Shown here one piece after another: positions 1 to 64,000 of a stretch of 64,000 nucleotides of DNA (the first letter of the stretch is position 1; the number at the start of each line of letters is the position of its first letter). This DNA is from Candidatus Zhuqueibacterota bacterium (GTDB lineage Bacteria > Zhuqueibacterota > Zhuqueibacteria > Thermofontimicrobiales > Thermofontimicrobiaceae). The DNA is taken from the NCBI GenBank assembly GCA_049322915.1, contig JBMOPW010000014.1:541527-605526 (forward strand). The letters are read 5' to 3'. A program made the translations under genes and the position numbers. The notes beneath the pieces were generated by a model. That model saw nothing but the letters and a program-made list of their open reading frames with translations, ran no database searches and was not told where the DNA came from.

Positions 1-544
1 CCAGCGCAGCATCGTCTCCAACTTGAATTGCCTCTGTGTTCACCCAGTCATTTTACAAACCCCGTTCCATAAAAGTGGAGGTCATCCGCGGTCAGGCGCA
101 TTGCCTCCGAATTTCAGCGGACTCAGAAATTGCTCAAAATGTTGTGGAATGATTTTTCTCGACATACAAGATATTGAAAGCAGCCGGCAGAGGTGAAGGG
201 TCGTCGGGAATTCATGCCTGTTTTTTGATCTGAAAAATCACCTTTCTGTCCCTGTGCGTACAGAAAAAGTGTACGCCGCAGGCCGGTTCGGTTCAATTCT
301 CATGGCGCGGGACCATTGGCATTGTCGGGCGCCGGGATTTTGTGTCAGGCCGGAGTGGCTTTGAAAAACGCCCGAAAGAAGCTCTGTCCGTTGGTGAAGG
401 AAGTTAAAATCATCAATGACAATTCTTAGATTGGATGCGCCGACATCGTTTGATTTCAGTCCGCCGCTGTGTGGCGTGGGCGAAAATTATGAAAATACTT
501 CTTGTCAGAGAAAAAAAGTTATAGTATATTTCGATCTTTCAAAA

Positions 545-1960
545 ATGCGCGGAACCAGGGTGGATAAATTGGAAAAAAAATTAGTCAAACAGTTGAGAAA
601 AATATGCGGCGCGGACAAAGTGCTGACCGATTACCGCGACCGTGTATTTTATCAGTACGATGCGTCACTGGAAACCGGATTGCCGGATGCGGTTGTCTTT
701 CCTGAGAGCACGGGGCAGGTTGCTGAAGTCGTGAAATTGTGTCGCGAGCGAAATGTGCCGCTGGTGGCTCGCGGTTCCGGGACAAATTTGAGCGGTGGCT
801 CCGTGGCGATCTGGGGCGGAATTATCCTCCAGCTCTCCAGGATGAACCGAATTCTGGAAATCGATGTGGCGAATCACTGCGCTGTGGTGGAAGCCGGCGT
901 CTACAATCAGGATCTGCAGGATGCGCTGGCGCCGCACGGATTTTACTTCGCCCCGGACCCGGCCAGCATGCGCGTTTCTACGATTGGCGGCAACATCGCT
1001 GAGAATGCCGGCGGTCCGCACTGTCTGAAATACGGCGTGACGTTCAATCATGTCCTCGGGATGGAACTCGTCACCTCAGACGGGGAGGTGATTCAGCTCG
1101 GCGGCAAGGCGTACGACTATCCCGGCTACGATCTGATGGGTTTGCTCATTGGTTCGGAAGGCACGCTGGGCATTATCACACAGGCCACGCTGAAAATTAT
1201 TCCGCTGCCGGAGAACGTTAAAACCATGCTGGCCATTTTCAACAGCATGGAACAGGCGGCGCACACCGTGACCGATATTATTGCCCGCGGCATCATTCCG
1301 GCCACGCTGGAGATGATGGACAAGCCGATCATTCAGACCGTGGAAGCGACCCATCACCTGGGCTATCCGGCAGACGCCGAGGCCATTTTGTTGCTGGAAT
1401 TGGACGGCCCGGCGGTCGGCATGGATGATCAGGCCGAGGAGATCATGGCCATTTGTCGGCAAAACGGATCCCGAAGCATTGAAGTAGCCCAAACCTCTCG
1501 GCAGCGCGATTCCCTCTGGCAGGGGCGCCGGCTTTCGTTTGGTTCGCTGGCCATGCTTGAGCCATCCATCATGATCGCCGATGGCACAGTCCCCCGCAGC
1601 AAGGTGCCGGCGGTTCTGACCAAAGTGATGGAAATCTGCAATCGATATAACCTCAAGGTCGGCAATGTCTTTCATGCCGGCGATGGCAATCTCCATCCGT
1701 TCATTGTTTTTGATGATCGCAACGCGACAGAAAAAGCGAAAGTCATACGGGCCAGTGAAGAAATTCTCGAAGAGTGCATTCGGGTGGGCGGCACAATCAG
1801 CGGAGAGCACGGGATTGGGCTGGAGAAAAAGCCATCCATGAAGGTGCTTTTTAACGGGACAGAACTCCGGGCGATGCAACAGATGAAGCAGGTATTCGAT
1901 CCGGAGGATTTTCTCAATCCCAATAAAATTTTCCCGGTAACTGAGAAAGATAGTATTTAA
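545..1960 (+). CDS. glcD: FAD-linked oxidase, glycolate oxidase subunit GlcD-like
   Basis: Motifs RGSGTNLSGG, PDPAS..STIGGNIAENAGG, GSEGTLG, FHAGDGNLHP, GEHGIG. Start trimmed from ORF 416 to ATG 545 (GTG 560 also possible). Confidence 0.88.
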   Translation: MRGTRVDKLEKKLVKQLRKICGADKVLTDYRDRVFYQYDASLETGLPDAVVFPESTGQVAEVVKLCRERNVPLVARGSGTNLSGGSVAIWGGIILQLSRMNRILEIDVANHCAVVEAGVYNQDLQDALAPHGFYFAPDPASMRVSTIGGNIAENAGGPHCLKYGVTFNHVLGMELVTSDGEVIQLGGKAYDYPGYDLMGLLIGSEGTLGIITQATLKIIPLPENVKTMLAIFNSMEQAAHTVTDIIARGIIPATLEMMDKPIIQTVEATHHLGYPADAEAILLLELDGPAVGMDDQAEEIMAICRQNGSRSIEVAQTSRQRDSLWQGRRLSFGSLAMLEPSIMIADGTVPRSKVPAVLTKVMEICNRYNLKVGNVFHAGDGNLHPFIVFDDRNATEKAKVIRASEEILEECIRVGGTISGEHGIGLEKKPSMKVLFNGTELRAMQQMKQVFDPEDFLNPNKIFPVTEKDSI

Positions 1961-2117
1961 CCTGAATTATTCATGAATTCTACAATAGCCCAACTTAACA
2001 TTATGTTTTCATAATGTGTGAATGTGTATGCAAAATCAAACTCAGTTTTATATTCGAATTTTAAATTTATGCACCATTCAGGTTATCCCGCTTCCTTTAA
2101 AAATACAATGAATAATG
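1958..2117. mobile_element. MITE-like non-autonomous element, copy 1
   Basis: 1958-2085 (128 bp) is bounded by TAACCTGAAT/ATTCAGGTTA. An inverted homologous copy of the same length is at 39658-39785, and homology continues about 30 bp further (CCTTTAAAAATAC.ATGAATAATG). Confidence 0.7.
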
Positions 2118-2384
2118 GTAACCGATCACAGGGATTGAATGTTGTCAGGAGTTTTATTGACAGGATAACAGGATCGAAAGGATTTACAGGATAAATTTCT
2201 GGCGTTTTATGTCTAATAAACATAGACAATGGCTTCTCTGATAGCCTTGCCTGTTTCTTGAACAAAGATCACTTGACTATCAGACCCGTGCCTTGATCAA
2301 CGAGACAAAAACCTAGATCAATTATCCTGTCCATCCTTAACATCCTGTTATCCTGTCAGCTTTTGCATCCCTGTGATCGGTTAC
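2118..2384. mobile_element. MITE-like element with 18-bp perfect terminal inverted repeats and a nested internal inverted repeat
   Basis: GTAACCGATCACAGGGAT (2118-2135) / ATCCCTGTGATCGGTTAC (2367-2384); internal TGACAGGATAACAGGAT (2158-2174) / ATCCTGTTATCCTGTCA (2342-2358). Confidence 0.75.
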
Positions 2385-2447
2385 AACGGATGCACGCCTG
2401 GTCCCGAAACGAAAACATCGTGCTGAAATTAAGGTGATCTAACAAAT

Positions 2448-3782
2448 ATGGGTGAAAGAGTGATTCCCCAAAGCGGACATAGTGATAGAATCAGTACCCC
2501 GGAGGAACTGGCCAGATTTGAAATCGCGGGCAGAGCCGCATCGCAGTTGCTCTACCCTGAGGATAATGCGCAGGTCGCTGAAATATTGACCGCAGCGACC
2601 CGGGAAGGCAGAAAAGTGCTCATCGCCGGGAACAACAGCCAGCGCGATATTGGCGCCGCGATCGAGCGACCTGACTGGGTCATTTCCGTGACGAAAATGA
2701 ACTCGGTCGTAGAACATGATGTGGCGGATCTCATTGTCACGGTTCAGGCCGGCGCGCGACTGCCGTTCATGCAGAATTATCTCAGAAAATCGAATCAGCA
2801 ATTGTCACTGGAAATCCCTGGAGCGGAGGCCCGCACACTCGGAGGTATTGTGGCGACGAACAGTCCGAATGTCTGGCATTCTAGCTACGGCGGCTGTCGC
2901 GATTCAGTCCTGGGTATGAAAGTTGTCTTGCCCGATGGAAGTCTGATCCGCGCCGGGGGCAAGACGGTGAAAAATGTCGCCGGCTATGATTTGAGCAAGC
3001 TTTTCATCGGCACGTTCGGCACGCTGGGTGCGATTACTGAAGTCACCTTCAAATTGTCGCCCATCCCGGCCAGCCGTCAATCGCTCATCGTGGCGTTCGA
3101 TCAGGTTGCTGACGCGTTTTCATTTTCTCAAAAAATTTCCGCAATGAATTTTATAATCAGTCGATATGAATATTATAATCGCGCCTGCGCAGCGACAAAG
3201 TTGAAAGGTCTGATTTCCTCGCCGCAACAACATGGGGTGATTCTGACTGTGATCGGCCATCCGGCCATGGTGCAGGACAGCTCCGGTCGAATCAGAGACA
3301 TTGCCTCCGGGCATGGCGCTGTGGCTGTTCGCGCCATGACCGGGAGCGAGGAAGAATTCCTGCCGAAGCGAATTGCTGAAAATGGAATCACCTCCCACGA
3401 AGCGAATGTCAGGTTCAGCGTGCGCATCAGCGTTCCCAAAGCGAAACTGGCCGAGGCGGCGGCGGTCATCGAAGAGTTCGCCGGACAGCAGAATCTGACC
3501 GCGGCCATCCAGGCTCACATGTTCAGCGGCGTTCTGGACGCTGCATTTACGGCGCAGGAGGTGACTGGTGCTATTTTTCAGCCAATCTACCTGGAGTCGA
3601 TCCGGGAGAAAATCGCTGCGCTGCACGGATCGGTGACCGGGCTGCTCCTGCCTCTGGAACATCGAACGCCGGAGATGGTCTGGGGAAAGACCGGCGGTCA
3701 TTTCGGGCTGATGGCCGCAATCAAAAAGAAATACGACCCGAATGGCATTTTGGTCGCCGGCAGATTCGTCGGCGGGCTGTGA
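2448..3782 (+). CDS. glcE: FAD-binding oxidoreductase, GlcE-like
   Basis: RTLGGIVATN, GGKTVKNVAGYDLSKLFIGTFGTLG, C-terminal KKKYDPNGIL..GRF; lies between glcD and glcF. Confidence 0.82.
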   Translation: MGERVIPQSGHSDRISTPEELARFEIAGRAASQLLYPEDNAQVAEILTAATREGRKVLIAGNNSQRDIGAAIERPDWVISVTKMNSVVEHDVADLIVTVQAGARLPFMQNYLRKSNQQLSLEIPGAEARTLGGIVATNSPNVWHSSYGGCRDSVLGMKVVLPDGSLIRAGGKTVKNVAGYDLSKLFIGTFGTLGAITEVTFKLSPIPASRQSLIVAFDQVADAFSFSQKISAMNFIISRYEYYNRACAATKLKGLISSPQQHGVILTVIGHPAMVQDSSGRIRDIASGHGAVAVRAMTGSEEEFLPKRIAENGITSHEANVRFSVRISVPKAKLAEAAAVIEEFAGQQNLTAAIQAHMFSGVLDAAFTAQEVTGAIFQPIYLESIREKIAALHGSVTGLLLPLEHRTPEMVWGKTGGHFGLMAAIKKKYDPNGILVAGRFVGGL

Positions 3783-4009
3783 CAGGTCACCGATGAATTC
3801 GGGCACAATGGCCTTTTCGCTAGATTGAAAAGAGAGCCCTGTTTTCGAAGAGCGGACTTCAGGTTCTTTGTAATAATGGCCCACATTAGCATTTCTAAAA
3901 TCACCCGAACCGTGAGCGATATTTCTGAAATACCTTACGAATAAGCAACACGATAAATCAACTGGTATCCATTACCGAACAATTGAACTGCAATCGAGGA
4001 GCTTCAGCT

Positions 4010-4732
4010 ATGGGAAACAAAATCAGGATTATGGTATTGGTTTTTTTGATGTTTAGTTCGATGCATCTTTTCGCTCAGTCGTTTGAAGGGAGCATTTCTC
4101 AGAAAGAGACCAACAAAATGGTCGGAGAAGAACCCGATGTCACGATGAGTACGGTTCACGTGAAAAATAATATGATCTGTATGGAAGACGGCAAGGGCAA
4201 TTCCTATATCGTCCGTCCCGAGAAAAATGTCATGTGGCTGGTGTTGAACGAGCAGAAGGCGTATGTTGAAATGGATTTCGATTCATCCATGCCCAGGGAC
4301 ATTCCCGACGATATAGTGGAAGAAGACGAAGTGAAGCCAACTCTGAAGAAAACCGGTGTGACGAAAATGATCAATGGCTTTCAATGCGAACAGGTGATTG
4401 AAAGCAATGAAACCGGAAATGAGGTTGCTGAGTACTGGGTCACAAACAAGAAGTCGCTCAAAGAAGTGCTCATCTCCCTTTCGAACGTCATGGCGAATGT
4501 CATTGGCGATGATTCCGAGTCCGGGGTCCACGGGAATGCATCTGAGTTGGACGGCATCCCGATTTTGACAATCACGCGGTTCTTCGATTCGGAAAACATC
4601 AGCGAGATTTTGAGCATCGTTGAAAAACCGGTTCCGGATGACAAATTCAATATCCCGGCCGGCTATAAAAAAATCACGCTGGAGGATATGATCCGGAAAG
4701 AGATGGAAGACATGAGCAAATTTGATGGCTAA
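4010..4732 (+). CDS. Exported DUF4412-like protein
   Basis: Signal peptide; KKTG.TKMINGFQCEQ and PVPDDKFNIPAGYKK motifs typical of DUF4412. ATG 4010 follows GAGGAG. Confidence 0.65.
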   Translation: MGNKIRIMVLVFLMFSSMHLFAQSFEGSISQKETNKMVGEEPDVTMSTVHVKNNMICMEDGKGNSYIVRPEKNVMWLVLNEQKAYVEMDFDSSMPRDIPDDIVEEDEVKPTLKKTGVTKMINGFQCEQVIESNETGNEVAEYWVTNKKSLKEVLISLSNVMANVIGDDSESGVHGNASELDGIPILTITRFFDSENISEILSIVEKPVPDDKFNIPAGYKKITLEDMIRKEMEDMSKFDG

Positions 4733-4878
4733 TCCTAATCCATGGATCATGTCGTGAAATATTTTTTGCCCTTTGTAGTAATTTGATTTTGGGAAATACA
4801 AATGAGCATTTCAGAGGTGCTGGTTTTTCGGGAGAACGAAATTTTTCCATCCATTGGAGTTTTGCCGCGAGAGAAGAA

Positions 4879-6153
4879 ATGACCGAACGCGAACTGGAAA
4901 TTTTAGGGGAGCAAGCGTATCAGGAGGCGATCCGTTGCATTCGCTGCGGGTATTGTCAACCGACCTGTCCGACATACGTTGTGACCGGCATCGAGCATTC
5001 TGTGGCGCGCGGTCGGAATTATCTGGCGCGAAAGATCTACGAAAAAGAAATCCCCCTGACAAAAGATTTCAAAGATCCCATTTTCGAATGCCTGCTGTGT
5101 GGGGCATGCAACACGAACTGCGCGCCGGTGGTGAAGACGCAGCAGATCATGGCTGCGGCGCGCGCCATGTACATTCATACATTTGGCCAGCCGCCGCTGC
5201 AGCGGTTTGTTTTCAATGAACTGCTGCCAAATCCGCGACGAATGACCCGACTGATGAAACTGGCGTCGCTGGGAAAGCGTTCGGGAATATCCGGACTGGC
5301 GCAGGCATTGCGGGTGTTCAAATGGATCGGGAAGAATATTGCCAATGCCGAAGGTTTGCTTAAGACGCTGCCCGGGAAATTCCTTCGCGAACGATTGACA
5401 GAGATACAATTTCCCGCCCGGGATAGCAATTTGAAAATAGGCTATTTTGTGGGATGCGGCATCAATTACGCATTCCCCGACGTCGGGCTGGCGACGCTCC
5501 ACTATTTGACGCGAAATAAGTATTCCGTCGAAGTGCTGGAAAATCTGTGCTGCGGACTGCCTGCCTCCGGGTACGGCGACGTGGCCGCCGCAAAACGAAT
5601 GGCGCAGCGGAATATCGAAATCGTTGAAAAATCCGGCTGCGACATTGTGGTCAGTGAATGCGGAAGCTGCTCGTCGTTTCTGAGCGAGTACGTCCATCTC
5701 CTGGCCGGCGAGCCGGCTTGGGAGCGCCGCGCGCAGGAGTTCTCCAGGCGGGTCATGGACATCAATGTGTTCCTGACGCAGTTTCCGCGCGCGCGGGAAT
5801 TGAAGGCCACACAGGCTATTGTGACCTATCACGATCCGTGTCATCTGGGACATTACATGAAAATCAAGGAACAGCCGCGTCAACTGCTCCAGCAGATTGA
5901 GGGGATCGAATTTCGCGAAATGGCTGAAGCGGATTGGTGCTGCGGAGGCGCCGGTACGTACAACATCGCGCATTATGATTTGTCCATGAAAATCCTCAAA
6001 CGGAAGATTGAAAACGTGAGGCGAACCGAAGCGTCGGTGCTGACGTCGTCCTGCCCCGGGTGTTTGATTCAGCTTTCCTATGGCATCCGAAAGTACAATC
6101 ACAACGCCCAGGTGAAGCATATTATCCAGATTCTCAATGAGTCACTGGAATGA
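4879..6153 (+). CDS. glcF: Fe-S binding protein, glycolate oxidase subunit GlcF-like
   Basis: CIRCGYCQPTCP and CLLCGACNTNC ferredoxin motifs plus two CCG domains (LCCG, YHDPCHL, WCCGGAGTYN, SSCPGC). Confidence 0.85.
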   Translation: MTERELEILGEQAYQEAIRCIRCGYCQPTCPTYVVTGIEHSVARGRNYLARKIYEKEIPLTKDFKDPIFECLLCGACNTNCAPVVKTQQIMAAARAMYIHTFGQPPLQRFVFNELLPNPRRMTRLMKLASLGKRSGISGLAQALRVFKWIGKNIANAEGLLKTLPGKFLRERLTEIQFPARDSNLKIGYFVGCGINYAFPDVGLATLHYLTRNKYSVEVLENLCCGLPASGYGDVAAAKRMAQRNIEIVEKSGCDIVVSECGSCSSFLSEYVHLLAGEPAWERRAQEFSRRVMDINVFLTQFPRARELKATQAIVTYHDPCHLGHYMKIKEQPRQLLQQIEGIEFREMAEADWCCGGAGTYNIAHYDLSMKILKRKIENVRRTEASVLTSSCPGCLIQLSYGIRKYNHNAQVKHIIQILNESLE

Positions 6154-6262
6154 TGAAAATGGGACAAATAGGCAATTCGGGGTTTTGTAGTTACCTGTTT
6201 TTATGAGATTAACCCCTGTAATAATTAACAGTGAATATTTTTATTTTGTTGAAAATTTATCC

Positions 6263-6293
6263 TTGCATTTCTCAAATTAATTTTTTATCTTTG
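6263..6293 (+). promoter_or_regulatory. Putative promoter of the acidic small protein
   Basis: TTGCAT-17 bp-TATCTT; TATCTTTG also fits the Bacteroidota TAnnTTTG consensus. Confidence 0.4.
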
Positions 6294-6340
6294 CCCGTTA
6301 AATAAGAAATTTTCAGGCCTAAATATTTGAGGTTCAGACA

Positions 6341-6619
6341 ATGAAACATAACGAATTCGAAGAAATTAAAAAGGTAAATGACATGTTCAATTTCACCAAT
6401 GAAGAAGAAAATTGGGAAGAGTCTTCCTGGGAAGAGGAAGATTGGAGCGAAGAAGACGACGATGACTGGAGCGAGGAAGACGACGAAGACTGGGAAGATG
6501 AAGAAGAATGGGAAGATGATGAAGAAGAATGGGAAGACGAAGAAGAATGGTCAGACGAAGAAGAAGAATGGGAAGACGAAGAAGAATGGGAAAATGACGA
6601 CCCAATGAATTGGAATTAA
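6341..6619 (+). CDS. Small, extremely acidic Trp-periodic low-complexity protein
   Basis: 92 aa, repeated (E/D)nW units with 11 Trp; GAGG RBS upstream, own terminator downstream. Confidence 0.65.
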   Translation: MKHNEFEEIKKVNDMFNFTNEEENWEESSWEEEDWSEEDDDDWSEEDDEDWEDEEEWEDDEEEWEDEEEWSDEEEEWEDEEEWENDDPMNWN

Positions 6620-6682
6620 ACCAGGTTATCCAGGGTAGTTTGGCATATTGATAATTCAACCTTTTGTAACACATGAAAATTT

Positions 6683-6715
6683 AAAAGAAGGGCTTTGACG
6701 CCCTTCTTTTTTTTT
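6683..6715 (+). terminator. Rho-independent terminator
   Basis: AAAAGAAGGGC-tttgac-GCCCTTCTTTT followed by a T run. Confidence 0.8.
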
Positions 6716-6957
6716 ACCTCCCCCTGAGGCAGACAGGATTCGATCCGTGAAAATGATATGCTTCTCCCGCGCCCCCCGCATCCTTGCTGTTCCAATGCAG
6801 GATCACTTCCATCTGAAAAAATACATTTCGCATGACCGGCGCTCTAATGTGTGCTGATACCGTTTCAGCAAAAATCCCGCAATACAATCCTTTGCAGAAT
6901 TAATAGTCCATTAGGCGCCATGTGTGGAAATATTATTTCATTCTCCGGATTTTTTTC

Positions 6958-6985
6958 TTGACATTTATGAATTTAATGTTATATT
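6958..6985 (+). promoter_or_regulatory. Sigma70-type promoter of the TonB locus
   Basis: TTGACA, 16-bp spacer ending TGT, TATATT (extended -10). Confidence 0.5.
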
Positions 6986-7111
6986 CTTTTAAAACCATAG
7001 TACTAAAAGGCTGGAGAGAAGCACTATGCGCATTAAAATAGAACGTGCAATTCTTGTGGTAACACATGAATTGCATTTTTTTTTCACAAGAGAAATGGAA
7101 AGGAGTGCCTA

Positions 7112-10100
7112 ATGGCTAAACTCAAATACTTCCTTTCAATTGGTTTGATCGTGTCATTCGTTTTGCCGGCGTTTCTGCTGTCCCAGACAACGGGTAAGAT
7201 CGATGGCTATGTCAAGGATAAGAAGACAGGCGATCCGCTCCCAGGCGTCAATGTGACGCTGAAAACGACGGCAATTGGAGCGGCTACCGGGGCTGATGGT
7301 TATTACTATATGATCAACGTCCCGGCCGGGGACTATACTGTCACCGCCTCCATGATGGGCTACAAAACCTATTCTGTCCAGAACGTTCAGGTGGTCATTG
7401 ATCAGACAACCCGGGTTGATTTTAGTCTGGACGAGACGGTACTGGATGTCGGTGAGGAAATTGTCGTTACGGCTGAGCGACCGCTCATCGATCCCAGTGT
7501 GACGTCCAAAGTCTCCACCATGTCTTTTGATGAAATTAAAAATATGCCGGCGGAAGATATCAGCCGGGTCCTGGCGCTGCAATCGAACATCACCGTGCTC
7601 ACCAACACCCCGTATGCGAAGAGTGGCTACAACATCAGGGGGATTGAAGACATCCGGATGCGCGGAGGACGAAACAATGAGCTTGGCTTATTCATCGATG
7701 GCATGAAAGTGGGCAATCCTCTCTTCGGCGGATTTGGCACACGGATAAACAACAACGCCGTCAACCAGATGACAGTCGCTGCCGGCGGATTCAGCCCGGA
7801 GTACGGCAATGCGTTATCCGGCGTGATCAACCTGACCACGCGCGAAGGCGGCTCCAAATTATCCGGTCAATTGGAATATGGCACGTCCGTCCCATTTGGC
7901 CTTACTGCCCTGGCGTCTCAACGGCAGGAGGAGCGAAATTATCAGAATGTGCAATTCAGCATGAACGGACCTGTGCCATTCATCCCCAATCTGTCCTTCT
8001 TCTTTTCGACAGACCTGAGTTCGGAAGCAGGTACGCTCTATGAATTCGATGATATTATCTGGGATGACAACAGAGGCGATCTCCCCACATCCGCTGAGCT
8101 ATTCCAGGATTTCATTGAGGATGGTTCCATGGATTTGATCACCAAATCCCAGGTGGAGAGCGTACTTTCGCCAGTCGATGTGGGCGGAAAGCGCCGGTTC
8201 ATCAATCCCATGGATACATGGAAGGGCTGGCACGGCATGGGCTGGGATAATAGTTTCGATTATCTGGGCAAGCTCACCTACCGCATCAGTCCCATGATAA
8301 AACTGTCTCTCAGTTTGTCCCAATCCCAGAGCTACTCCCAGATCAATGACTATCACGCCGGGTATTATTACCATTTGCCCGGAGAGTGGTACAATGTGGA
8401 TGCGAGTCCCGTGGATACCCGAACCAATATTGACCGGCTCCTGGTGAGCGAAACCAGCGGGGAGACGTATTACCTCGAATCTGGATTGCCCTTCCCGGAC
8501 GAGTTCCCCGGCAGCGGCGGCGCGTATCAGGTATGGCACAGAAACGGCTCCGGCATGGCTGCGAGAAACGTCCAGTTTCGCCAGAGCAATCGTCAGGGTC
8601 TTGTCTGGAACCATACGATAAATCCATCCAATTTCTACACCATTCGTATTCAGCGATTCTTCCAGTCGCGGCGCATCCGCGTCATCAACGATTACAATCA
8701 TGTCTATGATGAAATTTTTGGGATGAAGAATATCTTCTCACCGGACTGGGATAACATCAAACAAAAGGATCAGTACAATCATTACAGCACCTACGGCGTC
8801 CTGGATCCCTGGGAAGGTTACTTCCGGGTCCGATACGACAATGTGTATTTTGAGGGAGATTCGAGCATCACGTACGACGTTCGGCTGGACTTCACGTCGC
8901 AGATCAACCGAAATCATCAACTGAAATTTGGCGGACAATTCGTGTATTACGATCTCAGCCGCCACGATGATCAGGGTTCATCCGGCCCATCGGATCATCC
9001 GACGGTGTACCACATGTTCCCCAAAGAGGGCGCGTTGTATTTGATGGATAAAATTGAATACGGCACTGTGGTGTTGAATGCGGGTATGCGCATTGACTAC
9101 GCCAATGCTGAAGGGGAAATGTACGCGGATCCATTGGATCCCATTGGCGAACAGGATATTGAAACGCCGATGATCGAATACAACGATTTTGAACGATCAA
9201 AAAAGAAATTCAAGGTAAGCCCGAGAATTGGCATGGCCTATCCGCTCACTTCCAAATCTGTCGTTCATTTTAATTTCGGGCATTTTTATCAGACGCCCAA
9301 TTATCGGGATTTATACCGCGCAACCGGCCAAGCGCGCGAACTGACCCTCAGAAGCGGCGAACTGATGGGCAACAACAATCTGGAACATGAAAAATCCATT
9401 CAGTACGAAGTCGGTTATCAGCAACAGATCGGCGATATCTACGGGCTTAATTTGACACTGTGGTCCAAGGAGACCACCAACCAGGTTGGCTCGGTGTACG
9501 TGCCGCCCTACTCCGATCCGGGAGGCGAAAATCCATTTGGCTATTACGTCTTTTTGAATAACAATTTTGGATCTGCGCGTGGACTGGATGTGACCCTGCA
9601 GCGGCGTTATCGCGACTTCTTCTCCGGGACGCTGAATTACACCTGGTCACGAGCCCGGGTATTGAAGCAAACTTCCTGGGATGGCTACTGGGATGACGAA
9701 AGTTCCAATACCTTGCCCAAACGGGAATCCATTGCCTCCTGGGATCAGCCTCATTCCGTTCGAATCAACCTCAATTTCAGCATTCCAAAAGACGCCGGCC
9801 CCACTGTGTTCAATCAAAAAGTGCTCTCCAACTTTGGCGTGAGTCTGGTGTACTTCGGAGAAAGTGGACGCGTTTACACGCCATACATGGGCGAAGCCGG
9901 TTATCTGGAAGAGGAGAATTCAGCGCGCTGGCCGTTCTTTCACCAGTTCGATTTGCGCGCCTATAAAAATGTCGAAATCTTCGGCTTGACCTATTCCTTC
10001 TTCGCCCAGGTGCGAAACCTGTTCGATCGGCAGAATGTCATTGATGGGTATTCGCAAACCGGATCGGCGACCGATCCCGGCACTGCCAATGCCGATTATA

Positions 10101-10183
10101 GCGCAACGAGCATGGATGGCATCAGCATCAATAATTTTGGACCGCGTCGGGCAGTCACGTTTGGCGTGAGAATTCTGTGGTGA
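7112..10183 (+). CDS. TonB-dependent receptor with N-terminal carboxypeptidase-regulatory-like domain
   Basis: Signal peptide, TTGKIDGYVKDKKTGDPLPGVNV, plug motif RGGRNNE...GGFSPEYGNALSGVINLTTREG, barrel ending in aromatic W. Confidence 0.9.
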   Translation: MAKLKYFLSIGLIVSFVLPAFLLSQTTGKIDGYVKDKKTGDPLPGVNVTLKTTAIGAATGADGYYYMINVPAGDYTVTASMMGYKTYSVQNVQVVIDQTTRVDFSLDETVLDVGEEIVVTAERPLIDPSVTSKVSTMSFDEIKNMPAEDISRVLALQSNITVLTNTPYAKSGYNIRGIEDIRMRGGRNNELGLFIDGMKVGNPLFGGFGTRINNNAVNQMTVAAGGFSPEYGNALSGVINLTTREGGSKLSGQLEYGTSVPFGLTALASQRQEERNYQNVQFSMNGPVPFIPNLSFFFSTDLSSEAGTLYEFDDIIWDDNRGDLPTSAELFQDFIEDGSMDLITKSQVESVLSPVDVGGKRRFINPMDTWKGWHGMGWDNSFDYLGKLTYRISPMIKLSLSLSQSQSYSQINDYHAGYYYHLPGEWYNVDASPVDTRTNIDRLLVSETSGETYYLESGLPFPDEFPGSGGAYQVWHRNGSGMAARNVQFRQSNRQGLVWNHTINPSNFYTIRIQRFFQSRRIRVINDYNHVYDEIFGMKNIFSPDWDNIKQKDQYNHYSTYGVLDPWEGYFRVRYDNVYFEGDSSITYDVRLDFTSQINRNHQLKFGGQFVYYDLSRHDDQGSSGPSDHPTVYHMFPKEGALYLMDKIEYGTVVLNAGMRIDYANAEGEMYADPLDPIGEQDIETPMIEYNDFERSKKKFKVSPRIGMAYPLTSKSVVHFNFGHFYQTPNYRDLYRATGQARELTLRSGELMGNNNLEHEKSIQYEVGYQQQIGDIYGLNLTLWSKETTNQVGSVYVPPYSDPGGENPFGYYVFLNNNFGSARGLDVTLQRRYRDFFSGTLNYTWSRARVLKQTSWDGYWDDESSNTLPKRESIASWDQPHSVRINLNFSIPKDAGPTVFNQKVLSNFGVSLVYFGESGRVYTPYMGEAGYLEEENSARWPFFHQFDLRAYKNVEIFGLTYSFFAQVRNLFDRQNVIDGYSQTGSATDPGTANADYSATSMDGISINNFGPRRAVTFGVRILW

Positions 10184-10253
10184 ACAGCCTGTTGGACCAT
10201 GCAGCCAGGTGAGGTTTGGAGATTAGCAAGAACAGAAAAATTGGAGACTTGAA

Positions 10254-13200
10254 ATGGCAAAACCAAAAAATATAACGATATGGATATTGGCATTGATAAT
10301 AGTGTCACTGACAGGCCCCATTTCAGGCATCGCTCAGGAAAGATTGCCAGTCATTGATGATCAGAAAATTTTTCCAACTGACTTGAAAAAGCCGGCAAGC
10401 TTGTTTGATCGCGGAATCGCGTTTATGGATGCCGGAGAAATGCAGGTGAATGGCGTGGAAAATTTTGGCGTGATCGGCAATCAGGGTCTGCCTTATTGTA
10501 AACACGGCTTTTGGGGTGAAGTCCGTTGGATCATTCCCTATCTGGCGGTTCCGCCCCAACCGTGGGCTACCGCTATTCGGACGGAAGAGGGCGATATCGT
10601 CGATCGAAGTCAGTATTACAACGTCATCGAAAGCATCACCATGCATTTCGGCGTCGGCGTTCAGGGTTGGGGCTACACTGACTGGGAGGCGCAGGACCTG
10701 GGCAGCACGCAATTGATGGGCGATGACACCTGGTCTGATGTGCCGTTGATTGCTACCAGCACCCGTCCCAATTCCTGGCCGATGGGATATTTTGATAAAG
10801 ATCCGCTGTCGCCAACCTACAAGCAGTTCATTGAAACGCCCGACGTGCGGCATTGGCCTGGCTACTGGGCGCTGGACCCGGATCAGGAATCGCCCACGTT
10901 CGGACAGCCGCTGGAGGGCAAATTCGTTTCGGATAAAGATATTTTTTATATCATGAACGACAAGTACAATGGCATTCGCTGGGGCGATGAGGTCAATGTG
11001 GGCTTCCCCATTGGCTTTGATATGGAAGTCTCTGGCTATTGCTATTCGACCCGATCGTACAAAGATATTGTATTCTTCAACTACAATCTAATCTACCGGG
11101 ATGATATTACCGATCCCAACAGGCAGTCTCACACCGGCACAATCGATAGTCTCTATTTCGGTTTCCTGATCGATCCGGATCTTCCCGGACGCGATCCCTG
11201 GGGAAATACCGGCTACGAGCCCGGCTGGGCTGAAGACGATTACTGCATTGCCGATACGGTGCGCGACATTTTTGTAATGTTCGATAAAGACGGGTACGCG
11301 AAGGATGTCGATTCGCCGTACAGTGAAGGCCCTGTGTCCGCGCATGGCATTGCATATTTGAAGACGCCGAAGGATATCGGACTGACATCATTCCATTACT
11401 TCACACAGGAGGATTTCGACGCGGAATCCGGCGGGCAGAAAATGGAAAATATCATCTACGCTATGGCCAGCGGCCGTAAAGAAATTCTCACAGCGCAGGA
11501 TCAGCAGAAATATTTCCACGGCAGCGATCCGTTATTCGATGACTTGAATCTGCTGCGCGACTTGCAGGAGAGTCAGCCGAACGGAAGCCGTCCTGACCCG
11601 TGGTTTATCATGTCCTCCGGGCCATTCAGCGCAACGCCGGGAGACACCATCGCGCTGCATTTCTGCATCGTCGGCGGGGATGATGACCCCGGCGCTCTGG
11701 ACGCCGATGGCTTTCCGACCAATCCCTACGAAGTCCGTTTCGCAGATATCATCAATAATTTTGAAAAGGCCATGGAGTTGTACAGCAACAGCTTCCAGGG
11801 TACCGGCCCACCATTGACACCGACATTGAGCGCCGTGGGCACCAAAGTCCTGGATGAAAACGATATCCCGGTCATTTACGCCGAGGATGGCAAAGTCACG
11901 TTGTATTGGGATAATATCGCTGAAGAGACCATTGATATTTTGACGAAAGAGAAGGACTTCGAAGGCTATAAAATCTACAAAGCCTACTTCGATCGGGACC
12001 TGGATTATATCGATTGGGGGCAGGAGATTTATGAAATAACGGAGAAAGGTACTGTGGGCGATGTGCTCGCCTATGAACCAGTCTTCCAGTGCGATGTAAT
12101 CAATGACTACGAAGGTCTGGACCCCTATCAATCCTGGTTCTACCTGGGCGATAATAGCGGCATCGTTCATTCGTGGACGGATACCGATGTGACCAACGGC
12201 GTTCGCTATCGCTATTGCATCACGGCCTATGATCATCCGTATCCGGATCGATTGTTCAATGCGAATGAGACAGCCAAAGGCACGTCATCCAAGGACCTGT
12301 GCGTTGTGGACGTCATTCCCGGCGTTCGGCCCGGCGGCTATGTGCCAGCCAATATCGACACGGCATTTAAGCGCGTCTCCGGCCTTGGCAACGGCGTGCT
12401 GCAACTGAACGTGGTGGATGATAACGAGGTGTTGGGCCATACGTATCGGATTTCATTCAGCGATTCATCGGGCAAGCTCGCTTACAGCGTGTTTGATGAA
12501 GATGCTAAAATTTTCAAAGTGACCGACCATTCGCCCATCACAAACGAAAGCAGCGGCATCGATCCGGAGCCATTCCCGTTCTTCGACGGTGTTGGCATCA
12601 AAGTGATCAATTACGATAAGCCGGAGTATCTGGCCAATGAGTCGGGTTGGACGAAAATCCTGGGACCTGATACGAGCGATTATCGGATTAATGTTGTTCC
12701 ATTCACCCCCATTGCCGCGGACTATGAAATTCGGTTCCTCGGCGAAAACGCGGACACCAACGCCATTGGCGCCATGACGTTCCCATTCCAGGTATGGAAG
12801 GTGAGCGTTACCCCGCCGAAGCAAATGGATGTCTTGTATACCCCGCCCACCGGCGTGTATCCGAGCGGGGGACAAATTCGAATCTGGGAATATCTCACGC
12901 CGGGTTCGACTGTCCGAACGTTCACCTGGGTCTTTTCCATTACATGGGCCCCGGATACTGTCGTTGTTGGAACGGACACGACGTTCGTCAAAACATGGGG
13001 AGCCAGCCAAGAGCCGGCTGTTGGCGATGTCTACACGTTCAGGACCAAGAAACCCTTCAGTAATGATGTGTTCACATTCAGCACGTACAAGTTATCGACG
13101 AAAGCGGTGACCGAAGATGAACTGGACGCGATCAAAGCTGTGCCCAATCCCTATATTGTCGCATCGAAGACTGAACTTTACACTGGATCCTCAAAATGGG

Positions 13201-13430
13201 ACCAGCACGATGTCCGCTTCACGCACTTACCTCCAAAATGCACGATACGAATTTTTACTCTGACGGGCGACCTCATTCGGGAAATTCAGCACGATAATCC
13301 ATCGTACGGTGAGGCTCACTGGAATTTGCTGACCGAAGAAAATCTGGAAATTTCTTACGGCATCTACATCTACGTGGTGAAAACCCCGGAAGGCAAAACG
13401 AAAATCGGAAAATTGGCAGTAGTCAAGTGA
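10254..13430 (+). CDS. Large secreted hypothetical protein with T9SS-like C-terminal sorting domain
   Basis: Signal peptide; FN3-like DGKVTLYWD...FEGYKIYK...YRYCITAYD; C-terminal AVPNPY...IRIFTLTGDLIREI...GIYIYVV. Confidence 0.75.
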   Translation: MAKPKNITIWILALIIVSLTGPISGIAQERLPVIDDQKIFPTDLKKPASLFDRGIAFMDAGEMQVNGVENFGVIGNQGLPYCKHGFWGEVRWIIPYLAVPPQPWATAIRTEEGDIVDRSQYYNVIESITMHFGVGVQGWGYTDWEAQDLGSTQLMGDDTWSDVPLIATSTRPNSWPMGYFDKDPLSPTYKQFIETPDVRHWPGYWALDPDQESPTFGQPLEGKFVSDKDIFYIMNDKYNGIRWGDEVNVGFPIGFDMEVSGYCYSTRSYKDIVFFNYNLIYRDDITDPNRQSHTGTIDSLYFGFLIDPDLPGRDPWGNTGYEPGWAEDDYCIADTVRDIFVMFDKDGYAKDVDSPYSEGPVSAHGIAYLKTPKDIGLTSFHYFTQEDFDAESGGQKMENIIYAMASGRKEILTAQDQQKYFHGSDPLFDDLNLLRDLQESQPNGSRPDPWFIMSSGPFSATPGDTIALHFCIVGGDDDPGALDADGFPTNPYEVRFADIINNFEKAMELYSNSFQGTGPPLTPTLSAVGTKVLDENDIPVIYAEDGKVTLYWDNIAEETIDILTKEKDFEGYKIYKAYFDRDLDYIDWGQEIYEITEKGTVGDVLAYEPVFQCDVINDYEGLDPYQSWFYLGDNSGIVHSWTDTDVTNGVRYRYCITAYDHPYPDRLFNANETAKGTSSKDLCVVDVIPGVRPGGYVPANIDTAFKRVSGLGNGVLQLNVVDDNEVLGHTYRISFSDSSGKLAYSVFDEDAKIFKVTDHSPITNESSGIDPEPFPFFDGVGIKVINYDKPEYLANESGWTKILGPDTSDYRINVVPFTPIAADYEIRFLGENADTNAIGAMTFPFQVWKVSVTPPKQMDVLYTPPTGVYPSGGQIRIWEYLTPGSTVRTFTWVFSITWAPDTVVVGTDTTFVKTWGASQEPAVGDVYTFRTKKPFSNDVFTFSTYKLSTKAVTEDELDAIKAVPNPYIVASKTELYTGSSKWDQHDVRFTHLPPKCTIRIFTLTGDLIREIQHDNPSYGEAHWNLLTEENLEISYGIYIYVVKTPEGKTKIGKLAVVK

Positions 13431-13459
13431 TTTCTATCGTCTATTAAGGAGGCAATACC

Positions 13460-14491
13460 ATGAAAAAAGTTATTTTATTGATAGTGATCGCGGTGAGTGC
13501 TCAGGCGCTTTTCGGGCAGGGAGAAGTGAATAAGGTCGGCACGACGGCTGCAAATTTCCTGAAGCTCGAAGTTGGCGCGCGCGCGATGTCCCTGGCGGGC
13601 GCGTACACGGCCGTCGCCAATGACGTCACTGCGCTGCAATGGAATCCGGCCGGGATTTCCTCGCTGGGAAGAATCACGGCTTCGTACAACAACACCAACC
13701 TGTACGCCGGCATCAAACATCAATTCCTCGGCGTGGTGGTCCCGATGGGAATTAACAATTTCTTCGGATTTTCATTGAACTACGTGGATATCGGACGCAT
13801 CGAAAAAACAACCGTGGATGACCCGGATGGCACCGGCATTATGTTCGATAATTACAACATGTCCGCCGGCGTGAGCTATTCGCGCATGCTGACCGACCGC
13901 GTCACGTTTGGCGTGACCGGGCGCTGGGTGCATGAACAAATCTGGGAGCAGGGCGCCGATGGCGTCAGCATGGATATGGGAATCATTTTCGCGCCTCAGG
14001 TGAGCGGCCTCAAAATTGGAATGAGCATCACCAATTTCGGACCGGATATGACCATGGATAACGGCCCGTTGACGACGTTCGCCTACGAACCACAGGAAGA
14101 AATGGAAGGCGTCGGCAACCGGGACCTGGACGCCCAGCTTCAGGTTGAAAAATATGCGCTGCCCATCAGCTTTCAGTTGGGGGCGTCCGTCGATATTATG
14201 GGAGCGAACAGCTCGTTCGTATCGGATAAATCCAATCGCATATCCGCTATTTTCGAGCTGAACGACTCGTTCGATAATGCCATGCGCGCGAAATATGCCC
14301 TGGAATATGAGTGGCGACATCTGTTGGCCTTGCGCGCCGGCTACAAACAAAATTACGATCTGGCCACCTTCTCCTGGGGCGGTGGTTTGAAAATTCCGGT
14401 CCGTGGAATGGACCTGCGATTCGATTACGGCATGGCCGATTATGGCGATCTGGGATATGTCAATGTCACGTCGATTCAGATCGGTTTTTGA
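13460..14491 (+). CDS. PorV/PorQ-family outer-membrane beta-barrel
   Basis: KVGTTAANFLKLEVGARAMSLAGAYTAVANDVTALQWNPAG signature; terminal Phe. Confidence 0.85.
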   Translation: MKKVILLIVIAVSAQALFGQGEVNKVGTTAANFLKLEVGARAMSLAGAYTAVANDVTALQWNPAGISSLGRITASYNNTNLYAGIKHQFLGVVVPMGINNFFGFSLNYVDIGRIEKTTVDDPDGTGIMFDNYNMSAGVSYSRMLTDRVTFGVTGRWVHEQIWEQGADGVSMDMGIIFAPQVSGLKIGMSITNFGPDMTMDNGPLTTFAYEPQEEMEGVGNRDLDAQLQVEKYALPISFQLGASVDIMGANSSFVSDKSNRISAIFELNDSFDNAMRAKYALEYEWRHLLALRAGYKQNYDLATFSWGGGLKIPVRGMDLRFDYGMADYGDLGYVNVTSIQIGF

Positions 14492-14722
14492 TTTCGCTGT
14501 ATGTTCTCTCTGACCGCTTTTTTGTCGAGTGATTAGCGTTTCGTTTGTATCAAATGAATTCACATTTTGAACGATGAGAAATCTGTCCAAAAACCCGGGC
14601 GCCCGGTGGGACAGATTTCTCATTTTAACCGGTTTTGGTCAAATGACTTCGGCCGTCCGACAGAATTTTACATGGCCCGTGCCGGCAAAAACATACCTTC
14701 AAAAAATAGGAGTGATGTGCCC

Positions 14723-15364
14723 ATGAAAAATAGACTTGTTCTGCTGATGCCTCTCGTCCTGTTTATGCTGAACTGCGCCGGTGGAATTCCCTCTATGGAA
14801 GAACCAATGCAGGGAAAAAACCTGATCATTGGATCCATCATTTTTGAAAACAAGGGTTACGAAAATAGAAATGATGTCTATTTCGAGAATCTGGATGTCG
14901 CCATCATCGGCATTTATGAGGAAAATGGCAAAGAAAAAATATTCGGAAAATGGACGACCACAGATAAGAATGGTTATTTCTTTCTGCCCAATGTGCCGGA
15001 TGGAAAATACGCGCTCAAAGCATTTCGTATCAATATGTCCGGCCAGGCCTATTTGACCGTCGCCAATGAATTTCGCTCCAACGTGGATAATTACAAAGTC
15101 TGGCCCACGGAGAACATCGCGTTCAGCGGGACATTTTTCGAGACCCGGCCGGTGAATCATGTCATCAATCTCAAACACAACTATTTCACATTTTACCTCA
15201 ACCAGGAAATTCGGCACGGGGCTTACGATAAAATCGATCAGTTCAAAGCCGCCAATGGCGAGGTGCTGAGCCGACCCATGATCTTTCAATATGTTATCGA
15301 TACCTATCCCCAGAGCGGCTGGAACCCAACTCTCAAAGCAATTCTGGATACTTACGAATATTAG
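14723..15364 (+). CDS. Hypothetical lipoprotein with carboxypeptidase-regulatory-like segment
   Basis: MKNRLVLLMPLVLFMLNC lipoprotein-type signal; TTDKNGYFFLPNVPDGKY motif; RBS AGGAG. Confidence 0.6.
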   Translation: MKNRLVLLMPLVLFMLNCAGGIPSMEEPMQGKNLIIGSIIFENKGYENRNDVYFENLDVAIIGIYEENGKEKIFGKWTTTDKNGYFFLPNVPDGKYALKAFRINMSGQAYLTVANEFRSNVDNYKVWPTENIAFSGTFFETRPVNHVINLKHNYFTFYLNQEIRHGAYDKIDQFKAANGEVLSRPMIFQYVIDTYPQSGWNPTLKAILDTYEY

Positions 15365-15374
15365 GGCAATCGCA

Positions 15375-16718
15375 ATGGCCAGTTCAAGATCAATCATCGC
15401 CGTCGCTGTGCTCGGAATGATGGCGATGGCGTTTGCAGCCCACGCATCAACCGACCCGATTCGGTTTTATACGGATAATGCGGGCTTCAAAAATTTCAGC
15501 GATGACCGGAAAACCTACCAGGAAATTTATATTTCCTTTGCTAACTATCAATTGACCTACAAGCAGGTCGGCGACCGCTTTCTGGCCGGCTACAAATTGA
15601 CTGTTTTGATACAGGATTCCACCGGCAAGCCTGCCGCGGAAAAGACATGGCAGAACATGAGTCAGGTGGATTCGCTCCGTCAGGTCGATGATTTGACCAC
15701 GCTGGAACTTGCCGGATTTTTATTGCAGCCCGGCAGGTACACCGCCGAAATCATTGTGCAGGATATGGAATCCCTGGCGGCCGGCTCCGACGAGCGAACC
15801 ATTGTGGCGCCCTCGTTCGAAGGCGCGACGCTCCGGATCAGCGGGATTGAATTTGCCCGTTCCATTGAACGGAGCGAAGGGAAAAATCAATTCACGAAAA
15901 ATGCAGTGGAAGTCGTTCCCAATCCATCCCGCGTATTTGGCATTGAATCGCCCTTTGTTTATTTTTACACAGAAATCTATCATCTCCAGGCTGACTCGCT
16001 GCAAGCCGGGAATATCACGAAAGAATACATGATCCGCGATTTCAATGGCAATGTGCTGATTTCATCCCGGAAAGAGGCTGCGCCAGGAACCAGCTTCGCT
16101 TTATGGGCGGATAAGATCAATGTGCTGGATCTGGTTTCCGGCAAGTACCAGTTGAATTTGAAGGTGACAGACAATCGCTCCGGCGCCGGCGCAGAAACGA
16201 CAGGTGAATTCTGGATACACAATCCGTTCAAAACCATTTCGCTGGCGCAATACAGGGAAGAGGATATTGAGGAATTCCGCGCGCAGATCATGCACATCAC
16301 CGATCAAGGGGAACTCGAGCTGTTTGACCAATTGAATACCCCGGCCAGGATTGAATTTATCAACAACTACTGGCGCGGCAAAGACCCAAATTTTCGGACC
16401 GAGCATCTCAAGCGATTTTACCTGGCCTCCGAGCGATTCAATTCGCCTTCTCTGCCTGGCTGGAAATCGGATCGCGGGCGCGTCTTCATCATGTATGGGC
16501 CGCCGGACGAGATCGAGCGCGAGCCGGCCGGCATGGAAAAACGGGCCTATGAAGTCTGGACGTACGAGACTCTCGACCAGCAGGGGCAGGTGCATTTTGT
16601 GTTCTGCGACTTTGGCACCTTTGGCAACTATCAACTCATTCACTCGAATATCAAAAGCAGTCAGCGCTCGGAAATCTACAATGAGAACTGGTACGACGAC
16701 ATAAAGATTGCAAAATAA
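15375..16718 (+). CDS. GWxTD domain-containing protein
   Basis: PGWKSDRGRVFIMYGPPDEIER...YEVWTY motif; signal peptide. Confidence 0.82.
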   Translation: MASSRSIIAVAVLGMMAMAFAAHASTDPIRFYTDNAGFKNFSDDRKTYQEIYISFANYQLTYKQVGDRFLAGYKLTVLIQDSTGKPAAEKTWQNMSQVDSLRQVDDLTTLELAGFLLQPGRYTAEIIVQDMESLAAGSDERTIVAPSFEGATLRISGIEFARSIERSEGKNQFTKNAVEVVPNPSRVFGIESPFVYFYTEIYHLQADSLQAGNITKEYMIRDFNGNVLISSRKEAAPGTSFALWADKINVLDLVSGKYQLNLKVTDNRSGAGAETTGEFWIHNPFKTISLAQYREEDIEEFRAQIMHITDQGELELFDQLNTPARIEFINNYWRGKDPNFRTEHLKRFYLASERFNSPSLPGWKSDRGRVFIMYGPPDEIEREPAGMEKRAYEVWTYETLDQQGQVHFVFCDFGTFGNYQLIHSNIKSSQRSEIYNENWYDDIKIAK

Positions 16719-16822
16719 TGAGAGCCAACTCCTGGCGCCATTGGAGCGCCTGCGTCCCTGGCAGGCGACCTTCCCTTCCGAAAAAGCCATTGTCATACTG
16801 TGAGTAGATTCAGAGGTTCAGG

Positions 16823-19084
16823 TTGAAACGCGACAACATCAAAACCACAATCGGGCAAAAAGTCCTATTGATCAGCTTCGGGATTTTTATCCTTTTCCTG
16901 ATCGAAGCGGGGCTGCGAATCTTTCATGTGAGCGAGCGCGGGACACAGTCCGATCCCTTTGTTGGGTTCGAAAAAATTTACCCGCTGTTTGGCGAAAAAA
17001 CCAATGCGGAGGGGAAGACCGTATTGGCGACCAACCCCAATAAACTGTCCTTCTTCAATCACCAGGAATTCGAACGAGCGAAGTCGGCCAACGCCTATCG
17101 GATATTTTGCTTTGGCGGCTCGACGACCTACGGCAGTCCCTATCGCGCTGAGACGGCATTCCCGAATTGGATGAAGCTGATACTGGCTTCGATCGATTCG
17201 ACGCGAACGTACGAAGTGATAAACGCCGGCGGCATCTCGTATGCCAGCTATCGCATTATTCACCTTGTCGAAGAGGCGCTTCAATACCAGCCGGATCTGT
17301 TCGTGCTGTACACCGGGCATAATGAATTTCTTGAGGCGCGCACGTATGAAAATATTTTGCAGCAGCATTCCACCCTGAAAAAGATTCGCATCGCGCTGGA
17401 CAGGTCGCATGCGTATCGCCTGCTGCGCGACATTGTATCGCCTGCCGATCACGCATCGAATTCAATCAATCCCCAAAACAATCTGGCTCAGGAAGTGCAG
17501 ACCATTCTGGACGAGAGTGCCGGTCTGGATCGGTACACACGGGCTACCCTGCAGCAGAAGAAGACATTCAGTCATTTTCGGTTCAATCTGGAAAAAATTA
17601 TCCGACTTGCCCGGGCCAATGGCGTGGGCATCATGTTCGTGACTCCCGGGAGCAATGTCCGGGATTTTTCTCCGTTCAAATCTGAGCACGAACAGGGCCT
17701 TTCTGAAAGCGAGCGCGTTGCATGGGAAGAATCGTTTCGGATCGGGCAAATCAATCAGCGCCAGTCCCGCTTCAAAGACGCGCTGATAGCGTACGAAAAA
17801 TGCCTGCAAATCGACAACCAGTATGCGGAACTGGTTTACAACATCGCTATTTGCATGGACAAGACAGGGCAATTCGACCTGGCAGGAAAGTATTTCGACA
17901 TGGCGAAAGAGCTCGATGTCTGCCCGCTGCGCGCGCCGAATGCCATCCATGCAATCATCAAAGAAAATTGTGAGAAATATAATGCGCCGGTCATTGATAT
18001 GGCGGCGGAATTTCAAAACCTGTGTCCGAATCAGATTTCCGATAATACCATGTTTATCGATCACGTTCATCCGACCATTCGCGGAAACCAGGTTATCGCC
18101 GAACGGCTGGTGGAAGCGATGCAACGGGAAGGCTGGATTTCTTCAGCGAATAAGCTGAGTCCGCAGACCCTGCAGCCGGTTTACGACACATTGCTTTCAT
18201 CTTTGCCAAATGACTACTACCTGGCAGGGCTCATCAACCTGGCCAAAGTGCTTGGCTGGGCCGGCAAAGAGCAGGAAAAACTGGCCATTCTCATTGCCAA
18301 TGCTGGTAAGCTGACCGGCTTTTTCGAGTATCATTCCATGATCGGAACCAGCGCGCTCCGGGTCGGAAAATTCGATGAGGCCATCGGGCATTTCAGGGAG
18401 TCGATCCGGCTCAATCCCGGGCATAGTGCAGGATACACCAATCTCGGCTTTGCATTGGAAATGTCCGGCTCGCCGGATGAGGCGCAAAAATTCTACGAGC
18501 AGGCCCTGTCCCTGAATCCGGAAGATTACGTGGCCAGGGCTAATGTGGCGCGGATTTTTTTCATCAAAAGTGAGTTCGACAAAGCGGTTACTGAATATAA
18601 AAAAGCCATAACGCTGAACGAAGATTACGCGGTCGCGCGCCAGGGATTGGGCGTGGTGTATTTCAAACAGGGCAATACCGCGCGGGCGCTGGAAGAGCTC
18701 AATGAGGCCGTGCGCCTGGACCCCAATTATGCCGAGGCGTATTATGACATGGGACTTGTCTATCTCGAAACACGGCGAATCGATGACGCCATGGTACAAT
18801 TTCAAAAGGCCATAAAAATCGATCCCTTTTATGCAGACGCCTATTCCAGTCTTGGCGTGTGTTTGTATTCGAAGCATCAGTTGGAAGACGCCATCGCCAA
18901 TTTGAAACGAGCCGTGGACATCAATCCGAACCTGGGCAAGGCGCACAACAATCTGGCCATTGCCTATCACAGCGCCGGGAATTTAGAATTGGCCCTGCAT
19001 CACGTCCGCGAAGCGCAGCGAAATAATTACACGGTTCACCCCCAATTTTGGGAACTGCTGCAAAATGAGGCGAGGCAGAAATAG
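16823..19084 (+). CDS. Membrane-anchored SGNH/GDSL-like + TPR protein
   Basis: N-terminal TM; FCFGGSTTYG, INAGGISYAS, YTGHNEF, DHVHP SGNH blocks; many C-terminal TPRs. Confidence 0.8.
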   Translation: MKRDNIKTTIGQKVLLISFGIFILFLIEAGLRIFHVSERGTQSDPFVGFEKIYPLFGEKTNAEGKTVLATNPNKLSFFNHQEFERAKSANAYRIFCFGGSTTYGSPYRAETAFPNWMKLILASIDSTRTYEVINAGGISYASYRIIHLVEEALQYQPDLFVLYTGHNEFLEARTYENILQQHSTLKKIRIALDRSHAYRLLRDIVSPADHASNSINPQNNLAQEVQTILDESAGLDRYTRATLQQKKTFSHFRFNLEKIIRLARANGVGIMFVTPGSNVRDFSPFKSEHEQGLSESERVAWEESFRIGQINQRQSRFKDALIAYEKCLQIDNQYAELVYNIAICMDKTGQFDLAGKYFDMAKELDVCPLRAPNAIHAIIKENCEKYNAPVIDMAAEFQNLCPNQISDNTMFIDHVHPTIRGNQVIAERLVEAMQREGWISSANKLSPQTLQPVYDTLLSSLPNDYYLAGLINLAKVLGWAGKEQEKLAILIANAGKLTGFFEYHSMIGTSALRVGKFDEAIGHFRESIRLNPGHSAGYTNLGFALEMSGSPDEAQKFYEQALSLNPEDYVARANVARIFFIKSEFDKAVTEYKKAITLNEDYAVARQGLGVVYFKQGNTARALEELNEAVRLDPNYAEAYYDMGLVYLETRRIDDAMVQFQKAIKIDPFYADAYSSLGVCLYSKHQLEDAIANLKRAVDINPNLGKAHNNLAIAYHSAGNLELALHHVREAQRNNYTVHPQFWELLQNEARQK

Positions 19085-19204
19085 AGAAAAGAGAGGAACC
19101 ACAGAGCGCTCAGAGTTTTCACTGAAGGCGTTGAGTTTTTTTATAACTTAAATTTATAAAATGGATTTTTATAATCAAATTTAGCTATTTAATTTCTAAA
19201 AACA

Positions 19205-19260
19205 TATGGAGTGAATTGACTGTGTCAATACATGCATCGACACAGTCGATGCACTCCATA
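19205..19260. repeat. Long intergenic palindrome (REP-like)
   Basis: TATGGAGTG.ATTGACTGTGTC...GACACAGTCGAT.CACTCCATA. Confidence 0.6.
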
Positions 19261-19332
19261 CAAAAATAATACGTTATACGCGTATTAGAAATTCCTCCTG
19301 AATTTTACCCCTGCCGCGTGTAAATTCTCTGC

Positions 19333-19361
19333 TTGACATTTGTCTGAATATTAAATATATT
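19333..19361 (+). promoter_or_regulatory. Sigma70-type promoter
   Basis: TTGACA-17 bp-TATATT upstream of nifS-selD. Confidence 0.55.
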
Positions 19362-19517
19362 CATAAAAATGTGAATCATATAGAGATATCTCCCCACGAA
19401 ATAGGCGGAAGAACACGGAATTGAATACCGAAATGCTTCATCCGCGATTTTTCGTATTTTCAGCGGGCAAAATATTTTTCTTTCTTTGTATTTCAGGATA
19501 ACTAAAAAAGGGCTTGA

Positions 19518-21728
19518 ATGAAACCGATTTATTTAGACCACAACGCAACCACTCCCATCGATTCGGCGGTTGCGGACGCCATGATGCCGTATTTAAAGGA
19601 GGGATTCGGCAATCCATCCAGCTCGCACTGGTACGGCGTGCAAACCAAAAAGGCGGTGGAAAATGCGCGCCGGCAGGTGGCTGCGTTGTTAGGCTGCGAC
19701 TCGGACGAAATCATTTTCACCAGCGGCGGGACTGAGTCCAACAACTACGCCATTCGCGGCGTCGCTGAAACATTTCGCGAAAAGGGCAATCACATCATCA
19801 CGTCGTCGGTGGAACATCCGGCTGTGATCAATGTCTGCAATTATCTGGAAAGACATGGCTTCGAGGTGACCTATCTGCCGGTGGATTCCTACGGCATGGT
19901 TCAGGCCGAAGAAGTTGAAAAAGCCATCCGACCGGGCACCGTTCTGATTACCATAATGCACGCGAATAACGAAGTCGGCACGATTCAGCCCATTTCGGAG
20001 GTTGCCGAGATCGCGAAAAAACATGGGATTTTATTTCACACCGACGCGGCGCAGTCGGTTGGCAAAATCGCGACGCGCGTGAAAGAACTGGGCGTGGATA
20101 TGATGTCCATCGCCGGGCACAAACTGTACGCACCAAAAGGCATCGGCGCGCTGTACCTTCGCCGCGGGTTGAAATTACAGTCGTTGATGCTGGGCGCCAA
20201 TCACGAGGCCGGCCGCCGCGCCGGCACTGAAAATGTGCTGGAAATTGTGGGATTGGGTAAAGCATGCGATTTGGCTGGACAGCATTTTGAAGCGAATCAA
20301 CAGCACATGAAAAAACTGCGCGACCGTTTGTGGGATGGATTTCAGCGCCAATTGCCGGACACGATTTTGAATGGTCACCCGGAAAAACGGCTGCCCAACA
20401 CGCTCAACGTGTCGTTCCCCGGCATCGACGCCAACACCCTGTTGGACGAATTGACCGAAGTGGCAGCTTCCCCCGGCGCTGCCTGCCATACCGATGTAGC
20501 GGAACCGTCGCCGGTACTTCTGGCCATGAAAGTGCCGATCGAGCGGGCGCTGGGCACCATTCGTTTTTCCACCGGCAAATTGAACGACGAGGAACAGATC
20601 GACCGGGCAATCGACTTTATCGCGAGCGCCGTGAAGCGGCTCCGCCCGGACAGCGCGGAGGAAGCGCCGATTATTTCGGTCGGCAAAGAAATTAAACTGA
20701 CCCATTTCACGCACGGTCTGGGCTGCGCCTGCAAATTGCGGCCGCAAAATCTGGAGGAGGTGCTGTCCTCGTTCGCTGCCATCACCGATCCCAATGTGCT
20801 GGTGGGAATTAATACGTCGGACGACGCGGCTGTGTACCGTTTGAGCGACAGCCTCGCCATTGTGCAGACTGTCGATTTTTTCACGCCCATTGTGGACGAT
20901 CCCTACCATTTCGGCGCCATCGCCGCGACCAATTCGCTGAGTGATATTTATGCCATGGGCGGCCGTCCCATTTTCGCGCTGAACATTGTCGGTTTTCCGG
21001 AGAAGCGTTTGCCCATGCAGGTGCTGAAGCAAATCCTCCAGGGCGCAGCGGATAAAGCGCACGAGGCCGGTATCGAAATTTTGGGCGGCCACACAGTGGA
21101 GGATTCAGAGCCCAAGTTCGGATTGACCGTGACCGGGACGATACATCCGCAGAAAGTATGGACCAACGCCGGCGCCCAACCGGGGGACGCTTTAATTTTG
21201 ACCAAGCCCATCGGACTGGGAATAATCACCACTGGCATCAAGCGGGGACTTGTGAATGAAGATATTGAAGCATTGGCCATTCACATCATGAGTCGCCTGA
21301 ACAAGGACGCGGCTCAGGTCGGTAAAAATTATACCATCCATGCCTGCACTGATGTGACGGGATTTGGGTTGCTGGGCCATTTGAAAGAAATGACTGCCGG
21401 CAGCAAAGTGAATGCGACAATCTATGTCGAAAGCGTTCCGTTCATCCCCGAGGCCCGCGAACTGGCCGCTGCCGATGTAATTCCCGGCGGCACCAGAGCG
21501 AACATGGAATATGTCGCTCCGTACGTTCGCTGGGGCGACGCTGTCTCCGAAATTGACAGGGTGCTGCTATGCGACGCCCAAACCTCCGGCGGATTGATAC
21601 TGGCTGTGCCGCAGAATGAAGAGGACGCACTGTTAGCCGACCTGGTGCAGCGAGGATTGACAGATACCCAAATTATTGGGGAAATGACGGAAGCGGGTAA
21701 GGGGATGATCACAGTAAATACGAAATGA
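19518..21728 (+). CDS. selD: Fusion of cysteine desulfurase/selenocysteine lyase (NifS-like) with selenide, water dikinase SelD
   Basis: N-half IYLDHNATT, FTSGGTESNN, HTDAAQSVGK, GHKLYAPKG, GAACH; C-half THGLGCACKL, DDAAVY, QTVDFFTPIVDD, TDVTGFGLLGH, DAQTSGGL. Confidence 0.92.
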   Translation: MKPIYLDHNATTPIDSAVADAMMPYLKEGFGNPSSSHWYGVQTKKAVENARRQVAALLGCDSDEIIFTSGGTESNNYAIRGVAETFREKGNHIITSSVEHPAVINVCNYLERHGFEVTYLPVDSYGMVQAEEVEKAIRPGTVLITIMHANNEVGTIQPISEVAEIAKKHGILFHTDAAQSVGKIATRVKELGVDMMSIAGHKLYAPKGIGALYLRRGLKLQSLMLGANHEAGRRAGTENVLEIVGLGKACDLAGQHFEANQQHMKKLRDRLWDGFQRQLPDTILNGHPEKRLPNTLNVSFPGIDANTLLDELTEVAASPGAACHTDVAEPSPVLLAMKVPIERALGTIRFSTGKLNDEEQIDRAIDFIASAVKRLRPDSAEEAPIISVGKEIKLTHFTHGLGCACKLRPQNLEEVLSSFAAITDPNVLVGINTSDDAAVYRLSDSLAIVQTVDFFTPIVDDPYHFGAIAATNSLSDIYAMGGRPIFALNIVGFPEKRLPMQVLKQILQGAADKAHEAGIEILGGHTVEDSEPKFGLTVTGTIHPQKVWTNAGAQPGDALILTKPIGLGIITTGIKRGLVNEDIEALAIHIMSRLNKDAAQVGKNYTIHACTDVTGFGLLGHLKEMTAGSKVNATIYVESVPFIPEARELAAADVIPGGTRANMEYVAPYVRWGDAVSEIDRVLLCDAQTSGGLILAVPQNEEDALLADLVQRGLTDTQIIGEMTEAGKGMITVNTK

Positions 21729-21865
21729 AAAAGATTGCAGACTAAGCGGTAGCAATCCAACGTACTTATTTAATTGAATCATTTGAATGATGACTGAAAT
21801 TGGATTTGGTTTTGGTATTTGAATTTTTTTATTCGATTCAGTCGTTCATTAAAAAGGAGGGTACC

Positions 21866-23011
21866 ATGAACCGTTCAATGCTGGCTGTTTTTCTGTTTTT
21901 CATCGCTGCTCATGCCGGGGATAACTGGAAAGGCGAAATTAAAATCATCGATGGCGTTACCCATGTTTTGAATACTACAGAGCCGCTCAATCCGAAATTC
22001 ACCATTTCATTGGAGAAGCAAGTCGTTCTGGGCGATGATATTAACGCCGAAGAATTCGTTTTCGAGCAGATCATCGACGGTGATGCGGACGAAAACGGAA
22101 ACATTTACCTGCTGGACTTCACCGCGTGTCACGTGCTCGTATTCGACAAAACCGGAGAATTGATCAAAACCATCGGGCGCAAGGGACAGGGACCAGGAGA
22201 ATTCACCTATCCCATGTCGATTTCAATAGTCGGGCCGGATACATTTTTTGTGGCCCAGGCAAATCCCAATCGCTTCACGTTTTTCAATTTTCAGGGCGAA
22301 CACATCAAGGATTTTACACTCGTTTTTACGGGCACATTTACCAAGGCGCGGCTTTTTTCACCCGGCAAACTCATTTATTCCAAATCAGAATTTTCAATGA
22401 AGGGCGAAAAATCATTCATGAAATTGAGCCTGAATACACGGGATATTGGGCAGGAAAATGATGCCGTTTTTTTTGAGACGGAAAAAGAAATGGATTTCAT
22501 GCGAACGAAAAAAGTATCTCAAAAAAGTACGCCCACTCTGCTGTGGACCTTCGATAAATCTGGAAGTGTGTACGCTGTCGATGATGTTTTTGATTACAAA
22601 ATCAAGGTCGCAGACTGCGCCGGTGAGGTGTTTCGCCTCATCGTGAAAAAATTCAGCCCGGTGAAAAAGACCAAAGAGGAAGTCGAAAAGGAAATGAAGC
22701 AGTTCGATGAAATACAGGAGCGAATGGGCGTGCAAATCGATTTTGATTATGAGACATCGCCGGAGAAGAGCATCATCAGCACGCTGCTGACGGATGAAAA
22801 AGGACGCTTGTGGGTAATCACACCGGAGGACGCGCCCAAAGACGGGATGGCGTTCGACGTATTTAACAGCGACGGAAAATTTTTGAACAAGATAAAAATC
22901 GAATCCATGAAGCCCGGGAATTTATTCATCAAGGGGAATCATTTATACAGCATTTACAGGGATGAGGATGAGCTATCGAAATTTGCGCGGTATAAGATTA
23001 TTGAGAAGTAG
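21866..23011 (+). CDS. Exported 6-bladed beta-propeller (NHL-like) protein
   Basis: Signal peptide; GNIYLLD...FDKTGELIKTIGRKGQGPGEF motif; AAGGAGG RBS before ATG 21866. Confidence 0.75.
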   Translation: MNRSMLAVFLFFIAAHAGDNWKGEIKIIDGVTHVLNTTEPLNPKFTISLEKQVVLGDDINAEEFVFEQIIDGDADENGNIYLLDFTACHVLVFDKTGELIKTIGRKGQGPGEFTYPMSISIVGPDTFFVAQANPNRFTFFNFQGEHIKDFTLVFTGTFTKARLFSPGKLIYSKSEFSMKGEKSFMKLSLNTRDIGQENDAVFFETEKEMDFMRTKKVSQKSTPTLLWTFDKSGSVYAVDDVFDYKIKVADCAGEVFRLIVKKFSPVKKTKEEVEKEMKQFDEIQERMGVQIDFDYETSPEKSIISTLLTDEKGRLWVITPEDAPKDGMAFDVFNSDGKFLNKIKIESMKPGNLFIKGNHLYSIYRDEDELSKFARYKIIEK

Positions 23012-23082
23012 AGTTGAATTTTCTTTCGTTCGGGGAAACAATCACCCCTGTTGTCCGAAGGACGCCGGGTGTGTTAGCCGGT

Positions 23083-24519
23083 TCACCGCGAAACTATAAG
23101 CAATTTTTCTGAATAATGTTCAATCCCATTGTGCAGCGCTCTGGCCACGCTCTGACAGTATGATTCTGATGTCAACAATTGTTCATCCATGGAGTTGGTC
23201 AAAAATCCAACCTCGACGAGAATGGCCGGCATCTCGGCGCCAATGAGCACGACAAATCCTGCCTGTCGGACGCCGCGGTTATTCTGGTTGGTTCCCGCGA
23301 TCAAATGATACTGGATTAACTCTGCAAATTCCCGGCTCTCTTCTGTCTTGCAATTTTTCAATATATCACTGAGAGTCGACTCCAACTGGCTGAACGAAAT
23401 ATGCGCGGTTGTATTCTCGAAAGCGGCCACGCGCCGGGCTTCTTCATCTTTGGCAAGCGACAGATAATAGGTCTCGATCCCGTTTCGGTCGCTGAATTGA
23501 TGCGCATTCGCATGGATGCTGATGAACAGGTCGCCGTGTTTCTGATTGGCAAACGCGGTACGTTCCTCCAGCGGGAGATACACATCCGATTCCCGGGTCA
23601 GATGAACAGCGACATGTTTATCCTGTTTCAGTAAAGCGGCCAACTGTTTGGCGATGTGCAGGGTAATGTCTTTTTCCTGAACGCCGGTGGGACTCACCGC
23701 GCCGGGGTCTTTTCCGCCGTGCCCGGGATCGATGATAATGGTGTTCACTTTCAAACCCAACTCCTGCGCCAGTGTGCTTTCAGAATGGGGAGCAGAGCTA
23801 TTTACTTCGGAAGCGAACCCCAAATTTTTCGAGGCCGAGTTTGCAGCCACCCGGGTGGAACCATCGGCGCGGGGCGTGAGAGGACCGGCGAACGAAAAAT
23901 CAACGTACATCTGGTTCAGACGGCTGTCCTGCGTGATAGCGAAGGCGACTGCCTGGCTCAGGTCCAGGACAATGCGGGCGGTGTTTTTATCGAACTGACC
24001 GGCGCGTATCATTTTGACAAAGCCATCATTAATTTCAACGACCTTTTTATTCGGTTCGAGATAAGTTTGGTTGAGGTCAATGTAAAGCCTGTCCGGCTGT
24101 TTCAATACATTGGCCTTATATTCTGGCAGATAGTCGAGCAGAATGGTGAGCCGATAATGATCAGGCTCTGCCGAGAGATAAAAGTCTTTGATGTGAGTCG
24201 ACCGGTTGTCCCGTGACAAATCCAAATGGTTTGCATCATTGCGGTCCCGCAAATGCGCTGTTGCCGGCTGGCTGTCCGATCCATTGCGCCGTGCATTGTT
24301 CTTATTTTTTGACGAAGCGACGTCCAGCGTCCCTTCGATTGCCTCGGAGGATAGCGTCGGATACTGAAACGGCGCAGGTCGAATTTCATCGGAGGCAGCG
24401 TTGTAATTTTGAACAGAGTGGATGAATGTTCGGAGTCTGGCGCCCGGGGTGCACGAGAAAATTAAAATCAAAATGCTGACCCCCAGACGCATTCCTGATT
24501 TCAATAGCTCTTCTACCAT
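23083..24519 (-). CDS. N-acetylmuramoyl-L-alanine amidase (AMIN + Amidase_3)
   Basis: IIIDPGHGGKDPGA, EKDITL, FISIHANA, PAILVEVGFLTN; AMIN motif PDRLYIDL...IRAGQFD..ARIVLDL. Start uncertain. Confidence 0.9.
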   Translation of the reverse strand: MVEELLKSGMRLGVSILILIFSCTPGARLRTFIHSVQNYNAASDEIRPAPFQYPTLSSEAIEGTLDVASSKNKNNARRNGSDSQPATAHLRDRNDANHLDLSRDNRSTHIKDFYLSAEPDHYRLTILLDYLPEYKANVLKQPDRLYIDLNQTYLEPNKKVVEINDGFVKMIRAGQFDKNTARIVLDLSQAVAFAITQDSRLNQMYVDFSFAGPLTPRADGSTRVAANSASKNLGFASEVNSSAPHSESTLAQELGLKVNTIIIDPGHGGKDPGAVSPTGVQEKDITLHIAKQLAALLKQDKHVAVHLTRESDVYLPLEERTAFANQKHGDLFISIHANAHQFSDRNGIETYYLSLAKDEEARRVAAFENTTAHISFSQLESTLSDILKNCKTEESREFAELIQYHLIAGTNQNNRGVRQAGFVVLIGAEMPAILVEVGFLTNSMDEQLLTSESYCQSVARALHNGIEHYSEKLLIVSR

Positions 24520-24820
24520 GGGTATTCGACCTTTTTTCAACATTTGTATCAGCGAATTAACCCTACTCCGTCATTTAGCAAGTTCTGCACAATATATTGT
24601 ATGTTATGTTGTCAGAAAAAACGATATATTGTGCTAATAATTCTAAGTGACGTTGTAGGGTTAATATGAAAAGCATCTACTATATTTTCGACACACTCAT
24701 TGAAAAACCTTAACAATTGGCAGTGAACTTTGCACGGAATGATGGTGTTTAATCGGCAACACGTGTTGTTACAAAAATATATAATATTCTCTACCGGGCA
24801 ATTTCAGGAAAGGAAGAAGG

Positions 24821-26065
24821 ATGAGCACTCTGGCCTGTCTGGGCGGCGCGCCGATCTCAGAAAATGTATTGCAGCAGTCAGAACTGGTAAAGCGACCGGA
24901 TTTGGAAAAAAAGTACCTGCTGGAGGTGTACGACTCCGGCGCCTGGGACGATTGGCCCGGTGAAAATTCCATGGCGTCGCTTTTTCAAAAAGAATGGGCG
25001 GAATTCAATAATTCCAGGCATTGCGCGTTGCTCACCAATGGGACCCATACGCTGCAAGTGGCGCTGGAATCACTGGATATTGGGGTTGGCGACGAAGTGA
25101 TTGTGCCCGGGCTCACCTGGCAGGCGACTGCCAGCGCCGTGTGCGATGTGAACGCAACTCCGGTTCTGGTCGATGTGGAACCGGACACGCTCTGCATTGA
25201 TCCGCAGAAAGTGGAGCAGGCGATTACATCGCGGACGCGGGCGATTATTCCTGTGCATTTGTATCATCGCATGGCTGACATGGACCGGTTTCTGGCAATC
25301 GCTAAAAAGCACAATCTGCATCTCATTGAAGACAGCGCCCACAGTCACGGTTCGCTATGGCGGGGCAAGAACGCCGGCACCATGGGGGTGTTCGGCTCGT
25401 TCAGTTTTCAGCGGTCAAAATTAATGAACGCCGGCGAAGGCGGTGCGCTGCTGATGCAGGATGAATCGCTCTATTGGAAAGTGGTGAGCCAGCGCAGTTG
25501 CGGCCGGGAATACCAGACTACAAAAGTTCACAGCGGAAATTATCGCATCACCAGCTTTCAGGCTGCTGTGCTGCGGGGACAGTTAGCAGCGCTGAAACAA
25601 AATATTGACACCATCAATTCGCGCGGGCTGTCCTTAGATAGGGCAATCGCCGACGCGCCAGGCGTGACGCCCCTGCGCCGCGACCCGAATATCACGCGGC
25701 AATGCAGCTACGCGTTCATTTTCCTGTTCGATCCCGAAGCATTCAACGGGCTGGACGTCGCTCATTTCCGGGAGGCATTATCGGCGGAGCTGGGCATCCC
25801 GTTTTACACGACGTACACCCCGCTCTCCCATAGCGAGGTCTATTACCCGCACACGAAAAGGCGGCATTCTCTCTCCGAAGCTTATTTAAAAGCGATCACG
25901 CCATCGCGCTGGGAATTGCCGGTGGCCGATGATATCTGGAAAAACAGAGCGGTGCTGACCCAATGGAACGTGTTCGGCTGCCCGGCGGAAAAGACGAAAT
26001 TGTTCACCGATGCTGTGGCCAAAATTTATGAACATCGCGGCGAGCTACTCCGCGCCCGCGCGTGA
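24821..26065 (+). CDS. DegT/DnrJ/EryC1/StrS PLP aminotransferase, scyllo-inosose aminotransferase (StsC/BtrR)-like
   Basis: GDEVIVPGLTWQATASAV, LIEDSAHSHG, FSFQRSKLMNAGEGG; the C-terminal ALSAELG...KRRHSLSEAYLKAITPSRWELP segment resembles StsC/BtrR as recalled. Confidence 0.82.
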   Translation: MSTLACLGGAPISENVLQQSELVKRPDLEKKYLLEVYDSGAWDDWPGENSMASLFQKEWAEFNNSRHCALLTNGTHTLQVALESLDIGVGDEVIVPGLTWQATASAVCDVNATPVLVDVEPDTLCIDPQKVEQAITSRTRAIIPVHLYHRMADMDRFLAIAKKHNLHLIEDSAHSHGSLWRGKNAGTMGVFGSFSFQRSKLMNAGEGGALLMQDESLYWKVVSQRSCGREYQTTKVHSGNYRITSFQAAVLRGQLAALKQNIDTINSRGLSLDRAIADAPGVTPLRRDPNITRQCSYAFIFLFDPEAFNGLDVAHFREALSAELGIPFYTTYTPLSHSEVYYPHTKRRHSLSEAYLKAITPSRWELPVADDIWKNRAVLTQWNVFGCPAEKTKLFTDAVAKIYEHRGELLRARA

Positions 26066-26086
26066 GAATTATTCACTGGTACGACT

Positions 26087-26839
26087 ATGAATTTGAATGA
26101 ATTCTGGAGCCCGTTTTGTGGCGCCGTCTCCATTACGTTCGACGACGGGACGGATAATCAACTGGAAAAAGCAGTCCCCCTCCTGGATAGCCACAGGATT
26201 TTGGGGACGTTCTATCTTCATCCCCATGGTTCGCACTGGGAGCGCCATCAGAAAACGTGGCAGGCAATTGGCGAGACAGGGCATGAAATTGGCAATCATT
26301 CGCTGTCCCATTATTGCCCCAACAATCTGACGGGCCGGCGCGGCAATCTAGAGGATTTGACGCTGGCCGATATCGAAAAGGATATTCGAATCGCGCAGGA
26401 GCGGCTATCGCCAATCGCCCCGCATCAGAAAAACTGGACATTTGCCTATCCGTGTTACTGCACCTATGTGGGACAGGGAATCGCGCAGCAAAGCTACGTC
26501 CCGCTGGTTGCGCAGCACTTTCTTGCCGGTCGGGCTGGCGGCGAATATGGCTTTGGCAACTGGCCGGGACTGATCGATCTGGCAAACATATCGGCCATGG
26601 CAACGGACCGCATGAGTGGATTCGAAATGATCGGTTTGGTCGAAGAACTGACGACGCGGGGGCAATGGGTCGTGCTGGTCTTTCACGAAATTAATGGCCC
26701 GCGGCTCACTGTGGGGAGCCATGATTTTCAAATGCTTCTCAACTACTTGCAGCGAAAATCGAACGAAATTTGGACCGCTCCGGTCGCTGCTGTCGCTTCG
26801 AAAATTGCTGAATATAACGACGAATTTTCAGCCCCATGA
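26087..26839 (+). CDS. Polysaccharide deacetylase (NodB/CE4 family)
   Basis: SITFDDG, GHEIGNHSLSH, FAYP, VLVFHEI motifs. Confidence 0.85.
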   Translation: MNLNEFWSPFCGAVSITFDDGTDNQLEKAVPLLDSHRILGTFYLHPHGSHWERHQKTWQAIGETGHEIGNHSLSHYCPNNLTGRRGNLEDLTLADIEKDIRIAQERLSPIAPHQKNWTFAYPCYCTYVGQGIAQQSYVPLVAQHFLAGRAGGEYGFGNWPGLIDLANISAMATDRMSGFEMIGLVEELTTRGQWVVLVFHEINGPRLTVGSHDFQMLLNYLQRKSNEIWTAPVAAVASKIAEYNDEFSAP

Positions 26840-26997
26840 TTCAGTGGATCTGATGCTCGCTTGCACGACGTCCATTCATCTTCTTTTCAACCATAACGAC
26901 GCCAAAAAGAAAACGCTATTACCCGGGTTTGGCGTCGCCGGGTAAGCCTCATGACAAAAATTTTAAACCCATCGAACTGTCCTGCAATTGCCATTAA

Positions 26998-29931
26998 ATG
27001 TTAACCATGAAAAGGAGCGCGTTGATGAGGAAATTTCTGAATAGCTTCCAGTACAATATGAACTTGCTGCTCGTTGCAATAATTCCCTGGGTGAGTTGTC
27101 ACCGGAGCGGCAGCCGCGAACTGGTCAAAAAGAATTCTGTGTTTTACTCGCCCCGTGTTGTGGAAAAAATGCAGCGCGCAATCGGCTCGGATCCCTGGGC
27201 AGCCGACGTAAAAACGACCTGTCTCGAAAATGCCCGGCCGTGGCTGGAGTGCCCGGATGAAAAACTATGGTCAGCCATGTTCGGGCCCACCATTTCCCGA
27301 ACGTGGATGGTGTGGTCCAATGGCTATTGCCCATCGTGTAAAAAGTCCGTGCCCATGTACACCTGGAAAGTCGACCCGCTCCGGAATCCCTGGAAAGTGC
27401 AGTGCCCCCATTGCGCCGAAAATTTTCCCAGGAATGATTTTCTGGCTTTTTATCAATCCGGGCTGGACGAGCACGGCGTGTTCGATCCCCAGCGCGGCGA
27501 CAGGTCGCTGCTGTTCAATAGCGAGCATTCGGCTGTGGGCGATTCGCTTCGCACATTCGGCGTGGACGATGGCGAAGGATATGTCAACGGCCCCAATCGC
27601 TGGCGGTTCATCGGCGCGTACCTCATTCACGGCCAGTGGAAACGATTCGTGTACGACGGCATATTGAACCTCGCTCTGGCGTATCTGGTCAGTCAGGATT
27701 CGGTCAATGCGCACAAAGCCGGGATTCTGCTGGATCGCGTGGCAGATCTGTATCCGGGCTTCGATTTCGTCACCCAGGGGTACTCGTACGAAAGACAGGA
27801 CCCGATTTTGGGGCACGGCTATATTTCTGTCTGGCATGACGCCTGCGCCGAGACGCGCGAGATGGCCCTGGCCTACGATGCGATTTTCGATGCGCTGAAA
27901 AAGGACAAAGCGCTCGTTTCGTTTTTGGCGGAAAAAGCCCGGCAGCATAAACTGGCCAATGCCAAGTCGTCCTTCCAACTGATTCAGAAAAATATCGAGG
28001 ATCGAATATTCAGCGATGCGCTTCAGAATCGCCATAAGATCGAAAGCAATTTCCCGCAAACAGAAATCACTCAGGCGATTATTGAAACGGTGCTGCACTG
28101 GCCGGAGCAGCGCAGTCGCACGCTGGAGGCAATCGACGCGTTCATTTCACCCGGGCTGAGAAATGATGGACTGAGCGGCGAGAAGGGGCTCGCCGGCTAT
28201 GCAGTCGGCTTTCCGCGGTCGTTAGCGCAATTCCTGTCGCTGTACAATCAAATCGATGAAGGCCTGTTGAAGTCATTGTTCGAACGGCGCCCGGGCATCC
28301 AAAAGGCGTTCCGATTTCATGTCGATACCTGGGTTGACCAGTCGTATTACCCCAAAGTGGGTGATACCGGCGTCATCGGACAGAAGGACAGCCATTACGT
28401 CGGCGCGCAATTTTTGAAAAAGCCCATGCAGGAGCGGCCATCGATGTACGCGTTTCTCTCCATGTACTCGTTTTTCTGGAAGTTGTTCGAGCTGACAAAC
28501 GACACGGTCTACGTTCAGATTCTGTTCCGGGAAAATGAAAGCAATGCAGAGGGGCTGCCTTTTGATCTGCTGTGCGACGATCAGTCCGGATTCCAGGCCC
28601 GGGTGCAGCGCGTCATCGATGAGGCAGGGGAAAACGTGCCGGAATCGTCGGTGAATAAAACCGGATGGTGTCTGGGATTGCTTCGCGCCGGGACCAGTCC
28701 TCATCAGCGGACGGTGTGGCTCGACTACGATGTGGGCGGAAACCACTGTCACGCAGATGGCATGAATATGGGTTTGTTCGCGTACGGACTGGATATGATC
28801 CCCGGTTTTGGCTATCCCCCGGTGCAATTCGGCGGCTGGCATTCCCCCCGGGCCATCTGGTATCGCAAAACCGCTGCGCACAATACAGTGGTTGTCGATG
28901 GTATGGATCAGATTCCACATGTTGGGCAGCGCGAAACCGAACCATTGGCCGTGCAATTGAACCCGGAGAAGCGACTCGTACGCGGCAAAACAACGCTGTG
29001 GGCTGTGGGCGAGCATGTTCAGGCAATTCGGGCGACCGGGCCGGATTTGTACGGCGCCGGAAAATTGAAGCAATACGAACGCATGCTGATGCTGGTGGAT
29101 ATTTCAGAAAATGCAAGCTATGTGCTCGATGTCTTTCGCGTCGTCGGAGGGAGCGATCACGCGAAGTTTTTGCACGGCCATTTCGGAACCATGGAAACGA
29201 CCGGGCTCAATCTGTCGCCTCATCCTGATTTTGGCATGGAGACCCAGATGCGAAATTTCAATCGGGACGCCAACCCGGCGAGCGGATGGAGCGCCACGTG
29301 GCGTTTGCGCGACGTCCATTCCTATCTGCCGGATAGCGCCTCGGTATTCCTCCGCTATTTTGATCTCACGCGGAACGCTGCTGCTTTCACGGCAGAGACC
29401 TGGGTGGCGTTCGGATTTAATGACAGCAATGAGGCATGGCTGCCGTCGCTGGTGGTGCGGAATCACAGCGATGCTGCGTCACTTGCCACGAACTTCGTCG
29501 GTATTCTCGAACCATTCGAAACAGCGCCCCTGGTCAGATCTGTCAAACGGTACGACGTCATCAACAAACAGGGTGCACTCTATTCGGACATGAATGTCGC
29601 CCTCGAGGTGGAACTGGTGAATGGTTCGAGAGACATCCTCGTGTCGGTGGATGCGGAAAATCCACTGGCTGTTGAGCCATCGTGCACCGTGGAGAAATAC
29701 ATCAGGCTCCCGGAGTGGGATCTGGAAACGGATGCAGCGCTCTGTTTCATCCGCTTGAACCGGGAGCGTCAGATTCAGTCGATCGCCATTGCCGGTGGAA
29801 GCTTCGTGAACTGCGCCGGGGCGTCCCTGTCGCTGACTCGCCGGTCGGATTTTTTTGAAATCATAGTTGAAAATGGCAGACCGATTGTCCTGACCGGGGA
29901 CGAAGCTGACATTGAGCATATCTCCCTGTAG
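26998..29931 (+). CDS. Heparinase II/III-like exported protein with N-terminal CxxC pair
   Basis: GGNHCHADGMNMGLFAYG...GYPPV...AAHNTVVVDG motif; CPSC and CPHC near the N-terminus; possible lipobox VSC. Start uncertain. Confidence 0.7.
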   Translation: MLTMKRSALMRKFLNSFQYNMNLLLVAIIPWVSCHRSGSRELVKKNSVFYSPRVVEKMQRAIGSDPWAADVKTTCLENARPWLECPDEKLWSAMFGPTISRTWMVWSNGYCPSCKKSVPMYTWKVDPLRNPWKVQCPHCAENFPRNDFLAFYQSGLDEHGVFDPQRGDRSLLFNSEHSAVGDSLRTFGVDDGEGYVNGPNRWRFIGAYLIHGQWKRFVYDGILNLALAYLVSQDSVNAHKAGILLDRVADLYPGFDFVTQGYSYERQDPILGHGYISVWHDACAETREMALAYDAIFDALKKDKALVSFLAEKARQHKLANAKSSFQLIQKNIEDRIFSDALQNRHKIESNFPQTEITQAIIETVLHWPEQRSRTLEAIDAFISPGLRNDGLSGEKGLAGYAVGFPRSLAQFLSLYNQIDEGLLKSLFERRPGIQKAFRFHVDTWVDQSYYPKVGDTGVIGQKDSHYVGAQFLKKPMQERPSMYAFLSMYSFFWKLFELTNDTVYVQILFRENESNAEGLPFDLLCDDQSGFQARVQRVIDEAGENVPESSVNKTGWCLGLLRAGTSPHQRTVWLDYDVGGNHCHADGMNMGLFAYGLDMIPGFGYPPVQFGGWHSPRAIWYRKTAAHNTVVVDGMDQIPHVGQRETEPLAVQLNPEKRLVRGKTTLWAVGEHVQAIRATGPDLYGAGKLKQYERMLMLVDISENASYVLDVFRVVGGSDHAKFLHGHFGTMETTGLNLSPHPDFGMETQMRNFNRDANPASGWSATWRLRDVHSYLPDSASVFLRYFDLTRNAAAFTAETWVAFGFNDSNEAWLPSLVVRNHSDAASLATNFVGILEPFETAPLVRSVKRYDVINKQGALYSDMNVALEVELVNGSRDILVSVDAENPLAVEPSCTVEKYIRLPEWDLETDAALCFIRLNRERQIQSIAIAGGSFVNCAGASLSLTRRSDFFEIIVENGRPIVLTGDEADIEHISL

Positions 29932-30222
29932 CGCTTCCCGCTGGCGTGTCGGGGTTAATGCAGGTAACCGTAGAAACTGGTCATTTCATCGGCAGCACAT
30001 TGAGACGAAGAAATCGCTTGATTTTTTGGACATCTTTGTGTAGTTTATCGTCAACTTTTTCAATAAGACCGATAGGTTATTTTTAAGAACTTTACCAGGT
30101 CAGATTGAGCCAATGTGGACATCAGAAATTAACTTTCGCAACGTGTGCAGGCGTTGTAACATAGCGTCGCATACCATTGCTGTGAAAATTAGTCGAAGTA
30201 AAAATAACAGTTGGAGGGTAAC

Positions 30223-30639
30223 GTGACACTTCATTTCTCAAACCTGAATCTCTGGGCTATTCTTGTCTGTATCGTCAGCAATATGGTCATTGGTGGACTG
30301 TGGTATTCGCCGATTCTGTTCGGGAACATCTGGCTGAAAAGCATCAACAAGAAAGCGAGCGACATCAGCAGAGAAGACGCTAACAAAACCATGATGATTA
30401 GCCTTATCCCGGCGATCCTGACGGTCTTCTTTCTGGCAGTCACCATCTCTTTCGTCAACGCTGTGACTGTAGTCGATGCGTTGGTTATTGGAACACTGGT
30501 GAGCCTGGGTTTCATCGGGATGAATCTCATAAATTTGGTTTTGTTCGAAAATCGCTCGATGAAACTCACGCTGATTAGCATCGGGTATTCATTTGTCTCA
30601 CTGAATATTGCCGCTGTCATTCTCACTCTGTGGAAATAG
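30223..30639 (+). CDS. DUF1761-family membrane protein
   Basis: NLWAILV...IGGLWYSPILFGNIW motif, four TM segments; GGAGG before GTG 30223. Confidence 0.75.
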   Translation: MTLHFSNLNLWAILVCIVSNMVIGGLWYSPILFGNIWLKSINKKASDISREDANKTMMISLIPAILTVFFLAVTISFVNAVTVVDALVIGTLVSLGFIGMNLINLVLFENRSMKLTLISIGYSFVSLNIAAVILTLWK

Positions 30640-31099
30640 CCGCGATTTACCAATTGGGCGCCGGGACACGTGCACGGGATGGCGCTGTCGGAATGAACTT
30701 GCGCCGTCCCGTACAATGTGTGGCGTGCCGGAAAAATTACCGACCTGAAATTGCATCGGTTGCCCTGTGTCAATTGACCGCTTTTAACTCATTGCCTCAG
30801 TGAGACTCGTATCCCCCCATGATTCGATTCAGCCCCCAATTCGAAAATTAGCTGTGCGTCGTAGTTCACGGGACGATTCGATTGCGCCTGGTTTTTGTAA
30901 ACGTGAATAACGCAGCAGTGATCCAATTTTAACAGCATCGGAGTCCTGAAAAAATAGCGCAAGGTTTTTTCGCAGATGCCGTCTAATGAATTGAAACAGG
31001 ATGAAATTGTCCGAGTGGTCGGCGTCGCCGCCCTGTTGATGTTTCAAGTCGCATGCACTATTTTAACAAAAAATAATTATAACCTGAAAGGAAAAACGT

Positions 31100-31609
31100 A
31101 TGAAAACAAAACTGAGTTTGGGACTGGCAATCGCTGTCATCGTGATTGCGACTGTGGTGTTTGCCCAGATTCCGATCAAAGAGCGACAGGCCAGACAGCC
31201 TCGTCTGGATAAGCTTGAATTGACGGATGAGCAGGAATCGAAAATTCAGGATCTCCATCTTGCTTTGCAGAAAGAAATTCTTCCGATGACGAGTAAAATT
31301 CGCTCACTCGGGGATGAGATCAAACAGGAAATGATCGCTGAAAAATTCAACCAGTCCAAAGTGAAAGGCCTCATTGAACAGAAAGAGCAGATTCGAACTG
31401 AGATTCAGTTCAAACGAGCGCTCAATCAACGGGCAGTTCGCGAAATTCTGACTCCGGAACAGCAGAAGAAATTTGACCTGGGTGTGCTGCGCATGGGAAA
31501 GAGAATGGGAATGCGATTCCACGGCGAAGACAGGCGGCCCGGCCGACCCATGCGCATGGGCATGGATCAGCCGGAACCGGAAGCCCCACTGCCTGATCGG
31601 GAACAATAA
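31100..31609 (+). CDS. Spy/CpxP-family periplasmic protein
   Basis: Signal peptide; LELTDEQESKI and ILTPEQQKKF LTxxQ motifs. Confidence 0.8.
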   Translation: MKTKLSLGLAIAVIVIATVVFAQIPIKERQARQPRLDKLELTDEQESKIQDLHLALQKEILPMTSKIRSLGDEIKQEMIAEKFNQSKVKGLIEQKEQIRTEIQFKRALNQRAVREILTPEQQKKFDLGVLRMGKRMGMRFHGEDRRPGRPMRMGMDQPEPEAPLPDREQ

Positions 31610-31640
31610 CGCGATTGGCGCCTGTGTCGAATGAAAATAG

Positions 31641-31675
31641 AATGGAGCAGATTGAGTTTTGCTCCATTTTTTTTT
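31641..31675 (+). terminator. Rho-independent terminator
   Basis: AATGGAGCAG...TTGCTCCATT plus T run. Confidence 0.75.
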
Positions 31676-31771
31676 GTTTGTCCGAAACGCGCAGTGAGCG
31701 TATGGAGAATAGGAAGTGAAAAATTCGTGACTGTTTAGTCATTTTCAGTACACAAAGACTGCCCTCCGATC

Positions 31772-31866
31772 GTTCGGGATATTCATCCCGAACCGTGCGC
31801 ACATTCCGGGACATAGGTCCCAGCCATTGCCCGCGCTGGAAGGATGTGAACCATCCGGAAAAATGT
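31772..31866 (+). ncRNA. Candidate structured RNA (unassigned)
   Basis: 9-bp hairpin at 31772-31793, then a four-way-junction-like fold at 31801-31866; lies between two terminators. Confidence 0.3.
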
Positions 31867-31876
31867 AATTAAAACG

Positions 31877-31909
31877 AAACCGGGTCTTGAAAAGAGGCCC
31901 GGTTTTTTT
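31877..31909 (+). terminator. Rho-independent terminator
   Basis: AAACCGGGTCTT-gaa-AAGAGGCCCGGTTT (one bulge) plus T run. Confidence 0.7.
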
Positions 31910-32048
31910 ATGAGATGTCAATATTGTTTTCAAATAATGAGTTGATTCTTGGAAAAATTTTATTAAATTATCAAAATTACACCGAACAGGAATGTCGAAG
32001 GTTTAAATTCCAGTCATCTGCTATAACTATATTCCACAGGAGAATATA

Positions 32049-35000
32049 ATGATTGAAATTGCCGGTTTTATAGGTAAAATATTATCTGAAAAGGCGCTCG
32101 AAAAATTGTTGAACAACATTTTTAATGGCAACAAATCCGCGCTGCAAAAAGCGTATGAAAAGGCGTTTGAAAATACAGTTAATTATTACGAGTATAATTA
32201 CCGCAACAAGTATGGTGCAAAGAATAACCGCTTTTTTAACTACCAGTCCGCGGAAGAAGAACTGATTAAACTCACCTTTGTCCGCCAAAATCCTGACCCG
32301 GACATGCTGGCGCAGATTGAGTGGGAGCATGGTGTAACAACTCCCCCAAAAATTATTTTAGATTTTGTGAACTACCTGCGTTATCAGATGTCCCAATTCA
32401 GGGAATGCGAGGACATTCTCGTGGAAAAGGATAAATATCAATCGTTGATGAATATTGATAAAAATACAGATGGAATTGCCCGAAATATTAAAGAGCTCAC
32501 CAACCATTTTGTAAAAAAAGAACCCGAAGAAGATACCAGGCCGCTCCACTGGAAACACCTTTACAACGCCTTTAAAGACCGGAAGCTGCATGAAGTCTCC
32601 ATAAAACATGTTGGCGGTGGTTTGTTGGGACCGGAAACCCTCCCGCTGGAAGATGTATTTTTTGTGCAGGATGCAGGTTTTCGATGGCTGGGAATTGGAA
32701 TGAAATCTGCCAAAGTGCAGAAGAAAGAAAACAAAAACAGTGAACTGTTCGATGAGCTGACTGTTTGCGAAGGACATGTTTGGCGAGCGCTGCAGGAGCT
32801 GCAAATAAATACAAGCCATATAAGAAAAATTATGGATGGAATCGATAAAGAAAAAATTTTAAAAATTGCCGCCGAGTTTGCAGTAAAATATAATAAACAT
32901 TCAACGGTTTTCGGCAATCAGCATTTTCAGCAAATTGTTGATCAATTGGCCCAACGATTTGAGTTGACTTCTTCTCACATCATTGCCGCGTTGAGTCTTT
33001 ATTTTACAGAAACGATTAAACGCGAGCCAGTCCTTGATTTGCTGAAACCGCCCTGTTCCGCATTTGTTATCGGGGACGCCGGCGTGGGAAAAACAACGGT
33101 GATGCGAAGGCTGGCTCTGAATTTATTCCATCGACTGGAAAACGGCGAAGAAAATGTACCGCTGCCTTTATTTGTCAGGCTTGACAAGATCGAGGATTAT
33201 ATAAAAGAAAAACAGAGCATCCATCAAGGGAAAAAAGCGTTGCTGCAATATATCGCTGACCATTGGAAATCGCATGTCAGTCATGAATCCGACATTTCAG
33301 CGTCTGCCATTGAACAATGCGAATTACCCCTGCAAATAATGCTGGATGGGTTGGATGAAATCCCATCCGCCAATATCCGGGAAAAATTAATCCTCGTCAT
33401 TCGCGATCTTGTTCAGGGACAAACGTGCAATATTATTATCACCTCCAGGCCGACTGCCGTGGATACGGCGTTAATTAAAACTTCTGAATTAAATGAGATT
33501 CGCCTGCTGGAATTAACATCCAAACAAACAAATGAATTTGTGAACAAATTTTTTGAAATATACAATTGTCCGAAATCAGGCAAAGCCGACAGCGCCAAAT
33601 TCAAATCTGCGTTAGAGCTTTCCGACGCGGCCATGCTGTTTGCCGGCAATCCGCTTTACCTGACCGTGATGATTTTAATGCACAAGAAAAATGAGGTGCT
33701 GCCCAAAAAAAGGTTGGAACTGTATGCGGAATTTTACCAGATGTTGCTGTTGCAGCGTTCGACCGGGCAATTCAAAGGCAAACTGGCAGACAGGCCTGCG
33801 CTGCGCATTCAGGATGAAAAAATTATTCACTGGGGCGAGGCCGTTTATACGCCTCTGCTGCAATGGATCGCTTACCTCACCCACAGCAATGACGCAGACA
33901 GCGTTAGCATCGAGAAACAATATGTGATTGACGCGATTAAAAAGGAAGATTTGCAGCAGGAGTTAAAACTGATCAGCCTGGAAAATCTGGCAGAACGATT
34001 CATTAATTTTGCCGATGAAGAGCTGGGATTGCTGGTCTCGCGGGGACAGTTTTACGGATTCAGCCATCGGTCGCTGCAGGAATTTTTAGCGGCCATGCAT
34101 CTGGCTGATTATCAGAAAGAACCATCCATTGAACAGTTTTGGACGGACCAGGCGCTGAAAAAACCGGATCGCTGGATGGAAGTGGCCCGGCTGCTGTTCT
34201 GCAAAATTCTGGATAAAAAATTTTTCGCGACCTGGGTGCGGGATATAAACGATACAAAAGATCCCCGCGTGATCCGGTTAATTCAATCCATTATTTTCGA
34301 TCTGGAAGAGTTCTTTCCCGGGGGCGGCGGCATTCAGTCGCAGAAGGAAAGTGTGCAAAAAGCGCTTGTTTCCCGGCGGGATAAATCCCACGGCTCACCG
34401 GACATGTTCCTCGCCTGCTCCGATGCACTTGGTTCCATGGATGTTCCGCCAATTTCCATTGCCGATCCGCCTGTGGTAAAATTGGTGGCACGGGAGCCGT
34501 TCACCATGGGGATTAATTATTTCGATGATGATACGAAACCTGAATTTAAGGCAACTTTGTCACCCTATTACATGGGGCAATACCCGGTCACCAATAAGGA
34601 ATTTGCCGAATTTATCAACGATGGCGGGTACACCGAGGAAAAATATTGGCGCAGCAGTCATGAAATGTTTACTTTTGATGGAAAAAAAATTTTAGAGGAT
34701 TTAAAAAATAAAACTCCTGAGTATTGGGATGACGAACGATTTGGCAAAAAACGTCCCCTGGTCCCTGTCGTGGGCGTGAGCTGGTACGAGGCCATGGCGT
34801 ATTGTTTATGGTGGAATGAAAAATATGGCGCGGCATGGGCAGAAAGTCATGGTCGTAAAAAAATACTGGTGCGCCTGCCCACCGAAGCGGAATGGGAATT
34901 TGCTGCGCGTGGCTATTCAGGCAGAAAATATGCCTGGGGCGATGAAAATATTGAAACGGACAGGTGTAATTTTTCTTCCTCCAACTTAGACAGAACCTCG

Positions 35001-35300
35001 ACTGTCGGCAGCTATCCCCGGGGCAAAACGCCGGACGTCGATCTGTACGACTTGAGCGGCAATGTCTGGGAATGGTGCATCGATTGGTACAATGAGAAAT
35101 TTTATGCGGAGTGCAAAAGACAGGGTGTCGTGGAAAATCCTGTATGCGCCAGTAAAGGTTCGTACCGCGTGATGCGCGGCGGTAGCTGGGACTTCACTGC
35201 TGACTACTGCCGATCGGCGAATCGTAGCAGGGGCCGTCCTGGAAGGCGTAACAGCCTTGTTGGCTTCCGCCTGGTGTTCGTCCCGCAGTCAGTTGTGTAG
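32049..35300 (+). CDS. DGR target 1: NACHT/STAND NTPase + FGE-sulfatase (C-type lectin fold) domain protein
   Basis: Walker A GDAGVGKTT, Walker B MLDGLDEI, ITSRP, NPLYLT, FSHRSLQEFLAA; FGE motifs VTNKEF, PVVGVSWYEA, RLPTEAEWEFAARG, LYDLSGNVWEWC, RGGSW, GFRL. Confidence 0.92.
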   Translation: MIEIAGFIGKILSEKALEKLLNNIFNGNKSALQKAYEKAFENTVNYYEYNYRNKYGAKNNRFFNYQSAEEELIKLTFVRQNPDPDMLAQIEWEHGVTTPPKIILDFVNYLRYQMSQFRECEDILVEKDKYQSLMNIDKNTDGIARNIKELTNHFVKKEPEEDTRPLHWKHLYNAFKDRKLHEVSIKHVGGGLLGPETLPLEDVFFVQDAGFRWLGIGMKSAKVQKKENKNSELFDELTVCEGHVWRALQELQINTSHIRKIMDGIDKEKILKIAAEFAVKYNKHSTVFGNQHFQQIVDQLAQRFELTSSHIIAALSLYFTETIKREPVLDLLKPPCSAFVIGDAGVGKTTVMRRLALNLFHRLENGEENVPLPLFVRLDKIEDYIKEKQSIHQGKKALLQYIADHWKSHVSHESDISASAIEQCELPLQIMLDGLDEIPSANIREKLILVIRDLVQGQTCNIIITSRPTAVDTALIKTSELNEIRLLELTSKQTNEFVNKFFEIYNCPKSGKADSAKFKSALELSDAAMLFAGNPLYLTVMILMHKKNEVLPKKRLELYAEFYQMLLLQRSTGQFKGKLADRPALRIQDEKIIHWGEAVYTPLLQWIAYLTHSNDADSVSIEKQYVIDAIKKEDLQQELKLISLENLAERFINFADEELGLLVSRGQFYGFSHRSLQEFLAAMHLADYQKEPSIEQFWTDQALKKPDRWMEVARLLFCKILDKKFFATWVRDINDTKDPRVIRLIQSIIFDLEEFFPGGGGIQSQKESVQKALVSRRDKSHGSPDMFLACSDALGSMDVPPISIADPPVVKLVAREPFTMGINYFDDDTKPEFKATLSPYYMGQYPVTNKEFAEFINDGGYTEEKYWRSSHEMFTFDGKKILEDLKNKTPEYWDDERFGKKRPLVPVVGVSWYEAMAYCLWWNEKYGAAWAESHGRKKILVRLPTEAEWEFAARGYSGRKYAWGDENIETDRCNFSSSNLDRTSTVGSYPRGKTPDVDLYDLSGNVWEWCIDWYNEKFYAECKRQGVVENPVCASKGSYRVMRGGSWDFTADYCRSANRSRGRPGRRNSLVGFRLVFVPQSVV
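35156..35288 (+). repeat. DGR variable repeat VR1
   Basis: 133 bp colinear with the TR; 15 mismatches, all at TR adenines. Confidence 0.95.
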
Positions 35301-35401
35301 TTATTCAATTTTCCTGTGAGCAAAACGAGCTGTTTGAACGGAGTGAACGAGGCGGCGAGGGACGAGCCGCCGAGAGAGTGGAGTGAAAACAGCGAGTTGG
35401 G
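35289..35401 (+). repeat. Post-VR conserved element (IMH/hairpin region), copy 1
   Basis: 113 bp, 4 mismatches to 38019-38131; not present after the TR. Confidence 0.85.
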
Positions 35402-35456
35402 GGGGATGTATAAAATTAGTGAAAATACATTATAAATAGGCTGATTAGATTGAAAC

Positions 35457-35543
35457 CTGTCATTGCGAGGAACGTTTTTTGTGACGAAGCAATCCCCTTG
35501 GGCACAGTAGATTGCTTCGACAAAAACCGTCTCGCAATGACAG
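35457..35543. repeat. 87-bp palindromic element (GTCATTGCGAG...CTCGCAATGAC type)
   Basis: CTGTCATTGCGAG/CTCGCAATGACAG outer arms and CGAAGCAATC/GATTGCTTCG inner arms. Confidence 0.8.
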
Positions 35544-35599
35544 TATCCTAGAAAGATTTAGATGTACTATGCCAATATATTGAAATGGGCATCAATCGC

Positions 35600-35732
35600 A
35601 GGTTCGAACCGCGTGATGCGCGGCGGTAGCTGGAACAACACTGCTGACAACTGCCGATCAGCGAATCGTAACAGGAACAATCCTGAAAGGCGTAACAACA
35701 ATGTTGGCTTCCGCCTGGTGTTCGTCCCGCAG
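35600..35732 (+). repeat. DGR template repeat TR
   Basis: 34 adenines, 11 AAY codons in the target frame; all 99 non-A positions are identical in VR1 and VR2. Confidence 0.95.
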
Positions 35733-35862
35733 CTCACAGGAAAGTTGGATGACTACCTCTGAACAGATTGCTGTCCCACTCGCTGAAAGGCGATAAATAA
35801 CGAAACAGAATACACAGCGCTGGTAGGGCAAATGGATGTTTGTTTCGAAGGCGCTGTGTGTT
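35733..35862 (+). ncRNA. Putative structured spacer of the DGR template RNA
   Basis: Hairpins TCGC-tgaaag-GCGA and AATACACAGCGC(35809-35820)/GCGCTGTGTGTT(35851-35862) enclosing TGGTAG...CGAAG. Confidence 0.55.
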
Positions 35863-35900
35863 TGATAATTGGATTGTTTTCAAGAGGAAAGGTTATACAA

Positions 35901-38030
35901 ATGGTTGAGATTTTTAAGCCCATTATTGATCTGTTAACAAACCCTTTATCTCATTTATTTAAAACTCTCGGATTCGGTGACAAGGCGGCAAATGCCTTTG
36001 CAGCGGTTTTGCTTGCATTAATTTTCTATCTTATCATTATCTTATTGAAAGATCAATTTCGAAGGTTTAAAAATAGGCGCAGCGCCAGAGATTTAAAACC
36101 CGAATTTGATTATAAGACAATTAAAGGCTTTCGTGAAATTTTTATTCCCTCAAGATATGATCGGATTTCTCCCAATAGGTATGATAATCCCCATGAGGCG
36201 CATAAGCATAGTGAACCCCGTAAGCTTATTCCATTTATGTTAAAAAAGTCATTTAACGAACGGGTTGAAAATGAAAAGTTTTATTTAATTCTTGGAGACT
36301 CCGGGATGGGGAAGACCGCATTTATGGTCAATTTGTATATAAAATTTCATTCAGTTTTCAGATTCAACCGGAATCATAAAATGAAATTATTTCGTTTCCA
36401 GCCGCCGGATATAGATGATCCCGAAGACGTAATTGAGAGAATAAAAAAGATAGATCGCGAGGAAGCAAAAAATACAATTTTATTATTAGATGGATTAGAC
36501 GAAGACCCTTATATTTTATCCAAAGATCCGAAAGTCACCGATGACGCTGCTTTTGAGAAGAGATTAAATAATATCGCCAGCAGCACTAAAAATTTTTGTG
36601 ATGTTGTTATCACCTGCCGTACACAATATTTTCCACAGGAAGAGTTGCAGGATTATGTCCTTAGTATTCGAAAACCTGATGGCGGATTTTTTAAATTAAA
36701 TAAATATTACTTGTTTCCCTTTTCTGATAAAGAAGTTAAAAAGTATTTAAGAAAAAAATATGGAGTGCTCAGATTTTGGAACCGGCCAAAAAAGAAAAAA
36801 GCGAAATTGTTAGTTGAGAATTCTCATAAATTAATGTCCAGACCGATGTTGCTCTCGTATCTGGATGATTTAGTTGTTGAGGAGGATGTTAAATATAGAA
36901 ATTGTTATCAAATTTATGAAACGCTGATTGAAAAGTGGATTGACCGGGAAAGTAAAAAATGTAAAAAACCAAATGAACAGGAGAAATTTAAAAAAAATTT
37001 AAGAAAGCTGGCGCACGAAACTGCGCTGGATATGTACGCGAAATGGCAATCCGAGGGTGTGTTGTTTCTTAAAAAAGAGGATACCGATAACCTGGCAAAT
37101 AAGTATAATATTGAATTAAAACCTGAAGAGGTTAAAGGCAAGTCCTTGCTCACCTGCGATCCGTTGCGAAACTGGAAATTCGCCCATAAATCCATTCTTG
37201 AATATTTTCTGGCAATAGAATGTTTTAATAAATTGGAGTTTGCAGTAAACTTCAATTTCACCGGTATGGACATGGTGAAACATTTTTATGAAGAGATGCA
37301 GCCCTTTATTAATGCAACCGATTTTGTCAAAGTGGAATTTGGTGTTTTTAAAATGGGTGATGAGTATGGCGATCTAGGCTCTAGTGAAAAACCGGTGCAT
37401 GATGTAAAAATTTCCGATTTTTATATGAGTAAAACTTTAGTGACGCAAAAATTCTAGAACGATATTATGGGAAGCAATCCATCACATTTTAAGAATGGAG
37501 GAGAATACCCGGTTGAACAAGTGAACTGGGATGATGTTCAGGAATTTATTGAAAAGTTACACCAAAAAACAGGCATGAAGTTTCGTTTGCCCACAGAGGC
37601 TGAATGGGAATATGCAGCCCGCGGCGGCCACAAAGCCCCGGTAAAAGATGGCGTGCATGTTGGGAAATTCAGGTATGCCGGCAGCGATAACCTGGATGAA
37701 GTGGGTTGGTATGAAGGAAATTCAGATAAAAAAACTCACCCGGTTGCCGGTAAAAAACCGAATGAACTGGGGCTGTACGACATGAGCGGCAATGTGTGGG
37801 AGTGGTGTCTGGACTGGTATGATGAAAAATATTATAAAGAATGTCAGAAACAGGGTGTTGTGGAAAATCCTGAGTGCACCAGGGAAGGTTCGTACCGCGT
37901 GATGCGCGGCGGTAGCTGGAACAACACTGCTGACTACTGCCGATCAGCGTATCGTCGCGGGGGCAATCCTGTTAGGCGTTTCGACTTTGTTGGCTTCCGC
38001 CTGGTGTTCGTCCCGCAGTCAGTTGTGTAG
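35901..38030 (+). pseudogene. DGR target 2: TM + NACHT NTPase + FGE/CLec protein interrupted by an in-frame TAG at 37455-37457
   Basis: ORFs 35832-37457 and 37467-38030 share a frame; VTQKF*NDIMGSNPSHF spans the stop. GDSGMGKT, LLLDGLDE, FAHKSILEYF; FGE motifs downstream. Confidence 0.8.
37886..38018 (+). repeat. DGR variable repeat VR2
   Basis: 133 bp colinear with the TR; 15 mismatches, all at TR adenines. Confidence 0.95.
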
Positions 38031-38131
38031 TTATTCAATTTTCCTGTGAGCAAAACGAGCTGTTTGAACGGAGTGAACGAGGCGGCGAGGGACGAGCCGC
38101 TGAGAGAATGGAGAGAGAACAGCGAGTTGGG
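38019..38131 (+). repeat. Post-VR conserved element, copy 2
   Basis: Near-identical to 35289-35401. Confidence 0.85.
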
Positions 38132-38203
38132 TTTGCGGCGTATTGATAGAATTAAATCTATTTTTGGTCTATGCACGTGCGCGTAATGTTAGTCGTTGAA
38201 ACG

Positions 38204-38857
38204 AGCCCCAACGGGGCGAGATACTTTAGCTCAGGGCAACGCCCTGAGTAGATGGTAATTAACACGAACAAATCACCACAACACCCATCAACAAACCGAG
38301 GGTGCCATCACCCAAACAGGAGAGAAAGGAGGAATGATGCCACAAAGCCTGTCCAAAGTATACATTCATTTAGTGTTCAGCACAAAAAATCAAAAAGAAA
38401 TTATCGATCCTGACATTGAAAAAGAGTTGTATCCCTACATGGCGGCGCTATTTCGTGAAAGCGATTCACCGGCGATTATTATAAATGGTGTATCGAATCA
38501 TGTGCATAATTTATTTTTACTCTCCCGGAAATTTGCAATCAGCCAGGTTGTTGAAAACGTAAAAAAGAAATCATCAAAATGGATAAAAACAAAGGGTGAG
38601 CGGTATAAATCATTCTATTGGCAAAACGGATACGGGACTTTTTCAATCAGTCGCACGCATGTTGATGTGGTGAAAAAATATATTTTAAACCAGAAATCGC
38701 ATCATGCACAGACCTCGTTTCAGGGCGAATACCGGAAACTCCTTAATAAATACAATATCGAATATGATGAGCGATATGTTTGGGATTAGGGCGTTTATTG
38801 AGTTCCGTGGTCATCAGGGCGTTGCCCCGGGTTGGGATAAGTCGCTCCGTTGGAGCT
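38204..38857 (+). mobile_element. IS200/IS605-like (Y1) element flanked by inverted REP-like double hairpins
   Basis: AGCCCCAACGGGGCG...CAGGGCAACGCCCTGA (38204-38247) and its inverted counterpart TCAGGGCGTTGCCC...CGCTCCGTTGGAGCT (38814-38857) flank tnpA. Confidence 0.75.
38334..38789 (+). CDS. tnpA: IS200/IS605-family Y1 (HUH) transposase
   Basis: YIHLVFSTK, NHVH (HUH), KKKSSKWI, WQNGYGTFSIS, YILNQKSHH. Confidence 0.9.
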   Translation: MMPQSLSKVYIHLVFSTKNQKEIIDPDIEKELYPYMAALFRESDSPAIIINGVSNHVHNLFLLSRKFAISQVVENVKKKSSKWIKTKGERYKSFYWQNGYGTFSISRTHVDVVKKYILNQKSHHAQTSFQGEYRKLLNKYNIEYDERYVWD

Positions 38858-39036
38858 AAAATTCAGAAAATTCCACCGCAAGGTTTTTTCCCTGGTATCG
38901 TCAAAACAAGTAGTCGTTCTAATCATGAATTAATTCAGACCAACCACAGGAAATTTTTTTAACGTGCATGGCAGATTTTTCGAATGTGACACATAGCGCA
39001 GAAATCCGGAGACAGAAACGTGATCGGGCGACTCCC

Positions 39037-39612
39037 ATGGATGAGCTGGAACTGCTGGAAAAATTGAAATCCGGACAGGCGGATGCATTCAAATTTCTGG
39101 TGGATGCGTACCATGAAAAAGTATTGAATACCTGCTTTCGATTTCTGAATAATAAAGAGGACGCGGAGGATTTGGCCCAGGAAGTCTTTGTGACGGTGTA
39201 CCGGTCGGTCGGTGATTTTCGGGGGGAATCCAAAATTTCATCGTGGATTTATCGCATTGCCGTCACTCGTTCGCTGGACGCCTATCGCAGGAAAAACCGG
39301 AAAAAGCGTTTCGCGAAAATGCAGCGCCTGATTGGACTTAAGGAAAACGAAGATGCGCTGCAAATTCCCGATGCTCAGAATCCATCCGCTGAATTGGAGG
39401 ACAAAGAACGGGCGGCGATATTGCAGCGGGCGCTGAATGGGCTGCCGGAGAATCAGCGCGCGGTCATCACGTTGAACAAGTACGAGGGGTTCAGCCAAAA
39501 AGAAATTGCAGACATCATGGGGACATCTGTTTCGTCGGTCGAGTCGTTGATGCATCGTGGAAAGAAGAATTTGTTTAAACGGCTGTACGCGTACTATGAT
39601 AAAATTATTTAA
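39037..39612 (+). CDS. ECF RNA polymerase sigma factor
   Basis: DAEDLAQEVF, FRGESKISSWIYRIA, LPENQR...EGFSQKEIADIMGTSVSSVES. Confidence 0.9.
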   Translation: MDELELLEKLKSGQADAFKFLVDAYHEKVLNTCFRFLNNKEDAEDLAQEVFVTVYRSVGDFRGESKISSWIYRIAVTRSLDAYRRKNRKKRFAKMQRLIGLKENEDALQIPDAQNPSAELEDKERAAILQRALNGLPENQRAVITLNKYEGFSQKEIADIMGTSVSSVESLMHRGKKNLFKRLYAYYDKII

Positions 39613-39618
39613 TGTACT

Positions 39619-39785
39619 TAGCCTGCATTATTCATAGTATTTTTAAAGGAGGCTGGCTAACCTGAATGGTGCTCTTTTTAGAATAAACGTATAAAAACTG
39701 AGTTTCAAAATAGCTTAGCCTTTAGCTAATTGAAAATCTAAATGTTGACTCAAATTCTGAGCAAGTTCATGAATAATTCAGGTTA
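39619..39785. mobile_element. MITE-like element, copy 2 (inverted relative to 1958-2117)
   Basis: Ends TAGCCTGCATTATTCAT / ATGAATAATTCAGGTTA, internal TAACCTGAATGGTGC at 39658. Confidence 0.7.
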
Positions 39786-40045
39786 GACGCAACTCTGGAA
39801 AATTCGGACATCCTTCCTTGCTCCCCTTCAAAGGGGGGATGCGGTCAACTTTAGCTATTGGCTTTCATTGACAAGTAGCGATTGAACGTTGACAATTGAC
39901 TATTTCTTTTTTCCTTTCAATGGCGAATTGCAAAGGGAGAATTGTCAATTGTGAATGAGGAATTGATGTTACTATAATATTTTACTATTATTTATATGAA
40001 TGACCAGTTAAAATTTTGGCGCCTATATCATTATTGGGCATTCGC

Positions 40046-40073
40046 GTAGTGGACGGTCGCGACTGTCCACTAC
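40046..40073. repeat. GTAG-type REP-like palindrome
   Basis: GTAGTGGACGGTCGCGACTGTCCACTAC. Confidence 0.6.
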
Positions 40074-40165
40074 ATATACAAAAGTGGATCGAATTTATTG
40101 CACATGCTTTCAACTGGTCCTTCATATTATTCATATAACCACATCTTTTTCGAAGAGGGATAAAG

Positions 40166-40474
40166 ATGAACCGAAAACAAAAAATCGAACAGGAAATTGA
40201 AAAAACGCTCGGGCAATTTGAGCGGGCGGAACGGCTGCCGTCCAATCCTTATTTCCACACCCGGGTTCAGGCGCGACTCAATGAGACGCCGGAGCCGAGC
40301 GGGGTGTTAAAACCGATATTCCTCGCAGTCCTGCTCACGCTGAATATCCTGACGGCCGTTTACTTCATTGGCGGAGGAACCTCGCAGTCGACGGCCCGCA
40401 GCGATTTGCTGAGCGAATTTGCCCAGGAAATTGGTCTTGAAGAAAGCGAAACTGAATTCATCAATATTCAATAA
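40166..40474 (+). CDS. Putative single-TM anti-sigma factor
   Basis: NPYFHTRVQARL motif then a TM helix; lies downstream of the ECF sigma. Confidence 0.6.
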   Translation: MNRKQKIEQEIEKTLGQFERAERLPSNPYFHTRVQARLNETPEPSGVLKPIFLAVLLTLNILTAVYFIGGGTSQSTARSDLLSEFAQEIGLEESETEFINIQ

Positions 40475-40483
40475 GGTGCGACG

Positions 40484-41029
40484 ATGGATATTTTTACAAA
40501 AAACAGACTTACCATAATCACCATTATTTTGCTGGTCATTTTCAACCTGATTACGCTGGCCATTATTTGGAGTGAAAAAATTCGCCCATCGGGGAGACCA
40601 CTTGCGCAGCATCCGATTGAGCAGCGTATCAGGACAGTCATGTTCCTGAAAAATGAACTGGGGCTGAAGCCGGACCAGGTTCGGGAATATCGCACGCTTC
40701 GCTCGCAGTACCGGGAGCGGATGAGAACAAACAGCGAAGAGATCAGGATGTTAAAAAAGGAATTGCTCAACCAGTTATTTCAGGATAAAATAGACAGCCT
40801 GGAGGTGGAGCGAATCATCGGTCGCATTGGTGATAAGCAGGAGCATATCGAGCGACTCACATTGGGCCATTTCCATCAGTTGAAAAAATTATGCGGCAAT
40901 GACCAGCAGCAGAAGCTGCATCGACTGCTGGGTGAATTGTTTCGTCCGCCGGATCGTCCGCCTGAAATCGACGAGGACATGCCCCGGCCGCAACATCCCG
41001 ATGTTCGGCCCCCTCGGGAGGAATACTGA
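40484..41029 (+). CDS. Periplasmic heavy-metal-sensor/Spy-like protein
   Basis: N-terminal TM, FLKNELGLKPDQ, helical body, LCGNDQQQKL. Confidence 0.7.
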   Translation: MDIFTKNRLTIITIILLVIFNLITLAIIWSEKIRPSGRPLAQHPIEQRIRTVMFLKNELGLKPDQVREYRTLRSQYRERMRTNSEEIRMLKKELLNQLFQDKIDSLEVERIIGRIGDKQEHIERLTLGHFHQLKKLCGNDQQQKLHRLLGELFRPPDRPPEIDEDMPRPQHPDVRPPREEY

Positions 41030-41261
41030 CAGATAAATATAGAAATTTTTGGGCGAACGCCCTGACGATTTAGGATTAACTCTCCTCTCCGCCATACATG
41101 GCGGAGTTATTCATTAACTTTGACTGGCTCCGTTCTTTGGAACGGAGATTTTCATAATTCACCTGGAGTTATTAGGCTTTAGCCCGGATGATACATCAAT
41201 TTTTTTTGCTGGTCATTCCTATTATTAACAAATCACAGGAGTCATCGAATAAATTGGAGCA

Positions 41262-42125
41262 ATGTCCATGAAAAAACAAATGCTGATAGGTTGCATCCTC
41301 TGGGGGCTGTCCAGCCTGTTAGGATGTCGCGAAACTAAACTGGAGAACCAGTGGGTGGCGGAGGAAGTGATCGTTGATGGAAAAGACGATGAATGGAAAG
41401 GAGGCTCGCTCACGTACGCCGAAGCGATGAATTTGGCGCTGGGGACGGCGAACGATGCGCATCATCTGTACGTGATGTTTCGATTGAATGATCCCGATAT
41501 GGCGCGGAAAATACAGATGATGGGAGTGACGGTCTGGCTGGATGCGGAAGGAGGCAAGGAAAAAACGTACGGCATGGTCTACCGCGGCAGTGTCGAGATG
41601 CAGCGTGATCTGGCGCCAAAAGACCAGTTCGATGCCAGGGAAGAAAATGCCGGCACAGGAAGAAGGAGACCCATGATGGAGCGATTCGGCGCGGACTTGC
41701 CGGAGTTTGGAAAGATTCGCATGATTGAAAGAAGCGACAAAAGGGATTTGTCAGCCAATAACCCGGACGGCCCGGCCGCCGGATCCGCGTTGAGCAATGG
41801 ATATTATACATTCGAGTTTCGGCTGCCGCTTCCTGTCTCGGTGACAGGCGATGATAAAATGAATTTGTGCCTGGAATTGGGCGGAATGAGCAATGAAGAA
41901 AAGGCTAAAATGAGAGAAGCAATGCCTGGCGGCGGAAGAGAAGATGGGCCGCCGGAAGGTGGTCGACCCGGTGGCGGAATGGGCGGCCGGCCCGGCGGAA
42001 TGGACGGTGGTCAGGGAGGCATGCGAGGCGGCGGCCGACCCGGGGGCATGACGCAACCAGGCCAGGGACTGGAAAAACAGGAATTGTGGTTTGCGATTCA
42101 ACTCGCTGCTCAAAGTAAGGAGTAG
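41262..42125 (+). CDS. Hypothetical lipoprotein with Gly-rich tail
   Basis: LLGC lipobox; VIVDGKDDEW motif; GGRPGG repeats. Confidence 0.65.
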   Translation: MSMKKQMLIGCILWGLSSLLGCRETKLENQWVAEEVIVDGKDDEWKGGSLTYAEAMNLALGTANDAHHLYVMFRLNDPDMARKIQMMGVTVWLDAEGGKEKTYGMVYRGSVEMQRDLAPKDQFDAREENAGTGRRRPMMERFGADLPEFGKIRMIERSDKRDLSANNPDGPAAGSALSNGYYTFEFRLPLPVSVTGDDKMNLCLELGGMSNEEKAKMREAMPGGGREDGPPEGGRPGGGMGGRPGGMDGGQGGMRGGGRPGGMTQPGQGLEKQELWFAIQLAAQSKE

Positions 42126-42363
42126 CATTTCGATGCGATCAATTTACTCTCCTGCGCGATTACACAGGGCTAATCCCTGCGGTGGAATGAATGGAGATTC
42201 GCGATGATGTCATTGAATTTGGCTGACAAAGGTTTTGTCGCGCATGGAATGGCTGTGCCGGAAGGCGAACATATACCGACAATAGAATAAATCACCTTCG
42301 AGAGAAAATAGCCGGGGAGAAAGGAAAGCCGGCAGGACAGGATTTTTCAGTTTTTAATTTCAG

Positions 42364-42400
42364 AAGAGCCCCTGAGGACGTGAGCGCCAAAGGGGCTTTT
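42364..42400. terminator. Possible bidirectional terminator
   Basis: AAGAGCCCCT...AGGGGCTTTT between convergent genes. Confidence 0.5.
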
Positions 42401-42411
42401 GTATTATTGAA

Positions 42412-44004
42412 TTACTGAGTCGCTTTCAATGACTCAAATTTTATAAAGCCTTCCGGATTTTGCGCCTTCCCGTCCTGCCTGATTTCGAAATGAAGATGCG
42501 GGCCGGTCGATTTTCCGGTTTTGCCGACGCGGCCGATCAACTCACCGGCTGCCACATGACGCCCCATGTCAACCAGCACTTCGTCCAGATGTGAATAAAA
42601 CGTTTCGAACCCATTTTCATGCTGAATGATGATGTATTTTCCGTTGCCACTGGCTTCGTTCTTGTCATCCGAAATGGCGCGAGTCACTGTGCCCGAGGCA
42701 GCGGCTGTGACTTCGGTACCGATTGGAGCCGCCACATCGACGCCATTGTGGAACGCTTCCTTTTTCGTGAACGGGTTGATCCATTTCCCATACGGAGCCG
42801 TGAGTTTGCCCACCTGTATTGGAAGGATGAAAGGCGGATTTTCTTTCTGGACAGGCGTAGCAGATTGTCCTGCCGCTATTGCGCCATCCGGGAGAATTTC
42901 AGGATTCTGTATGAACGCACCGGCCATAGGCAGCAGAAAAATCCCGACCAGAATAAATGTGCTGTATAAAAGTAACGATTGGTATTTTCCCATAAACGAG
43001 TCTCCTCTTAAATTGTTAATCCGGTAAACTAATTTTTTCCGTTGGCTGCCAAATCCCGGCAGCACCTTTATCTCTTCAGCGCTAAAAAGATTCAATTTTA
43101 AAATGGCCATAATCCCGTTGCCATAATGTGAGCGGGAAATTTTCTTCTTCGCCAGAACCCGGCTGTCGCAATCGCATTCGCGGGACAGGCTGATTTGGCT
43201 ATTGAGGAACCAGACCATTGGATTAAAAAAATAAGCGATTTGCAAAAGGCTGAACAGCCTCATCCACAAATTATCCCACCGCTGGATGTGAGCCATTTCG
43301 TGGGCGATAATTGGTTCGACTAAAAAATAATTCCGCGATTCAATGGCCTTTTTCGGGATGAAAATGACCGGGCTCCAAATGCCTGATGTAAAAGGCGACA
43401 AATAGTGTTCGGAACAAACCAGTTTGACTTTTCGCCGGATGCCGAAAAGGGTGCTCCATTTATCAACTAATTCTAAAATACCGGCGCTTCGAACCGGGAA
43501 CGACTGTCTCACAGTGGTTTGAAAACTCTGGAGTTTTCTGAGGTAGATGATCAGCAAAACCATAGCCCCGAAACACCAGGCCAGAAACAGGAGGGCTAAA
43601 AGCGCATTGTGTTTTGAAATCTCCAAAGAAGGGATTACAGTCGACGCATTCGAAGCAATGTCGCCTTCGTCTCTGTTACCATTCCACAAGTCGCCGGAAT
43701 AATCGATTCCCTGTTTATCGTCCTGTCCGAAAAAGTCGAACCAGTGAACCAGCCGCTCAAAAACCGGCATGTGGCCTAGCAAATTCCACGAGCTGAGCGG
43801 GTGCGACAGGTTCGGCGGCAGGATGAGGCGGATTAAAATTAAAAGCCACAATGCATATCGCCAGCGCGGTGATTGAATTTTGAAGATTTTAATCAGCATC
43901 CAGACTAGGAAAAAGACAATGCCGGCGTAAATCGAGTTTTGCCAGAAAAATGGAATGACCGCTTTCCCGGTTTGAATGAAGTGGTGTATAATTTCGATGA
44001 TCAT
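42412..44004 (-). CDS. BlaR1/MecR1-type M56 peptidase fused to an M23 domain
   Basis: IIAHEMAHIQRWD, FFNPMVW, RECDCD (M56); HNGVD, GKSTGPHLHFEIR (M23). Confidence 0.9.
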   Translation of the reverse strand: MIIEIIHHFIQTGKAVIPFFWQNSIYAGIVFFLVWMLIKIFKIQSPRWRYALWLLILIRLILPPNLSHPLSSWNLLGHMPVFERLVHWFDFFGQDDKQGIDYSGDLWNGNRDEGDIASNASTVIPSLEISKHNALLALLFLAWCFGAMVLLIIYLRKLQSFQTTVRQSFPVRSAGILELVDKWSTLFGIRRKVKLVCSEHYLSPFTSGIWSPVIFIPKKAIESRNYFLVEPIIAHEMAHIQRWDNLWMRLFSLLQIAYFFNPMVWFLNSQISLSRECDCDSRVLAKKKISRSHYGNGIMAILKLNLFSAEEIKVLPGFGSQRKKLVYRINNLRGDSFMGKYQSLLLYSTFILVGIFLLPMAGAFIQNPEILPDGAIAAGQSATPVQKENPPFILPIQVGKLTAPYGKWINPFTKKEAFHNGVDVAAPIGTEVTAAASGTVTRAISDDKNEASGNGKYIIIQHENGFETFYSHLDEVLVDMGRHVAAGELIGRVGKTGKSTGPHLHFEIRQDGKAQNPEGFIKFESLKATQ

Positions 44005-44396
44005 TTTTTTCCTTCGTCAGCGTTCTGCAAAACCAGGGCGTGCAACTCTTCGATTTCTTCGGGTGTAAGGGCTTTGCTTCTGGCAAACAGCGAAACGACC
44101 GAGCCGACGTCCATTTCCAGCACACGGTCGGCAAAAAACTGAACCATGCGCGCCAACCCTGCCGGACGGGAGATGAGCGGCGTGTATAAAAATACCCCAT
44201 GAAAATTCTCGCGGGCCAGAAGGTTCTTTGCGACCAATCGGTCCATCATTGTTTTTGTGGTGGTATAGGCCCAGTCGTAGGTAGCTGAGAGGTGTTGATG
44301 CACTTCACGGACACTGAGCCGTCCCGATTTCCAGAGCACGCGCAGAATATCGTATTCGGCGCGCGATAAATCGATCAGGGTGTTGGAGGATTCCAT
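44001..44396 (-). CDS. BlaI/MecI/CopY-family repressor
   Basis: LSRAEYDILRVLW, WAYTTTKTMMDRLVAK, LTPEEIEEL. Confidence 0.9.
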   Translation of the reverse strand: MESSNTLIDLSRAEYDILRVLWKSGRLSVREVHQHLSATYDWAYTTTKTMMDRLVAKNLLARENFHGVFLYTPLISRPAGLARMVQFFADRVLEMDVGSVVSLFARSKALTPEEIEELHALVLQNADEGKK

Positions 44397-44432
44397 GCGT
44401 TATTCCGTTATACTGTTAATGGATAATTGAAT

Positions 44433-44447
44433 TACTACAATGTAGTA
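44433..44447. promoter_or_regulatory. Putative BlaI-type operator
   Basis: TACTACA-A-TGTAGTA palindrome just upstream of the repressor gene. Confidence 0.6.
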
Positions 44448-44750
44448 GTGCTGTGTAATATAAATAACGCTGTGGAAAAAGTCAAGAGGTTTTTTGAAAA
44501 AATGTTGTTGAAAAAAATGGGAAATGAGAAGGTACGGGATGCTATTTCAGTCCTGACGTTTTGAACGATTAAAGACCGCGCGCCAGCCTCCTCGTTCCAT
44601 TTGGTGCTATTGGAACGAGGAGAGGTTGAGAACGAGATGCAACCAAAGCTGTTCAGGCCCGGTGCGCACAACCCAGCGAAATTCACGTCGCCATGGAATC
44701 GATCGTGCGCGTGGGGTGAGGCTATCGCTGCGCGAGACTAACAATCTCCA

Positions 44751-46505
44751 TCATTGAATCCTGAAAGAGTAGGGCATCATGGGCCAGATGAATACGCGCT
44801 GTTTGTTCAAAAATGACTGCACTGCGCTGCCGAGGTTGCCCTGGTTCAGGCCGCTTTGAACCAGCCCAAACGGATCGGATAGCAGCCTATCGATGAGGCT
44901 TTTTTGCGTTTCATAAACGACGACTTTGATGCTCGCGCTGGTGTCGATCTGAGCCTTTTCCCGGGCGATTTCGATGGCCCTGTCCAATCCGCCAAGTTCA
45001 TCGATCAATCCGAATTGCTTCGCTTGAGTCCCCATCCACGAGCGGCCCTGGGTGTACGGCTCCAGTTCTTCATAGGCTTTGCCGCGGGACGCTGCCGCTT
45101 TGGAGACAAATTCATGATAGGTGCTTTGAATGTAGTCCCGATACAGTTCTTTTTCATGCGAGGACATTTTTTTGGTGAACAGCATCATGTCCGCATATTG
45201 CCCACGCTTGACATTCTCTTCGACGAGTCCCAGTTTATCGTACAATCCGCTCAGATCCGGGAAAATTCCCCAGATACCAATGGACCCGGTGAGCGTGGTC
45301 GGCTGGGCGACAATGGCAGTGGCGCCCATGGAAATCCAGTAACCACCGGAGGCGGCGTAATCGGACATGGAGACAATGACCGGTTTGATTTTTTTCGCCT
45401 CGAGAATTTCCCGCCAGACCAGGTCGCAGCCCAGGCCGCTGCCGCCGGGGGAGTCGACCCGGAAAATGATCGCTTTAACCGATTTGCTCTTTGCCGCGCG
45501 GCGAATGGCCTGAATGATGGGAGTAGTGCCGGCGGATTGTTCCATGGACAGCAGGCTAACCGTGTCATCTCCTTCCTGAACAATGCCCTGCGAATAGATT
45601 AAAGCGATGCGGTCTTTGCCCTTATTGAGCCCTAATGATTCCATGGTGATGTCGGAATAGGTCTCCGAGGTGATCTGGTTGAGTTGTCGATGAAGTCCTT
45701 CGTGATTCAGTTGTTTCAATCGCTCGAATAGCTGGTCTTCGTACAAAATGCCGGTAAGCCAACCCAGCTCTCTGAATTTCTCGGCGCGAATGTACCCTTT
45801 ATCGATCACTGCGGTGACTTCGGATGGGGAGATATTCCATCGCGTTGCAATGCCGTTCACCAGGGTGTTGTATTCCTGATCCAGAAGATCGTTCAACATC
45901 TCCAGCACCGGCTCGGTGTGTTTCTTGCGACCGTAGGTCTCCCCTGAATGGGACTTGTATTTCCCAAAAGCGAAATACTCCAGTGAAATGCCGAGTTTTT
46001 CAAACAGCCCCGGCAAATGTACTGTTTCAATCACCAGACCATTCATTTCCAAAAATCCGCCGGGCACAGCAAAGACGCTGTCTGCTGCCAGCGCGGTGTA
46101 ATACTCCTTTTCGGACACATACGAACCCAGATAGGCGATGACATATTTTCCCGAGGACTTGAAATCGATGAGCTTTTGTCGGATCTCTTCGACCTTGGCC
46201 CAACCCATGAGGTTAGCGTTGATTTTCAAAAGGATCCCTTTGATGCGGCGATCAGCTTTGGCTTTTTCGATGTTGTCCAGAATATCCTTCATGTTTGTAG
46301 CCTTGCTGATATGCAACGGAAAGTCCGATGCGGCAGTGTGCTCCGGAATGGCGCCGGCCAGCGTGATGACCAGAGTGGAATTACCTTCGACGACGGGTTC
46401 GGTATCAGATAGGCCGCGTACAATGAGAAACAGGCCCAAAAAAGATAGTATCGCCAGGACGAGCAGTGTCAGCAAGACATACAAAATGACGTGAATGGGT
46501 TTCAT
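44751..46505 (-). CDS. sppA: Signal peptide peptidase SppA (protease IV, long form)
   Basis: RVDSPGGS, SMSDYAASGGYWIS, TLTGSIGI, QGRSWMG...GLIDELGG; two S49 domains. Confidence 0.9.
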   Translation of the reverse strand: MKPIHVILYVLLTLLVLAILSFLGLFLIVRGLSDTEPVVEGNSTLVITLAGAIPEHTAASDFPLHISKATNMKDILDNIEKAKADRRIKGILLKINANLMGWAKVEEIRQKLIDFKSSGKYVIAYLGSYVSEKEYYTALAADSVFAVPGGFLEMNGLVIETVHLPGLFEKLGISLEYFAFGKYKSHSGETYGRKKHTEPVLEMLNDLLDQEYNTLVNGIATRWNISPSEVTAVIDKGYIRAEKFRELGWLTGILYEDQLFERLKQLNHEGLHRQLNQITSETYSDITMESLGLNKGKDRIALIYSQGIVQEGDDTVSLLSMEQSAGTTPIIQAIRRAAKSKSVKAIIFRVDSPGGSGLGCDLVWREILEAKKIKPVIVSMSDYAASGGYWISMGATAIVAQPTTLTGSIGIWGIFPDLSGLYDKLGLVEENVKRGQYADMMLFTKKMSSHEKELYRDYIQSTYHEFVSKAAASRGKAYEELEPYTQGRSWMGTQAKQFGLIDELGGLDRAIEIAREKAQIDTSASIKVVVYETQKSLIDRLLSDPFGLVQSGLNQGNLGSAVQSFLNKQRVFIWPMMPYSFRIQ

Positions 46506-46724
46506 TCGGTCCTCCGAATTTTGATCAACTTGAAAAGTGAAATTTCAATTTTCTTCGAAATGTATGGAGATGCAAGATTGTCGTTTGGTTCTACGGTTCG
46601 AAGTGCAATGAGTTCAGTTGAATTTAACGAACATGTTTATTCTTTTCTTTGTAACATGATGGCGCGAATGAGGCCGACGCGACTTTGAATCTACGTGAGC
46701 CATGGTAATGGCGCTTCATTCGAT

Positions 46725-47969
46725 TTATGGATAGATCAAATACTTTGAACGAATTGCATTGAATTCCTCAATCTGCCGCACCCAGTCCGCCATGATCTCT
46801 TCTGCCGATTTTCCTGCGGTTGCCATGGCCCGAACCTGGTTCGTTCCAAAAGCTTTATCGAACATGTCAATCCTGTTTTCTGTGAAGATGTTCATCTGGG
46901 GATGCAATTTTTGGATCGATGTCAGAATATGGATCTGGGCAATGGCCGGGTCGAATTTCTTTGCATCCATGATGTGAATCTGAACGCCCTGGCAGAGTTG
47001 GTCTTTATAGTGCAAATAGTATGGCTTGAAAAATGTCGGTCGAAAATAAACGCCAGGTAATTTTCGCGCATTCAATTCATGGGCCAGGGCGTCGGCGTTC
47101 ATCCACGGCGCGCCGATCAATTCGAATGGCGACGTGTAGCCCACACCGACAGAAAGGGTGTTCAATTCGCCGATGCACCCGGTGGCGACGACAAACTCGG
47201 CCGTCCCGGCATGGGGCACGTGCGGAGACGTGGGAATCCACACCAGCCCTGTCTCGTCGTATTTCATGGCGCGGCGCCAGCCTTCCATGGGGACAACTTC
47301 GAGATCGCAGTTGATTTTGAATTCTTCATTGAAGAGTTGAGCCAACTCGCCCACGGTCATGCCATAGACATAGGGAATGGGATACAGTCCGATGAATGAA
47401 CTGAATTCCGGATCGAGTACATTGCCGGCAACCCGATCGCCGCCCAAAGGATTTGGCCTGTCCAGAACGATGAATTTGATACCAAATTTTTTGGCTTCTT
47501 CCATGGCATAGGCCATGGTGTAAATGTACGTGTATGCGCGCGAGCCAATATCCTGAATATCATAGATTAACACCTCGATGTCACGGAGCATGTCCGGTGT
47601 GGGCCGGCGCGTTTTGCCGTACAGACTGAATACAGTAATCCCGGTCTTCGCGTCCGTATAGGTCGATACGGTTTTCCCGGCTTCGACATCACCGCGGACA
47701 CCGTGCTCAGGACCGAACAGGGCAATTAGCTCGACGCCAGGTAAATGACTCAGAACATCAACGGTGGACATAAGCTGACTGCTCACCCCGGTCGCGTTGG
47801 TGATGAGGCCAATCTTTTTTCCGGTCACCAGGTTCAGCTTTTTTTCAACCAGTACGTCAATGCCAGGTTTCACGATCGGCGTATTTTGCAACAATGGCGC
47901 CTGGCCCAGAAGTCCTGTCAGCGGAGCGAGGATAAGCCCCCAGAGAATAGTCCGTAATGTTTCTTTCAA
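46725..47969 (-). CDS. namZ: Exo-beta-N-acetylmuramidase NamZ (DUF1343)
   Basis: GLITNATG, LFGPEHGVRG, YDIQDIGSRAYTYIYTM, VLDRPNPLGG, WIPTSPHVP. Confidence 0.85.
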   Translation of the reverse strand: MKETLRTILWGLILAPLTGLLGQAPLLQNTPIVKPGIDVLVEKKLNLVTGKKIGLITNATGVSSQLMSTVDVLSHLPGVELIALFGPEHGVRGDVEAGKTVSTYTDAKTGITVFSLYGKTRRPTPDMLRDIEVLIYDIQDIGSRAYTYIYTMAYAMEEAKKFGIKFIVLDRPNPLGGDRVAGNVLDPEFSSFIGLYPIPYVYGMTVGELAQLFNEEFKINCDLEVVPMEGWRRAMKYDETGLVWIPTSPHVPHAGTAEFVVATGCIGELNTLSVGVGYTSPFELIGAPWMNADALAHELNARKLPGVYFRPTFFKPYYLHYKDQLCQGVQIHIMDAKKFDPAIAQIHILTSIQKLHPQMNIFTENRIDMFDKAFGTNQVRAMATAGKSAEEIMADWVRQIEEFNAIRSKYLIYP

Positions 47970-48032
47970 TGTACACCTCTTTCGGCTGTTGTTTTGTGAT
48001 TCTGTACCTTCAGACAGCGCGGTTTAAAATAC

Positions 48033-48058
48033 AAAAACACGGCCGGAGACCGTGTTTT
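48033..48058 (-). terminator. Terminator of the atp operon
   Basis: AAAAACACGG...CCGTGTTTT hairpin downstream of atpC. Confidence 0.6.
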
Positions 48059-48139
48059 AAATTTCGAAATACATTTTAGTTAACTGGAGCAACTCACAAC
48101 CGAAATCAGAATCAGCGTCAGAGATATAAGACGTGCACC

Positions 48140-48556
48140 TCATGATTGATGCACTTTCCGGGAAATTTTGAGACGGTTCTTGGCGCGGAACCATGCGTCT
48201 TTGGCTCGCTCCAGATCTGTTCCCGGCACGCGTTCGGCCAGGCGTCGCTCCGCGCGTTCTTTGGAAAAGATGGCGCGGGATTCATCAATCTCTGTGGCAG
48301 ATTCGGCGGTTTCCACCAACACGGTCGTTTTGTGGGGCAATACTTCCACTGTGCCACCGCTGGTCGCAAAGAACTTTCGCTCGTTGTCAATGTCAACTTC
48401 AATTTCACCAATCCTGAGAGTGGTGATGAACGGAGCGTGCCCGGCCTTGACGCCAAAATAGCCATCGATACCAGGCATGTGAGTGTGCGTCACTTTTTCA
48501 TGGTAGACGATTTTGAACGGCGTGATTATTTCAAAGTCAAAGTATTTATCTCTCAT
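48140..48556 (-). CDS. atpC: ATP synthase F1 epsilon
   Basis: EIITP, PGIDGYFGVKAGHAP, SGGTVEV. Confidence 0.92.
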   Translation of the reverse strand: MRDKYFDFEIITPFKIVYHEKVTHTHMPGIDGYFGVKAGHAPFITTLRIGEIEVDIDNERKFFATSGGTVEVLPHKTTVLVETAESATEIDESRAIFSKERAERRLAERVPGTDLERAKDAWFRAKNRLKISRKVHQS

Positions 48557-48565
48557 AGCGGGCTA

Positions 48566-49966
<1,401 letters not shown>

Positions 49967-49999
49967 TTAAACTAAAATTCCTGATTTCAATATGTTTAA

Positions 50000-50860
50000 T
50001 TAACCCTTCAACGCCTCGCTGCCGCTCACAATTTCCAGAATTTCTGTCGTGATGCTTTCCTGGCGAATTCGGTTGTATTGCATCGTCAATTCATTGATGA
50101 GCTTTTCGGCGTTCTCTGTGGCATACTCCATCGCTGTCATCCGTGCGCCCATTTCAGCGGCGTACGATTCCAGCAGCACGCGCCAGATTTGAACATTCAA
50201 ATTTTTGGGACAGAGGTCGTTCAAAATGGTGACGGCGTCCGGTTCGAAGATATAATCCGCCAAATACTTCTTGTCTTCCGGTAAAATGGGAACAATGGGC
50301 AGCACCTGCTCCACAATCACCTGCTGCTGCGCTGCGGATTTGAATTCATTATAAACAAGAAAGATGCGATCCAGCTTTTGCTGGATGTACAGGTTTTGCA
50401 GCAGGGCGGAAATATCCACAGCCTCGGAAAAATCCAGATGCTTGAAGAATGCCACGTACTCTCCGATGACCGAATAGCTTCTTTTTACGAAGTAATCGCG
50501 GCCTTTTCTGCCGATGAGAACCAACTCGATCGCTGCATCACCTTGTTGAACCATTTCCCGTTCCGCACGCCGGATGATGTTTTGATTAAAGGACCCGCAT
50601 AACCCCTGATCGCCGGTGACGACGACAAAACAGATCCGTTTCGGTTCGCGCACTGCCAGGAGCGGATGCAGGTCATGATCGATTTTGCTGGCGATGTGCC
50701 CCATAATTTCTTTCAAATGCTGGGCATAGGGGCGAGCCTGCAAAATATTCTGCTGAGCGCGCCTCAATTTTACAGCAGAAACCATTTTCAGTGCACGGGT
50801 TATCTGCTGCGTCTTTTTCACGCCGGTGATGCGATTTTTTATATCTCGGAGTGTGGCCAT
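50000..50860 (-). CDS. atpG: ATP synthase F1 gamma
   Basis: QQITRALKMVSA, GLCGSFN, RQESITTEILEIVSG. Confidence 0.97.
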   Translation of the reverse strand: MATLRDIKNRITGVKKTQQITRALKMVSAVKLRRAQQNILQARPYAQHLKEIMGHIASKIDHDLHPLLAVREPKRICFVVVTGDQGLCGSFNQNIIRRAEREMVQQGDAAIELVLIGRKGRDYFVKRSYSVIGEYVAFFKHLDFSEAVDISALLQNLYIQQKLDRIFLVYNEFKSAAQQQVIVEQVLPIVPILPEDKKYLADYIFEPDAVTILNDLCPKNLNVQIWRVLLESYAAEMGARMTAMEYATENAEKLINELTMQYNRIRQESITTEILEIVSGSEALKG

Positions 50861-51103
50861 AGAGATTAATTTTTATTGTAAACTGATTTCAACGTGATTA
50901 ATGAACCAACCCGTCTTTCTATTCGAAAAGAGGATTGGGCAAAACGCCTGATAGCCGTTCTGTGACATGGGAATACAGTCAAATTGTAAATGGAGTATTT
51001 GTAATCCTCAGACTGCTGTGCTATACTCGCCATGGAGCGGATTACCGACATTGATTCTCCGCAGACAGATCGGATGGAATAGCGTTCATCATCAAATTAC
51101 ATG

Positions 51104-52612
51104 TTAAACCGTAATTCCGCTCATGAAATCCTGACAGGCCGATGCCAATGCCGATTGCACTTTTTCATCCAGCTTCTTCTGGCTGGCGATATCGCTGAGG
51201 ATGCTGGCGTATTTGCTGTCCATAAACTGGTAGAATTCCTGCTCGATGCGTTGTATTTGACCGACAGGGACTGCATCCAGAAAGCCCTGGGTTCCCAGGA
51301 AAATGACAGCAATCTGTTTTTCAACGGGCAGCGTCTGGTTCTGACCTTGCTTCAGAATCTCGACCATTTTCTGACCGCGAATCAGTTGCGTCTGGGTTGT
51401 TTTGTCCAGTTCAGAACTGAATTTAGCGAAGCTTTCCAGTTCGCGGTATTGAGCCAGATCAAGCCGCAATTTTCCTGCGACCTGCTTCATGGCTTTGATC
51501 TGGGCATTGCCGCCAACGCGGGATACGGACAGACCGACATTCACTGCCGGGCGAATACCGCCGTAAAACAGATCCGGTTCCAGATAAATCTGACCGTCTG
51601 TAATCGAAATGACATTGGTCGGAATATAGGCTGAAAAGTCGCCAGCCTGGGTTTCAACGATGGGCAGCGCGGTGAGTGACCCGCCGCCGAGGCTGTCGCT
51701 GAGTTTTGCAGCCCGCTCCAGCAGGCGTGAATGGAGATAGAAAATATCGCCGGGATAGGCTTCTCGTCCCGGTGGCCGGCGCAGCAGCAAGGATACCTGA
51801 CGATAGGCCCAGGCATGTTTGGACAGGTCGTCGTAGACAACCAGACTGTGCATGCTGTTATCGCGGAAGTATTCGCCCATGGCCGCGCCGCTGTATGGCG
51901 CAATGTACAGCATGGGAGCCGGATCATTGGCTGAGGACATGACGACCGTGGTGTATTCCATGGCGCCATGTTCCTCGAATGTCCTCACGACTTTGGCAAT
52001 CGTCGATCCTTTTTGGCCAATGGCCACGTAGATACAAAACACTCCCTGACCCTTCTGATTCAGGATGGTATCGATGGCGATGGTGCTCTTCCCAATCTGG
52101 CGGTCGCCAATGATGAGTTCTCGTTGACCGCGGCCGATGGGGATCATGGAATCGATCGCCTTCAATCCTGTCTGAAGCGGCTCTTTCACCGGCTGGCGAT
52201 AGACAACGCCCAGCGCTTTTCGTTCGATGGGCAGAAAGTAGTTCGTATTGATGGGGCCTTTCCCGTCCAGTGGCTGACCCAGTGGATTGACAACGCGTCC
52301 CACCAGAGCTTCCCCGACCGGCACCTGCATCACCTTGCCGGTGCGCTTGACGCGATCTCCTTCTTTGAGATATTTCTCACTGCCGAACAGGATGCAGCCG
52401 ACATTGTCCTCTTCCAGGTTGAGCGCCATTCCGAAGACGTTGTGGGGAAATTCCACCAATTCGTTGGCCATGACATTTTCAAGCCCGTAGACGCGGGCAA
52501 TACCATCGCCAACCTGAATGATTTCGCCCACTTCTTCGAAATCGGTTGTCAATTCGTATTGTTCAATCTGCCGTTTTAAAATTGTTGATATTTCGTTCGC
52601 CTTGACTTCCAT
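51104..52612 (-). CDS. atpA: ATP synthase F1 alpha
   Basis: [30 protein letters not shown]. Confidence 0.98.
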
Positions 52613-52618
52613 AGTTTT

Positions 52619-53152
52619 CTAATTTTTGGTGATGTATAGTTTCAATTTTTTAAAATGCTCGGCAAGACTTGCATTGTATTCTTGCCCATCCATTTCAATG
52701 ATAATACCACCGATAATTGATTTGTCCACGGTGTTTTCGATGACAACATTCGCCGCCTTGTAGCTCGAAATCGTCTGCATCAATTCGCGCAGCGCTTCGT
52801 CTGTCAACGGCAGCGCGGTGATGACATTCGCCCGAACCCGGTTTTGCGCCCGGTCGTTCAGTTCGCGATAGGCCAGAAAAATCTGCTGCAGCATATCGGC
52901 GCGTTTGTTTTTCAATACGACCAATAGAAAATTGAAGAACAAAGGAGAATACTGATCCCGGAAAAGCTCCGAAATCAATTTTTCCCGATGCAAATCATTG
53001 GGATATTTCAGCAGGGAATGAAGCTCGCTGCTACTCTCGATTTGCTTCAGGAACGATTCGAATTCACCCAGGATTGAATCCACGAGGCGATTTTCCTGCG
53101 ACAATTCGAACAGCGCTTTGGCATAGCGTTTTGCTGTTGACGTGATTATCAT
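52619..53152 (-). CDS. atpH: ATP synthase F1 delta
   Basis: AKRYAKALF, VDKSIIGG; operon position. Confidence 0.92.
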   Translation of the reverse strand: MIITSTAKRYAKALFELSQENRLVDSILGEFESFLKQIESSSELHSLLKYPNDLHREKLISELFRDQYSPLFFNFLLVVLKNKRADMLQQIFLAYRELNDRAQNRVRANVITALPLTDEALRELMQTISSYKAANVVIENTVDKSIIGGIIIEMDGQEYNASLAEHFKKLKLYITKN

Positions 53153-53643
53153 CGTGCTTGACTTAATTCGTTCACGGATTTCTCAATTAATCGAAGATGG
53201 TTTTTGTCTGTCAGGGTCTCACGGAGAACCTTTTCTGCAGCGGCCAATGAGATTTCCACTGCATATTTTTTTACATCGTTGATAGCGGCATCTTTGCTGA
53301 GATCGATCTCTTGCTTCGCCCGTTCTAACATTTTCTCCGCTTCAACTCGGGCTTTCTCAACGATTTCCTTGCGGACCTTTTCAGCATTTTTCTTGCTTTC
53401 ATTGAGCATCTGAATGGATTCCCTGCGCACTTTATCCAGCAAAACTTTCTGCTCATCAAGATATTTTTGAGCTTCTTGTTGATCCTGCTCTGCCTGAGAT
53501 AATGCGGCCTTGATTTTATTCTCACGATCTTCCAGCGTCTTGAGAATCGGTTTCCATGCATATTTTTTCAACACCAATAAAAGCAAAATGAATGTGACAA
53601 CCGTCCAGAAGATTGACCCGGTATTTGGTTCTAATAAACCCAT
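53149..53643 (-). CDS. atpF: ATP synthase F0 b
   Basis: N-terminal TM, KYAWKPILKTLEDRE, coiled coil. Confidence 0.93.
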   Translation of the reverse strand: MGLLEPNTGSIFWTVVTFILLLLVLKKYAWKPILKTLEDRENKIKAALSQAEQDQQEAQKYLDEQKVLLDKVRRESIQMLNESKKNAEKVRKEIVEKARVEAEKMLERAKQEIDLSKDAAINDVKKYAVEISLAAAEKVLRETLTDKNHLRLIEKSVNELSQAR

Positions 53644-53724
53644 GAATAGATTTCCTGATTAATGATGTCTGATTACACCAGGAGTTGAGACGCACGTTGT
53701 ATTCGTCTCAAATCTCAGTATCGT

Positions 53725-53952
53725 TTATTTGAAGCTGAGCAAAAAGCAAATGACCAATGCCAGCAGGGCCACGCCTTCGATCATGGCGGCGGTGATAATC
53801 ATAACGCCACGGATGTCTTCTGTCGCTTCCGGCTGTCTGGCAATACTTTCCACCGATGCCTTTGCAATCTGGCTAATTCCGAATGCGCCGCTGAACGCAG
53901 CTCCTACAGCACCAATACCTGCGGCTAAAAATGCCCATGCAGTCTCTGTCAT
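53725..53952 (-). CDS. atpE: ATP synthase F0 c
   Basis: IARQPEA loop, AAMIEGVAL. Confidence 0.95.
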   Translation of the reverse strand: MTETAWAFLAAGIGAVGAAFSGAFGISQIAKASVESIARQPEATEDIRGVMIITAAMIEGVALLALVICFLLSFK

Positions 53953-53995
53953 AAATCCTCCTTAAAAGTTAAAATTAGCTATTGAAGTAATTTTC

Positions 53996-54826
53996 TTAAT
54001 GATGCGGGTTCACCGCCAAGCCGATGAACACCGCAGAAAGAATTGTAAAAATATATGCCTGAATTAAAGCGATTAAAATTTCAAGTAGACTTACAAATAA
54101 AATTCCCAGTACCGGCAGGGGTGAGATCAGGAAATTCTTGAACATGAAGATCAGGCCCATGATGGTGAATATGACCAGGTGGCCGGCAACCATATTGGCA
54201 AAAAGTCGAATGGCCAGCGCGAAATGCTTCGTCAGCATGCCCAGGATTTCAACGACGAAAATAAGCGGAACGACAGCTTTGGGCAGGCCGGACGGGATGA
54301 AACTTTTTACATACCCCTTCAATCCATTTTTTCGGATGCTGGAAAATTGCACCAAAAACAGCGTGATGAGCGCCAGACCGGCTGTGATGGAAATGTTGCC
54401 GGTGGCCGTTGCTCCCATTGGCACCAGACCTAATAAATTGCAGGTGATGATGAAGAAGAAAGCGGTCAGCAAATAGGGAGCAAATTTATAAGCGTCTGCG
54501 CCGAGATTTGGCTGAATGACGGTGTCCTTCAGGAAGACGACAATCCATTCGATGAAGTTCACCGGCCCTTTGGGCGCCAGGGCGCGACTTCGGATGATTG
54601 CCGGCAACAGCGTCATCAAAATCGCCGCGGCAATCCAGATCATGATAATGTGTTTGGTGATGGAAAGGTCGAAATTGAAAAGATGGATGGGAATCACAAC
54701 GTGGTCCTGAACGTGGTGCATAATGAATTCTTTGATTTCATCGCTTCCCTGCTCAGCGTGTTCGCCATGCTCTTGTACCAATCTGACTAAAAAACCTGCA
54801 AAATTCCCATGAACAAAACCGATCAT
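53996..54826 (-). CDS. atpB: ATP synthase F0 a
   Basis: ALAIRLFANMVAGH, IQAYIFTILSAVFI. Confidence 0.95.
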   Translation of the reverse strand: MIGFVHGNFAGFLVRLVQEHGEHAEQGSDEIKEFIMHHVQDHVVIPIHLFNFDLSITKHIIMIWIAAAILMTLLPAIIRSRALAPKGPVNFIEWIVVFLKDTVIQPNLGADAYKFAPYLLTAFFFIITCNLLGLVPMGATATGNISITAGLALITLFLVQFSSIRKNGLKGYVKSFIPSGLPKAVVPLIFVVEILGMLTKHFALAIRLFANMVAGHLVIFTIMGLIFMFKNFLISPLPVLGILFVSLLEILIALIQAYIFTILSAVFIGLAVNPHH

Positions 54827-55212
54827 TTTTTCCCTTTTGAGATGGTGGCACTGATAAATCGTATTTCGAAAAATTGATAAACAAGATAAAACACAAAAAA
54901 GAAAACGATAAAAATAAGGATGTCAATTTCAGTGAATTTAAGAATGACAAATATCGCTGCGCCGATGAGCGCGAAGCGGAGGATCATTCCTCCGAGGACG
55001 ATCCCCATTAACGTTTTCAACGGCTTTTTGAACGCCCAGTGGATGGAGAGAAATCCGAACAGGAATAAAAATAAACTGAAGCCATAGCCGGCAGCGACCC
55101 CGGAAAATAACGCCCGGTTATCCGTCAAGTACAACGCAAGAATTGCGCCAGCCGCCAGCACCAGACTGACGCCAGATAATTTGAGTATAATTTTTCCGGG
55201 TGTGTTCGCCAT
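54823..55212 (-). CDS. atpI: ATP synthase protein I-like membrane protein
   Basis: Four TM helices, LGGMILRF; first gene of the operon. Confidence 0.7.
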   Translation of the reverse strand: MANTPGKIILKLSGVSLVLAAGAILALYLTDNRALFSGVAAGYGFSLFLFLFGFLSIHWAFKKPLKTLMGIVLGGMILRFALIGAAIFVILKFTEIDILIFIVFFFVFYLVYQFFEIRFISATISKGKK

Positions 55213-55361
55213 GAGTCATTGTTTTATTCGATTTCGGACCTGGATTGCCACGTGACAGAATCTCGGTTGGACTCTGCGTTGACGAACCAACGTCGTTCCT
55301 GCTCGTTGCGCAACCTCAACATCGTTAAAACAGCCTGTTTCATTCGTTTCAAATTTTCGAT

Positions 55362-55390
55362 ATTTTACGAAATTATCAGGTGAATGTCAA
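55362..55390 (-). promoter_or_regulatory. Sigma70 promoter of the atp operon
   Basis: Minus strand TTGACA-17 bp-TAAAAT. Confidence 0.6.
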
Positions 55391-55461
55391 GCGAATATTT
55401 TGTCAATAAAACCAATTTCCAGGTTTGGAGATTGCCCTCCTATCCTCGTTCTGCATTTATA

Positions 55462-56955
55462 TTAAAAAAATATGATGGTCACAAGGATGAAAATGGGTAT
55501 TAAAATAAGAAAAGAATAAGCCATGTAACCAAAGAATCCCGGCATTTTAATTCCGCCTTCTTCAGCAATCGATTTGACCATAAAATTGGGAGCGTTGCCA
55601 ATATAGGTGTTTGCTCCCATGAACACAGCGCCGCAGGAGATGGCCATGAGGTAAACTGCCTTATTGGCGATTAACTCGCGAATGGCTTCTCGTTCCGGCA
55701 TGCCAGGGTAAAAATTACCCAGCTCTGTATTTAAAAATGTCAGATAGGTGGGGGCATTATCCAGAAAACTGGAGAGTATGCCGCTCCCCCAGAAATAGTG
55801 CGCCGGCTCTTTCACCGATTTGATGATGAATCCAAGATTCCCGGCGATACCGGCTTTCAACATCAGCAGCGCGGGAATGATGGTCATGAAAATTCCGGCG
55901 AACAGGATCGCAACCTCTTTGATGGGGAACCAGGTGAATCCGTTTCCATCGCGAATATTTTTCGGGGTGAAATAAATCGATAACGCGCCCATCAACAGCA
56001 GCAGCAGGTCACGCAGAAGATTTTGCAGATCTAATTGAATGCCGAGAACAGGAAACGAACCCGGGTGCAGGAGTCCACTCATCAGCACAGCGCCCACGAC
56101 GCCGACCAAAAACAGGGCGTTGTAGAGACCTCTGATTTTGAGTGTGGGTGACGAAGTATCTCCTGCAGTTAGATCGCGCGTTACTACCTCGATCGTCGCT
56201 TTCATGCGGGCCGCATATTCCTGACGATAGAGGCGCATATCGAAAATGTAGAACAGTGCCAGCAGGATGCCAGAAACAAAAAGCATCGGCCAGATCAGGT
56301 TCAGAGTCCAGAAAAACGGGACGCCATGAAGGAATCCCAGGAATAACGGTGGATCACCGAGCGGAGTCAACGAACCCCCGATATTGCTCACCAGGAAAAT
56401 GAAGAACACAATGATGTGCACTTTATTTTTTCTATCTTCGTTAGCGCGAAGCACCGGGCGAATGAGAAGCATGGAGGCCCCGGTGGTTCCGATCCAGGAG
56501 GCGATGACGGTTCCGATGAAAAGGAAAAGCACGTTGAGCGACGGCGTCCCTTTGAACTTACCCTCGATTAGAATGCCGCCGGATATAGTGAACAGAGACC
56601 AGAGAAGGATGATAAACGGAATATAGTCCAGCAAATAGATATGAAGAATTTCATGGAACGCGTCATGGCCGTAACCGGCGACAAACGGTATGGCTAAGAT
56701 CAGCGACCAGAATGCCGATACTTTTCCAAAATGATGATGCCAGAATTTTGGGGCAAAAATTGGAAACAAGGCAATGGACAAGAGAATCCCCACAAACGGC
56801 AGCGCGCTCCACAGCGGCAATGTTTCCCCTAACGTTGAGGTATGTGGCGCGCTATGGTCGCCTTCAGGCAGTGCATGATTCTGATTGTGGAAAACGAACG
56901 CATAGACTGCAAGTATGAGAATAATCACGACAAGAGAGATGATTATTTTTTTCAT
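55462..56955 (-). CDS. IT-superfamily transporter (putative Na+/H+ antiporter / citrate-transport-like)
   Basis: SNIGGSLTPLGDPPLFLG, SSFLDNAPTY, GANTYIGNAPNFMV; many TM helices. Confidence 0.8.
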   Translation of the reverse strand: MKKIIISLVVIILILAVYAFVFHNQNHALPEGDHSAPHTSTLGETLPLWSALPFVGILLSIALFPIFAPKFWHHHFGKVSAFWSLILAIPFVAGYGHDAFHEILHIYLLDYIPFIILLWSLFTISGGILIEGKFKGTPSLNVLFLFIGTVIASWIGTTGASMLLIRPVLRANEDRKNKVHIIVFFIFLVSNIGGSLTPLGDPPLFLGFLHGVPFFWTLNLIWPMLFVSGILLALFYIFDMRLYRQEYAARMKATIEVVTRDLTAGDTSSPTLKIRGLYNALFLVGVVGAVLMSGLLHPGSFPVLGIQLDLQNLLRDLLLLLMGALSIYFTPKNIRDGNGFTWFPIKEVAILFAGIFMTIIPALLMLKAGIAGNLGFIIKSVKEPAHYFWGSGILSSFLDNAPTYLTFLNTELGNFYPGMPEREAIRELIANKAVYLMAISCGAVFMGANTYIGNAPNFMVKSIAEEGGIKMPGFFGYMAYSFLILIPIFILVTIIFF

Positions 56956-57483
56956 ACGGATGATATGCTCCCGTGAATGTTGTTACAGCTATGGTTGTCA
57001 TTCAATGTATTATCAGTGGACAATCTTTAATGGGTCGATCGAAAGCCTATTGAACGACTCAGTCAATGTATGGTTCCGGATCGAATTGGTATAAACAGGA
57101 TGCTTTGCTTTTCGCTGTTCGCGATGAAAGGATTAATATAACATGTTAATAATAAAAGTCAAGAAATAAATGCGCCAGCATGATTTTATTAAACTATTTT
57201 CATTTTGGATTACATGATCGCGCTGGATATTTATCCAGTGAGGGGAATGGATTGGAACGCAAATTCCCTGATAGCCGCACCGTTCGGGGTGAATAGTCCG
57301 AATGATCGGTTGGCAAACTTTGCATATTATAAAGGACTGAACAGTAACTGGATTGAATAAAAAACCTGCCCGGGCCGTTCATTCCAAAGAATGAAATATT
57401 GTGCCGGAGCAGGTTTTGTCCGAATTGATGATGAAAGAAATCGCCCGGCCGGGTGGGAGTGGCCGCGTCGATACCGTGATCCA

Positions 57484-58077
57484 TTAATGAATTCGGAAAT
57501 CCTTGCCTTCGACGTAATCTTCGACCAAATACCAGAAGTCCTCGATGTCCAGGGTCATGACGATGAGATCGCGTCGCCGATTTCGGATATCCGTGACTTG
57601 TTTCCGAAATGTAGCCTCTTTGCGAAAGCCCAGTTTTTCAAAAGCAGCAATGGCCGATTCCTGAGTCTCCATCATTTCAGCTTGAATTTTATAAATTTTT
57701 ACTTTGAGGGCATGGAAGAAAATCTCACGAACGAAGATGGTCGCCAGCCCTTTGCGCTGAAAATCAGGAGAGATGACCACCCGAATTTCTCCCAGGTTCC
57801 GCTTCCACCCGAACTCGGCCCGATCCAGGGTTGCAATACCGACAATTGTATTGTCGTTCACAGCAATGATCGGGTAGGTATGATTGTAATCCAGGTTGCT
57901 GAAGCGGCGTTGAACATTCCGCTCATCCGTGATATCGAACCGAAGGAACAGCCGGTCGGATTCCGGTATTGATTTATAAAATTGAGCCAACCGGCTAACA
58001 TCATCTCTCACAAGCAACTGCAACTGCACCGATTTCTTGTCTTTTAGCTTCACAGTTTTTGGATATTCTGCCATCAC
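57484..58077 (-). CDS. GNAT-family N-acetyltransferase
   Basis: VISPDFQRKGLAT, AIAAFEKLGF motifs. Confidence 0.85.
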   Translation of the reverse strand: MMAEYPKTVKLKDKKSVQLQLLVRDDVSRLAQFYKSIPESDRLFLRFDITDERNVQRRFSNLDYNHTYPIIAVNDNTIVGIATLDRAEFGWKRNLGEIRVVISPDFQRKGLATIFVREIFFHALKVKIYKIQAEMMETQESAIAAFEKLGFRKEATFRKQVTDIRNRRRDLIVMTLDIEDFWYLVEDYVEGKDFRIH

Positions 58078-58680
58078 GTACCTCCTTATTAGTATGTGCG
58101 TAACGTTAGAAATTAACCATGTCTGAAATTCAATGAATTAAATCAGATGCGTAGAATGATTTCCATGGGAGGTCAACACAATCCATTCAGTGATCAATGT
58201 AGCGACGACTTCTGCGCCATGCAAAAAGGCGCCCGGCACTGAACCTTATTATAAATGCAAAATCAATGACTGTTATCGCGAGGGTGCTATTCAGAAAAGA
58301 ATTAAATAATCTTATTGCACCCAATTGACATGAGCATGATTCGTTGAATAGGATGAGTCGTATGGTAGAAAAACGCAAGCAGCGCAGATATTCGGTTCTG
58401 AAAGCGACAGCAGGAAACAATCTGCAGGAAGGGATTCGTCGGAAAGAGCGTTGTAATTTTCGCCACAGCTACCAATGAAAGATACTGGTTACATAATAAG
58501 AAAAAAACCGAAAAAGTCAAGAGGTTTTTCTGAACGAGCGAGACGATTCTTTTCACAGGTGGCTTGATGCGATCGCACAGCCGTCCGGGGGAGTAGAGAT
58601 GTAACAATGGATGGCGGCGATGCGCTCAGTGTGAGATACCGGCAGGGTAAGTGATTTTTTCAGTGATGTAAGCCGTTGGA

Positions 58681-59487
58681 TTAAAATACAAAAATGGCCG
58701 TGACCATCAGACCGTCGGATCCGGCGGGTTCAATTTTCACAGCGGAGACACCGGGCAGATCCCTTGGGTCGGATTTTGCAATGAGCGCGTCGAAAAAGGA
58801 GTAGAGCCAAATGCCGGCGGTGCACAGGGCAAGGCCGTTTCTCCATTTGTACAGAGCATTATAACGATCATATCGCGATTCAATATCACTTGGATCAGTG
58901 GCCTCGAGATACGCGTCGTGGGCGTTATTCTGGAGTATGTGAAGCATGCCGGTTCCGAAAATTGACAGGCCCGCAGCGCCAGCCAGACTGTAACCTTTGC
59001 GTTTTTCCTTCTTGTACAACTGCCCCCAGCCAGGCAGCGCCAATGACCGCAATGCTGCTGCCGGACGGGGATCGCGAATCAAAATATACCGCGGCGGCTG
59101 TGCTGTATTTGATGCATTTTCAGGAGTGGATTGAATATAGCGCAGCTTTTGCTCGTTAAAAAATTGGATGATCTTGGGCGAAACATACACGGAATCTAAC
59201 TGGGCATTGTCATCGATGGACAGGGCCGATTCGAATTGATTTTTCGCCACGTCCATATCGCCCTCTGAATATGCAATGACGCCAAGGATTTTATGCGTCT
59301 CGGCCAATTGATACAGGCTATGCGAGGCGTAATCCGAAGTGATTTTCTGTCCCAACGCCTTGGCTGTTTGATAATCTAACTGTTGGTACGCTCTGAGCAG
59401 TTGGTCATACGGTGACTGCCGGGACTGAGAAAGCCCAATGCTGGCGATCGAGAAAAGGAAAAGCGCTAATAACTTGCAACGGGTCAT
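58681..59487 (-). CDS. Exported TPR protein with C-terminal membrane (DUF5683-like) domain
   Basis: Signal peptide, TPR, AALRSLALPGWGQLYK motif. Confidence 0.7.
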   Translation of the reverse strand: MTRCKLLALFLFSIASIGLSQSRQSPYDQLLRAYQQLDYQTAKALGQKITSDYASHSLYQLAETHKILGVIAYSEGDMDVAKNQFESALSIDDNAQLDSVYVSPKIIQFFNEQKLRYIQSTPENASNTAQPPRYILIRDPRPAAALRSLALPGWGQLYKKEKRKGYSLAGAAGLSIFGTGMLHILQNNAHDAYLEATDPSDIESRYDRYNALYKWRNGLALCTAGIWLYSFFDALIAKSDPRDLPGVSAVKIEPAGSDGLMVTAIFVF

Positions 59488-59766
59488 CTGGTTATTTCTT
59501 GAAATGTTGTCTGATAGGATGAATGGAAATATGTAATTTCACGAACCCGGCTATCCGTCCCTGTATGAACGTTAGCGGCAGGCTCTGCAAAATAGGCATT
59601 GCCTTTCGCCAACGGATGCAACTCACTGACCTCATATAATAAGTCATCGCTGCCGGTTTCAGCAGGGAGCTGTTGATGCGGGCGATGTAAGCATTGCATG
59701 GCGATGAATTGGACGGATGCACCTTCCGGGATGCGGTCTATTAAACTCGCCGGGGGTATTAATGGT

Positions 59767-61041
59767 TCACTTGATCAGACTCATTCTCAACACATCGGGC
59801 CTGGAATGCGCTGAAGTGAGCCGTGCGAAATAAATCCCTGACTCCAATGTGCGGCCGAATGCATCGCAGCCATCCCAGAAAATCTGATGCCGGCCGGGTT
59901 GCACGAAGTCCAGGTCAAATGCTCGGAGAGCAGCGCCGAGTATGTTGAAAATTTCAAGCCGAATTTCCTTCTGGCCAGAAACGATTTCGAATTCAATGAC
60001 AGTGCCGGCGTTGAACGGATTGGGGTAATTTCCCAACAGGCCGAAATGATCCGGGAGACCGGGCAAATCGGTTGCTGCCGCAACAGAGGACGAATTGTAG
60101 GTCATACACTGAGCCGTGCTGAGCACGCCGCTTGTTTCATTCAGACCGCCGAAAATATAAATATTACCATCGTATTCCACGGCGCTCAATCCGGCCCGGG
60201 GAGAAGTCAGCGTTACAGCCAGCGTGGCCCAAGTATCGGATTCGACATTATAAAAATCGATGGAATCCAGTGTACCGGTGATTCCGTAGCCGCCCAGGCA
60301 GAAGATAGAATCCCGGACAGCGACGCCGGCGAAGTAAAATCGCTCGCGGGGCAGAGGACTGAGCCACAACGAACCGTGGCCGCTCTGGTACATCTCCAAT
60401 TGATTCAACGGCGCGACAGAGACTCCGCCAAAGGTGAAGACCATATTGTGAATGACCAGTGACTGCATGGCGACGCGGGGCGTTCGCAAACGCCAGTGAT
60501 TGGAAACCTTCCACGACGATGATTGTTCGTGCCAGAATTCGACGACATCCAATGGCTGAGTTATCCAGCCATTGCCGCTTGTGCCGCCCAAAACAAATAG
60601 CGTATCGTTTAACACAACCGAGGTCAATCCCTCCCGCTCATAATTCATCGCTTCGAAGTCATGCCATGAATTTGTTTGAGGGTCATAATATTCAACGCTG
60701 TTCAGTTTGTTCGTCAAAAAACCGCTGCCGCCAAAGACAAAAATTTTGCCCTGATGGACCAATGCCGATGCATTGAATCGGGGCGTTTTCATTTCAGGCA
60801 CATCGTCCAGCCATTGGCCGCTGCTTAAATCGAAGCAGTCCACTTCGCTCATTGTCATGTTCAGCCGACTTTTTCCACCGATAATCCATATCTTCCCCTG
60901 AAAGACGACTGAACAATGGCCGTAGCGGGCCGTCGGCATGTCGGGCAGGTTCGTCCATTCCCATGTCTGCGAAAAGCCGGGAAGGGTCATTGCCAACATC
61001 CAGAGGCTCAGTATAAAGGCGTATCTTCTCATATCATTCAC
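59767..61041 (-). CDS. Kelch-repeat protein with T9SS/FlgD-like C-terminal domain
   Basis: Repeated MPTARY/IFVFGG Kelch units; GNYPNPFN...IFNILG...WDGCD...SGIYFARL. Confidence 0.85.
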   Translation of the reverse strand: MNDMRRYAFILSLWMLAMTLPGFSQTWEWTNLPDMPTARYGHCSVVFQGKIWIIGGKSRLNMTMSEVDCFDLSSGQWLDDVPEMKTPRFNASALVHQGKIFVFGGSGFLTNKLNSVEYYDPQTNSWHDFEAMNYEREGLTSVVLNDTLFVLGGTSGNGWITQPLDVVEFWHEQSSSWKVSNHWRLRTPRVAMQSLVIHNMVFTFGGVSVAPLNQLEMYQSGHGSLWLSPLPRERFYFAGVAVRDSIFCLGGYGITGTLDSIDFYNVESDTWATLAVTLTSPRAGLSAVEYDGNIYIFGGLNETSGVLSTAQCMTYNSSSVAAATDLPGLPDHFGLLGNYPNPFNAGTVIEFEIVSGQKEIRLEIFNILGAALRAFDLDFVQPGRHQIFWDGCDAFGRTLESGIYFARLTSAHSRPDVLRMSLIK

Positions 61042-61120
61042 AACTCAATTCTATAGTGTCATGAGGCTCAAAAAATATTCTGATATTTTTCAATAAAGTA
61101 ATTTCAAAAAATATGCCAGA

Positions 61121-62767
61121 TTAGCGTCGTGGCTGAAGGTAGATATTTTTCCGAAGCGTCTCACCGACCGCAACGAATACCTGTTCGCGCGCCACGTCCA
61201 ACTGGGGATGGCGAACCATGAGCTCGTGCAGGCCAGGCGTCAGTTTGACGGGACGGTTGTTCGGAATAGGGCTGATGTCGACCGAGTCCCCATCGATCCA
61301 GATTTCACCCCAGGGCACGACAGAAATTTGAAGATAACCCACCTCGCGCCATAAGTCGATGTGAATTATTTGCACAGACTGCGCATAATTTGATAGATGT
61401 TTACGGATGACCGGGAATACCGGATTCCGAAATTCCAGGTGGCGCGACGTGTCCTTCGGCGCCATGCGTATTTTCACCGGCGTGATGCCCAGTGAATCTT
61501 CTCCCCAGAAGACAAACGCCCGGGGATCGCTGGTAATGACCATCTCCTGCGTTTTCATTGCGGACGGGAGGTCGGTTCGCGAAGGGATGGAATTATCATG
61601 AATCGTCTCACCCCCGGACGCAGCGTCGGAACGATCTGCCGGAGTTGTTCGATCGAATCGCTGCAATGAATCCTCAGCCGCGCCTGCGTGCAGCGAGTCC
61701 AATCCTTCGGTTTCGGATCCCGCGGCATTATCCTGATGCATCGAATCCGCTGCATTGAAAATAAATTGTCGCCGAAGGCCGGGCACGCTGACGAGAGTCA
61801 CGATCAACGCCAGGATGAGACCGGCAACCAGCAGCGCCGTTGCTCTCCGCTTTTTCCTGCCCACCGGTTGAACCGGGATTTCGGCCGCAACAGGCATCAG
61901 GGTTGATGGTTGATGCTGATCCGGGTTGGCAACATAGTTCCCTAAAATTTGCTTGCCTACCGGTCGTGCTAATTGCGAGGATAGCTGATCCAACCGGGAG
62001 TTCAATTCCCTGGCGCTCTCCACGCGATCCGCCGGATTCTTGCTGATGAGCATTTCGATGAGCGCGGAAAACGGGCCTGGCAAATCACGGTTGACTGCGC
62101 CCGGGGGCATGGGTTTCAAATTGACAATCCGATTCAGGACGGTGTGCATGGTTTCTGCGGCGAAGGGGTTTTCGCCTGTGAGCATTTCATAGCCCACAAT
62201 GCCCAGCGAATAGAGGTCGCTGCGAAAATCCACAGCGGATCCGAGTACGAGTTCCGGGGGCAGATACGCCGGCGTTCCCTGAATTTCGGTTCCCGTGTTT
62301 TTGAGCGAGGTCGAAAAGCCCAGGTCGCCGAGCTTCACATCGCCCTGACTGGAGATGAAAATGTTCTCCGGTTTGATGTCCTGATGGATTATCTGATGAT
62401 CGTGAATGGCGGCCAGCGCTTCGGACAATTGGCGCAGAATGAAAAGCGCGACATCCCAGGGAATGGTTGCATTGCGGCCGATAATTTCAGCCAGTGTGTC
62501 GCCTTCGATGAACTCGGTCACCAGAAAGGGGATGCCATCCTCTTCGCCGAAATCAAAGATGGTGATCACATTCGGCGATTTCATTTTGGCCAGGACAAGG
62601 CCTTCCTGTTTGAATCGGCCAAGCAATTCCGCATCCCCGACGATTTCAGGGTTCAGTTGTTTGAGCAACACCACGCGCTGCAATTCGGTCTGAACCGCCT
62701 TGTACACGTGGGTGATTGGCCCGCGCTGGATCTCTGAGAAAATCTGGTACTTACCGATCTTCTTCAT
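61121..62767 (-). CDS. Hanks-type Ser/Thr kinase, TM, PEGA-like C-terminus
   Basis: IIHQDIKPENI, KLGDLG, GTPAYLPPE, RSDLYSLG; TM helix; PEGA-like GDSVDISP. Confidence 0.85.
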   Translation of the reverse strand: MKKIGKYQIFSEIQRGPITHVYKAVQTELQRVVLLKQLNPEIVGDAELLGRFKQEGLVLAKMKSPNVITIFDFGEEDGIPFLVTEFIEGDTLAEIIGRNATIPWDVALFILRQLSEALAAIHDHQIIHQDIKPENIFISSQGDVKLGDLGFSTSLKNTGTEIQGTPAYLPPELVLGSAVDFRSDLYSLGIVGYEMLTGENPFAAETMHTVLNRIVNLKPMPPGAVNRDLPGPFSALIEMLISKNPADRVESARELNSRLDQLSSQLARPVGKQILGNYVANPDQHQPSTLMPVAAEIPVQPVGRKKRRATALLVAGLILALIVTLVSVPGLRRQFIFNAADSMHQDNAAGSETEGLDSLHAGAAEDSLQRFDRTTPADRSDAASGGETIHDNSIPSRTDLPSAMKTQEMVITSDPRAFVFWGEDSLGITPVKIRMAPKDTSRHLEFRNPVFPVIRKHLSNYAQSVQIIHIDLWREVGYLQISVVPWGEIWIDGDSVDISPIPNNRPVKLTPGLHELMVRHPQLDVAREQVFVAVGETLRKNIYLQPRR

Positions 62768-64000
62768 CCTTCCACTCCTTCAATCGATAATGGAGCCAGC
62801 GCCGGGAGACGCCCAACTGGTCGGCTGTCCGGGAGATATTATCGTCGTTTTCATCCAGTGTTTTCTGCACGATATATTTTTCAAAATCCTTCAACGACAT
62901 GTGTTCGGGCAATTGGATTTCTGCCTGGGGCAGATGCAATTGCTCCGGCTGAATGAGCGCGTCCTTGGTCAAAATGACCGCGCGTTCGATGGTGTTTTCC
63001 AACTCCCGAATATTGCCGGGCCAGGCATACTGATTCAGACGCTTCAGCGCCTCCGGGCTGAATCCTCTGATCGATTTGCCGGATTTGGCAGTGAATTTAT
63101 CCAGAAAGAAATTGGCCAGTAGTGGGATATCCTCTTTTCGCTCGCGAAGCGTCGGCAGGTGAATGACGATGACATTGAGCCGATAGTACAAATCCTCGCG
63201 GAACTGCCCGGCTTTCACCAGCCCGGCCAGGTCTTTATTGGTCGCGGCAATGATTCGTACATTCACATGGCGCACCTGAATTTCGCCGATGCGCTTCACT
63301 TCACCTTCCTGAACCACGCGCAATAGCTCGGTCTGAATTTTGTGGGACAGATCGCCGATTTCGTCCAGGAAAAACGAGCCGCCATCGGCCGCTTCGAACA
63401 GGCCTTTTTTATCGGCAGTGGCGCCGGTGAAGGCGCCTTTTTTATGGCCGAACAGCTCGCTCTCCAGCAGGTTTTCAGAGAGCGCGCCGCAAAACAACGC
63501 CATGAACGGCTTGTTCTTCCGAACGCTGTTGTAATGCAATGCCCGGGCGACCAGTTCCTTGCCTGTCCCGCTTTCGCCCAGTATCAGCACTGTGCTGTCC
63601 GAGTCGAGCACGCTGGTCATGATGTCGAAAACTTTTTTCATCGCCTGACTGCGCCCGATAATGCCCTCGAATCCATGCGCCTGCTGCACTTCTTTTCTCA
63701 AATGGCGATTCTCTTCGCGCATGCTTTCGTACAGTTCGGCATTTTCAATGGCGATCGCCGCCTGATGGGAAAACGCATTGAGGAACGGGATGACTTCCGC
63801 GGTGAAACCCTGGCGCGAGTTCTGGCTGTCCAGATAGATAGCGCCGATGGGACGGGATTTCATTGTCAGCGGCACCGCCGCGATCGACTGAATCCGTTGA
63901 ATGCGGATGCTCTCAGCGCCTTTGAATCGTTCATCCGCCAGCGCGTCGTAGCTGAGTACCGGCTCGCCGGTTTTCATCACCTGCTCCAGCACGCTGTTGG
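62751..64000 (-). CDS. GAF + sigma-54-dependent Fis-family activator (5' end outside window)
   Basis: [51 protein letters not shown]. Confidence 0.92.

Follow-up and report, generated by a model that had tools for sequence, protein, structure and literature searches.

A Template Repeat and Two Target Genes at the Locus

The window, i.e., the whole 64,000-nucleotide stretch of DNA that was analyzed, lies on contig C14 of a genome (G000) that is 96% complete and comprises 45 contigs. Within it, a 132-nt repeat was found in three copies. The middle copy is AAY-rich, lies outside any long open reading frame (ORF) and is the template repeat (TR) of a DGR; the outer copies, VR1 and VR2, form the in-frame 3′ ends of the genes at 32049-35300 and 35901-38030.

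32049..35300, + strand: target 1, an intact 1083-aa NACHT NTPase with a C-terminal FGE-sulfatase/C-type-lectin domain (ORF and Pfam)
35157..35288, + strand: VR1, with 15 differences from the TR, all at A, and 0 of 99 non-A sites changed
35601..35732, + strand: TR, AAY-rich, with A-only differences from both VRs
35901..38030, + strand: target 2, a STAND-like NTPase with a C-terminal FGE/CLec domain (PF03781), broken by an in-frame TAG
37887..38018, + strand: VR2, also with 15 differences from the TR, all at A, and 0 of 99 non-A sites changed

The TR has 33 A among its 132 sites, and the chance of 15 differences all falling on A is 5e-11. Among the unitigs of run X1 that were listed, the sequences at VR1, TR and VR2 were identical to the assembly, bearing in mind that contigs drop rare variants. 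The locus is a real bacterial DGR cassette, in which the template and two target genes have been kept and the reverse transcriptase (RT) and helper gene are missing.

A preliminary description of this DNA had suggested a search for other TR and VR copies in the genome. No further targets of the window TR were found, every other match having at least 36 non-A differences. The same figure applies to the CLec genes on contigs C45 (at 75755 and 78736), C7 (210324) and C18 (7840), which encode large CLec-ending proteins with no template nearby.

In target 1, PF05729 matched aa 339-503 and PF03781 aa 817-1076. Its stop codon (35300) is separated from the TR by 300 bp. The likely start of target 2, with the N-termini of orthologues as a guide, is the ATG at 35901, 169 bp 3′ of the TR; both distances agree with the approximately 300 and 170 bp given in the preliminary description. 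Target 2 is interrupted upstream of VR2 by an in-frame TAG (37455-37457), which is also present in the X1 unitig and falls in a column that is occupied by Trp in four related proteins. As TAG terminates 458 of the 2448 long ORFs of the genome, recoding was ruled out and the codon is regarded as a true stop.

Predicted RNA Elements and Their Pairing with Target DNA

By computational prediction, the spacer, 5′ arm and IMH/hairpin elements of a DGR are all present in the window.

35289..35321, + strand: target signal of IMH type 3′ of VR1; forms an inverted repeat with the first ~31 nt of the spacer
35587..35597, + strand: 5′ arm of the DGR RNA (11 nt), predicted to pair with spacer positions 35766-35776 (10 of 11 pairs)
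35732..35762, + strand: 5′ part of the spacer, target-complementary (alignment, co-variation)
35733..35863, + strand: spacer RNA (fold, alignment)
35766..35776, + strand: spacer partner of the 5′ arm, followed by a short hairpin
35808..35863, + strand: long terminal hairpin of the spacer (fold), the same in relatives
38019..38131, + strand: IMH-like signal and hairpin block after VR2, identical to the post-VR1 block at 109 of 113 positions

The spacer had been described as apparently intact. It does align with those of 33 relatives and has the same terminal hairpin; its fold has a z-score of -2.2, and 13 of 27 consensus pairs in the alignment of 34 spacers showed change on both sides. When the pairing between 5′ arm and spacer was scored at 36 loci, taking the best of 12 offsets, 33 of them had 10-11 of 11 positions paired, and changes in one arm were accompanied by changes in the other. 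A candidate fold-back primer duplex at the 3′ end of the TR comprised only 5-7 of 9 pairs, and its register is ambiguous.

The first ~31 nt of the spacer are complementary, in inverted orientation, to the DNA after VR2 (38019-38051), as they are to that after VR1. Across 23 loci, the co-variation between spacer and post-VR DNA gave a self score of 39.4, higher than all 10,000 permutations (33.4 ± 0.8), with the distal spacer, used as a control, slightly high as well (347 of 10,000). Full-length spacer/target pairing was seen in 18 of the 23 loci, where 517 of the 574 positions in the alignment pair exactly; among the 57 mismatches, 49 were wobble-compatible (G-T or U-G), as against one reverse transition. 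As judged by sequence comparison, this co-variation supports the hypothesis that the primer pairs with the IMH during homing (PMC5703328). It provides comparative support, in an Avd-free class, for a published but unproven pairing between primer and post-VR DNA.

These elements resemble those of the BPP-1 DGR RNA, in which an upstream arm pairs with the spacer in the "cPRT Stop" duplex (10.1101/2023.10.23.563531), a primer segment of the spacer is complementary to the IMH DNA after the VR, and a hairpin follows the VR (PMC5703328). The window differs from BPP-1 in that Avd and RT are absent and the complementarity, of about 31 nt, extends past the stop codon of the target.

Relatives of the Same Spacer Class Carry HRDC and RT Genes

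A DNA search of 167 genomes of the phylum gave some match in 36 and covered both TR and spacer in 12, G000 included. The TR-spacer of the window shared 73-83% nt identity with those of relatives that carry HRDC and RT genes. In five of the 12 (G122, G118, G075, G051, G151), an HRDC gene (PF00570) overlaps the start of an RT gene encoding ~330 aa. The pair ends directly upstream of the TR in four of the five genomes, G151 being the exception, with the pair 3′ of the target. The gene order is target-HRDC-RT-TR-target in G122; in G118, HRDC-RT-TR precedes an orthologue of target 2 (66%), and a contig of G135 ends in an orthologue of target 1 (73% nt) with HRDC and RT behind it. From these three orders, the ancestral arrangement was most likely target 1 - HRDC - RT - TR - spacer - target 2.

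Pattern scans recovered the spacer motif, among the matches listed, in at least 13 of 119 contig loci, six of them new, with the rest mostly chance matches. The set of spacer-class loci comprised 45 rows, two of them duplicates, and thus 43 distinct loci among the matches listed. A full RT without a stop was present in 17 of these, a broken RT in two, and a TR with the RT absent or reduced to a stub in 12; the spacer was fused to the end of a target in five, and seven were cut too short to judge. At the metagenome loci within this set, the RT was searched for within 0.7-4 kb. HRDC was adjacent in 15 of the 17 RT-bearing loci listed, the other two being cut by contig ends. With the Avd of contig C16 as the single query, Avd was not found at any of the 43 listed loci. 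The preliminary description had termed the cassette Avd-less. Avd is indeed absent, but this is normal for the class, so that loss of Avd was rejected as an explanation, and the missing helper is HRDC, which adjoins the RT in relatives and normally stands with it upstream of the TR.

In a quick tree, in which C16 is a long row and groups were labeled from the neighboring gene or spacer and not from the tree itself, all 18 class-linked RTs (the 17 above and that of G135) fell on one side of a branch of length 2.93 (SH-aLRT 100), with C16 and 11 further Avd-linked RTs on the other. The cognate RT, at an identity of at least 62%, was present in six of the 167 phylum genomes, and G000 was not among them. 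The window TR-spacer thus belongs to a class that travels with HRDC-clade RTs, with the HRDC gene itself absent in the window. The spacer pattern gave no match in 2.9 million viral contigs, so no phage donor of the class was seen.

RT Loss Recurs within the Class

The RT was lost with the TR kept in seven of the 12 genomes (G000, G147, G092, G093, G148, G155, G162), and a full cognate RT was found elsewhere in none of these seven. Counting all informative loci among the matches listed, the RT was lost in 12 of 31. Several of these retain visible traces, in the form of HRDC/RT fusions (L042, L047), a stub of HRDC (L088) or the last RT codons (L196, L203), and the ends of the loss differ from those in the window. 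RT loss with the template kept is an ordinary, already described form of decay. RT-anchored DGR surveys will miss many loci of the window's class, as in the seven of 12 genomes here.

Decay after loss fits the pattern of mismatches. No non-A mismatches were present at eight of 12 RT-bearing loci vs. two of 10 RT-less or RT-broken loci (Mann-Whitney p = 0.017, with kin not independent). This comparison used the best VR per locus, left out L189, which has a decayed TR, and VR-less loci, and counted L206 as RT-bearing by virtue of a partial RT. The window would then be among the most recent cases.

Several loci show other arrangements. In L171, L184 (the same as L190), L188, L194 and L202, the spacer directly follows the end of a target gene; several of these fused spacers are near-identical to those of the RT-deleted loci L196 and L203. 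Such fusions would be expected if recombination between VR and TR had removed HRDC, RT and TR. Permuted orders, i.e., TR-target-HRDC-RT and TR-spacer-HRDC-RT, occur in L043 (G151), L042 (G148) and L186, L042 being an internally deleted sister of L043. The RNA module can therefore stand upstream of the enzyme and, as the downstream RT in L043 and L186 indicates, transcription of the TR as part of the RT operon is not required.

A module of TR, spacer and target 2 (64-69% protein identity) is shared by the window (35587-38030), L039, L040, L044 and L197, and often stands directly behind a REP-like palindrome. Among the matches listed, four of its five known copies (the window, L040, L044, L197) have no RT and one (L039) has it, making RT absence commoner in this module than in other cassettes. 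It is conceivable, if quite unlikely, that the arm-TR-spacer module and the downstream target form a self-contained non-autonomous unit that spreads between REP-like sites and is still edited by an outside RT. The supplier would be either an RT-Avd pair of a different clade, such as that on C16, or a transient HRDC-RT, and the choice of target would rest on the ~31-nt RNA guide of the spacer.

The Genome Encodes a DGR RT of a Different Clade

Contig C14 gave no PF00078 or PF22296 match and no tblastn match with the cognate RT, HRDC or Avd, which bears out the preliminary description in that no RT or Avd lies near the cassette. On all 45 contigs, tblastn found no fragment of the cognate RT or HRDC. 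Matches to PF00078 were confined to contigs C34 and C16, and matches to PF22296 to C16 plus a sub-cutoff one on C20. The genome-wide search for a DGR RT and avd, which the preliminary description had put forward, thus turned up a complete Avd-type DGR of another clade on C16, in the order target, avd, TR, RT. This cassette (L005, 5606-10856) has 13 TR/VR differences in its core, all at A, and contains the only DGR RT of the genome. Its long target gene is interrupted by an in-frame TAG (6638-6640) and by a gap in the assembly (7871-7970). Kinase/FHA genes lie on one side of the C16 DGR and an Hsp70-like gene on the other. The RT on C34 was ruled out as a donor, having 27% identity to the cognate RT, 988 aa and a long C-terminal extension. 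It lies on the minus strand at around 428800-431800 (L006), in what appears from a reading of the translations to be a CRISPR-like cluster with cas-like neighbors.

Given a complete RT and Avd in the same genome, we considered the proposal of the preliminary description that the cassette is a non-autonomous satellite served in trans, i.e., that its template RNA is transcribed alone and borrows the Avd-type RT of C16. The RNA elements of the window are all intact, and avd, TR and brt are able to work from a plasmid in trans (PMC5758913). However, the C16 RT has only 38-41% identity to the cognate RT clade and falls outside it, and comparison of the two spacers, as the preliminary description had envisaged, gave no blastn match. 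The C16 TR matches that of the window at 73% over 92 nt. As this TR is unlike that of the window, the spacers are unmatched and the VRs fit the local TR only, the window targets are not remote targets of C16. In BPP-1, the spacer RNA envelops RT-Avd and makes many essential contacts with it (10.1101/2023.10.23.563531), and RT use across classes therefore seems unlikely.

The distribution of other DGR-like RTs bears on the same proposal. They are present in five of the seven RT-less genomes, yet also in four of the six RT-bearing ones, so there is no enrichment. Nor did preservation of TR and VR in RT-less relatives depend on an Avd-type RT. Despite having one, G092 has 3, 4 and 14 non-A mismatches and in G155 the VR of the target is cut off, whereas G147 (eight contigs) has no non-A mismatches and its only RTs found were, on a reading of the ORFs, retron-like and group II intron-like. 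The perfect TR/VR match in G147, with no DGR RT found, means that such a match is no proof of service in trans, with the caveat that this key control is only 91% complete. A weak scan found no sigma-70-like promoter in 35280-35920, where 1.0 was expected. Service of the cassette by the C16 RT is, in our view, highly unlikely. Were such cross-class service to be demonstrated, RT-RNA specificity as now expected would no longer hold, which would be of consequence for the engineering of DGRs; the present evidence speaks against it.

A Deletion Likely Removed HRDC and RT between VR1 and the TR

The interval between VR1 and the TR contains the following features.

35351..35371, + strand: GC-rich DNA hairpin with a 6-bp stem (DNA fold), inside a conserved post-VR block of ~110 nt
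35403..35456, no strand: AT-rich stretch, the most likely site of the deletion junction (from the gene order of RT-bearing relatives; breakpoint approximate)
35457..35544, no strand: REP/MITE-like palindrome of 88 nt (blastn; hairpin of -44.6 kcal/mol)

The ~110-nt post-VR block was matched in L038, L046, L047, L049, L088, L204 and other loci. By tblastn, blastn and three-frame translation, no remnants of RT or HRDC were found between VR1 and the TR, and the proposed deletion is thus inferred from relatives only. Judging from their gene order, HRDC and RT (about 1.4-1.6 kb) most likely stood at 35403-35456 before the deletion. The palindrome has six more family copies in the genome by blastn. 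In the RT-bearing locus L204, the same palindrome family occurs before HRDC and again between RT and TR, where its distance to the TR nearly equals that in the window. Recombination between palindrome copies placed as in L204 would yield the layout of the window and is possibly how the deletion arose, a lead provided by this one relative.

We consider it likely that the locus is a relic, i.e., an HRDC-type DGR that lost HRDC and RT in a recent deletion and is now degenerate. Recent deletion of the RT had been the other option of the preliminary description, and the gene order of the relatives, the recurrence of RT loss, the nonsense codon in target 2, the agreement of the X1 unitigs with the assembly at VR1, TR and VR2, and the published cases of MITE-like DNA in place of the RT speak for it. 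In the proposed sequence of events, the RNA of the ancestor, reading 5′ arm, TR and spacer, would have primed adenine-mutagenic cDNA and have been directed to the two VRs by base pairing between the 5′ part of the spacer and the DNA that follows each VR. The enzyme would then have been deleted with ~1.5 kb of DNA lying between the post-VR1 block and the palindrome; REP/MITE-like palindromes, which flank HRDC-RT in one relative, may have been the sites of recombination. What remains would be an RNA module and two NACHT/STAND-lectin targets, whose variable tips are probably frozen now. That the TR is still there is probably due to nothing more than its position, 170 bp upstream of target 2, and the short time since the loss.

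An assembly gap or mis-join that removed the RT is extremely unlikely. The palindrome at 35457-35544 is multi-copy and does break unitigs, and the target of the C16 DGR has an N gap. There is, however, no N in the window, and a single X1 unitig covers 35703-37914, from spacer to target 2, with no differences and a depth of 48-78 across non-repeat bins. The gap suspected in the preliminary description is thereby excluded on the downstream side, with the qualification that X1 may be the source sample, so that the unitig is not independent evidence. Run X2 yielded short low-depth pieces only and was left out. Moreover, many independent assemblies show the same loss, with stubs left behind.

Other evidence sits less easily with a relic. 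The TR and VRs match perfectly at the 99 non-A sites and the RNA elements are intact, as in an active template, and an assembly that reaches 96% completeness in 45 contigs may have missed a cognate RT. The complete RT and Avd on C16 and the lack of an RT in four of the five TR-spacer-target 2 modules also weigh against a relic. The cassette could still diversify if a sub-population kept HRDC-RT at this site, or if an unassembled contig or mobile element encoded an HRDC-clade RT. No listed X1 unitig spans 35287-35618 as one piece; near-identical spacers occur in differing architectures in the metagenome loci L184, L188, L196, L202 and L203; and Thiohalocapsa has intact variants side by side with deleted ones (PMC10907252). 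Against a hidden enzyme of this kind stand the lack of any cognate RT or HRDC fragment on the 45 contigs, its absence elsewhere in all seven RT-less genomes, the blank result in viral contigs, and a target 2 that is already broken. We regard it as unlikely.

Comparison with Known DGR Systems

Degenerate DGR loci with NACHT-CLec targets and MITE-like arrays replacing the RT were described by Dore et al. (2024; PMC10907252). Strains with an intact RT coexist, and the authors suggest activity in trans solely for loci whose VRs fit the TR of a complete locus. The likeness of the window to Thiohalocapsa PB-PSB1 is close: the DGR is chromosomal, the targets are NACHT/STAND-CLec proteins, the machinery is missing, a MITE-like hairpin stands at the RT site, and other DGR classes are present in the same genome (PMC10907252). 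Thiohalocapsa differs in having one complete locus per class, with the VRs of DGR 4 and 5 matching the TR of the complete DGR 2, whereas the assembly of G000 has no complete locus of the window's class and the VRs match the local TR only.

HRDC DGRs make up architecture C in the survey of Wu et al. (2018), with 14 of 372, and the same survey defines remote targets (PMC5758913). Relatives of the window resemble architecture C in that HRDC overlaps the start of the RT, the targets are FGE/CLec proteins and there is no Avd. The window shares with remote targets an A-specific VR and no RT nearby; remote targets, however, match a TR beside a distant RT (PMC5758913), in contrast to the local match seen here. 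In Treponema denticola, core components were lost and targets left over, HRDC lies between TR and RT, and the core-less isolates have neither RT nor TR (PMC4891356). In the window's class, the TR is usually 3′ of the RT and is often kept, the window itself lacking HRDC and RT. Within the literature compared, non-autonomous TR-bearing DGR satellites are undescribed beyond PMC10907252, whose Figures S1, S3 and S4 may hold more.

A degenerate DGR is one in which TR and VR are present and the RT or accessory gene is missing or has a MITE-like replacement, and this is the condition found in the window. The locus works like an HRDC-type DGR and descends from one, but it does not qualify as complete and is placed among the degenerate loci. 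As a relic, it would add one case to a described pattern of fast turnover and frequent enzyme loss among the DGRs that diversify NLR-like sensors of bacteria.

The Surrounding DNA

In the same-genus genome G124, the window flanks at 31853-31971 and 38205-38300 lie only about 76 bp apart. As the flanks nearly adjoin and the 6.2-kb block between them is absent there, the block is an island. An IS200-family (Y1) transposase gene at 38334-38789 lies within 38204-38857, with 44-nt inverted repeats on either side, and is also present at the empty site of G124. Elsewhere in the window, an acidic low-complexity tandem repeat, GAA/GAC-rich, occupies 6451-6609, and a 47-nt inverted pair lies at 2071-2117 and 39626-39672, 37.5 kb apart. 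The arm at 39626-39672 is a member of a repeat with many copies in G124.
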